Shown here: positions 1 through 64,000 of the stretch, piece after piece | How the letters are laid out: each line of letters opens with the position of its first letter | Numbering within the stretch: the first letter of the stretch is position 1 | The notes under the pieces: generated by a model | Told to the model about the DNA's origin: nothing | The model's database searches: none | Seen by the model: only the letters and a program-made list of their open reading frames with translations | Translations under genes and position numbers: made by a program | Source: Corallococcus interemptor | Lineage (GTDB): Bacteria; Myxococcota; Myxococcia; Myxococcales; Myxococcaceae | NCBI RefSeq assembly: GCF_050270115.1 | Contig: NZ_JBNNJP010000025.1 | Reading direction: 5' to 3' (one strand) | Length of the DNA: 64,000 bases

Positions 1-245
1 TTCTCCAGCGTCAGCGACTCATCCAGCGGCACCGCGCGCGTCTTGCGTCCAGGCCGCTGCACCACCACGCCCCGCGCCGCCAGCCGCCGCAGCGCTTCAC
101 GGATGGTGCCCCGGCAGACGTCATAGTGACGCGCCAGCTTCGCTTCCGAGCCGAACTGCCCGCTCGGGTGAATCCGTCCCAGCGCGATGTCGCGCTCAAT
201 CTGTGCTTCCACGTACGCCACGAGCCCGCCGTGCCCCATCCCCAT
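1..245 (-). CDS. GntR-family transcriptional regulator, N-terminal winged-HTH part (partial; the gene runs off the left edge of the window)
   Basis: Minus-strand translation from the ATG near 245 gives MGMGHGGLVAYVEAQIERDIALGRIHPSGQFGSEAKLARHYDVCRGTIREALRRLAARGVVVQRPGRKTRAV, a typical GntR HTH (PSErELAxxxGVSRxTVReALrxL). It is absent from the ORF track because there is no stop inside the window. Confidence 0.6.
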   Translation of the reverse strand, partial: MGMGHGGLVAYVEAQIERDIALGRIHPSGQFGSEAKLARHYDVCRGTIREALRRLAARGVVVQRPGRKTRAVPLDESLTLE

Positions 246-327
246 TCCCCCTCCTCGTCCCAGCATCGCCATCCAACCACAGGGGTCTGACATGGACGCG
301 TGAGCCCCCTTTCCGGAGCCGGACTGA

Positions 328-790
328 AAAAACCTGTCCGACTGTCGGACAGGTTTTTCGGCAACCGCCCCCGGGCGGGCGTCTCTGTCCGAGGCCTGGT
401 CCTGGCGTCCTCGCCCGCACGACATCGCGCACCACCGCTGCACCCTGCGAGGCGCGCGTCCCTGGTTTCATGCGGCGCGAACCTGTCGGACAACCGGACA
501 GGTTTTGAGGCAACTCCTCCCGGGAGGGTGCCGCTGGCCGTCGTCCTGGCCTGGCATCCGTACGAGGCGAGCGTCCTTGGTTTCATGCGGCGTGCTCTTG
601 TCCGACTGCCGGACAGGTTTTGAGGGAACCCCACCGGTGCGGGCGCCTCTGCGCATGACCCGAGCCCTGGTGTCCGCTCGATTCGGCGAAACCTGCTTGT
701 TGGTCGGACAGGTTCTGATCCATCGCACCCGGTGCAATCCCATCGTTTTGATGAAAGCCTGTCCGACTGCCGGACGGTTTGGGATTTGCG
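328..790. repeat. Five copies of a ~27-31 bp palindromic repeat (consensus about aaCCTGTCCGACtGcCGGACAGGTTTT) in the GntR-proC intergenic region; copies 2 and 3 share a longer ~60 bp unit
   Basis: Copy 1 at about 328-358 is a perfect 15-bp-arm palindrome (AAAAACCTGTCCGAC-T-GTCGGACAGGTTTTT). The other copies are near 480-505, 594-620, 690-716 and 760-786. The short track ORFs in this region (203..508, 300..623, 468..743, 505..1011) are artefacts of reading through the repeats. Confidence 0.7.
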
Positions 791-877
791 CCCTCGGAAC
801 GTGGCGCCGCTTGGGTACCGTTGTGCTCCACCTGGCTTGGGCAACGGATGGTGGCCTCCTGAGGGTAGGATTCAGGG

Positions 878-1729
878 ATGGCGCTCCATCCCGTTCCCTC
901 CCCTGTCGCCCTGCTGGGTGGCGGCAAGATTGCCGAAGCCCTGATCCAGGGACTGCTGCGCTCCGGCCTCGTGCGTCCTTCGGACATTCGCGTCACCGTG
1001 CGCCGGTCTGAACGCGGAGAGGCGCTGCGCTCCCGGCACGGCGTGCACGTCCTCATGGACAACGCGCAGGCGGTGCGCGGCGCGGGAGTGGTCCTGCTGG
1101 CGGTGCGGCAGGCTCAACTGCGGGACCTGATGGCCGTCATCTCGCCGGCCCTGGCGCCCGGGCAGGCCGTGGTGTCGCTCTCCGCGGATGTCCGGTTTGC
1201 ACAATTGGAGGCGGCACTGCCTTCCTTTGTTTCAGTCATTCGCGCCATGCCCCACACGCCCGTGCGCGTGGGCGCGGGTGTGACGCCGCTGACCGCTGGA
1301 ACCCGGGTGACGGAGGCAGCGAAGCGCGCAGCGGAGTCTGTCTTCGCCGCGACGGGACAGCCGCTGTGGATGTCCGAAGAAGCCCTGACCGTGTGCACGG
1401 GCGTGTCCTGCACGGGCCCCGCGTATGTCTTTCGATTCGTCGAGGCCCTGGCCCAGGCCGCGGTGGCGCATGGAATGGACGCGGCGGAGGCGGCGGCGCT
1501 CGCCAAGGGCACGCTCATTGGCGCGGCGAAACTGCTGGCCGAACCTGATGCCGCGACGCCTCGCCTCATCGCGGAGATCGCCACCCCGGGCGGCATCACC
1601 GAAGCGGGGTTGCTGTCGATGGAAGCCGAAGGACTTCCCCGCGTCGTGGGCGAGGCGGTCTCCGTCGCCATCCAACGCACACGCGAGCGCGCGGACGCGA
1701 ACGCCGCCGCCTACAGCACGCCGAAGTGA
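878..1729 (+). CDS. proC: Pyrroline-5-carboxylate reductase
   Basis: N-terminal Rossmann segment LLGGGKIAEALIQGLLRSG and the conserved ProC C-terminal motif ATPGGITEAGL. ATG at 878, 283 aa. Confidence 0.85.
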   Translation: MALHPVPSPVALLGGGKIAEALIQGLLRSGLVRPSDIRVTVRRSERGEALRSRHGVHVLMDNAQAVRGAGVVLLAVRQAQLRDLMAVISPALAPGQAVVSLSADVRFAQLEAALPSFVSVIRAMPHTPVRVGAGVTPLTAGTRVTEAAKRAAESVFAATGQPLWMSEEALTVCTGVSCTGPAYVFRFVEALAQAAVAHGMDAAEAAALAKGTLIGAAKLLAEPDAATPRLIAEIATPGGITEAGLLSMEAEGLPRVVGEAVSVAIQRTRERADANAAAYSTPK

Positions 1730-2394
1730 CGCTTGAGCCCCCGCTGGCCTCCGGGCGTGACGATGAGGCCTCGGGAGTCGGGCTGACGCTCCACCCAGCC
1801 CAGTGAGAACACCCGGGCGGCGAGCGCCGCTCCCAGTGCTCCCGCGAGGTGATCGCGCCGCTCGCTCCAGTCCAGACACCGGTGGGCGAAGTGGCGCCGC
1901 TGTTCGCGCACGGACGCCAGGTCGATGCCGAAGTCCTGGCACCACGCCTCGCCGCTGGGGGTCAGCACGAACGCGCGTCGGCGCAGGGAGAGGTGGCCAG
2001 ACCGGAGGAGCGCGTCGGTGATGCCCATGCCCAGCCGGCCCGCCAGATGGTCGTAGCAATAGCGCGCGGCCCGCAGGGGCTCGGGGGCCGCTGACGCTCG
2101 GGGGCCCCGGACCGCCACGGTCATCAGCGCTTCCACCATCCGCGCCACGGTGGGCGTCGCGAGCCGGAACACCTTGTTGCGCCCCTGCCGGGTGGCGCGA
2201 ATCAGCCGCGCCTGCTCCAGACGCTGGAGGTGCGCGGTCGCCGTCGCGGGACTGACGCCCGTGCCGAACGCGAGCTCCTTGGCGACGAGCGCCCGCCCCT
2301 CCATGAGGAGCTCCAGCATCCGGATCCGCGTGGCGTCCCCCACGGCTCCAGCCAGCGTCGTGAGGTCCGGCCCTGCATTCATCGTTCGCTCCAT
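1711..2394 (-). CDS. ArsR/SmtB-family transcriptional regulator
   Basis: HTH segment ATRIRMLELLMEGRALVAKELAFGTGVSPATATAHLQRLEQARLIRATRQGRNKVFRLA. The track ORF (426 aa) extends upstream with Arg/Pro-rich non-protein-like sequence, so I place the start at the internal MERTMNAGPD. The gene is divergent from the P450 and its 3' end overlaps proC by 19 nt (convergent). Confidence 0.7.
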   Translation of the reverse strand: MERTMNAGPDLTTLAGAVGDATRIRMLELLMEGRALVAKELAFGTGVSPATATAHLQRLEQARLIRATRQGRNKVFRLATPTVARMVEALMTVAVRGPRASAAPEPLRAARYCYDHLAGRLGMGITDALLRSGHLSLRRRAFVLTPSGEAWCQDFGIDLASVREQRRHFAHRCLDWSERRDHLAGALGAALAARVFSLGWVERQPDSRGLIVTPGGQRGLKRHFGVL

Positions 2395-2419
2395 GACGAA
2401 CCATTTTCTAGCACACCTC

Positions 2420-2431
2420 GCCAGCTCTGGC
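2420..2431. promoter_or_regulatory. 12-bp palindrome GCCAGCTCTGGC in the ArsR/P450 divergent region (candidate operator)
   Basis: A perfect inverted repeat between the divergent starts at 2394 and 2458. Confidence 0.25.
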
Positions 2432-2457
2432 GGCAGAGTGCCCCGCGACGAGGACCG

Positions 2458-3576
2458 ATGACACCGCCCACCGACCCGTACCAGGCCGTCACCCACCCCG
2501 ACCCGTACCCGTACTACGCGCAGCTTCGCGCCCGGGGCGGACTGCACCGCATCCCCGGCTTCGGCCCCTGGATCGCGGCGGATGCGGCCACCGTTCGCGC
2601 CGTGCTTTCCAGCGAGCATGGCCGCGTCCGGCCCCGCGCGGAGCCGGTGCCTCCGCACCTGGTGGGCACCGCCGCCGGGGGGCTGTTTGGACGGCTGGTG
2701 CGGATGAACGACGGCGGCCCCTTCCCTGCCGTGAAGGAGACCCTGTCGCGCACGCTGACGGAGGCGCTGCGGGAGGTGCGGGTGGAGAGCCATCGCCAGG
2801 CGGCCCGGCTGTTCGCGAAGCCGTCGCTGTCTCGGCTGCCAGACGCGGCGCTCCAACTCCCCGTGCTCGTGCTGGGGTCTCTGCTGGGCTTCCCGGAAGA
2901 CACCCTGGAAGCGAGCGTGCAGGACGTGGAGGCCTATGTCCGCTCGGTCGCCGGCCCACCTGTGCGCAGCGAAGGCGCGGCGAGGCTGCACGCGCGCGTG
3001 GCGGACTGCTTCCGGTCAACCGCTCGGACTGCGTTCACGGCCGGGCTCATGGGAGGCCCTGGTCCAGAGGAGCTGCGCGTCCCCAACGCCGTGGGCCTGC
3101 TCACCCAGGCCTATGAAGCGACGGCCGGGCTCCTGGGAGCGACGCTGCGGGCCTTCGCTCGTGAGCCCTCGCTGCGGGAACAGGTCTCACGGGGCGAGTG
3201 CACGCTCGATAACGTGGTCCAGGAAGCGGCCCGGCACGACGCCCCGGTCCAGAACACGCGGCGCTTCACCCACTCGGCCGCGACGGTCGCGGGCGTCGAG
3301 TTGGAAGCAGGAGCGACCGTGGTCGTCGTGCTCGCCGCCGCGAACCGGGATCCCCTGGTGAATCCCCAGCCCGACGCCTTCCTGCCACGCCGTGCGGGCC
3401 GGCAGACCTTCACCTTCGGCCTGGGCGCGCATGCCTGTCCCGGGCCGCTGGTGGCGACGGCGATGGCGTCGGCGGCGGCGGCACGGGTGCTCGCGAGCGG
3501 CCTGGACCTGACGCCGCTGGCGGGCCCCGTCACCTGGCGTGCTTCCACCAACACCCGCGTCCTGGGAGGACCGTGA
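2458..3576 (+). CDS. Cytochrome P450
   Basis: Heme-thiolate loop FTFGLGAHACPG (FxxGxHxCxG) and a P450-like N-terminus PYPYYAQLRARGGLHRIPGFGPWIAAD. 372 aa from the ATG at 2458; the track ORF start at 2230 lies in the antisense of the ArsR gene. Confidence 0.85.
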   Translation: MTPPTDPYQAVTHPDPYPYYAQLRARGGLHRIPGFGPWIAADAATVRAVLSSEHGRVRPRAEPVPPHLVGTAAGGLFGRLVRMNDGGPFPAVKETLSRTLTEALREVRVESHRQAARLFAKPSLSRLPDAALQLPVLVLGSLLGFPEDTLEASVQDVEAYVRSVAGPPVRSEGAARLHARVADCFRSTARTAFTAGLMGGPGPEELRVPNAVGLLTQAYEATAGLLGATLRAFAREPSLREQVSRGECTLDNVVQEAARHDAPVQNTRRFTHSAATVAGVELEAGATVVVVLAAANRDPLVNPQPDAFLPRRAGRQTFTFGLGAHACPGPLVATAMASAAAARVLASGLDLTPLAGPVTWRASTNTRVLGGP

Positions 3577-3920
3577 TGATCGCTGTCATCTTCGAAGTCT
3601 GGGCACACGACGAGCACCGGCAGCGATACCTGGACCTCGCCGCGGAGCTTCGGCCCCTGCTGGCGGACATCGACGGGTTCATCTCCATCGAGCGGTTCCA
3701 GAGCCTCGGCACTCCCGGCAAGCTGCTGTCCCTGTCGTACTGGCGCGACGAGGCGGCGGTGGCCGAGTGGCGGCGCCTGGAGGCCCACCGGGACGCGCAG
3801 CGCGAAGGACGGGCGGGCGTGTTCAAGGACTACCGCCTGCGCGTGGCGCACGTGGTGAGGGATTACGGCATGGACGACCGGGCGGCCGTGCCCGCCGACA
3901 GCCGCACCGTGCACGGCTGA
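3573..3920 (+). CDS. Antibiotic-biosynthesis-monooxygenase (ABM/Dabb) family protein
   Basis: MIAVIFEVWAHDEHRQRYLDLAAELRPLLADIDGFISIERFQS...LSLSYWRDEAAVAEWR is a typical ABM ferredoxin-like fold signature. Its start (GTGATGA) overlaps the P450 stop, indicating an operon. Confidence 0.7.
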   Translation: MMIAVIFEVWAHDEHRQRYLDLAAELRPLLADIDGFISIERFQSLGTPGKLLSLSYWRDEAAVAEWRRLEAHRDAQREGRAGVFKDYRLRVAHVVRDYGMDDRAAVPADSRTVHG

Positions 3921-4003
3921 CGCGGTTGACGCACGTTGGCTGTCCTCCCGCCCGTCCCTCCCATGCGACCCATGACTCCCCTACCTTCCGTGGGGGGTGC
4001 ACG

Positions 4004-4402
4004 ATGAAGCGAGGCCATTGGAGAGGATGCTGGGGGCTGGCTGCCGCGCTGCTCGGGTTTCCGGCAGTGGCGCAGATGGAGGGTCCGCCCCAGGGCGCGC
4101 CGCAGTTCTCCTGCTTCGAGGCGGCGCGCGAGGGCAGCGGAGTGAGCGAAAGCGTCGCGGCCCAGCTCTGCCAGGGTGCCCGCTCCGACACCCCGGCGCG
4201 GTGCTTCCTCCGGGTCCAGGAGAATGGGTTCCTCTCGGAGCCTCAAGCGCTCCAGCTCTGCCAGTACGCGGAGCCCTCGGATGATCCCGCGTCGTGCTTC
4301 CTCAAGGCGCGGGCCTCCTCGTTCCTGGACGAGACACAGCTGCTCCAGCTCTGCCGCCCGCCCATCGCGGAGACGATGCAGCTGTGTCCCTATGGTCCTT
4401 GA
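4004..4402 (+). CDS. Small secreted Cys-rich protein with three tandem ~33-aa repeats (CFxxxxxxxFLSExQxLQLC)
   Basis: Signal peptide MKRGHWRGCWGLAAALLGFPAVAQ followed by three repeats (…SCFEAAREGSGVSESVAAQLCQ / RCFLRVQENGFLSEPQALQLCQ / SCFLKARASSFLDETQLLQLCR). The N-terminal 155 aa of the track ORF 3539..4402 are Arg/Pro-rich and non-coding-like. Confidence 0.5.
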   Translation: MKRGHWRGCWGLAAALLGFPAVAQMEGPPQGAPQFSCFEAAREGSGVSESVAAQLCQGARSDTPARCFLRVQENGFLSEPQALQLCQYAEPSDDPASCFLKARASSFLDETQLLQLCRPPIAETMQLCPYGP

Positions 4403-4420
4403 GGCCTCGGGCCCGTGGGC

Positions 4421-7105
4421 TCACCGGGTGCCGAGGAACGCCTTGATGCTCGGGGCCTGGAGCTTCTGGGACTCGATGCACAGCCGGATGGACTCCACGG
4501 CCCGGGCCAGCGCGCGCGGACCACCTTCAATCCTGTCCACGCGGGGCGTGAGGAACGTCTCCACCTGCGCCAGGTTGAGGTCGTCGCAGAGGCTCCCCGT
4601 CTGGCCAATCAGCCGGCCCAGCTCATCCGAACGCAGCCGCTGGGTCAGCGCGTCGAAGTGCGTCTGGTAGAAGCTCCATGCAAGGGATTGCGACTCCGGC
4701 GACATCAACGCCATCCGGAGGATGACCTGCGAGTCGCGCACGTCGAAGTCCGGCGACACCACGAGCCCCAGCGCCCGCCACAGCAGGTCCGGGTTCCGGA
4801 AATACGCCAGGGACGTCAGCAGCCGGGAACGCTCGGTGCGGTCCTGCTCCTTCTTCGCGGCCGCCAGCAGCGCGTCGAACAGCGCCGCGTCACCGTGCGT
4901 GGCCGCTCTGGGCAGCGCGGCGCTGAACGCCTCCGGATCCACCGACCTCCGGTCCGCCAGCCATGCGCGCACCAGGGGCAGCGCCTCCTTCGCCAGCCGG
5001 GGATCATCCCCCAGACCGCCGGCCAGCCTGAGAAAGAGCGAGCGCGAGTCCTTCACGGAGTCGTCCTCGCCCGGCTTCGGCACCCAGCCCATGGCCCGAG
5101 CACGCGCCGAGTAGAGCGACGCCACCCACGTACGGAAGCGCTGGCGCTCCTCGGGCGTGAGCTGATCCAGCCGCACGAGCTCCAGCAGGGACGCACCGCT
5201 CTGCACCACGAGCCGGTTCGGCGACTTCGCGGAGGCGGGCACCGCCTTCAGCGCCTCGCCCAGCGGCAGGTCGCCCCGGGTCACCGCCGCGTTCACGTCC
5301 GCCCAGAGCGCCACCTGCTCCGCGGGCGTGAAGGCGGCGGCCGGGGTCGCGAGCAGCTTCGTCAGCTGCTCGCGGGTGTAGCCGGCGCGGTAGTAACCCG
5401 CGCCGCCCGCGTTGAGCAGCACCCACGCCGGGCACTGCTTCGTGGGCAGCGCGACCTCCGCGGAAGGCCCCTGCAGCATCGAGCACACCCGCGACGACTG
5501 CGTGCCCGTGCCCACGCGAAGACACACGGGCACCTGCCACTCCTGCCGCGCGTCCGCCTTGGACCCCACGGGCAGGTAACGCTCCTGCGACAGCTTCACG
5601 GACGGAGCGCCGCCCGCCGGGCACGACAGCTGCGCGGTGATCCGAGGCGCCCCAGTGCGCTGGATGAACCCGCCAAAGGATTGCGCTACCTCCGGCCCCG
5701 CTGCCTGGCCCAGGTCCGCGAGGAAGTCCTCCGTGGTCGCGACCTTCCACGCGTGCTTGCGGACATAGCCCCGGAGGATGTCGCGGAAGCGCTCCGGCCC
5801 CAGCCACGACTCGTACATGGCGATGACGGACGAGCCCTTGTCATACGTCGTCCCGTTGTCGAACGAGCCCACGATGTCGTCATTGCTCTCCACCGGCTTG
5901 CGCACGGGCAGCGCCGACTCCAGTTCATCCGATGCCAGCGCGGAGCGGGTCGCGGACATGGCGCGCTCCTGCTGGAAGTCCCAGGACGGCTCCAGCCGGT
6001 TCACCGTCTGCCGGTCCAACCAGGCGGTGAAGGACTCGTTCAGCCAGATGTCGTTCCACCACGAGCAGGTGACCACGTCGCCGAACCAGTAGTGCCCCAG
6101 CTCATGGTTGGCGATGACCGCGTAGGCCTTGCGGCGGGCCAGCGTCTCCTCACCGGGCGGGATGAGCGTGAGTGGCTGGCCGAGCGCGACGATGCCCGGG
6201 TGCTCCATGGTGCCCCAGTAGCGGGGCACCACCGCCACATCCAGCTTCTCGTACGGGTACGGCTGGTCGAAGAAGTCCTCCAGCCCCTTCACGATGCGCG
6301 GCGTGATGCTCGCGGCGTAGCGCGTCTCCGCGCCGCGTCCCTTGGGGACGATGAAGCGCAGCGGCACGTTCGTGCGGCCCACGGTGCCGGCCTCCACCAC
6401 GTCGAACGGCCCCACCATGAAGGCCACGAGGTAGCTGGGCATGGGCTTGCTCTCAGCGAAGGTGACGCGCTCCAGGCCGTCCGCCAGCGGCTCGCGGGAC
6501 ACGACGGGATGGTTGGCCAGCGCCACGTGTCCGGCCTTCACGGTGAAGCGCAGGCGCCACGGCACCTTGAAGGTCGGCTCGTCGAAGCACGGGAAGGCGC
6601 GGCGCGCGTCGATGGGCTCGAAGAAGGTGTAGAGGTAGGGCTCGCCGCCCTCCGCGACGCCGTAGAGGCCCTGGCTGCGCTCGCGGTCCACCTTGCCGGT
6701 GAAGTCCAGGACGAGCTGGGCCTTGCCCACGGGCAGCTCCTCCGGGAGCAGCAATCCCAGACGCCCTTCCGTCGCCGTGACAGGCTTCGCGTCGAACGTG
6801 CGGCCATTCACGGTGACGCGCGCCCGCGTCACGTCCAGGTCCTGCGCGTGCAGCCACACCTGGCGCACCGGCTCGCGGACCTCCACGTCGATGGTGACAC
6901 TGCCCGGGTACGTGTCCTCTGAAGGCACGAGCTTCAGGTCCAGCGCGTAGTGCACGGGCCGCACGGTGTCCGGCAGCCGCAGCGCGGGAGGCAGCGCCTC
7001 CGGCCACGACACGGCGGGCGGCGCGGAGGCAGGCGGTGCGGCCTCTGGCGCGTGGGCACAGCGGACGGTCAACACCACCAGGACAAGGAGTGGGAGCAGT
7101 CGCAT
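4421..7105 (-). CDS. Secreted M1-family aminopeptidase N-like zinc metallopeptidase
   Basis: Signal peptide MRLLPLLVLVVLTVRCAHA, zinc site HELGHYWFGD (HExxH), GTMEHPG (GAMEN-like exopeptidase motif), and a C-terminal ERAP1-like helical domain. 894 aa. Confidence 0.9.
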   Translation of the reverse strand: MRLLPLLVLVVLTVRCAHAPEAAPPASAPPAVSWPEALPPALRLPDTVRPVHYALDLKLVPSEDTYPGSVTIDVEVREPVRQVWLHAQDLDVTRARVTVNGRTFDAKPVTATEGRLGLLLPEELPVGKAQLVLDFTGKVDRERSQGLYGVAEGGEPYLYTFFEPIDARRAFPCFDEPTFKVPWRLRFTVKAGHVALANHPVVSREPLADGLERVTFAESKPMPSYLVAFMVGPFDVVEAGTVGRTNVPLRFIVPKGRGAETRYAASITPRIVKGLEDFFDQPYPYEKLDVAVVPRYWGTMEHPGIVALGQPLTLIPPGEETLARRKAYAVIANHELGHYWFGDVVTCSWWNDIWLNESFTAWLDRQTVNRLEPSWDFQQERAMSATRSALASDELESALPVRKPVESNDDIVGSFDNGTTYDKGSSVIAMYESWLGPERFRDILRGYVRKHAWKVATTEDFLADLGQAAGPEVAQSFGGFIQRTGAPRITAQLSCPAGGAPSVKLSQERYLPVGSKADARQEWQVPVCLRVGTGTQSSRVCSMLQGPSAEVALPTKQCPAWVLLNAGGAGYYRAGYTREQLTKLLATPAAAFTPAEQVALWADVNAAVTRGDLPLGEALKAVPASAKSPNRLVVQSGASLLELVRLDQLTPEERQRFRTWVASLYSARARAMGWVPKPGEDDSVKDSRSLFLRLAGGLGDDPRLAKEALPLVRAWLADRRSVDPEAFSAALPRAATHGDAALFDALLAAAKKEQDRTERSRLLTSLAYFRNPDLLWRALGLVVSPDFDVRDSQVILRMALMSPESQSLAWSFYQTHFDALTQRLRSDELGRLIGQTGSLCDDLNLAQVETFLTPRVDRIEGGPRALARAVESIRLCIESQKLQAPSIKAFLGTR

Positions 7106-7280
7106 GGGAGCGCAGCGTAGAAGTCGCCCCGGATTCTCGCGAGCCCCAGTTCGCGAAGCTGTGCGTTAACGGAACCACCGCCAGGCAGCCGATACGTCTC
7201 AGCTCGCGAAACAGTGCTTTCAGAACCGGGAGCCGCTACGGTCCTGTTTCCCCCGCATCAGCTACAAGCCGAGGAAAAAC

Positions 7281-8171
7281 ATGTCTCGTCGCAGCAGCGG
7301 CCTCCCCTCCCTTTTCGTCTCCCTGCTCTTCGTCGTGGGCTTCGCGTCTACCGCCAACGCTGACACCTACCAGACCTATGTGACGCCCAAGGTCAATGGC
7401 TATCAGATTGGAACCTATCTCCCCAACCAGCCCGCCGGGAACTTCAGCAGTGCCGCCGACACGGCCCGCCGCTTCTGTCAGGACCAGGGCCACAGCGGGG
7501 CGCAGAGCTTCACCACCGCCCTGCGCAGCGTCGCGTATACGTACATCGTTGGCACCAATGGCGTGGGCCCCTGGAACACCACCGGCAACGCCAACGTGAC
7601 GATGATCGAGACCGTCACCTGCTTCAACTCCAGCTCCGACACCACGTACACGGCGCCCACGGTCAACAGCTACCAGGTGGGCACCGTTCAGCCCAGTCAG
7701 CCGGCCGGCAACTACAGCACGCCCGCCGACACCGCGCGCCGCTTCTGCCAGGACCGGGGCCACACGGGAGCCCGTAGCTTCACCTCGGCCATCCGGGGCT
7801 CCGCGTACACGTACATCGTCGGGGCGAACGGCGTCGGCCCCTGGAACACCACGGGCAACTCCAACGTGACCATGCTGGAGACCATCACCTGCTTCGACGG
7901 AACGGTCCTCACGTACACGACGCCCATCGTCAACGGCTACCAGGTGGGCACCATCCAGCCCAATTACCCCACGGGCAACTACAGCACCCCGGTGGACACC
8001 GCCCGCCGTTTCTGCCGCGATCTCAACCACGTGGACGTGGGCAGCTTCACCACCGCCATCCGCGGCTCTGCTTACACGTACATCGTTGGCGCCAATGGCG
8101 TGGGCAACTGGAACACCACCGGCAACTCCAACGTGACGATGCTCGAGACCATCACCTGCATCACCCAGTAG
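7281..8171 (+). CDS. Secreted protein built of three tandem ~86-aa repeats, unknown function
   Basis: Signal peptide MSRRSSGLPSLFVSLLFVVGFASTANA. The motif PxVNGYQ(I/V)GTxxPxQPAGNxSxxADTARRFCQDxGHxGAxSFTxAxRxxAYTYIVGxNGVGPWNTTGNxNVTM(I/L)ET(V/I)TCF occurs three times, plus a partial fourth. Shine-Dalgarno GAGGAAAAAC lies upstream. Confidence 0.65.
   Translation: MSRRSSGLPSLFVSLLFVVGFASTANADTYQTYVTPKVNGYQIGTYLPNQPAGNFSSAADTARRFCQDQGHSGAQSFTTALRSVAYTYIVGTNGVGPWNTTGNANVTMIETVTCFNSSSDTTYTAPTVNSYQVGTVQPSQPAGNYSTPADTARRFCQDRGHTGARSFTSAIRGSAYTYIVGANGVGPWNTTGNSNVTMLETITCFDGTVLTYTTPIVNGYQVGTIQPNYPTGNYSTPVDTARRFCRDLNHVDVGSFTTAIRGSAYTYIVGANGVGNWNTTGNSNVTMLETITCITQ
7368..8165 (+). repeat. 3.1 x ~258-bp in-frame tandem repeats inside CDS 7281..8171
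   Basis: DNA and protein periodicity is visible in the translation; each unit has two conserved Cys. Confidence 0.6.
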
Positions 8172-8195
8172 CGGGGAAACCGCAGGGTGTTAACG

Positions 8196-8230
8196 GCCTG
8201 TCGACAGGACCCACTGTCCCGGTTTTTCTT
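8196..8230 (+). terminator. Putative intrinsic terminator after the repeat-protein gene
   Basis: Stem GACAGG…CTGTC followed by CCGGTTTTTCTTT immediately after the TAG at 8169-8171. Confidence 0.4.
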
Positions 8231-8236
8231 TCCGCC

Positions 8237-8530
8237 TTGATTGTCGCTGTCCGTGCTGTCACGGCCTGCAACATCGCCTCCTTCACCTCGGCTGCCTTGC
8301 CCGCGGGCGGCGCGTACGGCAACTGCGCGCTCACCGTCACCGTGAAGGATCCGAATGGCGGCCAGACGCACCCTGCGCATCTGCTTGGGCGACGGCGCGA
8401 CCACCTATGCACGGTCCAACCACCGCGGTGCTGCTGCCCGAAGGCAAGGTGCTCTTCATCGGCGGCTATGACCGGGCCCCCCAGAGGCGTCAACGCCGTT
8501 CTCGCTATACGCCCGCGAGCCCCTGAAGCT
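8237..8530 (+). pseudogene. Possible remnant of a kelch/galactose-oxidase-like beta-propeller gene (frameshifted fragment)
   Basis: One frame reads ...CNIASFTSAALPAGGAYGNCALTVTVKDPNGGQT. A second frame reads ...TAVLLPEGKVLFIGGYDRAP, which resembles the kelch blade motif (hxhhL-DGkVhhhGG). There is no intact ORF; the region lies between a terminator and the SDR gene. Confidence 0.25.
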
Positions 8531-17710: not shown

Positions 17711-17968
17711 ATGCGCGGGCCCGCGGACATCCCCCTCGGAGGACACATGAAGCCGTCGCGACTGAAGCAGACGATTCCCGGACTCGCGTTGATCATTGGC
17801 ATTGCCGCGGGCTCGGCCCTGGCCATGGTGCCCGGTGCGAAGGCGGAGACGGACGACACCCAGGCGGTCCGGATGATCTGTTCGGCCAGCTGCAAGCCGT
17901 GCACGACCCAGTACGACTGTGGCGACAGGGAAGGCTCCTGCGGGGTCTGGCGCTGCACCAACCCGTAG
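17711..17968 (+). CDS. Small secreted Cys-rich peptide precursor (6 Cys in a 40-aa mature region)
   Basis: Signal peptide (M)KPSRLKQTIPGLALIIGIAAGSALAMVPGAKA followed by ETDDTQAVRMICSASCKPCTTQYDCGDREGSCGVWRCTNP. GGAGGA lies 3 nt before the alternative ATG at 17747. Confidence 0.45.
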   Translation: MRGPADIPLGGHMKPSRLKQTIPGLALIIGIAAGSALAMVPGAKAETDDTQAVRMICSASCKPCTTQYDCGDREGSCGVWRCTNP

Positions 17969-18013
17969 CGCGCATTGAGAGCCTCCGGGTCCCTGGACCC
18001 GAAGGTTTTCTTC

Positions 18014-18943
18014 ATGGCCATGCGTCTTCGGACATGCGGCGCCGCGCTGCTCCTGCTCGTCTTCTCCGCCTGCGCCACGACGGAGCCACGCACCCGAGCA
18101 CCCGCGGCCCACGGAACAAGGATCTCCAACCTCCGGCGAGCGGCGGCGCTTCCCTGGAGGGATGGTGGGCGGTGCGTCGTCCGCGAAGCGTCCCGGCCCT
18201 GGCCCGTGCTGGTGGAGCGGTGCTATCCGGCCCTCGACCATGACCGGGTCGAGTTCCACGACACCACGGGAAGATGCACGGTCGCCTCGGCCGACGCCGC
18301 GACCGTGGGACTCGGTTTCTGCGTGCTGGCGGCCCCTGAAATCGCCCTGGGCGCGGTCATCGTCCTGGGGCTGGTGGTGGTTGGCGCCGCCATCAAGGAG
18401 GAACTGGATGCGTATGAACTCCGGCACCTCTATCCCGAGGAAGCAGGGACCTCACGAGGGACGAAGGTTGCGTCCCGAGATGCGGCAACGGAACGGGAGC
18501 CGAAGCTGGAACCGGAACCAGCGGGCCAGGGCAGGAAGCCGCCGGTGCCACCCGTGCCCCTGGACCGGACGGGCCGCGCCAGCTGCGAGCCGGTCCCGGT
18601 ACCTCACGCGGGCGAGGACCGCTGGCACAACGAGTGCGCGGACAAGTACCCACCCAACCGTTATCCCGGGATGGACGTACTTGTGGGCGGTGTACGCTTC
18701 GATGCGCTTCAGGTTGGCGTGCGCGTGTTGTGGGAAATCAAGACCCACCGGTTTGACACTTATAATCACTTCATCAAGAAGCAGGAGGCCCAGAAAGAAT
18801 TGCCTCAAATATCAAGGGAGCGAAGAGCTGCGGAGGCGTGTGGATTTGGCTTCGTCGTTGGGGTGAGCACCGAGGCGCATAAAGCGGCCCTGCAGGCACT
18901 GGAACCCACGCTTGATGTCGTCGTCACGGGGTGCACGCGATGA
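18014..18943 (+). CDS. Lipoprotein with a C-terminal PD-(D/E)xK-like (restriction-endonuclease-fold) domain; candidate polymorphic toxin
   Basis: Lipoprotein signal MAMRLRTCGAALLLLVFSAC, a central hydrophobic segment (GFCVLAAPEIALGAVIVLGLVVVGAAI), and a C-terminal HNECADK…GMDVLVGGVRFDALQVGVRVLWEIKT (D…ExK spacing typical of the PD-(D/E)xK fold). Confidence 0.55.
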   Translation: MAMRLRTCGAALLLLVFSACATTEPRTRAPAAHGTRISNLRRAAALPWRDGGRCVVREASRPWPVLVERCYPALDHDRVEFHDTTGRCTVASADAATVGLGFCVLAAPEIALGAVIVLGLVVVGAAIKEELDAYELRHLYPEEAGTSRGTKVASRDAATEREPKLEPEPAGQGRKPPVPPVPLDRTGRASCEPVPVPHAGEDRWHNECADKYPPNRYPGMDVLVGGVRFDALQVGVRVLWEIKTHRFDTYNHFIKKQEAQKELPQISRERRAAEACGFGFVVGVSTEAHKAALQALEPTLDVVVTGCTR

Positions 18944-19686
18944 TTCAGCCTGGTCAGCTCACCGTTATCGTTTACGCACCTGCGCTTTCGAAAAGCGATG
19001 GTCGCCCGGTTGATATCGTTCAAGGGATGGAGCAGGCGCTACCCGGCCTGCGCATGGATTGGGAAGTCGGCGAAGGAGGGCGCCTCATCGCCCTGTCGCA
19101 GCGCAACGCGTGGCTCGTGGAAAAGATTGAGGACGGGGGATTCCCCCTTTTGTGCAATGGGGACGAGAGTTATCCCGTGATGGTTTCTGGTAGGGAGCGG
19201 TTTGATGTCTTCAGTCCCGGCGGTCAGCCCCAATTCGAAGTGCACGCAGAACTGCCACTGGACAAGCCTGTAATCGCGGCGGCCTCGGCGCTGCTGGAGG
19301 CCGTGGCGGAAGGGGCGCGTTCGTACTGGGGCCATGCGTCGCCGTATGGTTACGGCACGGAAGTCGCGCAGCAGTTCCGCCGCTCTCCAGACGCCCCCGA
19401 GCTGTCTCCCCGTGGGCTCCCCATGCTCAACATGCCTGAGAAGAGCCCCAGGCCGGAGACGCCGTATTTCTTGGGGTGGCTGAACTACTGGTCCGCCGCC
19501 GCCGCGGAGGTCATCGGGTTCCCGGACCCTGCTCGCGATGCCGAGCTGCTCTCGCGGGCACGTCGAACCCCATCCGGCGGGTGGATCGTGCAGCTCACGG
19601 ACACGCCGCTCGACTACGACAACCCCGCCCACCTGGCCGCGCTCAAGCGGACCTACGAGCGCTTCCCAGCAATCGGCGGGCGCTGA
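18940..19686 (+). CDS. Hypothetical protein translationally coupled (ATGA overlap) to the upstream lipoprotein; candidate immunity protein
   Basis: The ATG at 18940 overlaps the TGA stop at 18941-18943. 248 aa, no signal peptide, no recognised motif. Confidence 0.5.
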   Translation: MIQPGQLTVIVYAPALSKSDGRPVDIVQGMEQALPGLRMDWEVGEGGRLIALSQRNAWLVEKIEDGGFPLLCNGDESYPVMVSGRERFDVFSPGGQPQFEVHAELPLDKPVIAAASALLEAVAEGARSYWGHASPYGYGTEVAQQFRRSPDAPELSPRGLPMLNMPEKSPRPETPYFLGWLNYWSAAAAEVIGFPDPARDAELLSRARRTPSGGWIVQLTDTPLDYDNPAHLAALKRTYERFPAIGGR

Positions 19687-19719
19687 ACCGCTGCCCGGCC
19701 ATGAGCCCGGGCAGCGGTT
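19686..19719. terminator. Perfect 13-bp-stem hairpin (AACCGCTGCCCGG-ccatgagc-CCGGGCAGCGGTT) between convergent genes
   Basis: Lies immediately after the TGA of 18940..19686 and before the stop of 19730..20419 on the other strand, so it could terminate both. Confidence 0.5.
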
Positions 19720-19729
19720 CCATCCCTGC

Positions 19730-20419
19730 TCAACCGCGCGCGGCGCGGGCGTCCTTGCCCCGGGCGCGGGCGGCCTTGGAGAGCACGTCGCTCCCCTTCT
19801 CCTCGCCCTTCATCCACGCCTTCAGCGCGGGCACCACCTGCTTGCTCCAGGCGCGTCCGGCGCGCACGGCCAGGAAGTCCTGCACCAGCGCGTCGATGAT
19901 GGCGGAGAGCTGCTCGGTCAGCTCCAGACGCTCGGAGAGCTGATCATCCTCTTCCTCCGTCAGGAGCGCGGGCAGCTTGGCGGCGCGGATGTCCAGGAAC
20001 TCGGAATCCAGCGTGACCTCGAACTCGCGCTCGCCGTGCGACACGCGCAGCCGCGCCTGGGACACCAGCAGGCCCCGGTCCAGCGAGTGCCGCACGTTCT
20101 CCGAGTACGGCGCCAGCGTGCCCTTGGCGCTCATCTCCGTGACGTCGCCCGCCACGCCGCGCAGCACCACCTTGCCCAGGAAGAGGACGACGACGCCCGC
20201 GCCGTCGTGCTCCACCAGCGGGTCGCCCGACTCCGAGCGCCACAGGAGCCACGTCATGAACTCGCGGCCCAGGTAGGCACGGCCGCGCAAGAGCTGTTCG
20301 CGCGCCTTGCCCTTTTCGACTTCGGCCTCGTCCTTCTCCTCTTCGGTCGCGACGCCATCCACGCCGACATCGCCCCGCGCGAACGCCGCCTCTTCCCTCG
20401 CCTGCTCACGCCTCGCCAT
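19730..20419 (-). CDS. RdgC-like recombination-associated protein, C-terminal portion (second half of a split gene)
   Basis: GKVVLRGVAGDVTEMSAKG matches E. coli RdgC GKVVTKLALDW, and LELTEQLSAIIDALVQDFLA matches [20 protein letters not shown]. It is preceded by an acidic low-complexity insert. The start overlaps the stop of the upstream ORF by 14 nt. Confidence 0.45.
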   Translation of the reverse strand: MARREQAREEAAFARGDVGVDGVATEEEKDEAEVEKGKAREQLLRGRAYLGREFMTWLLWRSESGDPLVEHDGAGVVVLFLGKVVLRGVAGDVTEMSAKGTLAPYSENVRHSLDRGLLVSQARLRVSHGEREFEVTLDSEFLDIRAAKLPALLTEEEDDQLSERLELTEQLSAIIDALVQDFLAVRAGRAWSKQVVPALKAWMKGEEKGSDVLSKAARARGKDARAARG

Positions 20420-21056
20420 GGGCGTCCTCCACCGAAGCCGTCGCCGGCAGGTCCATGCCAATGAGCTCCGCCGTGGGGCCCAGGGCCTTCTCGTCGATGC
20501 CCGCGCGCTGCGCCATGGACGCGGGCGTGATGCCAATCACCTTGACGGCCAGGGCGCCTTCCAGCGCCACGCAGATCTCATCCACCGTCTTGCGCGACGC
20601 GGCCCAGACCTGCACCGTGTGCGTCTTCAGGTTCCACGTCACGTCCAGAACGCTGGTGCGAGGCACGGCACGCTGACGCAACAGCTGCTTGAGCTCCGCG
20701 CGCTGCTTGTTCTTCTCCGCGCGCGCGGGCGGCCGGCCGTTCTCCTTGCCGAAGGCGGCCGCCCACTTGTCCAGCTCCGACTTCATCATCGACGCGGGCA
20801 CTTTGAGCGTGTCGATGCGGAACGCGAACAGGGCGTACTCGCCATAGAACAGGTTGCCGGTGGCGAACTCGGAGGACTCCGGGTTCTCCAACTCGACAAA
20901 GCCCGCGGCGCGCTCTTCTTCAGAGCGGCGGTCGATGGGCTCGAACGCATGGGACTTGAGTCCCTTGGTCATCCAGCGCTTCACGTCGGACGGCGCATCC
21001 TTGGCCGGCTCGGTCCGGAAGCGCGAAAAGGTCACGGCACCACGTAGGACAGGCAT
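20406..21056 (-). CDS. RdgC-like recombination-associated protein, N-terminal about two thirds
   Basis: [55 protein letters not shown] matches RdgC [94 protein letters not shown] matches [41 protein letters not shown]. The start is placed at [10 protein letters not shown]; an alternative Met lies 8 codons upstream. Confidence 0.5.
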   Translation of the reverse strand: [216 protein letters not shown]

Positions 21057-21246
21057 GGGGCGCGGCAGGATGGGGGGCATGTGACGCCGCGTCAAGGCAC
21101 TCGGTGTGGCTGGACGAGAAGCGCCGGGAATAGCCCCTGTCGAAGATCGTTTGCCCGGGCGCCGTCCAACCGTGCACGACTCCGCCCCACCCCGCTGGCG
21201 GGAATCCATGACACTCCCTGGCACGCGACATACGGTGGCCGCCGCC

Positions 21247-22734
21247 ATGCGCCGCGCCCTCCTGCCCGCCAGCGTCGTTGCCCTCTTCCTGTCCGCCTGC
21301 ACCCACACGCCCGCCACGCCGGAGGGCGCCCCGCGCGACACCCTCCGAGGCGTGACGAAGGCCCTCCTGGAGACCCTGGAGGCGGACGGCGCGCTCGCGG
21401 GCGCGTATGTGGTGGACGCGCGCACCGGCGAGCCGCTCCTCACCCACCGCGAGAACGTGCGGCTGTTGCCCGCGTCCACGATGAAGGTGGTGTCCACCTC
21501 CGCCGCGCTGTCCGCGCTGGGGCCGGACTTCCGCTTCACGACGCCGGTGTTCCTGGAGGGCTCGCAGGCGGGAGGCCTGTTCCTGGGCGACGTGGTGGCG
21601 CAGGCGTCCGGGGACCCGTCGCTGGGCTCGTGGCGCTTCCCTGAGACGGCGCTCGCGTGTGACCGCATCGCGGAGGCCTTCCAGGCGCGCGGCATCCACC
21701 AGTGGCGCGGCAACGTGCGCATCTCCGGCACGGACGGCCTGGACGGCGGCATGGGCCCGGGCTGGGCCTGGGACGACGCGGCCTATGCCTACAGCGCGGC
21801 GCCCACGCCCTTCGTCTTCCGCGAGAACGTGGTGGACCTGGCCCTGGCGCGCGCCCCCGGCGCCACCTGCGCGGACGCGCCCTCCCTCCAGTGGACCCCC
21901 ACCTTCGCCACCCTGTCCGCGGTGGTGAACGTGGACGTGAACGCCGAACGCGCGAACCTGGCCTGCGTGCGCGGAGGCGGCGGGGTGCGCTGCACGTGGC
22001 GCTCGCCCACGGGCGGCCCCTGCCCCCAGTCCGCCGCCGTGAAGCTGTCCGTGGACGCGCCGGAAACCCTCTTCGCCGCGTGCGTGGACGACGCGCTGGC
22101 GCGGCACGGCATCACCCGGCTGCCGATGTCGCTGGAGGCCCCCACCCCGCCCCTGCCGCCCATGCCGTCGCCGCTGGTGGAGCTGATCAGCCCGCCGCTG
22201 TCGGAGCTGGTGCGCGTGACGAACAAGGAGAGCCTGAACCTGTACGCGGAGCGGCTGGGCATGCGCTTCGCCCGTGAGCGCACCGGCCAGGAGGGCTACG
22301 CCGCCCTGCGCACGGCCCTGGTCGCGGAATTGTCACGCCGGGGCGTGCCCACCAAGGACCTGCGTCCGGTGGATGGCAGCGGCCTGTCCCGCTACAACCT
22401 GGCCACACCCCGGGGCATGGCGCGCGTGCTGCTCACCAGCCTGCAGGAGCCCTATGGCGCCGCGCTGGTGGACAGCCTGCCGGTGCTGGGCGTGGACGGG
22501 ACGCTGGCGGGCCGCAAGACGAAGCCGTCCACCGCGGGCCGCATCCGCGCGAAGACGGGCACGCTCACGGGCCAGAAGTGCTTCGTGGGCGTGGCGGAGC
22601 GGCCCAACGACATGGAGCACCCGCGCGTCGTCTTCGCGCTGATGCTCGGCAACATGGACGAGGGCACGAAGCCCAACGCCAACGAGACCTTCGACACCTT
22701 CTCCACCGCCCTGGTGGAGCTGCCCCTGCGATGA
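21247..22734 (+). CDS. dacB: D-alanyl-D-alanine carboxypeptidase/endopeptidase (PBP4, peptidase S13) lipoprotein
   Basis: Lipoprotein signal MRRALLPASVVALFLSAC, active-site SxxK (PASTMKVVST), and a PBP4-like C-terminus. Confidence 0.8.
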   Translation: MRRALLPASVVALFLSACTHTPATPEGAPRDTLRGVTKALLETLEADGALAGAYVVDARTGEPLLTHRENVRLLPASTMKVVSTSAALSALGPDFRFTTPVFLEGSQAGGLFLGDVVAQASGDPSLGSWRFPETALACDRIAEAFQARGIHQWRGNVRISGTDGLDGGMGPGWAWDDAAYAYSAAPTPFVFRENVVDLALARAPGATCADAPSLQWTPTFATLSAVVNVDVNAERANLACVRGGGGVRCTWRSPTGGPCPQSAAVKLSVDAPETLFAACVDDALARHGITRLPMSLEAPTPPLPPMPSPLVELISPPLSELVRVTNKESLNLYAERLGMRFARERTGQEGYAALRTALVAELSRRGVPTKDLRPVDGSGLSRYNLATPRGMARVLLTSLQEPYGAALVDSLPVLGVDGTLAGRKTKPSTAGRIRAKTGTLTGQKCFVGVAERPNDMEHPRVVFALMLGNMDEGTKPNANETFDTFSTALVELPLR

Positions 22735-22771
22735 GGGTCCCGCAGGAAACCACCCGCATGCGAGGTGAACC

Positions 22772-24952
22772 ATGAAGTCCAGAATCGCAGTGACGACCGC
22801 GGCGCTGCTATTGCCGCTCGTGTCCACGGCCGCGGGCAAGGCGCCCGCGAAGCCCGCCGCCGCGGAGAAGCAGCCCGTGGAGACGACCTACCACGGCACC
22901 ACCGTGGCGGACCCGTACCAGTGGATGGAGTCCGCGACGGATCCGAAGGTGCAGCAGTGGACCGACTCGCAGAACACCTTCACGCGCGCGTACCTGGACA
23001 AGCTGCCCGGCCGCGAGCCCCTGCGCCAGCGCATCACGGAGATCCTCTCCTGGAAGTCGCCCGGCTACGGCGGCCTGGACGAGCAGGGCGGCACGCTGCT
23101 GGGGCTGAAGTTCCAGCCGCCCAAGCAGCAGCCCACGCTCATCGTCGTAGGCTCGCTGGACGACACGTCGAAGGAGCGCGTGCTGGTGGACCCCACGGTG
23201 GTGGACACCTCCGGCAAGACGACCATCGACTGGTTCCAGCTGTCACATGACGGCAAGAAGGTCGCCGTCTCCATGTCCAAGAGCGGCACGGAGAGCGGTG
23301 ACGTCACGGTCTGGGACGTGGCGTCCGCGAAGGCGATGCCCAACGAGCTCGTGCCCCGCGTCAACAGCGGCACGGCGGGCGGCAGCCTCGCGTGGAACGC
23401 GCAGGGCACGGGCTTCTTCTACACGCGCCATCCGCGTGGCGAGGAGCGCCCGCCCGAGGACCGCAACGTCTACCAGCAGGTGTACTTCCACGCGCTGGGC
23501 ACGCCCACGGAGAAGGACACCTACGCGCTGGGCAAGGACTTCCCGCGCATCGCGATGACGGAGCTGGAGTCCAGCGAGGACGGCCAGTACACGTTCGCGC
23601 GCGTGGCCAACGGCGACGGCGGCGAGTACGACCTGTTCCTGCACGGCCCGAAGGGCAGCTGGACGCAGGTGGCGAAGTACGCGGACAAGGTGGTGGCGGC
23701 GCGCTTCGGCAGCGACGGCGCGGCGTACCTGCTCAGCCGCAAGGACGCGTCGCGCGGCAAGGTGCTGCGCCTGCCGCTGGCCACGCCCACGCTGGACAAG
23801 GCCACCGTCATCATCCCGGAGGGCAAGGCGACGCTGCAGGCCGTGGTGCCGACGAAGAGCCGCCTGTACCTGCTGGAGCAGCTGGGGGGCCCCTCGCAGC
23901 TGCGCATGGTGGACCTGACGGGCAAGGAACTGGGGCTGGTGCCCACGCTGCCGGTGTCGTCGGTGGGCGGCCTGGTGCGCCAGGGCGCGGATGATCTTCT
24001 CATCGTCAACGGCAGCTTCACGCAGCCGGCCGCGTGGTTCCGCTACTCGGCGGCGGACAACAAGCTGGCGAAGACGGCGCTGGCGCGCACGGCGCCGGTC
24101 GACATGAGCGACGTGGAGGTGGTGCGCACGGAGGCCACGTCCAAGGATGGCACCAAGGTACCGCTCACCATCCTGAAGAAGAAGGGCACGAAGCTCAACG
24201 GCAACAACCCCACGCTGCTGACGGGCTACGGCGGCTTCAACGTCTCCATCACCCCGGGCTACAACCCGGTGGCCGGCATGTGGCTGGAGCAGGGCGGCGT
24301 GTACGCGGTGGCGAACCTGCGCGGCGGCTCGGAGTTCGGCGAGGAGTGGCACAAGGGCGGCTCGCTGACGAACAAGCAGAACGTGTTCGATGACTTCTAC
24401 GCGTGCGCGAAGCTGCTGGTGGACCAGAAGTACACGCAGCCGAAGAAGCTGGCCATCCAGGGCGGCAGCAACGGCGGCCTGCTGATGGGCGCGGCCGTGA
24501 CGCAGCACCCGGAGCAGTACGGCGCCGTGGTGGCGCGCGTGGGCATCTACGACATGCTGCGCACGGAGCTGACGCCCAACGGTCAGTTCAACGTGACGGA
24601 GTACGGCTCCGTGAAGGACCCGGCGCAGTTCAAGGCGCTGTATGGCTATTCGCCGGTACACCGCGTGAAGGACGGGACGAAGTACCCGTCCGTGCTCTTC
24701 ACCTCCGGCGCCAATGACCCGCGCGTGGATCCGTACCACTCGCGCAAGATGGTGGCCCGGATGCAGGCCGCGACGGCGTCCCCCAAGCCCATCCTGCTGC
24801 GCGCCAACGCGGAGACGGGCCACGGCATGGGCACGCCGCTGTCCGCGCGCATCGAGGAGGAGGTGGACGTCTACTCCTTCGTCTTCAACGAGCTGGGCAT
24901 GACGTACAAGCCCAACGCGACGAAGAAGGTCGTGGCGCCCGCGCCGCAGTAG
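22772..24952 (+). CDS. Secreted prolyl oligopeptidase (S9A family)
   Basis: Signal peptide; a beta-propeller region followed by the catalytic domain with GGSNGGLLMGAAVTQHP (GGSxGG nucleophile elbow) and a C-terminal His region ANAETGHGMG. Confidence 0.85.
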   Translation: MKSRIAVTTAALLLPLVSTAAGKAPAKPAAAEKQPVETTYHGTTVADPYQWMESATDPKVQQWTDSQNTFTRAYLDKLPGREPLRQRITEILSWKSPGYGGLDEQGGTLLGLKFQPPKQQPTLIVVGSLDDTSKERVLVDPTVVDTSGKTTIDWFQLSHDGKKVAVSMSKSGTESGDVTVWDVASAKAMPNELVPRVNSGTAGGSLAWNAQGTGFFYTRHPRGEERPPEDRNVYQQVYFHALGTPTEKDTYALGKDFPRIAMTELESSEDGQYTFARVANGDGGEYDLFLHGPKGSWTQVAKYADKVVAARFGSDGAAYLLSRKDASRGKVLRLPLATPTLDKATVIIPEGKATLQAVVPTKSRLYLLEQLGGPSQLRMVDLTGKELGLVPTLPVSSVGGLVRQGADDLLIVNGSFTQPAAWFRYSAADNKLAKTALARTAPVDMSDVEVVRTEATSKDGTKVPLTILKKKGTKLNGNNPTLLTGYGGFNVSITPGYNPVAGMWLEQGGVYAVANLRGGSEFGEEWHKGGSLTNKQNVFDDFYACAKLLVDQKYTQPKKLAIQGGSNGGLLMGAAVTQHPEQYGAVVARVGIYDMLRTELTPNGQFNVTEYGSVKDPAQFKALYGYSPVHRVKDGTKYPSVLFTSGANDPRVDPYHSRKMVARMQAATASPKPILLRANAETGHGMGTPLSARIEEEVDVYSFVFNELGMTYKPNATKKVVAPAPQ

Positions 24953-24968
24953 CCTTGCTTCTCCCACG

Positions 24969-25015
24969 CCCGTCTCCGGTGCCCCATGGCCTGGAGACGG
25001 GCGTTTCTTCTTCCG
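24969..25015 (+). terminator. Rho-independent terminator after the prolyl oligopeptidase gene
   Basis: Stem CCCGTCTCC…GGAGACGGG followed by CGTTTCTTCTTCC, 17 nt after the TAG at 24950-24952. Confidence 0.55.
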
Positions 25016-25039
25016 TGTTTCGTGGCAGCCTGCCGGCCC

Positions 25040-25474
25040 ATGAGCCCGCTCATCCCCTACTTCATCCTCTCGCCCATCGTCGCGGGCGGCCTGGCCTGGT
25101 GGACGCTCACCCGCCTGGGAAAGAAGCGAAACGCGCGCGCGAAGGGTTCGCTGGACGCGGTGGTGACGCGGCTGAAGGGGCAGAAGGCCACCGGCACCGT
25201 GGACCTCTTCGTCCAGGACGTGTCCTGGTCCGGGGAGACGGAGCTGTCCCCGCAGAACTGCCGCGTGCGCGTGGTGATGGGGGGCCGGGACGCCGCCGGC
25301 ATCCCGCCGTGCTTCGAGGTGGAGGTCGCCCCGGGAGCCCCCCGCCCGTCCGCGGACGTGCTCGCGGCGCTGCGCGTGCTGGATGAGCAGGCCATGGAGG
25401 CCCTGAAGTCCGGCGGCTGGAGCTGGCAGCGGCCCACGGTTGCGTTCGAGCCGGCGTCCGGCGTCACGCCTTGA
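25040..25474 (+). CDS. Hypothetical membrane protein
   Basis: N-terminal TM helix MSPLIPYFILSPIVAGGLAWWTL. The start is placed downstream of the terminator hairpin. No motif recognised. Confidence 0.4.
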   Translation: MSPLIPYFILSPIVAGGLAWWTLTRLGKKRNARAKGSLDAVVTRLKGQKATGTVDLFVQDVSWSGETELSPQNCRVRVVMGGRDAAGIPPCFEVEVAPGAPRPSADVLAALRVLDEQAMEALKSGGWSWQRPTVAFEPASGVTP

Positions 25475-25939
25475 GCATCTGTTCGCTCAGTGCCCAGAGC
25501 CGCTGCGCGGACTTCGGGTCGATGGCGTGCGAGGCGGTGTCGGACGGGATGCTGTCGGCGGTGAGCGGCCTGCGTTCGGCATCCAGCCGCGAGATGTCAT
25601 TGTCCTTCAGGCGCTGTTGAGCAGCACGTGGAGCGGGCGGCCCGAATCGAGCCACCGCTTCGCGAAGGCCTCGATCGACGCGGGGTCCAGGAGGTCCAGC
25701 TGGCCCACCTCGACGCGCTCGATGCCGGACAGCGCGGCCTTCGCACGCTCCGGGGCGCGCGCGCCCACGGTGACGGAGGCGCCCGCCCGGCTGAGCACCC
25801 GGGTGGCCTCCAGGCCGAGCCCCGCGTGGCCGCCCGTGATGATGACGTTCCTGTCCTTCAGGTCGATGCCCGCGATGACCTCGCCGGCCGTCGATGCGGC
25901 GGTGAAGCCCGTTCCAAGGGGGTGTTGCTGGTGCGTCAT
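25464..25939 (-). pseudogene. SDR-family (retinol-dehydrogenase-like) oxidoreductase remnant with an internal deletion/frameshift
   Basis: The N-terminal Rossmann part is intact (VIITGGHAGLGLEATRVLSRAGASV…HVLLNSA) but stops right after LLNSA, where SDRs continue NNAGI. A second frame carries an SDR-like C-terminus (SHAIDPKSAQRLWALSEQML). The central ~150 aa are missing. Confidence 0.5.
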
Positions 25940-25973
25940 GGCGCTCAGCCTCCGTTTTTCAAGGGAGATTAGG

Positions 25974-26621
25974 ATGGGGGGCATATTGAGAGACCCAAAG
26001 AAGGCCCCGCCGTCTCGCGGCGGTGTGGAGCGGCAGGTGCGCGCGGACGCACGGCGCAATCTGGATGCGCTGCTGGAGGCGGCGAAGGAGGCCTTCGCGG
26101 CCTCCGGCGTGGACGCGCCCGCGAGGGAGATCGCGGACAAAGCGGGCGTGGGCGTCGGCACGCTCTACCGCCACTTTCCGCAGCGCGCGGACCTGATCGT
26201 CGCGGTCGTCCGCAATGAGGTGGACGCCTGCGCGGAGGCCGCATCCGCCATCGCGGCCGAGTTCGATCCCGGGGAGGCGCTCGCGCGCTGGGTGCAGCGC
26301 TACGTCGGCTTTCTCGGGACGAAGCGTGGGCTGGCCGCGGCGCTGCACTCGGGCGACCCCGCCTACAAGTCCCTGCCAGATTACTTCCTCGAGCGGGTCC
26401 AGCCCGCGTTGCAGGCCCTGCTGGACGCCGCGGCCCACTCGGGAGAGATCCGCGCGGACGTGGATGCGACGGAGCTCCTGTTCGCGATCGCCAGACTCTG
26501 CGCTCCCGACCCCCATGATGGAGGCCCTGAACCGGCACGGCGCATGGCGGCGCTGCTCGTGGACGGGCTGCGCTATGGCGCGCAGTCGAAGCCACCCTCG
26601 CCCTCCAAGAAGCGCCGCTAG
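25974..26621 (+). CDS. TetR-family transcriptional regulator
   Basis: HTH IADKAGVGVGTLYRHFPQRADLIVAV. It lies downstream of long non-coding-like sequence in the track ORF 25440..26621 and is divergent from the SDR remnant. Confidence 0.8.
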   Translation: MGGILRDPKKAPPSRGGVERQVRADARRNLDALLEAAKEAFAASGVDAPAREIADKAGVGVGTLYRHFPQRADLIVAVVRNEVDACAEAASAIAAEFDPGEALARWVQRYVGFLGTKRGLAAALHSGDPAYKSLPDYFLERVQPALQALLDAAAHSGEIRADVDATELLFAIARLCAPDPHDGGPEPARRMAALLVDGLRYGAQSKPPSPSKKRR

Positions 26622-26645
26622 TCCTCCACGGTTCTTCCCTTCGCC

Positions 26646-26701
26646 TTGACAAGCGGAACCGCGTTCCGCATACATGGTCTAAAACCGGAACCTGGTTCCG
26701 G
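26646..26701 (+). promoter_or_regulatory. Sigma70-like promoter (TTGACA-N18-cATACAT) overlapped by two near-identical palindromes CGGAACcgcGTTCCG and CCGGAACCtGGTTCCGG, likely TetR operators upstream of the AKR gene
   Basis: Two perfect inverted repeats sharing a GGAAC…GTTCC core within 50 bp upstream of 26720, immediately downstream of the TetR gene. Confidence 0.5.
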
Positions 26702-26719
26702 ATTCCTCCGGAGGAAGCC

Positions 26720-27703
26720 ATGACCGCTGCGAACCGCACGACGCAACTCGGCAGGACGGGCCCGCAGGTGTTTCCCATCGCGCTCGGTTGCATGAGCATG
26801 TCCGGAGCGTATGGACCGTCCGACGAGAGCGAGGGCATCGCGACCCTTCGTGAGGCGATCGATCGCGGCGTGACGCTGATTGATACGGCCGACTTCTACG
26901 CCAACGGGCACAACGAGCTGCTCATCCGCCGCGCGATTGAAGGCCAGCGCAACAAGGTGAAGCTCTCGGTGAAGTTCGGAGCCATGCGTGGACCGGACGG
27001 AGCCCCCGTGGGCTTCGACGCGCGCCCGGCGGCGGTGAAGAACTTCATCACCTACAGCTTGCAGCGGCTCGGCGTTGACCACATCGACGTCTATCGCCCT
27101 GCCCGGCTGGATCCGAATGTCCCGATTGAAGACACGGTGGGGGCAATCGCCGACCTGGTGAAGGGCGGCTACGTGCGGAACATCGGGCTCTCCGAAGTAG
27201 GCGCCGAGACGATCCGCCGAGCGGCGAAGGTGCACCCGCTGAGTGACCTCCAGATTGAGTACTCGATCATCTCGCGCGATCCGGAGAAGAGTCTCTTCCC
27301 CACGCTGACGGAGCTGGGGATGAGCGCGACCCTGTACGGCGTGCTCTCCCGAGGGCTGTTGACGGGCGCGAAGGTCGAAGGCGCCCGCCTGCACTACCCT
27401 CGCTTCAGTGGCGAGGCAGGCCAGCGCAACGCCGCGGCCGTCGCTCGCTTCCACGCGTTCGCCGCCGAACGTGGCATGACGCCCGCGCAGCTCTCCGTGG
27501 CATGGGTGCTGGCGAAGCAGCCCGCTTTCGTCCCCGTGGTCGGCGCGCGCACGCGCAAGCAGCTGCTCGATGTGCTGGGCGCGCTCGAGAAGCCCCTCTC
27601 CTCCGAGGACGTGGCCGCTGTCGAGGCGATCCTCCCGAAGGAGGCGATCGCCGGAAGCCGGTACCCTGAACAACAGATGAAGATGCTCGACAGCGAGCGC
27701 TGA
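26720..27703 (+). CDS. Aldo/keto reductase
   Basis: LGRTGPQVFPIALGCMSMSGAYG…IDTADFYANGHNELL, a typical AKR N-terminus with the catalytic D/Y/K region. Confidence 0.85.
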   Translation: MTAANRTTQLGRTGPQVFPIALGCMSMSGAYGPSDESEGIATLREAIDRGVTLIDTADFYANGHNELLIRRAIEGQRNKVKLSVKFGAMRGPDGAPVGFDARPAAVKNFITYSLQRLGVDHIDVYRPARLDPNVPIEDTVGAIADLVKGGYVRNIGLSEVGAETIRRAAKVHPLSDLQIEYSIISRDPEKSLFPTLTELGMSATLYGVLSRGLLTGAKVEGARLHYPRFSGEAGQRNAAAVARFHAFAAERGMTPAQLSVAWVLAKQPAFVPVVGARTRKQLLDVLGALEKPLSSEDVAAVEAILPKEAIAGSRYPEQQMKMLDSER

Positions 27704-27738
27704 GACCCGGGCCCCTGCCGGTGCGCTAGAAGGGCCGC

Positions 27739-28824
27739 ATGTCCTCGACCTTCCTCGACACCCTCGACACGCCCGCGGCCATCGTGGACCTGGACCGCGT
27801 GGAGCGGAACCTCCAGCGCGTGGCGGCCTACGCCCGCGAGCACGGCCTGCGCTGGCGGCCCCATACGAAGACGCACAAGACAGCGGAGTTGGGCGCGATG
27901 CAGGTCGCAGCGGGGGCCTCCGGCGTCACGGTGGCCACGCTGCTGGAAGCCGAGGTCATGGCGGCCGTGTCGGACGACGTGTTGCTCGCGTACCCGCCGG
28001 TGGGCGCGCACAAGCTGACGCGGTTGATGGCCCTGCCCTCTCACGTAAGGCTCACCGTGGCGCTGGACTCCCGCGAGGTGCTGGAAGGTCTGGCCCACGC
28101 GGCGCGGGACGCGGGGCGCACCGTGGGCGTGCTCGTGGAGGTGGACCTGGGCATGCGCCGCGTGGGGCTGCGCACGCCGGATGAGGCCGTGGCCCTGGCC
28201 CACGCGGCGGCCTCCACGCCGGGAGTCGCCTTTCGAGGCCTGACCTTTTACGCGGGCCACGTCCGAGTTCCCCAGGCAGAGCTGCCCGCAGCGATGCAGG
28301 CCCAATCCCAGGCACTGGCGACGTTCGTGGACGCCTTGAGCGGAGCGGGCCTGCCGCCGGAGGTGGTCAGCGGCGGATCCACGCCGACGCTCTGGCAATC
28401 CCATACCGTGAAGGGCCTCACGGAGATCCGCCCCGGCCTCAACGCGCTCAACGACCGCAACGCCGCCGTCATCGGCGCCTGTGATTGGACGGAGTGCGCC
28501 TACTCGGTGCTGGCCACGGTGGTGAGCACCGCCGTGCCCGGCCAGGTGGTCATCGACGCGGGGGCCAAGGCGCTGGTGAAGGAGGAAGGCCTGGCGCCGG
28601 GCTACGGCGTCCTGCTGGACCGGCCGGAGGTCGTGGTGAAGAACCTGTCGGAGGAGCACGGCCTGCTGGACGTGTCCGGCACGACGTGGCGCCCCCGTAT
28701 TGGCGAACGGGTGCGCGTGGTCCCCAACCATGTCTGTGTTTCCGTCCCCCAGCATCCCCGCCTGCACGTCATCCGGGGCGACGTGAGCGTGGCGACGTGG
28801 GAGGTCTCGGCGCGCGGCTGGTGA
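27739..28824 (+). CDS. Alanine-racemase-fold PLP enzyme (D-serine deaminase / D-threonine aldolase-like, DSD1 family)
   Basis: TPAAIVDLDRVERNLQRVAAYAREHGLRWRPHTKTHKTAELGAMQV, with the PLP-lysine in HTKTHK. Confidence 0.75.
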   Translation: MSSTFLDTLDTPAAIVDLDRVERNLQRVAAYAREHGLRWRPHTKTHKTAELGAMQVAAGASGVTVATLLEAEVMAAVSDDVLLAYPPVGAHKLTRLMALPSHVRLTVALDSREVLEGLAHAARDAGRTVGVLVEVDLGMRRVGLRTPDEAVALAHAAASTPGVAFRGLTFYAGHVRVPQAELPAAMQAQSQALATFVDALSGAGLPPEVVSGGSTPTLWQSHTVKGLTEIRPGLNALNDRNAAVIGACDWTECAYSVLATVVSTAVPGQVVIDAGAKALVKEEGLAPGYGVLLDRPEVVVKNLSEEHGLLDVSGTTWRPRIGERVRVVPNHVCVSVPQHPRLHVIRGDVSVATWEVSARGW

Positions 28825-28834
28825 GCCTTCCCTC

Positions 28835-29830
28835 TCAGCCGATGCGCTTGAGCTCCTGCGTCAGCAGCTCCTCCAGGTGCCGGATGTTCTTGTAGACGAG
28901 GCACCGGTAGCTGGACACGTCGAAGCGCAATTCCTTCACGTCACGCACCAGCATCAGGGTGGGCTTGCCGCGTCCCCAGGCATAGCCCACCTCCAGATAG
29001 ACATTGGGGTTCGCCAGCGACAGGTCCGCGATGACGACCTTCGCGGTGTCGATGCGGTCCCGGATGCGCTGGATGATGGGCCCGTCGAAGACGGCCTGGT
29101 CCACGCGCTCGCACAACAGCCCGGCCGCCTTCACCGGGTTCAGGATGCCGTAGTGGTAGGTGTCCTCCAGCTCCGGCGCGAAGGGCATCGCCACGAAGGC
29201 ATGCGGCTTCTCGGTGGAGTTCGCCCCCGCGGAGGCCATGGGCAGCGCCTGGACGAAGCGGGACATCCGCCGGACGCGGAAGCCCGTGGCCCCCATCAGC
29301 GGCTCCACGCCCGGCGTGAGCCCCATCCCCAGCGCCAACGCCTTGCGCAGCCGCTCCACCCGCTTGGGGTTCAGCTCCACCACCGTGATGCGCTCCAGGT
29401 TGCGCGGTCCACTGCCGCGCTGGAACGCGTCCACGAAACCGCCCACCAGGGCCAGCACGGCCTCATCCTCGTCCAGGCCGTAGTTGGGGCCGTGCACCGT
29501 GCACGCCAGGTGACGCACGTCCTGCCGGGACTCCAGCAGCTGGAGCGCGCGCACGGAGAACTGGCGGATCTCGTGGTAGCCGAACTGCCGCAGCCGCACC
29601 GTGCCCAGGAAGAGCACCACCGGAGCGCCCAGGCACCGGCGCGTCTCGATGAAGCGGTGGTCCCCGGGGAGCAGGTCGAAGGTGTCCATGCCCACGCCCG
29701 CCCCCTCCAGCCGGCGCGCCACCGCGCCGTCCGCCCCGTGGAAGCCCTGCGCATACTTCAGCAGCACGGCGTCCGCGGCCGTCTCCCCCACGTCCCCCAG
29801 GTCCACCACGACGTCCAGCGTGTCTCCCAT
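28835..29830 (-). CDS. Two-domain protein: N-terminal macro-like domain + C-terminal nucleoside-2-deoxyribosyltransferase/TIR-like Rossmannoid domain
   Basis: Macro-like: ADAVLLKYAQGFHGADGAVARRLEGAG (compare [26 protein letters not shown]) and HLACTVHGPNYGLDEDEAVLALVGGFVDAF (compare SIAFPAISTGIYGFPKDRAAEIA). NDT/TIR-like: AFVAMPF…AKVVIADLSLANPNVYLEVGYAWGRGKPTLML. The start is placed at MGDTLDVVVD. Confidence 0.55.
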   Translation of the reverse strand: MGDTLDVVVDLGDVGETAADAVLLKYAQGFHGADGAVARRLEGAGVGMDTFDLLPGDHRFIETRRCLGAPVVLFLGTVRLRQFGYHEIRQFSVRALQLLESRQDVRHLACTVHGPNYGLDEDEAVLALVGGFVDAFQRGSGPRNLERITVVELNPKRVERLRKALALGMGLTPGVEPLMGATGFRVRRMSRFVQALPMASAGANSTEKPHAFVAMPFAPELEDTYHYGILNPVKAAGLLCERVDQAVFDGPIIQRIRDRIDTAKVVIADLSLANPNVYLEVGYAWGRGKPTLMLVRDVKELRFDVSSYRCLVYKNIRHLEELLTQELKRIG

Positions 29831-30044
29831 GGGGCCGGGACTGTAGGGTGTCCCGGTCCGCCCACGCCATCCCCGAGCCCCGGCGCCCCGCGTCAGGAGG
29901 CCCCAAACCCAGACGTGGAAAAGCCCCGTCAATCCCTGTTCAATGGCGCCCCTCGTCTGCCTGGCTGTTATTCAGGCCACCACCGCCCTGCCTGTGAAGC
30001 GCTTCACAGTTTTCGCCTGGCCGGGCCGGTAGCATTTGCACACC

Positions 30045-30938
30045 ATGTCCCTGTTCGCGCGCCTGCAGGCCCTGCTGTCCGCCCACCCGTCCGCCCCGGA
30101 GGCTGCTCCCGGCCAGACGCCCGCGACCGCCATCGCCCCCACGGCGGCGGCGGCACCGGGGGAGGTGGTGGACACGGCCTCCGCGCCTCCGGTCTGCACG
30201 CGCTACCTGCCCGCGGGACAGGTGGTGGTGCGGGAGGGAGACCCGGGGCACTCCATGTTCGTCGTGCTGGAGGGCCGCGTCGCGGTGCTGCGCGGCGGCG
30301 ACAACGGCGTCAACACGGAGGTCGGCCGCCTGGGGGCCGGCGAGTTCTTCGGAGAGCTGGCGCTGCTCACCGGCACGCAGCGCACCGCCACCATCGTGAC
30401 GGTAGAGGACGCCGTGCTGCTGGAGCTCACCCAGGCGGGCGTCCGGGAGCTGGGCAAGGACTACGGCGTGAAGGGAGATCAGATGCAGGAGACCGCCCGG
30501 GAGCGCCTGCTCGCGGACGCCCTGCGCAGCAACCCGCTCATCGCCGCCCTCCCCTCGGATGTGCAGCACGACCTGGGAGATGCCTTCGTCCCTGTCACCG
30601 TCCCCGCCGGAGAGACGCTGCTCACCCGGGGCCAGCCGGGCGACGCGCTCTATGTCCTCATCCGGGGTCAGTGCGAGGTCTTCCACACGCACGGTGACGG
30701 CCGCCATTCCGCCTATCCCAAGCTGGAGGAAGGCGCCCTCTTCGGGGAAATCTCCCTGCTGCGCAGCCGGCTGGCCACCGCCACCGTGCGCACCGTGACG
30801 CCCTGCACGCTCCTCAAGCTGGAGCGCGACGTGTTCAAGAAGGCCTTCCTGGGCCAGCCCGACCTGCGCGGCGCCCTGGTGCGCCTGGGCCTGGAGCGGC
30901 TCAAGCACACGATGGAGGTCATGGGCGAGCCGAAGTAG
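30045..30938 (+). CDS. Protein made of two tandem cyclic-nucleotide-binding (CAP-effector) domains
   Basis: GEFFGELALLTGTQRTATIV and GALFGEISLLRSRLATATVRTV (FGELAL…RSA/TA phosphate-binding cassettes), occurring twice. Confidence 0.8.
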   Translation: MSLFARLQALLSAHPSAPEAAPGQTPATAIAPTAAAAPGEVVDTASAPPVCTRYLPAGQVVVREGDPGHSMFVVLEGRVAVLRGGDNGVNTEVGRLGAGEFFGELALLTGTQRTATIVTVEDAVLLELTQAGVRELGKDYGVKGDQMQETARERLLADALRSNPLIAALPSDVQHDLGDAFVPVTVPAGETLLTRGQPGDALYVLIRGQCEVFHTHGDGRHSAYPKLEEGALFGEISLLRSRLATATVRTVTPCTLLKLERDVFKKAFLGQPDLRGALVRLGLERLKHTMEVMGEPK

Positions 30939-30962
30939 CCCGCCGTCCCGCGCCCTCGAGGG

Positions 30963-31373
30963 CTACCGCAGGGCCTTCCGGGCACCGGTGGACCACAGGG
31001 CCCAGGCCATCAGCACGGGCTGGAAGAACAGCCGGGCCAGGCGCTTGCGGTCCGTGTCCAGGCCGAACGCGGAGAGGCGCTTGTCGTACTGGTGCAGGTT
31101 GCCGGGGAAGACCGCCGCGAAGAAGGCCGCCAGTCCCAGGCCCAGCGGAGCCCGGTGGCGCTTGTCGAAGAGCAGCGACAGCCCGAGGCCAATCTCCACC
31201 ACGCCGGAGAGCAGGACCACGAGGTCCTTGTCCATGGGCACCCAGTCAGGCACCTGCGACTGAAAGGGTCCTCGCGCGAAGGACAGATGGCCCGTGCCGG
31301 CGCCGACCATGAACGAGCCCAACACCCCGCGCCCCACGTCCTGCCAGGGCGTCGTCGTGGTTTCTTGCAGCAC
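30963..31373 (-). CDS. DoxX-family membrane protein
   Basis: 136 aa with 3-4 TM helices; LLSGVVEIGLGLSLLF is typical of DoxX. Confidence 0.65.
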   Translation of the reverse strand: MLQETTTTPWQDVGRGVLGSFMVGAGTGHLSFARGPFQSQVPDWVPMDKDLVVLLSGVVEIGLGLSLLFDKRHRAPLGLGLAAFFAAVFPGNLHQYDKRLSAFGLDTDRKRLARLFFQPVLMAWALWSTGARKALR

Positions 31374-31493
31374 CGGTCACCTCCCTGTCCGTCGGAAGGT
31401 GCGGTGGGCCATGGGAGGGTGCAAGACAGGGGGCCGGCTGCCCTCAAGGTGAGCGAGGGGGCAGGAATCCCCGTCGCCGCGCGGCGTCCTCTC

Positions 31494-32093
31494 TCAACCG
31501 TGGAGCGTCTCCCCGGCCTCCAGCATCGCGACGAACTTCTCCAGCCGCTTCGCCCGCGTCTCCGGCTTCTTCGCGTCGTGGAGCCGGAAGAGGATGGCGT
31601 AGCGGTTGGCGCTCTTGAGCGTGGCGAAGAACGCCTTCGCCTTCGGGCTCTTCTCCAGCGCGAGCGTCAGGTCCTCCGGAACCTCGATGGTCTTCGCCCC
31701 GGCGTACGCGGACTCCCAGCGGCCATCCGCGCGCGCCGCCTCCACCTCGCGCAGGCCCGCGGGCTTCATGCGCCCGGCCGCGACCAGGGCCTCCACCTTG
31801 CCGCAGTTGATCTTCGACCACTTGCTGCGGGGCTTGCGCGGCGTGAAGCGCTGGAGCCAGTACTCGGAATCGAAGGAGTCCTTCTGCCCGTCAATCCAGC
31901 CGTAGCAGAGCGCCACCTCCAGCGCCTGCGCGTACGTCACGGACGGGATGCCGGACTCCAGCTTCGCGAGCTTCATCCAGACGCCCGGTGAGTCGGCGTG
32001 GTGCTTCTCCAGCCACTTCTCCCACGCCTTCTCGGACGCGAACGGCACGGTGGGGAGTTCCTGCGTCGTCTTCGCCTTCGCCTTCGCCGCCAT
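31494..32093 (-). CDS. YdeI/OmdA-family protein (DUF1801-like)
   Basis: WEKWLEKHHADSPGVWMKLAKLESGIPSVTYAQALEVALCYGWIDGQKDSFDSEYWLQRFTPRKPRSKWSKIN and a C-terminal RYAILFRL…RAKRLEKFVAML are the YdeI family signatures. Confidence 0.7.
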   Translation of the reverse strand: MAAKAKAKTTQELPTVPFASEKAWEKWLEKHHADSPGVWMKLAKLESGIPSVTYAQALEVALCYGWIDGQKDSFDSEYWLQRFTPRKPRSKWSKINCGKVEALVAAGRMKPAGLREVEAARADGRWESAYAGAKTIEVPEDLTLALEKSPKAKAFFATLKSANRYAILFRLHDAKKPETRAKRLEKFVAMLEAGETLHG

Positions 32094-32184
32094 CCGGGGC
32101 CACGCCTTTCCCTGACCCGAGCCTCGCGCCGGGTTCACGACACTCCCACTCTAGCGGCGGAAGGCGGCCCGGGCGGAAGCGGTT

Positions 32185-32940
32185 ATGAAACACGCCATGG
32201 CTGATTCCACCTCCCGACCGCCGAACGCCGTCCCGCCCTCGCTCGCCCGCGTGGCCTTCCACGCCATGGCGGCCGGCCTCACCCCGCTCATCCCGGTGCC
32301 CTTCCTGGACGACTACGCCCTGCGCCAGGTGCGCGAGCAGTCCGTGAGGGATCAGCTCAAGGAGCGGGGCCTGAAGGCGCCGGACAAGGCCGTGGCGGTG
32401 CTCGCCGGCTCGTATGAGACGCGCAGCCTGGGCGGACGGCTGGTGTCCTATCTCAAGGCCGTGGCGCTCTTCCCCGTGCGCAAGGTGTTCCGCAAGGTCT
32501 TCTTCGTCCTCTGGGTGAAGGACTGCGTGGACCTGACGAGCGTGTGCCTGCACCACGGCTACCTGCTGCACCACGCGCTGGAGCGCGGCGACCTGGACGC
32601 GGCCTCGCTCCAGGGAGAGGCGCCCCGGAAGGTGCAGGCCGCCATCGTCGCCGCCTGCGCGGAGATGGACTCCCGCCCCATCAACCAGGCCCTGCGCCGC
32701 CTCTTCCGCAGCAGCCGCGTGCTGATGGCGGAGGCCACGCGCGTCTTCCTGGATCCGAAGCGCGGCCCCCGCGTGCCCGACCCGAAGGCCGAGAACGCGG
32801 AGGTGAAGTCCCTCACCGACCGGCTGCTCCAGGAGCTGTGGGAGGAGCGCGGCTACTTCACCGCGCTGGAGGCGCACTACGACAAGCATTTGAAGTCCGG
32901 CCTCGCCGCCCCGGAGCCCCGGGCCGCGACGGGCACCTGA
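32185..32940 (+). CDS. Hypothetical protein
   Basis: Intact 251-aa ORF with protein-like composition. No motif recognised. Confidence 0.45.
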   Translation: MKHAMADSTSRPPNAVPPSLARVAFHAMAAGLTPLIPVPFLDDYALRQVREQSVRDQLKERGLKAPDKAVAVLAGSYETRSLGGRLVSYLKAVALFPVRKVFRKVFFVLWVKDCVDLTSVCLHHGYLLHHALERGDLDAASLQGEAPRKVQAAIVAACAEMDSRPINQALRRLFRSSRVLMAEATRVFLDPKRGPRVPDPKAENAEVKSLTDRLLQELWEERGYFTALEAHYDKHLKSGLAAPEPRAATGT

Positions 32941-32946
32941 ACGCGC

Positions 32947-33954
32947 TCAGGGCACGGGCGCGGCGGCGGTCTCCAGCGGCGCGCGGATGCGGGCGGAGAA
33001 GTCCTCCCGCCCCTGCGCGGCCAGCGCGCGCGCGTTGATGTGATAGCGCTGGCGCACCTGCTCCAGCGGCGCGTCCGTGTCGACGATGCCCAGCTCATAC
33101 GCGAGCGCGTCCGAGAACGCCGGCATCAGCGTGCGGTGATCGTACGGCACGTCCTTCGTGGCCACCTTCTCGAAGTGGTGCACCAGGTTGGTGGTGCAGT
33201 TGCTGGTGAGCGTGTCGTAGAACTCCGGCCGCGTGTGCAGCCCGTTCATGCGCTCCACCATGTCCATGAAGAACGCGGTGATGCGCTCCTTCGACGCGTT
33301 CACCGGATACACATACACGTCGTCGTGGCGGAAGTTGGAGCGCAGCTGCACCAGGTCGCGCTCGTCCCCCACGACGTAGGTGATTTCAAAGCGGCGGAAC
33401 AGGCCGCCCAGCGCGGAGAACGTCTCGCCCTGCTCGCGCCGCACCTCCACGGAGAACACCACGTGGCGGCCGTCCTGGAAGCCGAAGCTCACCATGGTGT
33501 GCGCGGCGCCATAGAAGCCGGAGAAGGGCTCCACGATGAACGACGCGTCCGTGAGCGCGGCCGTGTCGTACGTGGCCGTGTACCAGGCCGGGTCCCAGTC
33601 CGTGGTGCTGCGGTAGCGGAAGTCGCGCACCTCGTGCAGCGTCACCTGCGTGCCGGACACCTCCGCCCACGGCGCCCGCGCCAGGTCCGGCGCCCAGTCG
33701 CGCGTGTTGGAGGGCCGCACCGTCTGGATCCACCCGTACACGCCCAGGCAGCCCAGCAGCATCACCGCCACGCCCCAGCGCCGTGAGCGCCACCGCCAGG
33801 CCGCCACGGCCAGCGCCGCCAGGGCCCCCGCCAGGAGGCCGCGGGCCACGTGCGGCCCCTCCGGCCCCGTCCCCGTCAGGGCCAGGGCCAGCGAGGCCCA
33901 GGCGCCTCCCACGAGGAGCACGAGCCCCGACACGGCGTTCTTCCAGATGCGCAT
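32947..33954 (-). CDS. DUF4105 (Lnb N-terminal periplasmic domain)-like membrane protein
   Basis: N-terminal TM segments followed by a conserved soluble domain ([37 protein letters not shown]…TSNCTTN). Confidence 0.6.
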
Positions 33955-34145
33955 GCGGCCGAGTATCCGCGCCCCACGCCGCTCGTGTCACGAAGGCGGA
34001 TTCCGGGTGCAACCCCGGCGGGCGGCCGGGCTGCGGGATCCGCCCTCCCAGGATGGGCCCGGATTTGTCGCATCCGCCTACCTTGACCGCTTTTCCCCGG
34101 GTGTGCGACGAAAGGGGGTCCCCTGCTTTCAGGAGTCACACCTCG

Positions 34146-34373
34146 ATGAGCGACGAGCGCGAAGACACGACCGTTTACAAGGTCGTCGTCAACCACGAAG
34201 AGCAGTACTCCATCTGGCCCGCGGACCGGGAGAACGCGCTGGGCTGGAAGGACGCCGGCAAGCAGGGCCTGAAGGCCGAGTGCCTCGAGTACATCAAGGA
34301 GGTCTGGACGGACATGCGCCCCCTGAGCCTCCGCAAGAAGATGGAAGAGGACGCGGCCCGCAACAAGAACTGA
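34146..34373 (+). CDS. MbtH-like protein
   Basis: [63 protein letters not shown] matches the MbtH signature (NxEGQxSLWP…GW…C…Y…WTDxRP). AGGAG lies 9 nt upstream of the ATG. Confidence 0.8.
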
Positions 34374-34434
34374 GGGCCGCGTGCGCTTCCCACCGCGCCC
34401 TCCCCGCTTCAACGGGGAGGGTGGGCCGGCCTGC

Positions 34435-35121
34435 TTACAGGTCCGGCGGAGGCCTGACGCCCAGGTGGCAGGCGCGCAGGGCGAGCTGGGTGCGATTCTC
34501 CGCGCCCAGCTTGCGGTACAGCTGCGTGACGTGTGACTTCACCGTGCGCTCGGCGATCTGAAGATGTGCGGCGATCTTCAGGTTGTCCGCGCCGCCCGCC
34601 ACGTACTGGAGCACCTCGCGCTCGCGCTGCGTGAGCAGCAACAGAACGCTCGCCGTGGGTGACGTCACCGGCGGGTGCTCGAAGTCGTTGCGGAGCAGCT
34701 GCACCGGGAACAGGCGCTCGCCGCGCACCAGCGACTGCACCGCGGAGGACACCGCGTTCACGCCCAGGCCCGCGCGGAAGAGATACCCGGAGGCCCCTTC
34801 GTCGAAGCACTGGGAGATGACCTCCGGCGTGCTCACCGCGGACAGAAGCAGCATGCGCACTTCCAGCCGGCGCTTGCGGGCCTCACGCAAGAGATTGAGA
34901 TCCTCCGTCACGGAGCACCCGATGGCGGCTTCGCCGTCGCTCTCCACGTCGAGGATGGCCACTTGCGGTGGATCCGTGCCGAGTCCGTCCAGGAAGCCGC
35001 GCACGTCGCGCGTCACTGAAGTGGAATGACCCTCACCCCGAAGCCCGTCGGACAAGCCCTGCCAGGCCGCCCACGGTCCTTCGAGAATCGAGATACGAAC
35101 TGCCGATTGATTCGCTGCCAT
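34435..35121 (-). CDS. NarL/FixJ-type response regulator (receiver + LuxR HTH)
   Basis: Receiver-like N-terminus (VAILDVESDGEAA…) and a C-terminal LuxR HTH LTQREREVLQYVAGGADNLKIAAHLQIAERTVKSHVTQLYRKLG. Confidence 0.75.
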   Translation of the reverse strand: MAANQSAVRISILEGPWAAWQGLSDGLRGEGHSTSVTRDVRGFLDGLGTDPPQVAILDVESDGEAAIGCSVTEDLNLLREARKRRLEVRMLLLSAVSTPEVISQCFDEGASGYLFRAGLGVNAVSSAVQSLVRGERLFPVQLLRNDFEHPPVTSPTASVLLLLTQREREVLQYVAGGADNLKIAAHLQIAERTVKSHVTQLYRKLGAENRTQLALRACHLGVRPPPDL

Positions 35122-35607
35122 GCGATGGCCCCCCAGCCGTCGTGGCGAATTGCTTTCAATGCTACCTGTCGACTTCAACCTGCCCCGGAGTCGGTGGAAC
35201 CGCGGCGGAACTTCCGCCCTTGCTGAGCGTGCGAGAACCGCGCTTCAACTCCATCCGGGGGTCCTGTCACTGCTGACCTGCGGACTGCATCTGCGACCGC
35301 CGAACGTGCCCCTGCGGGCCGTTCCTCCTTTTTCGTTTCAAGTAAATCCAGCCAACCGAGACCCTAACATCATCCAAGGCCAGTTGCGAACGGCCCCGAA
35401 CAGGACTGTCAATTGCGCACGGAACGCATGGAAATCCAGGGTCTCGTCCGTCAGGTCGTGATCGCTGTCGTCCGGGGGACACGCCCCCGGCGTTGACATT
35501 GCAATGTTTCGATTGGTGTTTCGTACAGGGTCCGCACGGGTGGCGCCGGTGTGCGCGGGAATGGCGCATCCTGGATGGCAAGGGCGTATGCTGTGCGTCC
35601 CGCGCGC

Positions 35608-36387
35608 ATGACTCCCTCCGCCCCCGCACCCCATGTCGACGTCGCCACGCCCGAGCGGGTGGCCCTCTCGCTGCCCGTGGCCGGCATCGGCTACCGCTGT
35701 CTTGCGTGGCTGGTGGACGCGAGCCTGCTGTTCTTCTTCTGGGTGGCGCTCTACTTCGTCGTGACGCTGCTGGTGTCCGACGTGCTGGGCGCCTTCCAGG
35801 CGCTGTCCGGGCTCACGCAGACCCTGCTGGCGGTGGGCCTGTTCGCCACGCAATGGCTGTACTGGACGCTGGCGGAGGTCTTCTTCCATGGACAGACACC
35901 CGGCAAGCGCGCGCTGCGCATCCGGGTGGTGCGCGAGGATGGCTCGCCGGTGGGCTTCTTCGAAAGCGCGGTGAGAAACCTCTGCCGTGCAGTGGACTTC
36001 CTGCCGGTGCTCTACGCCACCGGCTGCATCACCATGCTGCTGGACTCGCGGCACCGCCGGCTGGGAGACCTGCTCGCCGGCACCGTGCTGGTGCGCGAGG
36101 AGGCCATCGACCTGGACAAGTACACGCAGGGCTCGGCGCCGGACGCGCCGCCTCCTCCGGTGGGGGACCCAGGTGTTCAGCGGCCCCTGGGCGCGGAGGA
36201 CGTGGAGCTGGTGCTGGCCTTCCTCGCGCGCGCGCCCGGCCTGGAGCCGGACGTGCGGCGGCGGCTGGGAGCGCGGCTGGTGGACCGCGTGGGCGCGTCC
36301 CTGACGGACGAGGAGCGCGCGCGGGTGCTCCAGTCCCAGGAGGCCACGGAGGCCTTCCTGCGCACGCGCGCGAAGGCGGCCCACTGA
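35608..36387 (+). CDS. RDD-family membrane protein
   Basis: GYRCLAWLVDASLLFFFWVALYFVV… (RDD domain). An alternative start lies at 35575. Confidence 0.65.
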   Translation: MTPSAPAPHVDVATPERVALSLPVAGIGYRCLAWLVDASLLFFFWVALYFVVTLLVSDVLGAFQALSGLTQTLLAVGLFATQWLYWTLAEVFFHGQTPGKRALRIRVVREDGSPVGFFESAVRNLCRAVDFLPVLYATGCITMLLDSRHRRLGDLLAGTVLVREEAIDLDKYTQGSAPDAPPPPVGDPGVQRPLGAEDVELVLAFLARAPGLEPDVRRRLGARLVDRVGASLTDEERARVLQSQEATEAFLRTRAKAAH

Positions 36388-36388
36388 C

Positions 36389-37399
36389 ATGGCCGCGCCG
36401 CTGCCCACCTTCGTCACCCGGCGCAGGCCGGACTGGGACGCGCTCCAGTCCCTGCTGACGCGCCAGCGCGCGGGCCGCTTGAGCCTTTCGGAGCTGCGCA
36501 CGCTGGACACGCTGTACCGGCGCGCGGCCGCCGACCTGGCGCGGGCGCAGACGTTCTATCCGGGCACGGACGCGCACCGCTTCCTCAACCAGCTGTGCGC
36601 GCAGGCGTATGGCGCCATCTACCAGCCGCCGCGCGAGCGCTGGGCCTCCACGCGCGACTTCTTCCGGCGGGACTTCCCCGCGACGCTGCGCCGCGAGGCG
36701 CGCTTCGTGGGCGTGAGCGCGGGCCTGCTGGTGCTGGGGCTGCTGCTGGGCGCGCTGGTGGTGACGCTGGAGCCGCGCGGCGCGGAGCTGCTGGTGCCGG
36801 AGGGCGTGCGGCGCTACGTGGCGCAGGGGCGCATGTGGACGGATGATCTGCTGTCCGTGGCGCCGCCCAACGCCGTGGCCTCCGGCATCGCGACCAACAA
36901 CCTCACCGTCACGCTGTTCGCGTTCGCGTCCGGCATCCTCTTGGGCGTGGGGCCCATCTTCACGCTCGTGAACAACGGCGTGCTGATTGGCGCGGTGGGG
37001 GCGCTCTGCTACCGCGAGGGCATGACGGCGGGCTTCCTGGACTTCATCGCCGCGCACGGGCCCGTGGAGCTGTCCATCATCGTCATCGCGGGCGGCGCGG
37101 GGCTGATGGTGGGCCAGGCGCTCATCGACCCCGGCGAGCTGCCGCGCGCGCAGGCGCTCCAGTCACGCGGGCGCGAGGCGGTGAAGCTGGTGGTGGGCTG
37201 CGCGCCCTTCCTCGCCGGCATCGGCATGGTGGAGGGCTTCATCTCCCCGGGCCACCTGTTCCCCACCTGGGCCAAGGTGGGGCTGGGCCTGTCGCTGGGA
37301 GCGCTCTTCTGGCTCTACCTGTTGCGCGCGGGCAGGACGGACGCGGGCGTGGCGCGCGTGGACGTGCCGGACGCCATGGCCTCCAGCCGCTTGCGCTGA
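36389..37399 (+). CDS. SpoIIM-like (DUF95) integral membrane protein
   Basis: FAFASGILLGVGPIFTLVNNGVLIGAV…HGPVELSIIVIAGGAGL is typical of stage II sporulation protein M-like proteins. Confidence 0.65.
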   Translation: MAAPLPTFVTRRRPDWDALQSLLTRQRAGRLSLSELRTLDTLYRRAAADLARAQTFYPGTDAHRFLNQLCAQAYGAIYQPPRERWASTRDFFRRDFPATLRREARFVGVSAGLLVLGLLLGALVVTLEPRGAELLVPEGVRRYVAQGRMWTDDLLSVAPPNAVASGIATNNLTVTLFAFASGILLGVGPIFTLVNNGVLIGAVGALCYREGMTAGFLDFIAAHGPVELSIIVIAGGAGLMVGQALIDPGELPRAQALQSRGREAVKLVVGCAPFLAGIGMVEGFISPGHLFPTWAKVGLGLSLGALFWLYLLRAGRTDAGVARVDVPDAMASSRLR

Positions 37400-37830
37400 C
37401 GGTGCTTGAGGATGCGCTCGTAGGCGTCGTTGACCTCGCGCATCTGCTCCGCGGAGCCGCCCCGGTCCGGGTGCCGCTCCAGCGCCAGCGCGTGGAAGCG
37501 CGCGCGGATGACGTCCGGCGAATCCAGGGGCGACACGCCCAGCGTCTGGTACGGGCACTGCTCCTGGACGGCGGTGAGCCATTGGTCCAACCGGGCCTTC
37601 ACCTCCACGAAGCGCGCGTCCGCGTCCGCGGTGTCCTTCACCGGGTGCGTGCGCATCTTCGCGTCCGCGCGGAAGACCTCGCTGTAGGTGCTGGACACCC
37701 AGCGGTGACACGAACCGCACCGGTAGTACTTCACCCGGTTTCCGGGCTGGAGTGTCATCATCACGCCGCAGTGGGTGCACTCCACCGTGACGTTCTCCAG
37801 TGTCTGCCAGCTCGCGACCGCCGCACCCAT
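37315..37830 (-). CDS. J-domain (DnaJ-like) protein with an N-terminal zinc ribbon
   Basis: CTHCG…CGSC zinc ribbon; J-domain YQTLGVSPLDSPDVIRARFHALALERHPDRGG (HPD motif). The 3' end overlaps the SpoIIM-like gene (convergent). Confidence 0.75.
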   Translation of the reverse strand: MGAAVASWQTLENVTVECTHCGVMMTLQPGNRVKYYRCGSCHRWVSSTYSEVFRADAKMRTHPVKDTADADARFVEVKARLDQWLTAVQEQCPYQTLGVSPLDSPDVIRARFHALALERHPDRGGSAEQMREVNDAYERILKHRQRKRLEAMASGTSTRATPASVLPARNR

Positions 37831-37975
37831 GGTGACTTCGACCTCCGTTCGCAACACGCCTGTAGCACTGGCAAACTCCCACAGCGGCGGATCCCGTCAA
37901 GAAAATGTCGCGCGCGACCCGGGGGGTGCCCCCCGCCGCTGCCGGGCTTCCCGGGATTCGGGTAGAACGAGGCCC

Positions 37976-38506
37976 ATGCGACCGCTCCTCGCCGCCGCCC
38001 TGCTCCTGACCGCCGCCGCGCACGCCCAGGCACCGTCGACCCCGGCGCCCAAGGCCGCCCCGAAGGCCGACAAGGCCCCGGCGGACCCCCACGCCCAGGA
38101 CGACTCCCTCCTCAAGGGCCTGTTGTGGGCGGCGGAGCCCGCGCCGGAGGAGATCCGCGCGCTCGCCATCGAGGACCTGGCGCTCCTGGGGGACACGCGC
38201 GCCCTGGACCCGCTGGCCGCGTTCATCTGGGACCCCAACCCGCGCATCCAGCAGGCCGCGTTGCGCGCGGTGGCCCTCTTCCAGCACCGCCGCGCGGAGG
38301 AGATTTTGGGCAACGTCGTGCGCCACCCGCGCCTGCCGGACGCGCTGAAGATCCAAGCCCTGGGCGGTCTCTTGTATCAGCGCACCGCCACGGCCCGCCG
38401 GGTGGTGCAGGACGTGGCCGCGGACAGCCGCGTGGGCTACGCGGTGCAGAACGCGGCGCGCTCGGTGGCGTCGCAGTGGGAGGCCGCTCCGGCCGCCGCG
38501 CACTGA
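37976..38506 (+). CDS. Secreted HEAT-repeat protein
   Basis: Signal peptide MRPLLAAALLLTAAAHA and HEAT-like repeats (IRALAIEDLALLGDTRALDPLAAFIWDPNPRIQQAALRAVALF). Confidence 0.55.
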   Translation: MRPLLAAALLLTAAAHAQAPSTPAPKAAPKADKAPADPHAQDDSLLKGLLWAAEPAPEEIRALAIEDLALLGDTRALDPLAAFIWDPNPRIQQAALRAVALFQHRRAEEILGNVVRHPRLPDALKIQALGGLLYQRTATARRVVQDVAADSRVGYAVQNAARSVASQWEAAPAAAH

Positions 38507-38601
38507 AACACGCCTGCTCGCCTGCCCTCCAGACTTGACGCCGCCCCCGCCCGCCGGGCCGATTCCTGGAGTGCGCGCGTGTATGGGTTAGACTGGGGCG
38601 C

Positions 38602-39129
38602 ATGAAGATCACCCCCCTCGACATCCGGCAGAAGCGCTTCGAGACGGTGATGCGCGGCTTCGCGCGTCCCGAAGTGGGCGCGTACCTGGAGCTGATCGCC
38701 GGCGAGTTCGAGGAGGTCGTGAAGGAGAACATCGCGCTCAAGGAGGAGCTGAAGCGCACGCAGGCGCGGCTCGAGCAGCATCAGGAGCGCGAGCGCACCC
38801 TCCAGGAGACGATGGTCACCGCCCAGCGCATCAGCGAGGACCTGAAGGACGCCGCGAAGAAGGAAGCGGAGATCATCATCGCGGACGCGGAGCACCAGGC
38901 GGAGAAGATCGTCCACGGCGCGCACCAGCGGCTGGTGCAGGTGGTGGAGGACATCAACGAGCTCAAGCGCCAGCGCACCCAGTTCGAGTCGCAGGTGCGC
39001 TCCGTGGTGGAGGCCCACCGCAAGCTGCTGGAGACGTTCGCCGCGCCCACCTTCGCGGACCGCGACTACGCGCGCGTGGAGGACAACGTCGCGTTCCTGT
39101 CCCAGAAGAAGGCCACCTCCAACGACTAG
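38602..39129 (+). CDS. DivIVA-domain protein
   Basis: [43 protein letters not shown] is the canonical DivIVA N-terminus, followed by a coiled coil. Confidence 0.8.
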
Positions 39130-39140
39130 CACCCGCGCGC

Positions 39141-39440
39141 ATGTCCGCTCCCTGGCTCAAGGCCGTGCAGTCCGGGGTGGAGCTGACGGTGCTCGTGCAG
39201 CCGCGCGCGTCCCGCACCAGGGTCGTGGGCGAGCATGACGGCCAGCTGAAGATCCAGCTCGCCGCGCCGCCCGTGGATGGGGAAGCGAATGCGGCCCTGG
39301 TGGAATTCATCGCCAAAACGCTGGGTGTGCCGCGCCGTCAGGTGACCCTGGTGGCGGGTGACACGTCGCGCCGTAAGCGATTGAGGGTGGAGGGGGTTGA
39401 TGCGCCGGCGGTCGAGGCTGTTATCTCTGGTGGACCGTGA
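39141..39440 (+). CDS. DUF167/YggU-family protein
   Basis: [59 protein letters not shown] is the YggU signature. Confidence 0.8.
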
Positions 39441-39448
39441 GGCCACGC

Positions 39449-40720
39449 ATGCTCCGCCTGTTCGCCTTCTTGATGATGCTGCTGGCCTCGCCGGGCGTGT
39501 TCGCACAGGACGAAGGCCCGCGCGGCATCCACGCCACGGAGGCCGTCGTCACCGACACCGCGCTCGTGCCCCACGCGCGCCCCTCCATCGTCGCGGGTGA
39601 GCTGAAGACGCAGCGCTTCCTCATCCTGCACACCGCGAAGGCAGCGGGCGCGGCCCGGGCGCTGGCCACGCAGATTGAAGGCGTGCGGGACAACTTCGGG
39701 GCGATGCTGGGGCGCGACTGGCCGGGCACCACCGAGATCCGCCTGGGCGTGGGCCGCCAGGAGTTCGAGGCCCTGGCGCTCCCCGGAGGAAAGCCCCCGG
39801 GCTGGGCCGTGGCGCTCGCCTATCCGGGGCATCAGATCATCCTGCTGGACGCGCTGAGCCTGAACGGCGCGGAAGGCCCCACCACGCTGCGGCATGAGCT
39901 GGCGCACGTGGCCCTGGGCCAGCTGGCGAAGGACTGGCCGCGCTGGTTCCAGGAGGGCGTGGCGCAGAACCTCACCGACGAGCGCTACTCCGTCGCCCAC
40001 TACACCGCCCTCTTCCGCGCGGTGACGCAGGAGCGCGTCTTCCACTTCGAGGACCTGTCCGACGAGTGGCCGGACGTGCCCGCGGACGTCGAAATCGCCT
40101 ACGCGCAGAGCGCGGCCTTCGTGGCCTACCTCACCGGCAAGCACGGCGCCGCCGCCATGGGCCTGCTGGTGGACGGCGTGCGCGCGGGAGAGCCCTTCGA
40201 GCAGGCCTTCGGCAAGGCCTTCCGCACGTCGCTGCTGCTGGAGGAGCAGGACTGGCGCGAGGGGCTCGCGGCCCGCTACGGCTGGCTGCCATTGACGACC
40301 AGCTCCGCGCTCCTCTGGCTCACCGCCTCCGTGCTGTGCGTGGCCGCCTTCTGGCGCCGCATGCGTCAGAAGGCCGCGCGCATGACGGAGCTGGCCGCGG
40401 AGGACGCCGCCGAGGACGCCGCGCTGCGCCTCCTGGCCGCCGCCCGCGCCGCGGGCCCCCTGCCCGTGGATGGCGCCGAGCCGCTGTCCCCCGCCCTCCC
40501 CTGGCCGGAGTGGCCCGGCGCCACCACGCCGGTGGCCCCGCCCAATCCGTCCACGCCCAGCCAGCCGGAGGCCCTGGAGGGCGCACCGGAGGCGCTGGAG
40601 TCTGGCGCGGGCCGTCCGGAGGACGTGGAGGCGGGCGAGGAGCCGGAGGCGCCCAGCGGCGAGTTCGAGCTCGACGACGAGGCCCCGTCCGGCCGCCCGC
40701 CCAAGCCGACGCTCCACTGA
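39449..40720 (+). CDS. Secreted peptidase-MA-like zinc metalloprotein with a C-terminal TM segment and acidic tail
   Basis: Signal peptide MLRLFAFLMMLLASPGVFAQ, HELAHV (HExxH), a TM segment LLWLTASVLCVAAFW, and a Pro/Glu-rich tail. Confidence 0.55.
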   Translation: MLRLFAFLMMLLASPGVFAQDEGPRGIHATEAVVTDTALVPHARPSIVAGELKTQRFLILHTAKAAGAARALATQIEGVRDNFGAMLGRDWPGTTEIRLGVGRQEFEALALPGGKPPGWAVALAYPGHQIILLDALSLNGAEGPTTLRHELAHVALGQLAKDWPRWFQEGVAQNLTDERYSVAHYTALFRAVTQERVFHFEDLSDEWPDVPADVEIAYAQSAAFVAYLTGKHGAAAMGLLVDGVRAGEPFEQAFGKAFRTSLLLEEQDWREGLAARYGWLPLTTSSALLWLTASVLCVAAFWRRMRQKAARMTELAAEDAAEDAALRLLAAARAAGPLPVDGAEPLSPALPWPEWPGATTPVAPPNPSTPSQPEALEGAPEALESGAGRPEDVEAGEEPEAPSGEFELDDEAPSGRPPKPTLH

Positions 40721-40902
40721 GGGGCGCGCCGTGCCCAGGCAGGGAAGGAACTTCTCCTCCCCCCGGCCTTTCAACATCCGCCCCGTAGGATTTACGTCCT
40801 CCGCCCTCCCTTCAGGGCAACCCCACTGCCCAAGTGGGCGGATTCATTGGGAACCAGCAACCCCCAGGCGTTGGCAAAGCCCTTGCTAAGTCTTCGTTCG
40901 CG

Positions 40903-41445
40903 ATGCGGACGACAACGGACATGGCGGCGGAGCGGGGACGGAAGAAGGCGGGGGCGGCCCGGGTCTTCAGCAAGCAGCCGGAGCGCATCGCGGCGCTGTG
41001 GCGGCGGATGCGGCTGGCGGCGCACGAGGGCCAGGGCGTTCCGGGCCCCAGCCTGCTGGACGGACTGGTGGAGCCCTTCGTCCGGGAGCTGGGACTGACG
41101 CTGGAAGGCGCGGAGTCCAGCCCGTGGAGCCGCACCCGCGCGGTGCTGCGCCTGGCGCCGGAGCGTGGCGCGCGGGCCCTGCATGACGAATTCGCACTGC
41201 TGCGGCGGTGCCTGGTGGACGCCCTGGAGGTGCTGGGCGGTGGGGACGCGGAGCGCCAGCGGATCAACCGCGCGCTCGACGAGGCCGTGGACAGCGCGGT
41301 GGCGCTGCTCCAGCGGATGGCGGACCCGAAGGCGGATGGGCCTCGGGTGCCCTTCGGCGGCCTGGTGGTCGAGTACTTCGAGCGGCCGTCCCACGCGCGC
41401 CGGGCCCCCATGGGCCGCCGCGACGAGCGGTCCGCGATGCACTAA
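40903..41445 (+). CDS. Hypothetical protein
   Basis: Protein-like helical composition. No motif recognised. Confidence 0.4.
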   Translation: MRTTTDMAAERGRKKAGAARVFSKQPERIAALWRRMRLAAHEGQGVPGPSLLDGLVEPFVRELGLTLEGAESSPWSRTRAVLRLAPERGARALHDEFALLRRCLVDALEVLGGGDAERQRINRALDEAVDSAVALLQRMADPKADGPRVPFGGLVVEYFERPSHARRAPMGRRDERSAMH

Positions 41446-41771
41446 CGGCGCGCAGGAGGCGCCAGGTTTTGGTTGTAACGGTTTGCCGATCCGTCCGGCT
41501 TGACACTCCTCAACGAGGAAGGGTCCGGGGGCTGGCGGGAGGGTGCGCTGTCATGGATGGGGGTCCGTGACCGTGCCTTGAGGGTGCGAGTTCCTGCTCG
41601 GGGGAGCGGTGAGCCGCACACGGTCGAACGCCGGAACGCGTGGATGGGGGTCCGCGCGCTCCGCCGGTCGGACGGATCGGCATATTTTGTCGGGGGGCTT
41701 GGGGATGGGGCAGCGGGAGGGCGCCTACGGGGGTGGGCGCTCTCCCGCATTTTTTCGTGCGGTGCCGCGCT

Positions 41772-44477
41772 TCAGTGCGCGTCCGCCCAACTCTTCCCAG
41801 CGCCCACTTCCACCTTGAGCGGCACCTTCAGCTCCGCGACGGAGGCCATGCTCTTCACGGCCAGGGCCTTCACCGCGTCCACCTCCGCGTCCGGCGCCTC
41901 GAAGAGCAGTTCGTCGTGCACCTGGAGCAGCACGCGCGTCTTCAGCTTCTGCTCGCGCAGCGCGGCGTCCACCGCCAGCATGGCCTTCTTCATCAGGTCC
42001 GCGGCGGTGCCCTGGATGGGCATGTTGATGGCGGCGCGCTCGGCGGCCTGGGCCACCGCGCGGTTCTTGGAGAGCAGGTCGCCCATCAGGCGGCGGCGGC
42101 CGTAGAGCGTCTCCACGTAGCCCACCTTGCGCGCCTTCTCCACGGTGTCCTCCAGGTACTGGCGGATGCCCGCGTACCGGGTGAAGTACCGCTCGATGAC
42201 GTCGCGCGCGTTCTCCTGGGAGATGCCCAGGCGCGTGGACAGGCCGTGCGCGGACAGGCCGTACGCGATGCCGAAGTTCACCGTCTTCGCCACGCGGCGC
42301 TGCTCGCGGTCCACGTCCTTGGGGTCCACGCCGAAGATTTCGGCCGCCGTGCGGCTGTGGATGTCCTCGTCGTTGCGGAAGGCCTCGATGAGCACCGGGT
42401 CCTCCGCGATGTGCGCCAGGAGCCGCAGCTCGATCTGCGAGTAGTCCGCGCTCACCAGCTGGTGCCCCGCGTCCGCCACGAAGGCGCGGCGGATTTCGCG
42501 GCCCACTTCCGTGCGGATGGGGATGTTCTGCAGGTTCGGGTCGGACGAGGACAGCCGGCCCGTGGCGGTGGCCGCCTGGTGGTACGTCGTGTGGATGCGC
42601 CCGTCCTTCGCCACCAGCGTGGGCAGCGTGTCCAGGTAGGTGCTCTTGAGCTTGGACAGGCCGCGGTATTCGATCAGCGCCCGCGCGAGCACGCTGTTGT
42701 GCTCCTCCGCCAGCTTCTCCAGCACCTCCTGATCCGTGGACGGGCCCGTCTTGCCGCGCTTGAGGATGGGCAGCTTCTGCTCTTCGTAGAGCACCTGCGC
42801 CAGCTGCGGGTTGGAGCCCAGGTTGAAGACGTGGCCCGCGGCCTGGTGGCACTCGGCCTCCTTCGCCTTCACCTCCACGTCCACGCGCTCGGACGTGCGC
42901 GCCAGCTCCGCCACGTCCAGCTTCACGCCCTCGCGCTCCATGCGCGCGAGCACGGGCAGGATCGGCAGCTCCAGCGTGCGCGCCAGCTCCGCCAGCCCGC
43001 CCAGCTCCAGCTCCTTCCACAGCTCCGGCGCCAGCCTCCGCGCCGCGTCCGCGCGCACCGCGTACGCCGCGGCCACCTCCTCCGGCCCGTGGTCCGCCAG
43101 CGGCCGGCCCTTCTTGCCGCCCACGGACGCGGGCAGCGCGGGCAGCTCCGAGCGAAGCCGCTCCCGCGCCAGGTCCTCCAGCGCGTGCTCCCGGCGCGAC
43201 GGGTTGAGCAGGTAGCTCAGGAGCTCCACGTCGTCGTGCGCGCCTTCCAGCGTCAGGCCCTCGTTGGCCAGCACCAGCGTGAGCGCCTTGAGGTCGTGGC
43301 CGCCCTTCTTCACCGCCGCGTCCGCGAGCACGTCCTTCAAGGCCGCGCTGAAGGCCGCCACCGGCACCTGCGTGGCGCCCAGCTGCTGGTGCCTCAGCGG
43401 CACGTAGCGCGTGGAGCCATCCGGCAGCGCCACGCCAAGCCCCACCAGCGGCGCCGCGAAGGGCATGCCCTCGTAGGCGGGCACCAGCGTGAGGCTCCCG
43501 GCCGCCTTCGCCGCGTCCGCCAGCGTCTTCAGCTCCGCCTCGGTGGTGACCAGCGTGGTGGTGGTGGACAGCGGCGCCACGTCCGGCCGGGCCGGAGCCT
43601 CCTCCGCGGGCAGGTCGCGCAAGAGCGCGAAGAACTCCAGCTCCGTGAACAGGTCGCGCGCGCGCGTGGCGTCCGGAGCGCGGCGGATGAGGTCCTCCAG
43701 CTTCACGCCCAGGGGCAGTGTCGTGTTGAACGTCACCAGCTGCTTGGCGCGCGTCAGGCTCTCGCGGTGGGACTCCAGCGCCGCGCGGATCTTCGGCTTC
43801 TTCACTTCCTCCACGCGAGCGAGCAGCGTCTCCACGTCGCCGAACTGGTGGAGCAGCTCCACCGCCGTCTTGTCGCCCACGCCGGGCACCTTGGCGACGT
43901 TGTCCACCGCGTCGCCCACCAGGGCCAGGAAGTCGCGCACCTGCCTGGGCAGGATGCCCATCTTCTCCTGCACGTCCGCGATGCCGATGCGCTTGTTCTT
44001 CGCGGGGTCGAAGAGGGTGATGTCCTCGTCGACGATCTGCATGAAGTCCTTGTCGCTGGTGACGACCAGGACCTGGTAGCCCTCCGCCTTGGCCTGCATC
44101 GCCAGCGTGCCGATGACGTCGTCCGCCTCCCAGCCCTCCGCGTCCAGCGAGGGCAGGTTCAGCACGTCCCCCACCTTGCGGATGAGCGGGAACTGGGGCG
44201 TCAGGTCCTCCGGCGGCGCCTTGCGGTTCGCCTTGTACGTGGGGTCGATCTTCTGACGCTCCACGCGGCCGGACTTGTCGAACGCCAGCGCCACGTGCGT
44301 GGGCTTCAGCTCCTGCAGGGCCTTGAGCACCATGCGGGTGAAGCCCAGCACCGCGTTGGTGGGCACCCCCTTGCTCGTCGTGAGCGGGGGGATGGCGTGG
44401 TAGGCGCGGAAGATGAAGCCAGAGGCGTCGAAGAGCGCCAGGCGGCGCTCGGAGCGCGGGGGGCTGGTGTCGGCCAT
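41772..44477 (-). CDS. polA: DNA polymerase I
   Basis: 5'-3' exonuclease N-terminus (LALFDASGFIFRAYHAIP), 3'-5' exonuclease and Klenow motifs (RRVAKTVNFGIAYG, LQVHDELLFE). 901 aa. Confidence 0.95.
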   Translation of the reverse strand: MADTSPPRSERRLALFDASGFIFRAYHAIPPLTTSKGVPTNAVLGFTRMVLKALQELKPTHVALAFDKSGRVERQKIDPTYKANRKAPPEDLTPQFPLIRKVGDVLNLPSLDAEGWEADDVIGTLAMQAKAEGYQVLVVTSDKDFMQIVDEDITLFDPAKNKRIGIADVQEKMGILPRQVRDFLALVGDAVDNVAKVPGVGDKTAVELLHQFGDVETLLARVEEVKKPKIRAALESHRESLTRAKQLVTFNTTLPLGVKLEDLIRRAPDATRARDLFTELEFFALLRDLPAEEAPARPDVAPLSTTTTLVTTEAELKTLADAAKAAGSLTLVPAYEGMPFAAPLVGLGVALPDGSTRYVPLRHQQLGATQVPVAAFSAALKDVLADAAVKKGGHDLKALTLVLANEGLTLEGAHDDVELLSYLLNPSRREHALEDLARERLRSELPALPASVGGKKGRPLADHGPEEVAAAYAVRADAARRLAPELWKELELGGLAELARTLELPILPVLARMEREGVKLDVAELARTSERVDVEVKAKEAECHQAAGHVFNLGSNPQLAQVLYEEQKLPILKRGKTGPSTDQEVLEKLAEEHNSVLARALIEYRGLSKLKSTYLDTLPTLVAKDGRIHTTYHQAATATGRLSSSDPNLQNIPIRTEVGREIRRAFVADAGHQLVSADYSQIELRLLAHIAEDPVLIEAFRNDEDIHSRTAAEIFGVDPKDVDREQRRVAKTVNFGIAYGLSAHGLSTRLGISQENARDVIERYFTRYAGIRQYLEDTVEKARKVGYVETLYGRRRLMGDLLSKNRAVAQAAERAAINMPIQGTAADLMKKAMLAVDAALREQKLKTRVLLQVHDELLFEAPDAEVDAVKALAVKSMASVAELKVPLKVEVGAGKSWADAH

Positions 44478-44536
44478 CCCCCGTCCCTAGCGCGCCTCCC
44501 GGCCCCTGTCCACGAAGCCCCGCACCGGAAGGCCGC

Positions 44537-46753
44537 TCAGCGGCACTTCAGCTCGGCCTTCTTCGCCGTCACCTGCTCCGCGATGCCGTCACCCGGCACG
44601 GCGTAGTCCTCCACCGCCTGGATGTCCGAGCAGCTGCCCACGTTGTTCAACGCGTTCTGCGCCTGCGTGGAGCAGAAGGCCACCACGCGGTTCAGGTCCG
44701 TGTTGCCCTTGTAGAACTCGAAGCCCAGCTTCCAGATGCGGCAGCCGCGGCGGCGGTCCTCGCGGTCCGCGAAGTGCTTGCCGCGCAGGTACGAGGCGAC
44801 CGCCATGTCCTGGAAGATGTTCTTCCGGTAGAAGGACAGGTGCGACTCCGCGAGCTCCGCCATGATGCGCTTGTCCGTCGCCAGCGCCTCCCTGAACGGC
44901 GCCACCGCGCGCTCGGGGTCCTCGTTGGTGAGCGAGCTCTCGCCCGTCTTGAAGAGCTGATCCACGTTGGACACGTCGCGGATGAGCTCGTCCGCCAGCG
45001 AGTGGAACTCCGCCTGGTCCACCTTCGCGCGCAGCTTCTGCAGCGTCGCCATGGACTCGCTGCCGCGGCCGGTCCAGTAGTCGAACATCGCCGCCTGGAT
45101 GAGCTTGTGCGAGTAGCGCTTGTTGAACATGGCCTTCACCTCGCTGGCCTGGTCCACGCCCCCACCCTCCACCTGCAGGATGTCGGACACGGGGCAGGTC
45201 CACGGCGCGGCGCCGCGGTCCAGGCGCGTGCGGGCCACGAGGAACTTCACGAACATGGCGTCCTTGGGGCGCCACTCGTTCTTGCGCAGGCCGCCCTCGA
45301 GGCGCAGCGTCTGGCCGATGGGCGGCTCCAGGTCCTCCTTGCTCTGCTTCTGGCACCAGACTTCCATGTACTCCTGGCAGCGCGGCACCGCGGCACCCCA
45401 CTGCGAGTTGTTCAGGTAGCGCTTGCAGTCGTCCTTCGCGCGCTCCACGAACTGCTCGGCCGTCTCACGCGCCTTGGAGCGGGCGCGGCGGAAGTACTCG
45501 CTCTCCTTCGGAATCTTGCGCAGCAGCTCCAGGGCCTGCTTCTCGCGGTTGAGCTCGATGGCCTTCTTCGCGGCCTCGAAGTTGTCGAAGGCTTCCTTCT
45601 CCAACTTGATGCGCCGCACGAGGGTGTTCGCCTCGACGTTGATGGGGTCCTGATCCAACGCCTGCTCGCACGCGGCCTCGGCGCGGCCCCAGTCCGGGGC
45701 GCCCAGTTCGTTGGAGGCGTAGGAGCGGCACTCGCTGAGCAGCTCCTGCACCTGCTGCGCGGGGTCCAACGACGCGGCCGGCCCGGCCTTCTGGGCGTTC
45801 TGCGCGGGCCCCACGGACGACTTCACCACCGCCGCCACCGCCAGCAGCGCCACCACGCCGCCCGCGACCACCAGCAGCTTGCGCTTGCTGTCCGCGGCGG
45901 GCTCGCCACGGCTGCCGCGGCGGGGCGGCACCGCGCCCGTTCCCGGACGCCGCGCGGGCGTGTCGGAGGGCTCGAAGGTCATCTCCACCACGCCGAACTG
46001 GAGGACGTCCCCGGCCTGCAGCTCGACGAACTCCTCGCCCAGGATCTCCCCGTTGAGCAGGGTGCCGTTGGCGCTGCCCAGGTCGCGCGCGAGGATGGCG
46101 CTGCCCTCGCGCTTCACCTCCGCGTGCTTGCGGCTCACGGAGTCGTCATCCAGGACGACCACCGCCGGAGGCGCGCGGCCCACCAGCAGCGTGCCCTGGA
46201 TGGGATAGGACTTGCCCGCCCACGGCCCCGTCATGCCCTTGAGCACCGGACCGGAGCCGGCGCCGTCCGCCGCTGCGGCCGCCCCGCCCGCGGGCCGGGG
46301 ACGCGAGGGCCGCTTCGCCAGCGCGCCCTCCGGCTTCGCGGCGCCGTTCTGGGTGGCCTTGGCGCGGATGCTGGGCATGGCGCGCGTGCCCTTCACGGGC
46401 GCGTCCGAGAGCGTCGCGGGGTCTTGGGGCGGAGGCGTCTTCGCGCGGCGGCCGCTGGTGCTCCGGCCGCCTCCCTTGAGCTTCAGCTCGTAGTCGCCCA
46501 ACAGCACCTGCGAGCCCGGCGTGAGCGCCGTGGGCCCCTCGATGCGCTCGCCGTCCACGAAGGTGCCGTTCTGGCTGCCCCCGTCCTCGACGTAGACCGT
46601 GCCGCCCTCCACGTAGATGCGCGCGTGCTGCCGCGACACCCCTCCTTCCGTGAGGACCAGGTCATTGCCCTGCTGGCGGCCAATCTTCAGCTCGCCGGCG
46701 ATCTCGTGCTCGTGCTCAGTGCCGTCAGGGTGACGGACGACCAGGGTTGCCAT
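44537..46753 (-). CDS. Tandem-FHA-domain membrane protein with a large Cys-rich/TPR-like periplasmic C-terminal domain
   Basis: FHA1 (IGRQQGNDLVLTEGGVSRQHARIYVEGGTVYVEDGGSQNGTFVDG), FHA2 (VGRAPPAVVVLDDDSVSRKHAEVKREGSAILARDLGSANGTLLNG), a single TM (LLVVAGGVVALLAVAAVV), then ~430 aa containing more than 10 Cys. Confidence 0.75.
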   Translation of the reverse strand: MATLVVRHPDGTEHEHEIAGELKIGRQQGNDLVLTEGGVSRQHARIYVEGGTVYVEDGGSQNGTFVDGERIEGPTALTPGSQVLLGDYELKLKGGGRSTSGRRAKTPPPQDPATLSDAPVKGTRAMPSIRAKATQNGAAKPEGALAKRPSRPRPAGGAAAAADGAGSGPVLKGMTGPWAGKSYPIQGTLLVGRAPPAVVVLDDDSVSRKHAEVKREGSAILARDLGSANGTLLNGEILGEEFVELQAGDVLQFGVVEMTFEPSDTPARRPGTGAVPPRRGSRGEPAADSKRKLLVVAGGVVALLAVAAVVKSSVGPAQNAQKAGPAASLDPAQQVQELLSECRSYASNELGAPDWGRAEAACEQALDQDPINVEANTLVRRIKLEKEAFDNFEAAKKAIELNREKQALELLRKIPKESEYFRRARSKARETAEQFVERAKDDCKRYLNNSQWGAAVPRCQEYMEVWCQKQSKEDLEPPIGQTLRLEGGLRKNEWRPKDAMFVKFLVARTRLDRGAAPWTCPVSDILQVEGGGVDQASEVKAMFNKRYSHKLIQAAMFDYWTGRGSESMATLQKLRAKVDQAEFHSLADELIRDVSNVDQLFKTGESSLTNEDPERAVAPFREALATDKRIMAELAESHLSFYRKNIFQDMAVASYLRGKHFADREDRRRGCRIWKLGFEFYKGNTDLNRVVAFCSTQAQNALNNVGSCSDIQAVEDYAVPGDGIAEQVTAKKAELKCR

Positions 46754-46760
46754 GGGCGCG

Positions 46761-48533
46761 TCAGTCCTCGCGGAAGATACTCATGTTCACGGGGATGCCC
46801 TTGCGCTGGAGCTCGTCGTAGAACTTCGGGACGAAGCCCGAAGCCACGTAGCGTCCGCGCACCTTGTGGTCCTCCGTGAAGCCATCCTGCTTGTAATAGA
46901 AGATGTCCTGCAGGGTCACGATGTCGACCTCCATGCCGGACACCTCGGTGATGAAGCAGATCTTCCGGGAGCCGTCGGAGAAGCGCGTCTGCTGCACGAT
47001 GAGGTGCACGGCGCTGGCGATCTGCTCGCGGATGGCCTTCACCGGCAGCTCCATGCCGGACATGAGCACCATCGTCTCCAGCCGGGCAATCGCGTCGCGC
47101 GGCGTGTTCGCGTGCAGCGTGGTGAGCGAACCGTCGTGGCCGGTGTTCATGGCCTGGAGCATGTCCAGCGTCTCACCGGAGCGGCACTCGCCCACCACGA
47201 TGCGGTCCGGCCGCATGCGCAGGCAGTTCTTCACCAGCTCGCGGATGGTGATGGCGCCCTTGCCTTCCAGGTTGGGCGGGCGGCTCTCCAGCTGCACCCA
47301 GTGGTCCTGCGGCAGCTGAAGCTCCGCCGCGTCCTCCACCGTGATGATGCGCTCACCCTCCGGGATGAAGGAGCTGATGATGTTCAGCGTCGTCGTCTTC
47401 CCGGAGCCCGTGCCGCCGGAGATGACGATGTTGCGCCGGGCCGTCACGCACATCTCCAGGAACTCGGCCATCTGCGCGGTGACCGTCTTGTACTTGATCA
47501 GGTCCTGGATCTTCAGCGCGTCCTTCTTGAACTTGCGGATGGTGATGCAGGGGCCCTTGAGCGCCAGCGGCGGGATGATGGCGTTCACGCGGCTGCCGTC
47601 CTTGAGGCGCGCGTCCACCAGCGGGCTGGACTCGTCGATGCGGCGGCCAATGGGCGCCACGATGCGCTCGATGACGCCGAGCACCGCCTGGTTGGAGGAG
47701 AACGTCTTCTCCGACAGGGTCAGCTTGCCCTTGCGCTCGATGTAGATCTGGTTGGCGTGGTTCACCATGATCTCGCTGATCTCTTCCGACGCGAGGAACG
47801 CCTCCAGGGGCCCCAGGCCCAGCGCCTCGTTGATGACGTCGGTGAGCAGCTCCTCCCGGTCCACGTCCCCGGGAAGCTCCTGGTCCGCCTCCATCTGGTC
47901 GATGATGTCCCGGATGGCCTTTTCGGTGCGGCGCCAGAGCTCCTCGTCCCCGAGCCGGTCCATGTCCATGCGGCGCAGGTCCAGGTACTCGATGAGCCGG
48001 TCGTGGATCTCCTTCTGGAGCCGCGAGTAGCGCTCCAGCCGGGGGTCCACCTTGCGCTTGTTCTTGGCCATGGCCGCGGCCATGGACGCCGGCATGCGGC
48101 TGGGAGCGGCGGCGGGCGCGGGCGCCTCCTCCTCCTCGTAGGGCTCCTCCTCCTCGTAGGCCTCTTCCTCCTCGTAGGCCTCCTCGCCCTGCTCCTCGTC
48201 GTAGCCCTCGTCCACGGGCTCGTCCGGCAGCGGTTCGACGTTGAGGATGTAGTCGCCGATGGAGACCTGGTCGGTCGGCTTGAGCACCATGGGCCCGGCG
48301 ATCTTCTTGCCGTTCACGAAGGTGCCGTTCGTGGACTTCATGTCCACGATGATGAAGCGGCCGTCCTTTTCGACGATGCGGGAGTGGGTCTTGGAGACGT
48401 TCCCCTTGGCGAGCACGATGTCGTTGCCGGCAATCCGGCCGATCGTGATCTCGTTCTTGGGGTACTCCCGCTGCTCCGACCCGCCACCCTTCTCCGTCAG
48501 CGTGATGAGAAACATGAGGCGGGATGCTACCAA
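46761..48533 (-). CDS. FHA-domain-fused type II/IV secretion ATPase (CpaF/TadA family)
   Basis: N-terminal FHA (IGRIAGNDIVLAKGNVSKTHSRIVEKDGRFIIVDMKSTNGTFVNG), an acidic (EEEE[AP]Y)x3 linker, Walker A GGTGSGKTTTLN, and RPDRIVVGECR. Confidence 0.85.
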   Translation of the reverse strand: MVASRLMFLITLTEKGGGSEQREYPKNEITIGRIAGNDIVLAKGNVSKTHSRIVEKDGRFIIVDMKSTNGTFVNGKKIAGPMVLKPTDQVSIGDYILNVEPLPDEPVDEGYDEEQGEEAYEEEEAYEEEEPYEEEEAPAPAAAPSRMPASMAAAMAKNKRKVDPRLERYSRLQKEIHDRLIEYLDLRRMDMDRLGDEELWRRTEKAIRDIIDQMEADQELPGDVDREELLTDVINEALGLGPLEAFLASEEISEIMVNHANQIYIERKGKLTLSEKTFSSNQAVLGVIERIVAPIGRRIDESSPLVDARLKDGSRVNAIIPPLALKGPCITIRKFKKDALKIQDLIKYKTVTAQMAEFLEMCVTARRNIVISGGTGSGKTTTLNIISSFIPEGERIITVEDAAELQLPQDHWVQLESRPPNLEGKGAITIRELVKNCLRMRPDRIVVGECRSGETLDMLQAMNTGHDGSLTTLHANTPRDAIARLETMVLMSGMELPVKAIREQIASAVHLIVQQTRFSDGSRKICFITEVSGMEVDIVTLQDIFYYKQDGFTEDHKVRGRYVASGFVPKFYDELQRKGIPVNMSIFRED

Positions 48534-48663
48534 GCCCTCCTACGACCTCAAAGACTCCTGCGACGCTCGCCCGCCTGCTGCCCGGAAACGAACGGGCCGG
48601 CGCCCTCCCCCTCTGAAGCGGGGATGGAGCCGGCCCGGATGAGACACGACGGCGGGAAGGCCG

Positions 48664-50112
48664 TCAGTCGAAGATGTTGAAGTTCACCTCGGAGCGGGCC
48701 TGCTTGTAGCGGGTCTTCACGTCCTCGATGATGCTGCGGACCTTGTCCGAGTCCGGGTTCACGATGCGCGGGGTGACGAAGATCACCAGCTCGCGCTTCG
48801 TGGAGTCGAACGCGCGGTTCTTGAACAGCTCGCCCACGATGGGGATGTGACCCAGGCCCGGCAGCTTCGCGACAGCCTTCTGCTCGTCGTGGCTGAACAC
48901 GCCGGACAGCACGATGGTCTCACCGTGGCGCACGGTGACGTTCGTCTTGACCTTGCGGGTGCGGAAGCCGGGGATGGCGGACGAACCACCGAAGGACACG
49001 GACACGGAGGTGTCGATTTCAGAGGCCTCCGCCTCCACCTCCGTCTGGATGTTGCCGTTGCGGTCCGCGGTGGGGCGGATGTTCAGGATGACGCCGTAGG
49101 GCTTGTACTCCACCGTGAACTGCGTGTTGGTGATGAGGGGGATGGGCACCTCGCCGCCGGCGAGGAACTCCGCCTTCTCACCGCTGGCGCACACCAGCTT
49201 GGGCTGCGCCAGCAGGCGGCCGTAGCCGTCGTTGGCCTGGAACCCGATGCTCAGGTCGGACCCGCCGTTCGCGCCCATGATGAGGGTGGAGACGGCGTCA
49301 CCGCCCGGCAGCAGCGCCTTGTTCAGCGCGACGTTGGCGGTCAGCGAACCGGTGATGTCCGTGGGGTACTTGATGCCGTAGCGGTCGCGGCTGTTGCGGC
49401 GGATTTCGACGAACTGGACCTCGGAGAGGATCATCCGCTTGATGCCGACGACGAGCAGGTTCTCCACCTTCTCACCGATGGCCTTGGTGATCAGCTCCGC
49501 CTTCTGGAGGTCCTGCTGGCTCTCCACGGAGCCCTCCAGGAAGATGGTCGCGCCCACCACGTTGGCCTGCACGTTCTTCAGGCCCGCCTTCTGGAAGGCC
49601 GCGTTCAGGTTCTGCGCCACCAGCTTCTTGGCGTTGGGGGCGATCTTCACGAACGACTTCACGTTCGGGTACAGGCTCACCACCTGCTCGATGCGGTCCG
49701 CGTCCTGCGTGGTGTAGGCCTGACCGTCCAGGTAGATGCGGTCGCCCACCATGCGCACGGAGACGCCTTCGATTTCGCCCAGCAGGCGCTTGATCTCGGA
49801 GATGACCTCGTTGGGGTCCTGCTTGCGGACCGTCACCAGGTAGCTGATGCGCTGACCGGAGGACTTCCAGACGAGCAGCGTCGTCTTGCCCTCCTGGTTG
49901 CCGGTGACGAGCAGCTGGCCGGTGCCCAGCGTCTTCACCTCGGCGATGGACGGATCACCCAGCGCGACGCGGCTGAGGCCGGGAATGGTGAGCACCTTCT
50001 GGGTACCCACGCCCAGGCTGACGGAGCTGCCCTCCTGGGCCTGCGCGGGGGCACTGGCCACCAGGGTGACGAGGGCGCCGAGCGCCAGGGCTTGCGTGAA
50101 GCGAGTGGACAT
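48664..50112 (-). CDS. Secretin (CpaC/RcpA-like outer-membrane channel)
   Basis: Signal peptide MSTRFTQALALGALVTLVASAPAQA, BON/N domains, and a secretin C-domain (…GGEVPIPLITNTQFTVEYKPYGVILNIRPT…VSGVFSHDEQKAVAKLPGLGHIPIVGELF). Confidence 0.85.
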   Translation of the reverse strand: MSTRFTQALALGALVTLVASAPAQAQEGSSVSLGVGTQKVLTIPGLSRVALGDPSIAEVKTLGTGQLLVTGNQEGKTTLLVWKSSGQRISYLVTVRKQDPNEVISEIKRLLGEIEGVSVRMVGDRIYLDGQAYTTQDADRIEQVVSLYPNVKSFVKIAPNAKKLVAQNLNAAFQKAGLKNVQANVVGATIFLEGSVESQQDLQKAELITKAIGEKVENLLVVGIKRMILSEVQFVEIRRNSRDRYGIKYPTDITGSLTANVALNKALLPGGDAVSTLIMGANGGSDLSIGFQANDGYGRLLAQPKLVCASGEKAEFLAGGEVPIPLITNTQFTVEYKPYGVILNIRPTADRNGNIQTEVEAEASEIDTSVSVSFGGSSAIPGFRTRKVKTNVTVRHGETIVLSGVFSHDEQKAVAKLPGLGHIPIVGELFKNRAFDSTKRELVIFVTPRIVNPDSDKVRSIIEDVKTRYKQARSEVNFNIFD

Positions 50113-50159
50113 CGTGTGAATCCCCTTCTTGCGTGCGCGCGCCCGGACGACGAAGCGCG

Positions 50160-50696
50160 CTATCCCAGATGTTGTTGCTGCCACCACATGGCCCAGAAAG
50201 TCCCGAGCGCGATGGAGACGCCGTAGGGGATGTGTCGCACGGGAGCGGGCGAGGTTTCCTCGCGCATCCATTTCATCCGCACCGCCCAGCGACGGGCCAC
50301 CGCCGCCAGCGTGTCCCAGACGGCCCCCTGCCACAGCAGCGTCACGATGGCCTGAAGCGCGCCCACCAGCGAGATGAAGGCCGCCGCCGACAGCACCGTG
50401 GGAAAGCCCAGCACGCAGCCCACGCCCGCCATCAGCTTGACGTCACCCCACCCCATGCGCCCGCGCAGCGCACCCGGCACCAGCAAGAGCGCGAGCCCCG
50501 CGCCCGCCAGCACCCCGCTCACCAGCCCCGACTCCAGCCCGCCCACCCCTTCGGACACGCCACGCACCCCGAGCCCCAGCACGATGAGCGGATAGGTCAC
50601 GGCGTTCGGGATGAGCCGGCGCAGCACGTCGGTCACCACCGAGATCACCAGGGCCACTCCCAGAATCGTCCACAGCGCGAGCTGAACAGGTGTCAT
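50160..50696 (-). CDS. Prepilin peptidase (A24 family, CpaA/TadV-like)
   Basis: VVTDVLRRLIPN and GWGDVKLMAGVG, the two catalytic-Asp motifs of type IV prepilin peptidases. 178 aa. Confidence 0.8.
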   Translation of the reverse strand: MTPVQLALWTILGVALVISVVTDVLRRLIPNAVTYPLIVLGLGVRGVSEGVGGLESGLVSGVLAGAGLALLLVPGALRGRMGWGDVKLMAGVGCVLGFPTVLSAAAFISLVGALQAIVTLLWQGAVWDTLAAVARRWAVRMKWMREETSPAPVRHIPYGVSIALGTFWAMWWQQQHLG

Positions 50697-50808
50697 TCGG
50701 CACCTGCTCCCATGGGAAGCAGGCGACCCCCATCAAACAATGGAGGCCCCGAGCCCGTCAATTCCTGAACAAGGCCATTGCACCGTGGGGCCCTGCGTCA
50801 TCCCGGCG

Positions 50809-51663
50809 TCAGTGGATGACGAGGCGGATCTTCTCGCTGCAGATGAAGTACTCGTCCCCGTCCTCGACCTTGCGGCGCTTGATGCGCTGCTTGTTGAACC
50901 AGGTCCCGTTCGAGGAGCCGAGGTCCTCGATGTAGAAGTCGCCGCCGTCGCGGGCGATGACGGCGTGCTCGCGGGACACCTTGCCGGAGTTGATGACGAA
51001 GTCGCAGTGCTTGCCGCGTCCGATGACGTAGCGGTCCTTGACGATCTTCTCCTGCTCGCCGGACTCCGTGACGAGGTAGAGCGCGGCGCCCTCCTCCTCG
51101 TCCGGCTCCTCCATGGCCTCTTCTTCCTCGGCCTCTTCCGGAGGTTCGTCCTGCATGTCGTCGAGCGGCGGCTCCTCCTGCTCGGGCAGGGGCTCCTCCT
51201 CGTCCTCGATCATGTCGTCCGCGGAGGGCGGGGGCGGCTCGTTCTTGCCCTTGATGAGCCGCTCCAGCTCCGCGGCCGTCTCCAGGACGCGCTCGGCGAC
51301 CTCGCGGCGCACCGGATCATTGTCCAGGCCGTTGGAGGACGGGCGCTCCTCGGGGGCGTTGCGCGCGGCGGAACGCGCGGCCGGCGCGGGGGCCAGCACG
51401 GGCGGACTGCCCTTGGCCGCGGCGGCCGGGGGCGCGGCGGCGGCCGGACGCGCGGCGGGCGCGGGGGACGGCACCGCCGCCACGGCGGGCTCGCCCTTCG
51501 TCTTCACGTCGATGAAGCCGTTGAGACGCGCGAACATGAACAGCGCCTGATTGATGAGCGCGTCGCGATCCGACCCCATCTGCTGGGCCATCTCTTCGTA
51601 CGTCTCCCACAGGTGCTCGGCGATGCCGACCTTGCGTGCGGGACGGGAGTTCTGATCGATCAT
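50809..51663 (-). CDS. FHA-domain protein with an acidic low-complexity linker
   Basis: C-terminal FHA (YVIGRGKHCDFVINSGKVSREHAVIARDGGDFYIEDLGSSNGTWFN); N-terminal helical region; an E/P/D-rich linker. Confidence 0.75.
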   Translation of the reverse strand: MIDQNSRPARKVGIAEHLWETYEEMAQQMGSDRDALINQALFMFARLNGFIDVKTKGEPAVAAVPSPAPAARPAAAAPPAAAAKGSPPVLAPAPAARSAARNAPEERPSSNGLDNDPVRREVAERVLETAAELERLIKGKNEPPPPSADDMIEDEEEPLPEQEEPPLDDMQDEPPEEAEEEEAMEEPDEEEGAALYLVTESGEQEKIVKDRYVIGRGKHCDFVINSGKVSREHAVIARDGGDFYIEDLGSSNGTWFNKQRIKRRKVEDGDEYFICSEKIRLVIH

Positions 51664-51726
51664 CGTTCTTGGCTCGGGAAATGCTGGACCTGGGGGACGA
51701 TAACAGAGCCGGCCGGGCGCGCCCAG

Positions 51727-53895
51727 TTACTGGAAGGCCCGGAGGTACGTGAGGTTGGGCACGTTGTCGGTGATCTGCTCCAGGGCCACCTGGAGCACGC
51801 CGTCCGCCGAGGGATACGCGAGGAAGGCCAGGCTGGAGCCATCCACCTCCGTGGCCACCACGGAAGCAGGCAGGGTGTAGACCGCCAGGTTGCTCGTCGA
51901 GCTGGTGTCCACCCGGAAGTTGAAGCGGCGGAAGCGCGGCTGGAGGACGACCAGATAGCGGTCCCCCGGCACCAGCCGGCTCTGCGTGCCGAGCGTCGGC
52001 GTCAGGGTGAGCGTCAACGGCCCGGGCACGTACTTCGTGGGCGACCGCGGCGGGTCCAGGCCCAGGTCGAAGCCGTCCGGGTGGTAGTAGTAGTCCAGGA
52101 AGGTCGCGGCCGTGTACGGCTCGTTCACGTCCAGCCGCTGCACATAGCCGTCCGCGTTCTCGTCGCCCGCGTACAGCACGTAGGGCTTCACGTTGGGGCC
52201 GGCGCGCACGGTGAAGAGCGGGTACGAGGCGCAGGGCTCGATGGCGGTGACGAGCTCCGGGTCGGTCAGGTCCGGGTAGATGCGCGTGAGGCCGTTGCCC
52301 TGGTCCTCCAGGCGCAGGACGGGGATGACCGCCGGGCAGGCGCCCGCGTTGTTCGCGAGCACGATGGAGTCTCCGGGCACCACCCCGCGGGCCGCCGCCA
52401 GGGCCGTCTCCACGAGCAGCGGCGGATCCTCCTGGGTCAGGTCGCGCGACAGGCCCACCAGCCCGGGCAGCACGCCCTGGTACACGAAGCGGTAGGTCCC
52501 GCCAGGCACCGTCCCGTTGCAGAGGAACGCCGTGGCGTTGGTGGCCTCCACCTGGGGGCAGCCCGGCTCCGACGCGATGATGCCCGGGAACTGGTCCGAG
52601 CGCGCCGCCTCGCTGCTGTCACGCAGCTCCGCGGTCACCGACGCGTCCAGCGGCGTCGTGGGGGAGCTGCGGTCCAGGTTGAAGTGGCGCCGCTCGTCCG
52701 CGCGGAACAGGGTGATGTCCCCGCTGGAGGACGGAACGATGCCCAGCAGCGGAACGGAGGTGAGGTACGCCACGCCGTCCAGCAGGAACTCGCGGACCTC
52801 CAGGCCCGTGCGCAGCGTGAGGCCCGTGGGCAGGCCGCCCGGAGGCCGCAGGGTCAGCATGGGCGCGCCGGTGACGTCCCGGGCGAGCACCGGCGCCGCG
52901 GACGGCGCGGCCGGATCCGGCCCGTTGTCGAGCGCGATGACGCCCTCGCAGTCCAGCGTGTTGCACGTCAGCTCATCCAGCACCGCGAACACGTAGCGGC
53001 CCGCGGGCTCGGTGACCGTCTCCGACATCTTGTAGCTGGGGTGCGTGACGAGCAGCCGCGCCGGGATGTCCACCAGGTCCGTGTAGTCGGGCACCGTGAA
53101 GGGCCGCGGCCGGGGGCGCTTGTAGGGCACCTCCACGGAGGCCCCGTCCGCGACGACGCGCACCAGCCGGCTGGTGCCGGACACGTTGCGGATGGCCACC
53201 ACCAGCGAGTCCGTCACGTTGGCCCGCGCGGGCAGCGTGATCATGGACATCACCGTGTCCGCGGGCTTGAGGCAGAAGACGGGCAGCGCGGGCGGCAGCG
53301 CGGCCGCGTCGAAGCCGTCCGGTCCGGGCAGGTCCTGGCGCATCACCACCCCGCCCCCGAAGGGGCCGCACAGCTGCTCGGCGGCCTCCGGGCGGGTCTG
53401 GAGCGCGTAGTACAGGACGCTCGGCTCGCCCTCCGCCACCGGGGCGTGCGCGGCGAAGGCGGTGATGAGCTGCCCGGTGGACAGGCGCGTCACCTCGGTG
53501 AGGCGCTCGCGCGCCGAGGCCACCACGGAGATGTCGCGGCCCCCGGAGCTGCGCGCGTAGATGTACGGGCCGGACACGTCGTTGCCGCTGGCGTCGTAGC
53601 CCACGTCGCGGATGAGCGAGTCGGGCCGCGCGATGACGGGGATGGCCAGCGGCTCCAGCGGGTTGGGCGCGGGGATGAACTCGCGCGGTGAGCGCGTCAG
53701 ATCCAGCACGCGCAGCTCATCCCGGTCCTGGGAGGTGACGAAGACGAGCTGGTTGGCGAGCACCACGTCGTACGTGCCGGACAGGCCGGCCGCTCCCGCC
53801 GTGGAGGTGGTGTCGGAGCAGGCGAGCGCGAAGCTCGCGCCGCTCAGCAACAGGGCAGCAAGGAAGCCGCGCTTCAAGGTCAGTTCTCCTGGCAC
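51727..53895 (-). CDS. Large lipoprotein, unknown function
   Basis: Lipoprotein signal FLAALLLSGASFALAC; 722 aa; overlaps the upstream gene by 16 nt. Confidence 0.55.
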   Translation of the reverse strand: MPGELTLKRGFLAALLLSGASFALACSDTTSTAGAAGLSGTYDVVLANQLVFVTSQDRDELRVLDLTRSPREFIPAPNPLEPLAIPVIARPDSLIRDVGYDASGNDVSGPYIYARSSGGRDISVVASARERLTEVTRLSTGQLITAFAAHAPVAEGEPSVLYYALQTRPEAAEQLCGPFGGGVVMRQDLPGPDGFDAAALPPALPVFCLKPADTVMSMITLPARANVTDSLVVAIRNVSGTSRLVRVVADGASVEVPYKRPRPRPFTVPDYTDLVDIPARLLVTHPSYKMSETVTEPAGRYVFAVLDELTCNTLDCEGVIALDNGPDPAAPSAAPVLARDVTGAPMLTLRPPGGLPTGLTLRTGLEVREFLLDGVAYLTSVPLLGIVPSSSGDITLFRADERRHFNLDRSSPTTPLDASVTAELRDSSEAARSDQFPGIIASEPGCPQVEATNATAFLCNGTVPGGTYRFVYQGVLPGLVGLSRDLTQEDPPLLVETALAAARGVVPGDSIVLANNAGACPAVIPVLRLEDQGNGLTRIYPDLTDPELVTAIEPCASYPLFTVRAGPNVKPYVLYAGDENADGYVQRLDVNEPYTAATFLDYYYHPDGFDLGLDPPRSPTKYVPGPLTLTLTPTLGTQSRLVPGDRYLVVLQPRFRRFNFRVDTSSTSNLAVYTLPASVVATEVDGSSLAFLAYPSADGVLQVALEQITDNVPNLTYLRAFQ

Positions 53896-55409
53896 ACGCT
53901 GGTGCCCTGGTTCGGATCGCGCTGCTGCTGCGTTCCCAATTTCGCCACCACCCTCGCGTCCTGGGGACGCGCGAGGTCGGGGATGTCCACGATGGACACC
54001 TGGCCGTCACCGAAGTTGGTGACGAACAGCCGCGCCGCGTTGGTGCCGGCCGGGTTGTCCACCGTCAGCCCGAAGGCCTGCGAGGGGTTGCTGGTCTGGT
54101 TCTGGTCGTTGACGAGCGGCACCTGCGCCACGACCTGGCCAATGGCCTCGTCGTAGAGGGACAGCGCGCTGTCGCCGGTGCTCGTCACCGCGAGGATGTT
54201 GGAGTTCGCGGCGGGAGTCCCCGGCGTGCGAGCGATGAGCTGCATGTCGCTCACGCCGTCGGGCATGGGCACCGCGGAGACGACGCGGAAGAAGGGCTGG
54301 GTGGCGGCGCCGCCCGGCACCGCGTCGTACTCGAAGTCGATGGTGAGCAGCGTGTCCGGGCCGCGCGCCAGCATGTAGAGCCGCTCGCGCACGAAGTTCG
54401 GGCGCGCCGCCAGCTCCTCCGCCGTCACCGGCCGGGGCACCACGCGCGCCGCGCGCGCCTCGCGGATGAAGAACACCGACTGCAGCGAGGGCTCCAGGAG
54501 CGTGCCGGGGTTGTTCTTGTCCACCAGCCGCAGCACGAAGTTGCCGCCCACCGTGCCGCTGACGCCGGCCACGAAGTTGCGGCCCGTCACGTAGAGGTAG
54601 CCCGCGCCCACCGTCACGGAGTCCGAGCCGCCGTAGGCGTAGCCCGCGGGCGACAGCGGGATGAACCCCAGCGTGTCGCGCGTGGGGTTGTCCAGCTTCA
54701 CCGTGGCCAGGTAGTTCTCGAAGTTGCTGCTGGACTTCGCGGGCGAGTCCGCCGCCTCCGAGTGCGTCACGTACAGGTTGCCGCTCGCCTCATCCACCGT
54801 CACGCCAATGGGCGACGGCGCGCGAGGCAGGCCCGCGCGGCCCTCGTCACTGAGGGACGCCGGGATGTCGTCCGTGAGCGACAGCGCGCCGTTGCGGCAG
54901 TCCACGCCGCCCTGCACGCAGGTGAGCACGGGCGCGCCGTTGGATTCCAGGCTCACGTCCACCGAGTGCAGGTTGTTGCCCTCCGCGCGCGAGGGCACGA
55001 ACAGGCGCGGCAACCCGGTGGCCGGGTTCACCCACATGCCCAGCTCGCCCGCGAAGCTGCGGATCTGCACCAGGGACTCGTCCGCGGACGCCAGGTCCTC
55101 GAAGGCGAGCGAGCCGTCCGGGAGCGCGCCGCCCAGGTGGGGCAGCGTGACCGTCTGCCCGTCCACCTGCGAGTTCAGCGTGTCCAGGTTCAGCGCGACC
55201 ACCGAACCGGAGTCGTAGCAGTTGTCGAAGTTGGCGTTCGCGACGAACAGGTAGCCGTTGCTCGCCGCCGGGCCACCCGCGTCAGGAGGGCGCCAGAACG
55301 CCACCCCGCTGGGGTACACGAAGCGGGTGGACGGAGGCGGGTTCGGTTCGGATTCAATCGAACACGCCCCGAGGAGCAACAGCGCGGGGGTCAGGAAGTG
55401 GAGGCGCAT
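53880..55409 (-). CDS. Lipoprotein, probable beta-propeller fold
   Basis: Lipoprotein signal MRLHFLTPALLLLGAC and recurring G(N)LYVT / GYLFVAN / ARLFVTNFGDGQVSIVD strands. The start is placed at the internal Met; the track ORF extends upstream through Gly/Arg-rich non-coding-like sequence. Confidence 0.55.
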   Translation of the reverse strand: MRLHFLTPALLLLGACSIESEPNPPPSTRFVYPSGVAFWRPPDAGGPAASNGYLFVANANFDNCYDSGSVVALNLDTLNSQVDGQTVTLPHLGGALPDGSLAFEDLASADESLVQIRSFAGELGMWVNPATGLPRLFVPSRAEGNNLHSVDVSLESNGAPVLTCVQGGVDCRNGALSLTDDIPASLSDEGRAGLPRAPSPIGVTVDEASGNLYVTHSEAADSPAKSSSNFENYLATVKLDNPTRDTLGFIPLSPAGYAYGGSDSVTVGAGYLYVTGRNFVAGVSGTVGGNFVLRLVDKNNPGTLLEPSLQSVFFIREARAARVVPRPVTAEELAARPNFVRERLYMLARGPDTLLTIDFEYDAVPGGAATQPFFRVVSAVPMPDGVSDMQLIARTPGTPAANSNILAVTSTGDSALSLYDEAIGQVVAQVPLVNDQNQTSNPSQAFGLTVDNPAGTNAARLFVTNFGDGQVSIVDIPDLARPQDARVVAKLGTQQQRDPNQGTSVCQEN

Positions 55410-55564
55410 CAGAGGGGGGCGGAGTGTAGGAACGCGGCCCTGCCCCGGGCAACTGAATAGGGCTACTGCTATTCCCGGCCGCCCTCCCGCCGACATCCGC
55501 CCCCGCCCGGAAGGCGTGCCCAGCTCCCCTGGAGGGGGGACGGGCACGCTCCGGGGGTGAAGCG

Positions 55565-57664
55565 TCAGGCCTCGGCCTGGATCTTGGAAAAGTCCGCCAC
55601 CTGGTTGAACAGGGCGCCAATCTCCGTGAGGAACCGGATGCGGTTTTCCCGCAGGTCCTTGTCCTCGGCCATCACCATCACCTTGTCGAAGAAGGTGTCC
55701 ACGGCGGGCTTCAGGCCGGTGATCTCCTTCAGCGCGCCGGCGAAGTCGTCCGCGCGCACGCGCTCGCCCACCTTGTCGCGCGCCTGGGTGAAGGCGGTGT
55801 GGAGGTTCTTCTCCGGCTCGTCCGTGAAGCGCTGCGGGTTGGTCTGCCCGCCGGACACGTCCTTGCCCTGCTTCTCCACGATGTTGACCACGCGCTTGAA
55901 CGCCGCCGCCAGCGGCTGGAAGTCCGAGTGGCCCACGAGCACGCTCAGGGCCTCCAGGCGCATCTTCGCCGCCACCAGGTCGTCGAAGCCCACGGCCAGC
56001 ACCGCCTCCACGACGTCGGTGCGGTGCTGCTCGCCCCACAGCGCCTTGAGGCGGCCGCGGAAGAACTCCAGCACCTGCTCGCGCGGGGCCGCCTCGCCCG
56101 GCTTGCGCTTCACGTTGGCCAGCTTGGGGGCCAGCAGGCGCAGCGCCTCATCCACCGCGGCGGACAGGCTGAAGCGGTAGCCCCGTCCCAGCACGATGCG
56201 GATGATGGACAGGCACGCGCGGCGCAGCGCGAACGGATCCGCCGCGCCGGACGGCGCCTTGCCAATGGCGAAGATGCCGCACAGCGAGTCCAGCCGGTCC
56301 GCGAGGCCGATGAGCGCGCCCGCGTCCTGGGACGGCAGCGCGTCCTCGGCGCCGCGGGGCAGGTAGTGCTCGAAGATGGCCAGCGCCACGGCGTCGGGCT
56401 CGCCGCCCGCCTTCGCGTACTCGCGGCCCATCACGCCCTGGAGCTCCGGGAACTCGCCCACCATGCCGGTGACGAGGTCCGCCTTGGACAGCGTGGCGGC
56501 GCGCTCCACCGTGGCCGCCTCCCCTGCCCTGCCGGTGGCCTGGGCCAGCCAGCCCGCCAGCGCGCGGAAGCGCTCCACCTTCTCCAGGTACGTGCCCAGC
56601 TGGCCCTGCCACACCACGCGGCCCAGCTTCTCCACGCGGTCCGCCAGCGGCGTGCGGCGGTCCTCGTCGAAGAAGAAGCGCCCGTCCGCGAGCCGCGCCG
56701 CCAGCACGCGCTGGTAGCCGCGCAGGGACAGCTGCTCGTCGCGCACCGGCGTGTTGGACACGGCGATGAAGCGCGGCAGGAGCTTCCCCTTCGCGTCCGT
56801 CAGGGAGAAGTAGCGCTGGTGGCTCTTCATCTCCTGCACCAGGACCTCTGGCGGCAGGTCCAGGTGGCGCTCCTCGAAGCTGCCCACCACGGGGCTCGGC
56901 AGCTCCACCAGGTTCGTCACCTGGTCCACCAGGCCCTCGTCCTCCAGCAGCCGCGCACCCGCCGAAGCGGCGGCGGCGTTCACCTTGCGCAGCAGCTCCG
57001 CGCGGCGCTTCGCGACGTCCGCCACCACGTGCGCCTTCTCCAGCGCGGCCTCGTAGTCCGAGGGTGCCTTCAGCGTGATGGCGCCCGGCGCGAGGAAGCG
57101 GTGGCCGTAGGTCGTGCGGCCCGCCTTCACGTCGCCCAGCACCACCGGCAGCTCCGTGCCGCCCAGGAGCGCCACCAGCCACTGCACCGGGCGCGCGAAG
57201 GCCGTGTCCACGTCACCCCAGCGCATGGACTTCTTGAAGCTGATGCCGTGCACCGCCGCATGCGCCGCGTCCTGGAGGATGGCCTCCGCCGGACGGCCCT
57301 TCTCCTCCACGCGCGCGGAGAGGTACTCGCCCTTGGCCGTGGTGGTGCGCCCGAGCGCGTCCACGGACAGCTTGAGGCTTTCGGCGAACTTCTCCGCGGC
57401 CTTGGTGGGCTTGCCCTGCGCGTCGAAGGCGGCCTTGGCGCTGGGGCCCAGCACCTCCTTCGTGATGTCCTCGCCCGCGTCCGCCACGTCGCGGACCAGG
57501 ACGGCCAGCCGGCGCGGCGTGCCGAACGTGCGCACCTCGCCGTGCTTCAGGCGGGCGTCGGCCATGCGCTCGGTGAGCACGCGCTTCAGGTCCTCCATCG
57601 CGGGGATGATGAACGACGCCGGGATCTCCTCGGCACCGACCTCCAGGAGCAGATCACGCGCCAC
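55565..57664 (-). CDS. glyS: Glycine--tRNA ligase beta subunit
   Basis: [19 protein letters not shown] is the canonical GlyS N-terminus; 699 aa. Confidence 0.9.
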
Positions 57665-58646
57665 GGGACACCTCCGCCTTCTCCTTCTTCTCCACCGGCT
57701 TGTTGAGCTGCACCGTCTTCCAGTAGTCGCTGGCGGGCTTGCCCTCCAGCACCGGCGGCTGCTCGCCCACGGTCCACGGCGTCTTCGTCAGCGGGTAGCC
57801 CAGCCGCTCGCGCATCTGCAGGTAGCCCTCCGCGCACAGGCGCGCGTTGTCACGCACGCGCTTGATGAAGTTGGCGCGCTCGGTGACGGAGATGGCGCCG
57901 CGCGCGTCCAGCAGGTTGAACGTGTGCGAGCACTTCAGCGCGTAGTCGTACGCGGGGATGGGCAGGTGGCGCTCGATGAGCCGCTTGCACTCCTTCTCGT
58001 ACGCGTCGAACATCGAGAAGAGCATCTGCGGGTCGGACTCGTGGAGGGCGTACTTGCTCATCTCCACTTCGTTCGCGTGGAACACCTCGCGGTACTTCAC
58101 GCCCTTGACCCACTCGATGTCGTAGACGTTCTCCACGTTCTGCAGGTTCATCATCAGGCGCTCGAGCCCGTACGTCAGCTCCGCGGACACGGGGCGGCAG
58201 TCGAAGCCGCCGCACTGCTGGAAGTAGGTGAACTGCGTCACCTCCATCCCGTCGCACCACACCTCCCAGCCCAGGCCCCAGGCGCCCAGCGTGGGGGACT
58301 CCCAGTCGTCCTCGACGAAGCGGATGTCGTGCTCCAGCGGATCCAGCCCCACCTTCCGCAGCGACTCCAGGTACAGCTCCTGGACGTTCTTGGGCGCGGG
58401 CTTGAGGATGACCTGGAACTGGTGGTGCTGGAACAGGCGGTTCGGGTTCTCACCGAAGCGGCCGTCGGCGGGGCGCCGCGAGGGCTGCACGTAGGCGACA
58501 TTCCAGGGCTCGGGACCGAGCGCGCGGAGGAACGTGTACGGGGCCATCGTGCCCGCGCCGACTTCCGTGTCGTACGACTGGGTGACGATGCATCCCTGGT
58601 CGGCCCAGTGCTTCTGGAGCGTGAGGATGAGGTCCTGGAAATACAT
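57654..58646 (-). CDS. glyQ: Glycine--tRNA ligase alpha subunit
   Basis: [21 protein letters not shown]…[12 protein letters not shown]. Overlaps glyS by 11 nt. Confidence 0.9.
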
Positions 58647-58735
58647 GTTGGCGAGTCCTTCTCGCAGTGCGTCGAAGGCGAAGGCGGAACGCGGCGGACC
58701 CTAGTGAGGGGGTCCAGGAGCGTCAAGGACGGCAG

Positions 58736-61021
58736 TCAGTCCGCGTAGGCCGGGAGGTCGGCCAGTCGAATCTGCAGCTTCGTCACCTCGCCGGGACGGA
58801 TGGGAGCGGACAACAGCTTGCTCGTTCCGCCGGGGTCCTGCGGGTCCACCACGCGCAGACGGTAGGTGCCCACGGGCAGCGGGAACTTCGTCAGGGGAGA
58901 CGTGCCCAGCTGCGTGGCGCCGTCGAACACCGCCGCGTTCCTCGGCACCGTGTAGAGCGTCAGCCAACCCAGGCCCGCCTTCGCCGCGCCATGCGTGGTG
59001 GAGGTGTCGAGCACCTCGGGGTTCTCTTCCTGGGTGACGGTCGTGACGGGCTCCGGGGCCCGCGCCGAGGGCTCGGGCTTCGCCGGGCGCGGCTCGGCCT
59101 TCGCCACCGCGGGCGCGTCCGTCGAGGTGGCGGTGGTCACGGCGCCGGGCTTCGGCTTGCGGCCGCCCTTGCCCGCGGGCGTCTTCTTCGTGTCGACGGG
59201 CGTCGCCTCCACCACCGGTTCGGGCGTGGGCGGCTCGGGCTCCGGGGCCTTCTCGGGCTCGGGGGACTTCTGGGCGAAGCCCGGCGGAGGCCCGGAGGGC
59301 TTCGGCGGCCACTGCCCGTTCGCGGCGGGGTCCTCGGGCGGCGGCGGATCCAGCTCCGCCTTCACCCACTGCTTCGCGGACTCGTACGCGGGCATGAACA
59401 CGCGGCGCACGGGTTCGAGCGTCGCCAGGTAGCCCACGCCGCCCAGGAGGAGCAGCAGCAGGAGCCGCATGCCCCAGCCGGAGCCCTCGCGCGCGGGCGC
59501 GGCCTTGGGGGACGGCGGCGCCTCGGCGACGTCCTCCTCCGCCTGCCTCGCGGGGCGCGCGGTGCCTCGCACCGGACGGGTCCGGAAGCGCTGCGTCTGG
59601 AGCTCGCTGGGGGGATTCAGCAGCTCGCCGTCCTGGGCCTGGGCCTCGGCGGGCTCGGGACGGGCGGTGGGACGGGCTCGCGAGGGCCGCGCGGCGTCCG
59701 CGGGCGGACGCACCACCCGGGGCGCGGGCGCAGGGTCCGAGCCCGAGGGCCGCTGCGCTCGCGGCGTCACGGCCGGCGTGTTCAGGCGCGAGGCACGGGC
59801 GTCGGCGGCGTCCGTGGCGGGACGCGGGGTCGCGCGTGGGGCGGGCGCCGCGGACTCGGCCGCGGTGCGGCGGACAGGCGTGGGCTTGAAGGATGCCGCG
59901 ACGTCCGCGTGCGGAGACTTCACCTGCGCGGTGGCCGCGGAGGCGGACTGATCCGTCCCCTCCTCCGCCTGGAGCGCGCCGGCGGCCTCGCTGACGCGGG
60001 CATCCTCGGCGCGGCTGGCCAGCTCCAGGAGCGTGCGCGTCTTCTGGCGCTTCTCCTCGAAGAGCTCGCCCATGACGGCGGTCATCTGGTCTTCGTCGAA
60101 GACCTCGGAGCCCAGCGTGGCCTCGATGGCGCGCGCCATCTCCCGGCACGTGCCGAAGCGCTGGGTGGCGTCGCGCTGCAGCGCCTTGAGCACCACCGCT
60201 TCCAGGGCCTCCGGCACGGCCGCGTTGAGCGAGCGCGGCGCGGGGATGTCCCCGTCCACGATCTGCATCATCACGGCGGCCTCGCCCGGGGCGTTGAACA
60301 GGCGCTGTCCGGCCAGCAGCTCATGGAGCATCACGCCCGCGGAGAACTGGTCGCTGCGGCCATCCAGGTCCTTGTTGCGCACCTGCTCCGGGGACATGTA
60401 GCCGCTGGTCCCCTTCACGGTGCCCACCTGGGTGCGGCCCAGCTTGCCGCGCGCCTTGGCGATGCCGAAGTCGATCACCTTCACGACGCCGTCGTAGGTG
60501 ATCATCACGTTCTTCGGGGACACGTCGCGGTGCACCACCGCCACGGGGCGGCCCGACGGATCCATGAAGTGGTGGGCGTAGTGCAGGCCCAGGCACGTGT
60601 CGCGCATCACGCGCGCGCTGAAGCCCAGCGGCAGCGCGTACTTGCGCCGCTCCGCCATCTTCACCACCTGCTCCAGGTTCTGGCCGGGCAGGAACTCCAT
60701 GGCGAGGTACAGCTCGCCGTCCTCCTCGCCCAGGTCGAACACCTGTCCGATGTTCGCGTGCGAGAAGGCCGCGGTGATGCGCGCCTCGTCGAGGAACATC
60801 TTGACGAACTGGTCGTCCTTCTTGATGTCCGGGAGGATCTGCTTCACCGCCACGAACTTGCGGAAGCCACCGGGGCCGGAAGTGAAGGCGAGGAACAGCT
60901 CCGCCATCCCTCCCATCGAGAGTCGAGTGAGAATCTCGTACTTTCCGATGCGCCGCCCCCGGTCGGGATCGTCTCCGGCGCCACCCTGCATGCTCATGGC
61001 GGGGCGGATGTTACCCGCCAC
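58736..61021 (-). CDS. Ser/Thr protein kinase with a Pro-rich linker, a TM segment and a C-terminal PEGA domain
   Basis: Hanks kinase motifs (VAVKQI, HRDVSPKNVMI, DFGIAK, GTSGYMSPEQ), a long Pro/Ala-rich region, TM LLLLLLLGGVGYL, and PEGA TYRLRVVDPQDPGGTSKLLSAPIRPGEVTKLQIRL. Confidence 0.85.
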   Translation of the reverse strand: MAGNIRPAMSMQGGAGDDPDRGRRIGKYEILTRLSMGGMAELFLAFTSGPGGFRKFVAVKQILPDIKKDDQFVKMFLDEARITAAFSHANIGQVFDLGEEDGELYLAMEFLPGQNLEQVVKMAERRKYALPLGFSARVMRDTCLGLHYAHHFMDPSGRPVAVVHRDVSPKNVMITYDGVVKVIDFGIAKARGKLGRTQVGTVKGTSGYMSPEQVRNKDLDGRSDQFSAGVMLHELLAGQRLFNAPGEAAVMMQIVDGDIPAPRSLNAAVPEALEAVVLKALQRDATQRFGTCREMARAIEATLGSEVFDEDQMTAVMGELFEEKRQKTRTLLELASRAEDARVSEAAGALQAEEGTDQSASAATAQVKSPHADVAASFKPTPVRRTAAESAAPAPRATPRPATDAADARASRLNTPAVTPRAQRPSGSDPAPAPRVVRPPADAARPSRARPTARPEPAEAQAQDGELLNPPSELQTQRFRTRPVRGTARPARQAEEDVAEAPPSPKAAPAREGSGWGMRLLLLLLLGGVGYLATLEPVRRVFMPAYESAKQWVKAELDPPPPEDPAANGQWPPKPSGPPPGFAQKSPEPEKAPEPEPPTPEPVVEATPVDTKKTPAGKGGRKPKPGAVTTATSTDAPAVAKAEPRPAKPEPSARAPEPVTTVTQEENPEVLDTSTTHGAAKAGLGWLTLYTVPRNAAVFDGATQLGTSPLTKFPLPVGTYRLRVVDPQDPGGTSKLLSAPIRPGEVTKLQIRLADLPAYAD

Positions 61022-61092
61022 GCCCTCCCAGGTCGATGCTTGTCTTTCCAGCCGGGCTCCGTCCCCGCCGGCCGGAGCCCGGTGAAAGCGGA

Positions 61093-61881
61093 TTAGGCAC
61101 CAAACCGCCGGCGCCGCACGTCGAGCATCCAGCCCTCCAGCGCGGCCACGGCCTCCGGTTGTGGCTCCAGAGGCAACACCGAGGCCTCATCCGCCGCGTC
61201 GAGCACCTCGAAGGCGCGCGACACCTCCCGCCGCCACTGCTCGCCGAGCGCGTCGTCCAGCTCGATGTGCTCCCCGCTCCGCTTGCGCTCCACCAGCGCG
61301 CGGGCCTGGCCAAAGCCATACGGCTCCAGGAGGACGGTGACGTCCGTCTCCACCTCGCCCGTGCGCAGCGCATGCGTCCCGGTGAGCGTGGTGCGCAGCA
61401 CGTACAGCAGCTTCTTCACGGACTTGAAGCCGCTCTTCTCCCACTCGCGGAGCTGCCCATGCGCGAAGCCGCGGTAGTGCCGGTGGATGCGCCGGGACAG
61501 CGTGGCCCGCACCAACGGCTTCAGCGACTCCAGCTCCGGCAGGGCGCGCACGGTGATGGCCCCGAGCACCCGCTCGATGTAGTTGCCATTGCCCTGGAGG
61601 ATGCCCAGCAGCACCGGCTGCAGCTCGTTGGACGAGTAGTCCACCTCCACGCCCTCCAGCACCTCCATCCGCTCCGCCGTCACGTGCCGGGGCTGGAGGC
61701 CGAGGAGCGCGGCGGTGGGCGCGATGTGGATGCACTTGAGGTCCAGGTCGCTGTCATGCGACGGGAACCCGTACGCATGCGCGCCGGACAGCGAGACGAC
61801 CAGGTGCTCGCGCTTGAGGGACTCGGCGTCCAGCACGCGGTCCGCCATCCGTTCCTGATGCTCCGTCACCTTGCCCTTCAT
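61093..61881 (-). CDS. Pol-beta-superfamily nucleotidyltransferase (RlaP/PF10127-like)
   Basis: VVSLSGAHAYGFPSHDSDLDLKCIH (GS-x9-DxD). The ATG overlaps the stop of the upstream paralogue (ATGA). Confidence 0.6.
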   Translation of the reverse strand: MKGKVTEHQERMADRVLDAESLKREHLVVSLSGAHAYGFPSHDSDLDLKCIHIAPTAALLGLQPRHVTAERMEVLEGVEVDYSSNELQPVLLGILQGNGNYIERVLGAITVRALPELESLKPLVRATLSRRIHRHYRGFAHGQLREWEKSGFKSVKKLLYVLRTTLTGTHALRTGEVETDVTVLLEPYGFGQARALVERKRSGEHIELDDALGEQWRREVSRAFEVLDAADEASVLPLEPQPEAVAALEGWMLDVRRRRFGA

Positions 61882-63167
61882 TCCGTCCCTCCTTCCAGCG
61901 CCGGAGCCTCCGGCGCGTCACGGCCCAGCGGTCCGGGCGTCTTCGACACCCAGCGCCGCGCCACTTCCTCTCCCACGCGCCGCAGCAGCCGGTCCGCGCG
62001 GGCGTAGTCCGGATGCTCCGGCAGCCGGCTCTCCCGGTGCGCGGCCTCCAGCGCGGGCGCCATCGCCTCGGCGTCGCGCAGCACGTCCTCCAGTGGCACC
62101 TGCCCGCCCTTGATGTCGAGCAGCCGCGCCTTCAACGCCCCCGTCGCCTCGAAGGTCGGCACGCCGTCGCGCAGCCAGCCCGTCGCCAGCGCCACCAGCC
62201 GCAGCAGGTTGTAGGCGTTCTTCGGCCGCAGCTCCCGCGCGGACGGAGGGCGCTGTCCGCCACCGCGCGCGTACGCCGTGAGCGCCGCGAAGTCGTTCGC
62301 CGCGAGCAGCCCCTGGTCCCAGAGCGAGCGGTAGAGCTGCTTGACGTATGTCTTCGCCGCGAGCACCGCGTCCTCCCGCGTGGGCGCGGCGCGAGGCGAC
62401 ACCGCGGCCAGGCGGCGGGCCACCTCGTCCAGGTCCGGCGTGGGCTCCTCGCACAGCCACTCGAGGAGCAGATCGCGGTGCTCCGCCAGCCGCTGGCTGC
62501 GGGTGAGCTTGTCGAGCTGGCTCATCGCATAGCGCCCGAAGCTGCCGAAGATGGCCTTGGAGACGAAGGCCTCGCGAGCCTCCAGCACCCACGTGCCCAG
62601 CTCGTCCACCGCCGTCGCGCCAGGGACGAAGAGGGTCTCCAGCGTGTTCGGATCCGCGCGCAGCGCCTGCTCCACCGTCTTGCGGACCTCCCAGTACGTG
62701 GTGCTGCCGTCCGCGCTCACCAGGTCCTGCGGCGGCTGGGCCAGGCCCAGCGTCCACGGCAGGGGCAGCGCGAACACGCCGCGCACGTCCACGTCGGAGC
62801 GCTCATCCGCGAGCCCCCACGCATGACTGCCCACGCGCGTCTCCAGCACCACGCACGGCCGCAGCGCGCTCCAGGCCGCCTCGCGCCGCTGGGCGAACTG
62901 CACCTGTCCCGTGCGCCGGGGCACCAGCTCATCGCGCGCGAACCACACCTCGCCCACGCCGACAATCTGCACGTCGAAGCCGCCGTCATGCGCGCGCACC
63001 ACCCGGCCCACCACACCCTGGGGGATGCGGCGGCCTCCGGAGGCCACGCGCTCCACGCGCGTCGTGACCTCGGTGCCGTGCGGCAGGGGCACCGACAGCC
63101 GGTCGATCTGCTCCAGGCCCCGGACGCGCACCGGAGTGGAGGAAGACGTCTCTCGGGTGTCACTCAT
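61878..63167 (-). CDS. Pol-beta-superfamily nucleotidyltransferase paralogue with an extra ~95-aa N-terminal domain
   Basis: LETRVGSHAWGLADERSDVDVRGVF (GS-x9-DxD), homologous to the downstream gene. Confidence 0.6.
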   Translation of the reverse strand: MSDTRETSSSTPVRVRGLEQIDRLSVPLPHGTEVTTRVERVASGGRRIPQGVVGRVVRAHDGGFDVQIVGVGEVWFARDELVPRRTGQVQFAQRREAAWSALRPCVVLETRVGSHAWGLADERSDVDVRGVFALPLPWTLGLAQPPQDLVSADGSTTYWEVRKTVEQALRADPNTLETLFVPGATAVDELGTWVLEAREAFVSKAIFGSFGRYAMSQLDKLTRSQRLAEHRDLLLEWLCEEPTPDLDEVARRLAAVSPRAAPTREDAVLAAKTYVKQLYRSLWDQGLLAANDFAALTAYARGGGQRPPSARELRPKNAYNLLRLVALATGWLRDGVPTFEATGALKARLLDIKGGQVPLEDVLRDAEAMAPALEAAHRESRLPEHPDYARADRLLRRVGEEVARRWVSKTPGPLGRDAPEAPALEGGTE

Positions 63168-63231
63168 CGGTCCCTCCTGGATGGAGCTGCTGGGCCACGC
63201 AGGACGCAGCGAAGCACAGGAGCCTGACCCG

Positions 63232-64000
63232 TCAGCGAGCGTCGCGCCGCGCGGGCAACAGCCCTTCGACCTCGGAAGCCATGGGCAGCGCCGCCACCGC
63301 GCCCAGCCGCGTCACCACCCGCGCGCCCACGCCCGCAGCGAAGCTCATCAGCGCCAGCAGGTCCTCGCGCGTCGCCCCCTCCAGCGAGCGCGCGTCGCCG
63401 AACCAGCGCACCAGTCCGCTCAACATCGCGGACACGAAGCCATCCCCGGCGCCCGTCGTGTCCACCACCGCCACCTGGGGCGCGGGAACGGAGAGGACTT
63501 CGCCCTGCCAGAGGAACACCGCCCCGCGAGGGCCCAGCGTCACCACGGGCAGCCGCACGCCCTTCGCGGCCAGGACGTGCAGGGCCGCCTCGGGCGAGTG
63601 CTCGCCGGTCGCGAAGTGGATCTCTTCCTCGGACAGCTTCACCACCGTGCACAGCGGGAGCATGCGGCCCAGCAGGGCGCGCAGCTCCTCCGGCTGCGTC
63701 CACATGTGCAGCCGCAGGTTCGGATCACAGCTCACCAGCATCCCGGCCTCGCGAGCCAGGGTGAGCATGCGCACCATGGCCTCGCGCGCCTCCGGCAGCA
63801 GCAGCGAGTTGGAGCCGCAGTGCAGCGCCTTCGCCCGCCGCACGAAGCCAGCGTCCACGTCGGAGTCATCCAGCAGGAACTCCGCCGAACGCGTCCGGAA
63901 GTACGTGAAGCTGCGCTCGCCCTGCGCGTCCAGCGAGACGAACAGCAGCCCCGTGCGCGCGTGGTCCACCTGGCGCAGGCGGCTCACGTCCACGCCGTCC
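63232..64000 (-). CDS. PfkB-family carbohydrate/ribokinase-like kinase (partial; N-terminus beyond the window end)
   Basis: C-terminal motif VVDTTGAGDGFVSAMLSGL (DTxGAGD). The track ORF starts at a Met at 63993, but the reading frame likely continues past 64000. Confidence 0.7.
   Translation of the reverse strand, partial: DGVDVSRLRQVDHARTGLLFVSLDAQGERSFTYFRTRSAEFLLDDSDVDAGFVRRAKALHCGSNSLLLPEAREAMVRMLTLAREAGMLVSCDPNLRLHMWTQPEELRALLGRMLPLCTVVKLSEEEIHFATGEHSPEAALHVLAAKGVRLPVVTLGPRGAVFLWQGEVLSVPAPQVAVVDTTGAGDGFVSAMLSGLVRWFGDARSLEGATREDLLALMSFAAGVGARVVTRLGAVAALPMASEVEGLLPARRDAR

Follow-up and report, generated by a model that had tools for sequence, protein, structure and literature searches.

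REP-like repeats are common, but what is known of their spread and role comes mainly from those with an attached RAYT transposase. The REP, BIME and REPIN elements of Enterobacteria and Pseudomonas are short, imperfect palindromes that are extragenic and genus-specific, and that occur in many dispersed copies and in arrays. They are enriched at the 3′ ends of genes, form terminator-like hairpins and flank a specific protein-coding gene. Among palindromic operators, the site of FadR has the consensus TGGT-N3-ACCA, and residues R45, R49 and G66 of this regulator are described as indispensable for DNA binding (PMC2602784). The FadR site at fadL reads AGCTGGTCCGACCTATACT (PMC4259882). Two other systems offer points of comparison, namely VNTRs such as the mycobacterial MIRU, which are intergenic tandem units whose copy number varies between close relatives, and integron attC sites with their cassettes, in which an imperfect palindrome of ~60-140 bp brackets one gene.

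Here, we describe a palindrome, P (core AAAACCTGTCCGAC-W-GTCGGACAGGTTTT), from a 64,000-nucleotide stretch of Corallococcus interemptor DNA (contig NZ_JBNNJP010000025.1), referred to below as the window. P shares with REPs all the characteristics mentioned above, its stem-loop being 21-31 bp long. Unlike REPs, the gene that is amplified along with P encodes a FadR-type transcription factor and not a RAYT, the tyrosine transposase of the IS200/IS605 type; no association with such a gene (IS200/IS605-like TnpA) was found in 8-kb blocks around the repeats. In addition, P arrays are made of direct tandem units of 36-150 bp rather than of alternating inverted REPs, and the P core resembles a transcription-factor box. 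In comparison with a MITE, the complete element of ~70 bp is one long imperfect palindrome, and no parent IS was seen among the clustered proteins of its loci.

Like operators of the FadR/PdhR/LldR type, P has a palindromic GT-N3-AC-type core and lies upstream of a gene with the FadR fold that keeps R45, R49 and G66. By contrast with the 17-bp FadR sites, the putative site in P covers 21-31 bp with two overlapping boxes. A genome has dozens of these sites or more, mostly outside promoters and in tandem arrays. The variation of P copy number between close relatives (5 vs 3 at one locus, 1 vs 8 at another orthologous locus) recalls MIRU, although P units are built on a conserved palindrome that is also found singly throughout the genome and that is retained even as the linkers diverge. 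Finally, the presence or absence of a gene beside a lone palindrome is reminiscent of integron cassettes. The likeness goes no further than that: no integrase turned up, distinct cassettes are not lined up in an array, and P also forms tandem arrays devoid of genes. On the strength of the sequence comparisons described below, we lean towards P being a REP-like repeat that doubles as the putative operator of a FadR-type regulator family.

A palindrome array between a GntR gene and proC

The array occupies a divergent intergenic region of 632 bp, between the start of a GntR regulator gene (245) and that of proC (878), in agreement with the ~630 bp and the two gene identities proposed in the first-pass annotation (Table 1). 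The part of the GntR protein that is encoded in the window is 97.5% identical across 81 aa to a paralog at another locus, L115. The exact-protein look-ups of the window ProC and of protein P0119 found no record, and a promoter scan of positions 1-1200 found no sigma-70-like promoter.

Table 1. Coordinates of the features at the GntR-proC locus in the window.
Feature	Positions	Strand	Remarks
GntR regulator gene, FadR subfamily, first 81 codons	3-245	-	truncated by window start; PF00392 (GntR), 48.2 bits (cutoff 27)
Leader motif CCATGTCAGACCCCTGTGGTTGGATGG, minus-strand reading	269-295	-	between proximal palindrome and GntR start; extra GTCAGAC box
Copy 1, AAAAACCTGTCCGAC-T-GTCGGACAGGTTTTT, perfect 31-bp palindrome, core 333-353	328-358		87 bp upstream of GntR start; family-conserved site
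Short GC-rich hairpin after copy 1	365-382		outer arm of the element; sequence reading
Unit 2, shared 5′ flank GCGTCCCTGGTTTCATGCGGCG	456-477	+	repeat alignment
Copy 2, degenerate palindrome, core 482-502 (CCTGTCGGACAACCGGACAGG)	479-506		hairpin z -2.5
Unit 2, GC-rich hairpin CCTCCCGGGAGG	516-527		sequence reading
Unit 3, shared 5′ flank GCGTCCTTGGTTTCATGCGGCG	571-592	+	80% identity over 94 nt
Copy 3, degenerate palindrome, core 597-617 (CTTGTCCGACTGCCGGACAGG)	594-621		hairpin z -0.8
Unit 3, GC-rich hairpin CCCCACCGGTGCGGG	629-643		sequence reading; kept in the nearest related locus (L121) after its copy 1
Copy 4, left arm lost (CCTGCTTGTTGGTCGGACAGG), core 692-712	689-715		3 mismatches, minus strand only; hairpin z 0
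Copy 5, core 758-778 (CCTGTCCGACTGCCGGACGGT)	754-780		100 bp upstream of proC
proC, pyrroline-5-carboxylate reductase	878-1729	+	TIGR00112, 201 bits (cutoff 196.75); neighbour outside the repeated module

All five palindromes reported earlier were found between positions 328 and 780. Copy 1 alone is perfect, its arms (328-342 and 344-358) being 100% complementary. Copies 2, 3 and 5 carry 1-3 mismatches each. The 21-mer CCTGTCCGACNNNCGGACAGG, with up to 3 mismatches allowed, has 9 strand matches in the window, all of them within 333-778, whereas shuffled sequences gave a mean of 0.30 and none of 100 shuffles reached 9. Similarly, the window has 5 occurrences of CGGACAGGTT, all of them in the array, against 0.15 expected. 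Copy 1 is also the only one that folds far better than its shuffles (-20.4 and -21.5 kcal/mol, z -5.4 and -6.8), the z values of copies 2-5 ranging from 0 to -2.5.

Two of the earlier measurements need to be corrected. The start-to-start distances are 149, 115, 95 and 66 bp instead of about 160, 118, 87 and 70 bp, and the repeat unit is longer than ~30 bp. A unit of 94 nt lies at 294-387, 443-536 and 558-651 with 61-80% identity; in it, a 5′ flank precedes the palindrome, which is followed by TTTTGAGGCAAC and by another short hairpin rich in GC. The additional flank that had been noted for copies 2 and 3 is part of it. The same long unit recurs in the arrays upstream of the paralogs at L081, L028, L021, L115 and L008. 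Tandem Repeats Finder reported nothing for positions 200-950, because the units are too diverged and irregular.

Dispersal of the palindrome in Corallococcus

P was found in at least 120 stretches of 8 kb from ~9 genomes, almost all of Corallococcus, in a scan of reference genomes. On the chromosome of C. coralloides KYC2213, blocks with P lie all the way round, at positions from 16 kb to 9.5 Mb. The 934 kb of loci contain 282 copies, 142 of them with a perfect core, while the reversed-sequence control contains 0. GC-rich arms like those beside copy 1 flank the dispersed single copies as well, and together with P they make up the imperfect palindrome of ~70 bp. Together, the five palindromes of the window thus amount to a tandem array, local and in part decayed, of a repeat that is dispersed through the genus. 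Consequently, the idea of an operator array private to this locus, which by its own terms was to fall if copies abounded elsewhere, is refuted by that abundance, and the REP/MITE-like family that had been offered as the alternative is supported.

Most arrays are intergenic (93 of the 101 that could be classified with a crude GC3-based gene caller). Some of the arrays that appear to be inside genes fall in GntR paralogs, within tails that are weakly coding. P copies favour the 3′ ends of genes, and convergent gaps make up 37% of the gaps with P as opposed to 17% of those without it (p = 6e-5). Arrays are often tandem, with 2-12 units, a regular period of ~70 bp in many cases and linkers that are related to one another. 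Within arrays, the P columns are 0.80-0.94 identical and the linkers 0.44-0.70, a difference that is partly an ascertainment effect, as the units were defined by their matches to P.

When the 734 predicted proteins from the 8-kb blocks of these loci were clustered all against all, no recurrent transposase or RAYT was seen near P, and GntR was the sole locus-specific recurrent family. The 21-mer has 0 matches in viral contigs; therefore, a phage origin is unsupported. A literature search on the palindrome sequence, on REP/MITE elements of Corallococcus or other myxobacteria and on REPIN/RAYT found nothing relevant.

The FadR-type regulators associated with P

The suspicion that P is linked to the GntR gene proved well founded, as the link is conserved and P stands at a fixed upstream distance in every family member sampled. 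A paralog of the window GntR is present at 17 of 120 P loci (at least 120 being listed). The nearest P of each of the 17 has 0-1 mismatch, and it ends 86-88 or 114-118 bp from the start codon in 16 of them and 196 bp from it at L087; the window gene likewise carries a near-perfect upstream P. The leader motif (Table 1) is found in all the upstream regions of Corallococcus paralogs, even at 53-63% protein identity (L036, L040). The best 120 of 199 matches in a search for the family all belong to Corallococcus, and a single C. exercitus chromosome has at least ~12 protein clusters of it. The segment of homology between paralogs, of ~840 bp, includes P, and within Corallococcus the association could reflect the simple co-duplication of this segment. 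The genes on the other side differ: the paralogs adjoin unrelated genes, and the proC side is not common to their loci.

The full-length orthologue of the window protein (P0023, from L121) has 347 aa. Its AF2 model (pLDDT 80) shows a winged HTH followed by 7 helices, and its top Foldseek matches are E. coli FadR structures, 1hw1 (E 1.5e-6), which is a FadR-DNA complex, and 1e2x (TMt 0.66). Pfam FCD gave no sequence match in the regulator; the predicted architecture is that of the FadR subfamily, with an N-terminal PF00392 winged HTH and an all-helical C-terminal domain of the FCD type. All of 148 family members have R45, T47 and R49, and at least 90% have G66, so the DNA-contact residues of FadR are kept, while the R35-equivalent residue varies (A, Q, R, E). 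The long Corallococcus forms have the downstream P inside the gene tail, where its in-frame translation gives LSDCRTG in 34 of 178 proteins. Part of the annotated length of these regulators (320-420 aa) is probably a read-through tail of weak coding character.

In Archangium, the orthologues share a conserved egtB-egtD-GntR synteny. Their palindromes, AACTGGTCCGA-N3-TCGGACCAGTT or CTTGTCCAAC-W-GTTGGACAAG, have the same GC-rich arms and lie upstream of the gene and often also downstream, ~100 bp after its stop codon. The changes with respect to the Corallococcus palindrome are identical in both half-sites, the upstream and downstream copies of one locus are the same variant, and the FadR box of E. 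coli, TGGTCCGACCA, is found within one of the variants. Thus, the association of P with the regulator holds at 45-50% protein identity, with locus-specific variants and with the remaining intergenic DNA diverged. No long upstream palindrome was found in Hyalangium or in family members from metagenomes (41-52% identity), and a scan for further members in metagenomes gave ~11 true relatives, none with such a palindrome. Residue 35 possibly covaries with the type of site, in few and non-independent lineages. Residue 44 of the recognition helix (C or A) was rejected as the determinant, as it does not track site type.

Operator site or hairpin

The likeness of the core to GntR-type half-sites, pointed out in the first-pass annotation, can be made more precise, as the core matches FadR-type boxes. 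GTCCGAC is common to P and the fadL site, and P contains CTGTCCGACAG, a GT-N3-AC-type core, whose position upstream of the regulator gene is conserved. By contrast, P is not restricted to the promoters of a regulon, most copies being in convergent gaps, at 3′ ends or in gene-free arrays.

P might instead be a purely structural or selfish REP-like repeat, a terminator-like hairpin that spreads by recombination or slippage and adjoins the GntR paralogs only through the duplicated segment, with no regulator binding it. This is a serious possibility, although clearly a less probable one. It accords well with the dispersal of P and its preference for 3′ ends, with the A-tract, stem of 10-15 bp and T-tract that can be read on both strands, with the inclusion of P in the paralog homology unit, with the fast turnover of copy number and with a wider family that lacks long palindromes. 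Against it stand the persistence of the association in Archangium described above, the FadR-type box in the core, and the adjacent FadR-type gene, in which the contact residues of FadR are retained. A RAYT or transposase near the copies was also not found in the 8-kb blocks. Selection for a hairpin predicts that stem positions covary, and they do not. Across P copies there are 160 one-sided changes vs 7 double changes, and the centres of the GTC-N-GAC boxes are free, with 41 C/C, 23 G/G and only 1 compensated G/C combination. Judged from these substitutions, what is conserved in P is the sequence and not the pairing. Changes that occur symmetrically in the two arms are explained equally well by the maintenance of a hairpin and by the binding of a dimer.

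Copy 1 has a hairpin with T5/T6 runs on both strands, yet it lies between two gene starts. A simple terminator scan of window positions 1-1200 did not flag it, which we attribute to the T-run being base-paired with the A-run in the stem. The perfect copies may act as bidirectional terminators or insulators.

If P is indeed both a repeat and an operator, a regulator dimer would bind the GTC-N-GAC / TGT-N3-ACA boxes of copy 1 and thereby regulate its own gene. Copies 2-4 would be by-products of unequal recombination between palindromes, now decaying, and a P located after a stop codon could act, through its A-tract, hairpin and T-tract, as a bidirectional terminator as well. Against this explanation, ~100 of the 120 listed P loci have no GntR gene nearby, and the preference for convergent gaps is unexpected in a regulon, whereas REP elements and terminators typically show it.

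It is also conceivable, though unlikely, that the transcription factor family and its palindromic site form a selfish or semi-selfish pair whose members were amplified jointly. P-GntR-P cassettes would then move or be homogenised by recombination between dispersed palindromes, leaving single palindromes and arrays behind, and 10-15 paralogs would bind dozens to hundreds of sites across the genome, possibly for insulation, termination or nucleoid organisation rather than in a classical regulon. Such a pair would be comparable to REP-RAYT, except that its protein is a DNA-binding protein of the FadR type without catalytic activity.

Origin of the array and its relation to proC

In C. carmarthensis (L122/L123), there is no GntR gene at this locus and a single palindrome (5883-5903) precedes proC (6001). 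This palindrome matches copy 5 and lies at the same distance from proC, as does the one at 5880-5900 of L121, the nearest relative. L121 has 3 copies where the window has 5: two of copies 2-4 are missing, copy 2 being absent and copy 4 present. The GntR gene and copies 1-4 are therefore an indel beside copy 5, the older, single P that precedes proC.

Such an indel could be expected if P-GntR-P were a mobile cassette whose flanking palindromes serve as recombination sites, as in integron attC or solo LTRs, with excision leaving a single P and re-integration occurring at another P. The indel abuts a single P, the Archangium gene is bracketed by P on both sides, and the long Corallococcus forms have a downstream P within their tail. 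Moreover, paralogs within one genome are 88-96% identical, while the orthologues at L088 and L028 share only 83.6% despite flanks that are 89-92% identical; gene conversion alone could yield this pattern. We regard a mobile cassette as improbable, since no recombinase is associated with P (clustered proteins of at least 120 loci), no palindrome was found at the left indel junction in L121, and the long gene-free arrays would be left unexplained.

The main proposal of the first-pass annotation, that the five sites are a dedicated operator through which the adjacent GntR protein controls proC, is very improbable. In its favour, a GT-N-AC-like motif is repeated in a divergent promoter region, with copy 5 lying 100 bp upstream of proC. 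Nevertheless, the motif abounds at other loci, copies 2-4 have degenerated and two of the three are missing in the closest relative, other paralogs adjoin unrelated genes, and the proC of C. carmarthensis keeps its palindrome at the same distance where no GntR gene exists. Control of proC through the array is thus unsupported; any effect of P on proC would be exerted via copy 5 and would be common to many other P sites.

Transcription of the array into structured small RNAs, or a CRISPR-like array, is the least credible explanation, as the plus-strand hairpin and U-run units, the minus-strand fold of the whole region (z -3.1) and the regular ~70-bp period of many arrays elsewhere are outweighed by Rfam families that all stay below threshold, pairs without covariation, the absence of a sigma-70-like promoter in 1-1200, 'spacers' that are related to one another and the absence of a recurrent cas-like family near arrays (clustered proteins of at least 120 loci). 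Rfam gave no match for the whole window at gathering thresholds, and only spurious weak ones for 200-950 at E up to 1 (mir-981, 22.8 bits vs a gathering threshold of 51, and malK-III). A CRISPR array proper was rejected on the irregular spacing and the related 'spacers' of the large arrays; the latter also make the earlier argument against CRISPR correct.

Implications

P represents a repeat family that is consistently tied to an expanded group of FadR-type regulators instead of a RAYT, with matching variants in a second genus. If the regulators bind P, they would provide a clear example of the joint amplification of a transcription factor and its site, as well as a model for the seeding of binding sites across a 10-Mb genome. 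In addition, because their copy number differs between close relatives, P arrays could be useful as strain markers.

The palindrome family in the window

Five related palindromes had been reported by the first-pass annotation in the gap between the GntR-type gene and proC, and all five were located there, including copy 1 as a perfect 31-bp palindrome (see the table for coordinates). At up to 3 mismatches, the 21-mer gives 9 strand matches, all within the gap, where 0.30 are expected; this number was reached in 0 of 100 shuffles, and the rest of the 64-kb window has no further copy of the palindrome. Successive copies are spaced 149, 115, 95 and 66 bp apart, start to start. The repeat unit extends beyond the palindrome: a flank, GCGTCCYTGGTTTCATGCGGCG, precedes it, and TTTTGAGGCAAC and a short GC-rich hairpin follow. 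Only copy 1 forms a strong hairpin (-20.4 and -21.5 kcal/mol, with z of -5.4 and -6.8); folding z is between 0 and -2.5 for the degenerate copies 2-5. The palindromes have no Rfam family, and no published description of them was found in a literature search.

Features of the window and of stretches fetched from other genomes (L handles)
Feature	Stretch	Coordinates	Strand	Remarks
Divergent intergenic gap	window	246-877		632 bp, between GntR-type gene and proC
GntR-type gene, first 81 codons	window	start codon at 245	minus	PF00392, 48.2 bits
proC	window	878-1729		TIGR00112, 201 bits (cutoff 196.75)
Palindrome cores, copies 1-5	window	333-353, 482-502, 597-617, 692-712, 758-778
Copy 1, whole palindrome	window	328-358
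Repeat unit, 94 nt	window	294-387, 443-536, 558-651
Convergent overlap of proC and ArsR-like reading frames	window	1711-1729
HTH_5/ArsR-like gene	window	~1711-2394	minus
P450	window	2458-3576
ABM	window	3573-3920
Tandem repeat, 267-bp period	window	7422-8168		2.8 copies, 78% matches; inside plus-strand ORF (~7281-8171)
C-terminal tail of GntR paralog	L115	6478-7050
Palindrome-free extra sequence	L124	~4290-5290		between GntR gene and proC, within array region
Sigma-54-like motif	L126	~4962-4978		sequence reading
Sigma-54-like motif	L130	~2962-2978		sequence reading
Sigma-54-like motif	L131	~2941-2957		sequence reading
Sigma-54-like motif	L087	~2040-2056		sequence reading

Dispersal and arrays

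The wider genome search proposed earlier showed the palindrome to be abundant elsewhere. In one genome per species, the pattern YTGTCSGACNNNCGGACAGGTTTT is present in at least 120 stretches; nearly all of those listed come from Corallococcus interemptor, coralloides, exercitus, carmarthensis, praedator and sp. RDP092CA, the others being one deltaproteobacterial and one Archangium MAG. Blocks with the palindrome core (P) are spread from 16 kb to 9.5 Mb along the complete C. coralloides KYC2213 chromosome. Counted as CCTGTCCGAC-N-GTCGGACAGG with up to 4 mismatches, 934 kb of fetched loci contain 282 copies (142 perfect) and the reversed-sequence controls none. These copies are grouped into 126 arrays, namely 78 of a single copy, 34 of 2-4 and 14 of 5-12, with favoured periods of ~36-41, 57-60, 66-76 and 111-150 bp. 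Linkers inside an array resemble each other, which indicates tandem duplication, not the spacers of a CRISPR array. Lone copies form the middle of a larger imperfect palindrome, ~70 bp in length, CCTCCCGGGCGCGCTTTTCAAAAA-P-TTTTTGAAAAGCGCGCCCGGGAGG. Ten 8-kb blocks in which no GntR gene was found (L020, L054, L076, L084, L103, L026, L011, L060, L063 and L075) contain large arrays, with 6-12 palindromes repeated regularly every ~36-41, 57-60 or 69-72 bp; in these arrays, the A-run and T-run are kept in the end copies and lost from internal ones.

A crude gene caller based on GC3 places 93 of 101 arrays between genes. Convergent gaps are over-represented (37% of P-bearing versus 17% of P-free gaps; Fisher p = 6e-5), and between minus-strand tandem genes, also as called from GC3, P lies closer to the stop of the upstream gene. 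Among the genes close to P copies, neither a transposase nor a RAYT recurred, and viral contigs gave 0 matches. The dispersal, intergenic siting and 3′-end bias match a REP-like element shaped like a bidirectional terminator. The family is REP-like in being dispersed and intergenic but, unlike REP elements, it is coupled to a transcription-factor family instead of a transposase.

As for what is conserved, stem changes among 278 copies are one-sided in 160 cases versus double in 7. Apart from three variable positions (S, W and S), conservation exceeds 96% across the inner 15 bp, TGTCSGAC-W-GTCSGACA, and the centres of the GTC-N-GAC boxes vary freely (C/G 202, C/C 41, G/G 23, compensated G/C 1). 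In 12 large arrays, identity is 0.80-0.94 in palindrome columns versus 0.44-0.70 in linkers, a difference subject to ascertainment, as the units were defined by palindrome matches. Sequence recognition or recent common descent accounts for this pattern better than selection for pairing.

Association with FadR-type regulators

The GntR-family protein belongs to the FadR subfamily of regulators. P0023, the full-length orthologue (347 aa) in stretch L121, is modelled by AF2 with a winged HTH and seven helices (pLDDT 80). In Foldseek, this model is most like the E. coli FadR-DNA complex 1hw1 (E 1.5e-6) and FadR 1e2x (TMt 0.66), and the nearest PDB sequence is the PdhR N-domain. No family member deviates at R45, T47 or R49, and at least 90% keep G66; FadR R35, R45, R49 and G66 have been described as indispensable for TGGT-N3-ACCA binding (PMC2602784). 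The GTCCGAC of the palindrome is also present in the fadL site AGCTGGTCCGACCTATACT (PMC4259882).

Many loci per single genome match the leftmost part of the window (1 to ~300-540) at 74-96% nucleotide identity, a segment that runs from the 5′ part of the GntR gene through the leader to copy 1. Homologues of the full-length 426-aa paralog of L115 were found by tblastn in 17 of 120 loci. The palindrome closest to the gene carries 0-1 mismatch at all 17 loci and in the window. It ends 86-88 or 114-118 bp ahead of the GntR start codon, except in L087 (50% identical), where it ends 196 bp before it. The leader CCATGTCAGACCCCTGTGGTTGGATGG between palindrome and start is conserved in Corallococcus paralogs and absent from L087. 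The proposed tie between the palindromes and the adjacent GntR is real in that P lies upstream of every sampled paralog. The evidence does not support a circuit dedicated to control of proC by GntR. We infer that the regulator binds the palindrome, possibly with some regulatory effect.

The family has 199 database matches at E <=1e-10, the best 120 of which are all from Corallococcus; among these 120, the C. exercitus SDU142 chromosome alone contributes ~12 distinct clusters. Paralogous loci share only ~840-965 bp, comprising the GC arm, palindrome, leader and first ~235 codons. The C. interemptor paralogs (L115, L008, L088, L049, L046, L081) are 88-96% identical over ~840 bp, closer than the orthologous pair L088/L028 (83.6%, with flanks at 89-92%), which points to concerted evolution (gene conversion) or recent spread as the probable cause. 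At this orthologous locus, one species has 1 palindrome and the other 8.

The GntR paralogs (L115, L116, L036, L008 and others) carry C-terminal tails of 100-250 aa, which are acidic, internally repetitive and predicted to be disordered (residues 240-347 in P0023). Their coding signal is weak (GC3 0.66-0.78 versus 0.83-0.88 in the core), and in 34 of 178 family proteins they include the palindrome translated in frame as LSDCRTG. Rather than being functional domains, the tails may come from read-through into repeat arrays downstream of the gene. Since they often contain the palindrome, the GntR gene is bracketed by palindromes in Corallococcus too. A GRW..RLWRF-like amphipathic motif closes 13 of 178 family proteins, and locus comparison shows the GntR reading frame running, at its 3′ terminus, antisense into the end of DUF481.

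Archangium and more distant homologues

Archangium homologues are 45-50% identical to P0023, mostly 240-260 aa long and without the long tail. Their position is conserved (egtB-egtD-GntR ... bactofilin-parB-parA): in L126, L127, L129, L130 and L131 the gene is 3′ of egtB/egtD-like genes (FGE-sulfatase/DinB_2 and Methyltransf_33) and 1-3 kb from bactofilin-parB-parA. Each has a palindrome variant upstream, and often a second, of the same variant, ~100 bp past the stop. The GC-rich outer arms are those of the Corallococcus element, and each variant has identical changes in both half-sites relative to the Corallococcus palindrome. The variant is AACTGGTCCGA-N3-TCGGACCAGTT in A. gephyra CP102578, A. 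violaceum and A. lansingense, the last including an exact FadR box, TGGTCCGACCA, and CTTGTCCAAC-W-GTTGGACAAG in A. gephyra DSM 2261; the Archangium MAG has a degenerate form and the deltaproteobacterial MAG the Corallococcus type. No long palindrome was found at metagenomic family members (41-52% identity) or upstream of the Hyalangium member.

Arg occupies the FadR R35 position in all three proteins beside CTGG-type sites; in those beside (C/T)TG-type sites the residue there is Q, E or A. R35 is found in 42 of 185 family members and in 0 of 17 paralogs beside T-type palindromes. That residue 35 tracks palindrome type is suggestive only, as the lineages are few and non-independent.

A sigma-54-like -24/-12 motif, TGGCCCACCTGCTGCAA, with GG and GC spaced by 12 bp, may be read 25-45 bp upstream of Archangium-type GntR start codons; none was seen in Corallococcus leaders.

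History of the proC locus

ProC orthologues are restricted to Corallococcus and close relatives. In C. carmarthensis (L122/L123), proC directly follows DUF481 at 165 bp, with no GntR gene and 1 palindrome ending 98 bp ahead of proC. Copy 5 of the window lies 100 bp ahead of proC, and this matching distance identifies it as the older single copy. The GntR gene and copies 1-4 are inside an indel. Corallococcus sp. AB049A (L121; ProC 98% identical) has the order DUF481-GntR-proC with 3 palindromes; its flanks are ~98% identical to the window and the arrays differ, the window having copies 2 and 3 as two further units (264 bp) and L121 having ~85 bp absent from the window. In Corallococcus sp. EGB (L124), the GntR gene is followed by ~1 kb of extra sequence, which could be a degraded insertion, with 1 of 8 palindromes ahead of it and 7 behind at a ~50-bp period.

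The array would be a side effect of unequal recombination around a REP-like palindrome, and this palindrome is probably the hallmark site of a FadR-type regulator family that was amplified with it. Copy 1 would be the conserved functional copy, most likely an autoregulatory operator, and its strong bidirectional hairpin could insulate the two divergent promoters. Copies 2-4 would be decaying duplicates.

Genes within 1-4400 of the window have a third-position GC of 0.77-0.83, compared with 0.88-0.97 in later genes, and their order is kept in L121-L124.

Follow-up and report, generated by a model that had tools for sequence, protein, structure and literature searches.

What does a lipoprotein gene that overlaps the gene for a small cytoplasmic partner do in a social myxobacterium? 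We examined this question for a locus of Corallococcus interemptor that lies within a stretch of 64,000 nucleotides, referred to here as the window. An initial annotation had proposed that its two genes, ORF1 and ORF2, form a Sit-like toxin-immunity pair, in which a lipoprotein toxin is transferred between cells by outer-membrane exchange and neutralized by the product of the gene immediately downstream. Our analysis indicates that the locus is probably a two-gene polymorphic nuclease toxin-immunity cassette, with ORF1 encoding the toxin and ORF2 its immunity protein. The toxin-immunity core of the earlier proposal is thereby kept, whereas its Sit-like part stands as an analogy only, as does delivery by outer-membrane exchange. 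The computed basis for the assignment comprises the fold, conserved catalytic-type residues, an obligatory gene pairing, multi-copy tandem arrays, allele replacement between strains that affects only the immunity gene and the C-terminal end of the toxin, and modular use of each half of ORF1. From these features we infer toxicity, nuclease activity and neutralization by ORF2. The features of the locus are as follows.

18001..18005, + strand: Shine-Dalgarno-like GAAGG, 8 nt 5′ of the ORF1 ATG (read from the sequence)
18014..18943, + strand: ORF1, predicted lipoprotein nuclease toxin of 309 aa, laid out as lipobox, Cys-containing N-terminal domain, transmembrane (TM) helix, linker and DUF6310 nuclease domain (ORF list and translation)
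18014..18073, + strand: type II (lipoprotein) signal peptide, residues 1-20, lipobox F-S-A-C
18074..18304, + strand: conserved N-terminal domain, residues 21-97, predicted periplasmic (alignment of homologues)
18305..18394, + strand: predicted hydrophobic TM helix, residues ~98-127 (Kyte-Doolittle, AF2)
18395..18565, + strand: linker, residues 128-184, charged, Pro-rich, variable, predicted disordered
18566..18940, + strand: DUF6310 domain, residues 185-309, predicted PD-(D/E)xK / Tox-REase-5-like nuclease fold
18764..18913, + strand: hypervariable patches of the toxin domain, residues 251-275 and 291-300 (column entropy)
18940..18943, + strand: ATGA start/stop overlap coupling ORF2 to ORF1 (sequence)
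18940..19686, + strand: ORF2, DUF5953 protein of 248 aa, candidate immunity protein (remote Imm52/TsiT-like)
19685..19720, + strand: 14-bp GC-rich hairpin directly 3′ of the ORF2 stop (RNA fold)

Judging by their relatives, 889 for ORF1 and 1463 for ORF2, the two reading frames are not chance occurrences, and conservation of ORF1 spans its full length. Homologues of ORF1 start at the second ATG (18020, MRLRTC...). A small hairpin with a T-run at 17986-18001 is located 3′ of an upstream small ORF and just before the GAAGG element. A scan for sigma-70 promoters found none, which is uninformative in a myxobacterium of 68% GC. We also considered the upstream small Cys-rich ORF as a third component and rejected it, as it lies beside the pair at the syntenic locus only and is absent from the other loci.

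The lipoprotein signal noted previously in the first gene is borne out. The protein begins with MAMRLRTCGAALLLLVFSAC followed by ATTEP, which provides the lipobox FSAC and Cys20, and this Cys is invariant among aligned homologues (26 of 26). A lipobox was recognized in 66 of 83 family members, most commonly as LSA-C (40), and of 71 members scored at +2, 68 have Ala. The domain that follows carries the invariant residues C54, C70 and C88 and the motif NLxRAAxLPWxDxGxC, and AF2 confidence is low over this region (residues 21-97).

The hydrophobic helix after this domain had been regarded as atypical, but it proves to be conserved and to accompany DUF6310 in other toxin architectures. It carries invariant C103 and P108-E109, and its best 19-residue Kyte-Doolittle window scores 2.55 in ORF1 (mean 2.77 in 83 family members). 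The AF2 model of ORF1 places a helix at 108-139. Of 30 divergent DUF6310 proteins whose upstream part exceeds 100 residues, 16 have a hydrophobic segment 40-110 residues N-terminal of HxxCAD. Family members average 0.02 K+R in the 15 residues before the helix vs 2.1 in the 15 after it, and the predicted topology has the N-terminus outside and the C-terminus inside. The linker (residues 128-184) has pLDDT <50 and column entropies of 1.0-1.7.

Is the C-terminal segment of ORF1 a nuclease? It matches Pfam DUF6310 (PF19829) over the full profile (E 1e-55, 187.7 bits, cut-off 27), and the motifs that had been singled out in it earlier, HNECADK as well as the D...ExK arrangement of GMDVLVGG and LWEIKT, all fall within this domain. 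The structure model is confident over residues 190-309 (pLDDT >90), and its best structural match is TseT, a validated interbacterial toxin; Foldseek repeats the same top two matches (prob 0.99 and 0.85). The likeness to Tox-REase-5 is structural only, at 7-9% identity, and the Tox-REase-5 profile (PF15648) has no match at E <= 1 in ORF1 or in any of 26 homologues. NCBIfam likewise returned no matches for ORF1, ORF2 or their neighbours. On the strength of the model, the C-terminal domain of ~120 residues is a predicted PD-(D/E)xK nuclease, as the suggested nuclease-fold comparison had anticipated.

The residues expected of such an enzyme are kept in distant homologues, which settles favourably the question of whether the D, E and K positions are conserved. 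Across 40 divergent DUF6310 domains, H205, D210, D230 and W240 are present in 40/40, D221 and K243 in 39/40, and position 241 is E in 37 and D in 3. Thus H205, D210 and D230 add to the D...E-x-K set recognized before, and the probable active site, as read from this alignment, consists of H205, D210, D221, D230, E241 and K243. Four conserved Cys residues of the domain disappear pairwise in the same 40 sequences. Their loss in pairs hints at disulfides, which sit poorly with a cytoplasmic location in the producer. Column entropy rises from 0.3-0.8 in the catalytic core to 1.6-1.8 in the hypervariable patches, and these patches (251-275 and 291-300) are a candidate immunity-specificity surface.

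ORF2 matches Pfam DUF5953 (PF19378) over its full profile (E 1e-112, 375.8 bits, cut-off 25). The protein has neither a signal peptide nor a hydrophobic segment (maximum KD 1.26) and by these measures is cytoplasmic, as its earlier description had it. The structure search places TsiT, the Imm52 protein giving immunity to TseT, first among its matches, but this fold match is suggestive only because the structure prediction is poor (pLDDT 60.7). A PDB sequence search with single sequences and with profiles gave nothing significant; its only lead and best sequence-level match, 4rho (E 0.26-0.48), is also the second structural match of the weak ORF2 model. The Imm52 profile (PF15579) scores 11.5 bits against residues 174-241 (E 0.23), below its gathering score of 25 bits, and reaches E <= 1 in 4 of 29 family members, the best at 0.056 and all under threshold. 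Some relatives of ORF2 are already named 'Immunity protein 52 domain-containing' in source records, and one C. interemptor entry is 100% identical to the ORF2 protein. A distant relationship of ORF2 to the Imm52 protein TsiT is probable.

The two genes are coupled as originally described. The ORF1 stop TGA (18941-18943) overlaps the ORF2 ATG at 18940, and strain AB047A of the same species has the identical 4-bp overlap. Matches of the toxin and its partner in tblastn searches abut or overlap in most of 80 related loci. The hairpin directly after ORF2 is unusually stable (dG -34.8 kcal/mol, z -5.27, 0/200 shuffles equally stable) and has no T-run, hence its absence from the terminator scan; it is likely a terminator that closes the operon and also serves the convergent downstream gene.

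The toxin/immunity-type gene arrangement claimed at the outset extends to the related loci: a DUF5953 gene lies immediately downstream of the toxin gene, on the same strand, at 80 of 80 loci. The species-representative genomes yielded 195 loci, and several Corallococcus species have five or more in a single genome. Species vary in how many copies they hold, contrary to what a single-copy housekeeping pair would show. The syntenic locus has one pair in the window vs three tandem pairs in C. coralloides, one of which has a 90-aa immunity remnant, and a second locus holds four pairs. Among the DUF5953 genes in these two arrays are truncated ones of 90, 171 and 222 aa. No second copy of the pair was found in the window by tblastn. 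The genes flanking the locus, which encode a major vault protein homologue, RdgC, peptidases and a LysR regulator, are syntenic between species, and the flanks of the loci examined carry no secretion-system, sitB-like or mobile-element genes.

The variable C-termini that the annotation suggested looking for in related strains were found, with divergence falling specifically on the toxin C-terminus and the immunity gene. Between the window and C. interemptor AB047A, the flanks are 97-100% identical and positions 18637-19636 only 68-86% identical. Amino-acid identity falls to 61% over toxin residues 246-307 (dS 1.19) and to 52% over immunity residues 1-60. Moreover, distances in the toxin variable region track those of the immunity N-terminus (Mantel r 0.45), whereas distances in the toxin N-terminus do not (Mantel r 0.06). 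Physical linkage of the toxin C-terminus to the immunity N-terminus in one recombination block could account for part of this co-variation.

Both halves of ORF1 are also exchanged with other partners, in keeping with the polymorphic toxin system concept (Zhang et al. 2012, PMC3482391, as cited in PMC8546572). DUF6310 is a C-terminal toxin domain common to proteins with different N-terminal trafficking domains: it follows eCIS_core/DUF4157, DUF4280 (PAAR-like), Transglut_core (transglutaminase), CBM_2 (CBM2) or lipoprotein N-termini. In several proteins an N-terminal DUF4157 is joined through a long linker to a C-terminal DUF6310. Since an N-terminal DUF4157 is known to mark eCIS toxins (PMC8213781), this layout identifies DUF6310 as a toxin module. 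The whole helix-linker-DUF6310 cassette ends both PAAR-like (DUF4280) and eCIS-type (DUF4157) proteins.

Conversely, the N-terminal module of ORF1 occurs with other C-termini, namely Ntox16, an HExxH-like domain and short 6-Cys domains (P0280 with Ntox16, P0251, P0276/P0330, P0327, P0338 and the 6-Cys variants). In the two contexts read, the genes downstream of these alternative toxins differ: one is a 149-aa ORF with a 4-bp overlap (L085) and the other is Imm33-like (L086). Together with the immunity gene directly downstream and the arrays with extra or remnant cassettes, this is the organization of a polymorphic toxin.

How might such a cassette work? ORF1 would be made as a lipoprotein through its type II signal peptide, with Cys20 lipidated, and translation of ORF2 would be coupled to it via the ATGA overlap. 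ORF2 most likely binds and blocks the nuclease domain in an allele-specific manner, and the likely contacts are between its variable N-terminal two-thirds and the hypervariable helices of the toxin (251-275 and 291-300). The toxin might then kill related myxobacteria that lack the matching immunity allele and so serve kin discrimination. It seems reasonable to speculate that the helix is an entry device that inserts in the target inner membrane with its N-terminus outside and C-terminus inside, which would place the nuclease in the target cytoplasm and resembles a role proposed for transmembrane domains in some T6SS effectors. One candidate route between producer and target is outer-membrane exchange. 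However, if the helix acted as a stop-transfer segment in the producer, the protein would stay in the inner membrane with its nuclease in the producer's own cytoplasm, which counts against export.

It is conceivable, although we put this forward tentatively, that the family is an undescribed one, the seventh of the myxobacterial lipoprotein polymorphic toxins, in which the part of the escort is taken not by a large domain exploiting host transporters but by a short Cys domain and a TM helix that enters the target's inner membrane unaided and carries the nuclease across. The reuse of helix, linker and DUF6310 by lipoprotein, PAAR-like (T6SS) and DUF4157 (eCIS) carriers would then identify a self-translocating unit that is independent of the delivery system.

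SitA toxins, which travel by TraAB-dependent outer-membrane exchange, comprise the families SitA1/2, 3, 4, 5, 6 and 7 and are similar to ORF1 in many respects (PMC8546572, PMC5562445). ORF1 shares with them a lipobox that lacks Lys at +2, a nuclease at the C-terminus behind a conserved N-terminal module, an immunity gene immediately downstream in one operon, many loci per genome, and an N-terminal module reused with other toxin domains. A further likeness is phylogenetic range, in that the relatives of the pair, among those found, belong solely to Myxococcaceae- and Archangiaceae-type genera (PMC8546572, PMC5562445). The differences lie in size, context and topology. The N-terminal module of ORF1 is ~100 aa plus the helix, whereas the escort regions of SitA1 and SitA3 have 507 aa and 441 aa (PMC5562445), and the DUF6310 loci examined have no sitB gene and no mobile element. 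Furthermore, the predicted TM helix would hold a Sec-exported lipoprotein in the inner membrane, and inner-membrane lipoproteins are not exchanged (PMC5562445); the helix thus argues against a simple SitA model. A Pfam search of ORF1 gave no match to PF09533, which defines the SitA6 family (PMC12077181), to AHH nucleases or to Imm11. Membership in SitA1/2, SitA3 and SitA6 was rejected on length and on the missing PF09533/AHH match. The SitA4-7 families were reportedly defined by Vassallo and Wall in 2019.

One of these, SitA7, deserves separate attention, as the family might be this published SitAI locus, whose outer-membrane lipoprotein would be passed to TraA-compatible neighbours and neutralized by SitI7. 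SitA7 is a lipoprotein with 'a predicted DNase' and a non-modular toxin domain with many alleles, and it was cloned from M. fulvus HW-1 (PMC8546572). DUF6310 genes are indeed present in HW-1, where LILAB_04580 and a neighbouring gene form a tandem pair and the relatives of ORF1 include AEI62835 and AEI62837. Nearly all family members within Myxococcaceae share one toxin domain. The Ala at +2 of the lipobox, with no Lys, agrees with the criterion for predicted outer-membrane sorting of SitA1 (PMC5562445), and the phylogenetic range fits as well. In addition, a saturating screen found no cell-envelope entry factor for SitA7 (PMC8546572), as might be expected of a toxin with its own membrane-insertion helix. 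Nevertheless, we consider this identity doubtful. Escort domains are described as ~375 aa (PMC8546572), while the whole ORF1 protein has 309 aa, and a strongly hydrophobic helix is hard to square with Lol-dependent sorting to the outer membrane. Each SitA family is said to be represented by several alleles in a myxobacterial genome (PMC8546572), yet no M. xanthus protein is among the best 120 relatives, even with the M. virescens copy as query, a finding that is suggestive rather than proof of absence. The literature searched also makes no mention of DUF6310, DUF5953 or the HW-1 locus tags. If the family is SitA7 after all, the locus is already known.

The same helix permits a reading in which nothing is delivered at all. 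ORF1 might be fixed in the producer's own inner membrane as part of a cis-acting toxin-antitoxin module, with ORF2 holding the cytoplasmic nuclease inactive until an envelope signal (phage attack, damage or starvation), picked up by the lipidated domain in the periplasm, frees it and causes abortive infection or developmental cell death. The predicted topology, the cytoplasmic and translationally coupled partner, and the lack of secretion genes near the loci examined would suit such a module, and Tox-REase-5/Imm52 pairs have been proposed as toxin-antitoxin derivatives (10.1101/835710). ORF2 also weakly matches the PADLOC phage-defence candidate PDC-M17B (E 0.002), but ORF1 is without any PADLOC match, and a defence-system reading was rejected on these results. 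We judge the cis-acting module improbable, given that helix, linker and DUF6310 also occur in PAAR-like and eCIS-type delivery contexts, that a lipobox and an N-terminal module common to unrelated C-terminal toxins indicate a role in trafficking, and that tandem arrays, remnant immunity genes and joint replacement of toxin tip and immunity gene typify interbacterial polymorphic toxins. Scarcely credible is a housekeeping membrane nuclease with its regulator, serving for example DNA uptake or repair amid core genes such as rdgC. The flanks are indeed chromosomal core genes with synteny between species. However, one locus has 1 vs 3 pairs, genomes have many paralogues, alleles differ sharply between conspecific strains despite near-identical flanks, and the structure searches point first to a toxin and its immunity protein; we reject this reading because copy number and alleles vary.

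With a polymorphic nuclease toxin-immunity cassette as the preferred reading, DUF6310 and DUF5953, whose members in social myxobacteria run to hundreds or thousands and which previously lacked an assigned function, acquire a proposed one as nuclease toxin and immunity protein, respectively, and as remote relatives of TseT-TsiT. If confirmed, these families would provide a further large set of variable loci for the myxobacterial 'self-identity barcode' that decides strain coexistence. The conserved TM helix across lipoprotein, PAAR-like and eCIS-type carriers is perhaps also a lead on how the inner membrane is crossed, a question raised for SitA (PMC8546572).

Among known systems, the best structural match of both ORF1 and ORF2 is TseT-TsiT of Pseudomonas aeruginosa (PA3907-PA3908), whose two proteins come from a single crystal complex (9oz0 chains B and A). 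DNase activity is known for TseT and its Burkholderia homologues and is lost when the conserved D and K are mutated (PMC9990079). Effectors of the Tox-REase-5 type have Imm52 proteins as their immunity partners (10.1101/835710). ORF1 shares with TseT and with TseTBg of Burkholderia gladioli the PD-(D/E)xK fold and the conserved acidic and lysine residues, and the immunity gene is again directly downstream. Sequence similarity is not significant, however, and Pfam places ORF1 and ORF2 in families of their own (DUF6310 and DUF5953). Delivery of TseT depends on a T6SS, a PAAR protein and chaperones, whereas no T6SS genes lie near ORF1; its N-terminal module is of another kind and is accompanied by a lipoprotein signal peptide and a transmembrane helix. 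The eCIS toxins with an N-terminal DUF4157 differ in that ORF1 lacks this domain and no eCIS genes lie near the locus in the window.

In T6SS effectors of the prePAAR/Tse6 type, N-terminal TM helices are thought to enter the target inner membrane and carry the toxin domain across. ORF1 differs from these in lacking both a PAAR or prePAAR domain and a gene for an Eag-type chaperone, and in entering the Sec/lipoprotein pathway, where its helix would meet the producer's own inner membrane. Nevertheless, the likeness extends to architecture: in ORF1, too, a hydrophobic helix and a linker precede a toxin domain that would act in the cytoplasm, and the DUF6310 relative P0353 joins a PAAR-like DUF4280 domain, a hydrophobic region and DUF6310 in one protein.

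The proposal of the initial annotation that ORF1 and ORF2 encode a toxin and its immunity protein is well supported by computation, as is the assignment of the two genes as a polymorphic nuclease toxin-immunity pair. The neighbors of the pair are chromosomal core genes, with RdgC and peptidases encoded downstream. The pair and its upstream features are as follows.

12152-13774, - strand: LysM protein with a T6SS_VgrG3-like C-terminal (muramidase-like) domain, 540 aa; upstream, conserved in C. coralloides
15071-17344, - strand: major vault protein homologue, 757 aa, with Vault, Vault_2/3/4 and MVP_shoulder domains (E down to 3e-45)
17747-17968, + strand: small secreted-peptide ORF, 73 aa, with a signal peptide, six Cys in the ~40-aa mature part and a faint DUF6520 match
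18014-18943, + strand: ORF1, 309 aa
18940-19686, + strand: ORF2, 248 aa

ORF1 is indeed a lipoprotein gene coupled to ORF2, as originally claimed: a lipoprotein signal peptide is present at its N terminus (MAMRLRTCGAALLLLVFSAC followed by ATTEP), and its stop codon overlaps the ORF2 start as ATGA. GAAGG is located 8 nt 5′ of the ORF1 ATG, and a GC-rich 14-bp hairpin (dG -34.8 kcal/mol, z -5.3) lies 3′ of the ORF2 stop. The G+C content of ORF1 is 0.65, a dip relative to about 0.70 on both sides. The window is colinear with a second C. interemptor strain, AB047A, and a C. interemptor entry matches the ORF2 protein at 100% identity. Directly upstream of the locus, the vault protein homologue has a long coiled-coil C terminus, and its gene occupies the same position in C. 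coralloides. The LysM protein is possibly a secreted cell-wall hydrolase. The small Cys-rich ORF ends 45 nt 5′ of ORF1, with a small hairpin and T-run (17986-18001) in between. It was ruled out as a cassette component because it accompanies the pair at the syntenic C. coralloides locus and is missing from other loci carrying DUF6310, the Pfam domain of ORF1.

Residues 185-307 of ORF1 match the whole DUF6310 profile (E 1e-55), and ORF2 matches DUF5953 (E 1e-112) and, faintly, Imm52 (E 0.23). NCBIfam yielded no match for either protein, and no mention of DUF6310 or DUF5953 was found in the literature searched. Detectable relatives number 889 for ORF1 and 1463 for ORF2, and all named ones come from Myxococcaceae- or Archangiaceae-type genera except two entries labelled Comamonas. 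Almost the entire length of ORF1 is conserved in the closest 120 of its 889 relatives (63-91% identity), with invariant Cys20, N-terminal C54, C70, C88 and C103, a P108-E109 pair within a long hydrophobic segment, and the motifs HNxCAD, PPNRYPGMDV, FDALQ, WEIKT, GVS and a terminal TGCxR.

In all 80 loci examined from species-representative genomes, the toxin gene is directly followed by a same-strand DUF5953 gene, and the two matches mostly adjoin or overlap. The scan detected 195 loci, and several Corallococcus species carry at least five per genome. The interval between the vault-protein gene and rdgC contains one pair in the window and three in tandem in C. coralloides CP034669 (locus L001, 6266-11682), where one immunity gene is reduced to a 90-aa remnant. 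The same genome has four pairs at a second locus (L002, 6405-13465), and the immunity gene is shortened in two of them. These shortened genes (90, 171 and 222 aa) suggest decaying or orphan cassettes. M. virescens carries a single pair amid unrelated housekeeping genes. No secretion-system, sitB-like or mobile-element genes were found beside the pairs examined.

Profile searching across 1.84 billion representative proteins yielded 365 relatives. DUF6310 forms the extreme C terminus of proteins with an N-terminal eCIS_core/DUF4157, a marker of eCIS toxins (PMC8213781), and also follows PAAR-like DUF4280, transglutaminase core and CBM2 modules and other lipoprotein N termini. The ORF1 N-terminal module (lipobox, NLxRAAxLPWxDxGxC domain and hydrophobic helix) is likewise fused to Ntox16, an HExxH-like domain, several unassigned domains and short six-Cys domains. 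Where context was readable, the genes following such variants differ: one is Imm33-like, and another is an ORF of 149 aa that overlaps by 4 bp. Because each half of ORF1 occurs with other partners, both behave as exchangeable modules, the pattern that defines polymorphic toxins. The six-Cys domains (~40-70 aa; C-x6-C ... C-x2-C-x3-C ... C; no Pfam match), found after the ORF1-type lipoprotein/helix module in proteins P0298, P0317, P0335, P0346 and P0304, could represent zinc-binding modules or small toxins rich in disulfides.

In the AlphaFold model of ORF1, only residues 190-309 are confidently predicted (pLDDT >90), and a long helix is seen at 108-139. ORF1 and, more tentatively, ORF2 independently lead to the partners of a single known effector-immunity complex, TseT-TsiT of P. 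aeruginosa. TseT-type effectors are DNases that require a conserved Asp and Lys for activity (PMC9990079), and their immunity proteins carry Imm52 domains (10.1101/835710). The sequence-level link to Tox-REase-5/Imm52 is weak (7-15% identity, none above Pfam thresholds). Because toxin and downstream gene each point to the same complex, we regard the pair as distantly related to Tox-REase-5/Imm52 but outside those Pfam families, and as working similarly. The conserved C-terminal third of ORF2 (residues 169-240; 19444-19659), where the weak Imm52 match falls, also matches the PADLOC phage-defence candidate PDC-M17B (E 0.002) and PDB 4rho (BPSL2088), a hint that Imm52-like proteins belong to a broader superfamily.

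In a set of 40 DUF6310 domains sampled from 50%-identity clusters, H205, D210, D230 and W240 are invariant, D221 and K243 are each present in 39, and position 241 is Glu in 37 and Asp in the other 3. The D/E/K residues noted initially are therefore conserved in homologues. The domain also has four conserved Cys (C191, C208, C276 and C307; 18584-18934). Of the 40 divergent domains, 4 jointly lack C208 and C307, which suggests that these two form a pair and perhaps a disulfide. Such a pairing would be unexpected if the domain stays cytoplasmic.

Variable toxin C termini, which the initial annotation had proposed to seek in related strains, are present. Flanks are 97-100% identical between the window and AB047A, and identity drops to 68-86% across 18637-19636.

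Amino acid identity and dS, window vs AB047A
Toxin residues 126-245: ~96%, dS 0.22-0.58
Toxin residues 246-307: 61%, dS 1.19
Immunity residues 1-60: 52%, dS 0.72
Immunity residues 181-248: 97%, dS 0.26

Given the high dS, the divergent block was imported rather than evolved in place. Across 83 pairs, variability peaks at residues 251-275 and 291-300 of the nuclease domain and 1-170 of the immunity protein. Toxin variable-region distances correlate with immunity N-terminal distances (Mantel r 0.45), whereas those of the toxin N-terminal module do not (Mantel r 0.06). This correlation is consistent with interface co-diversification, but is no proof of it because physical linkage contributes to the signal.

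The hydrophobic helix, initially described as atypical, is instead conserved, with a mean hydrophobicity of 2.77 over 83 members. Because no Lys or Arg occurs in the preceding 15 residues and the following 15 contain 2.1 on average, the N terminus is predicted to lie outside and the C terminus in the cytoplasm. A hydrophobic segment also occurs 40-110 residues upstream of HxxCAD in 16 of 30 divergent DUF6310 proteins with >100 upstream residues each, including DUF4157, DUF4280, transglutaminase and CBM2 types, and profile alignments to several such proteins begin at or just before the helix (profile positions ~69-100). Helix, linker and nuclease probably constitute one cassette, in which the helix would help the nuclease cross the inner membrane of the target. 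In some T6SS effectors, transmembrane domains have been proposed to act similarly. In a Sec-exported lipoprotein, such a helix should stop transfer in the inner membrane of the producer, and outer-membrane exchange (OME) does not pass on inner-membrane lipoproteins (PMC5562445).

Delivery of ORF1 by a Sit-like OME route is offered only as an analogy. The locus resembles SitA loci in its lipobox with Ala at +2, conserved N-terminal module, C-terminal nuclease, downstream immunity gene and many loci per genome (PMC8546572). ORF1 is not SitA1/2 or SitA3, which have N-terminal regions of 507 and 441 aa (PMC5562445), nor SitA6, which is PF09533 with PF09535 immunity (PMC12077181); a Pfam search found no AHH domain in ORF1. 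It is unlikely that the family is SitA7, a non-modular predicted DNase cloned from M. fulvus HW-1 (PMC8546572). That strain does carry DUF6310 genes, but the escort domain is stated as ~375 aa (PMC8546572), M. xanthus proteins are absent from the best 120 relatives listed, and the hydrophobic helix of ORF1 also argues against this identity. With SitA7 compared by description, the pair belongs to the well-known class of polymorphic nuclease toxin-immunity systems, as a family that is new or at least has not been published under these names.
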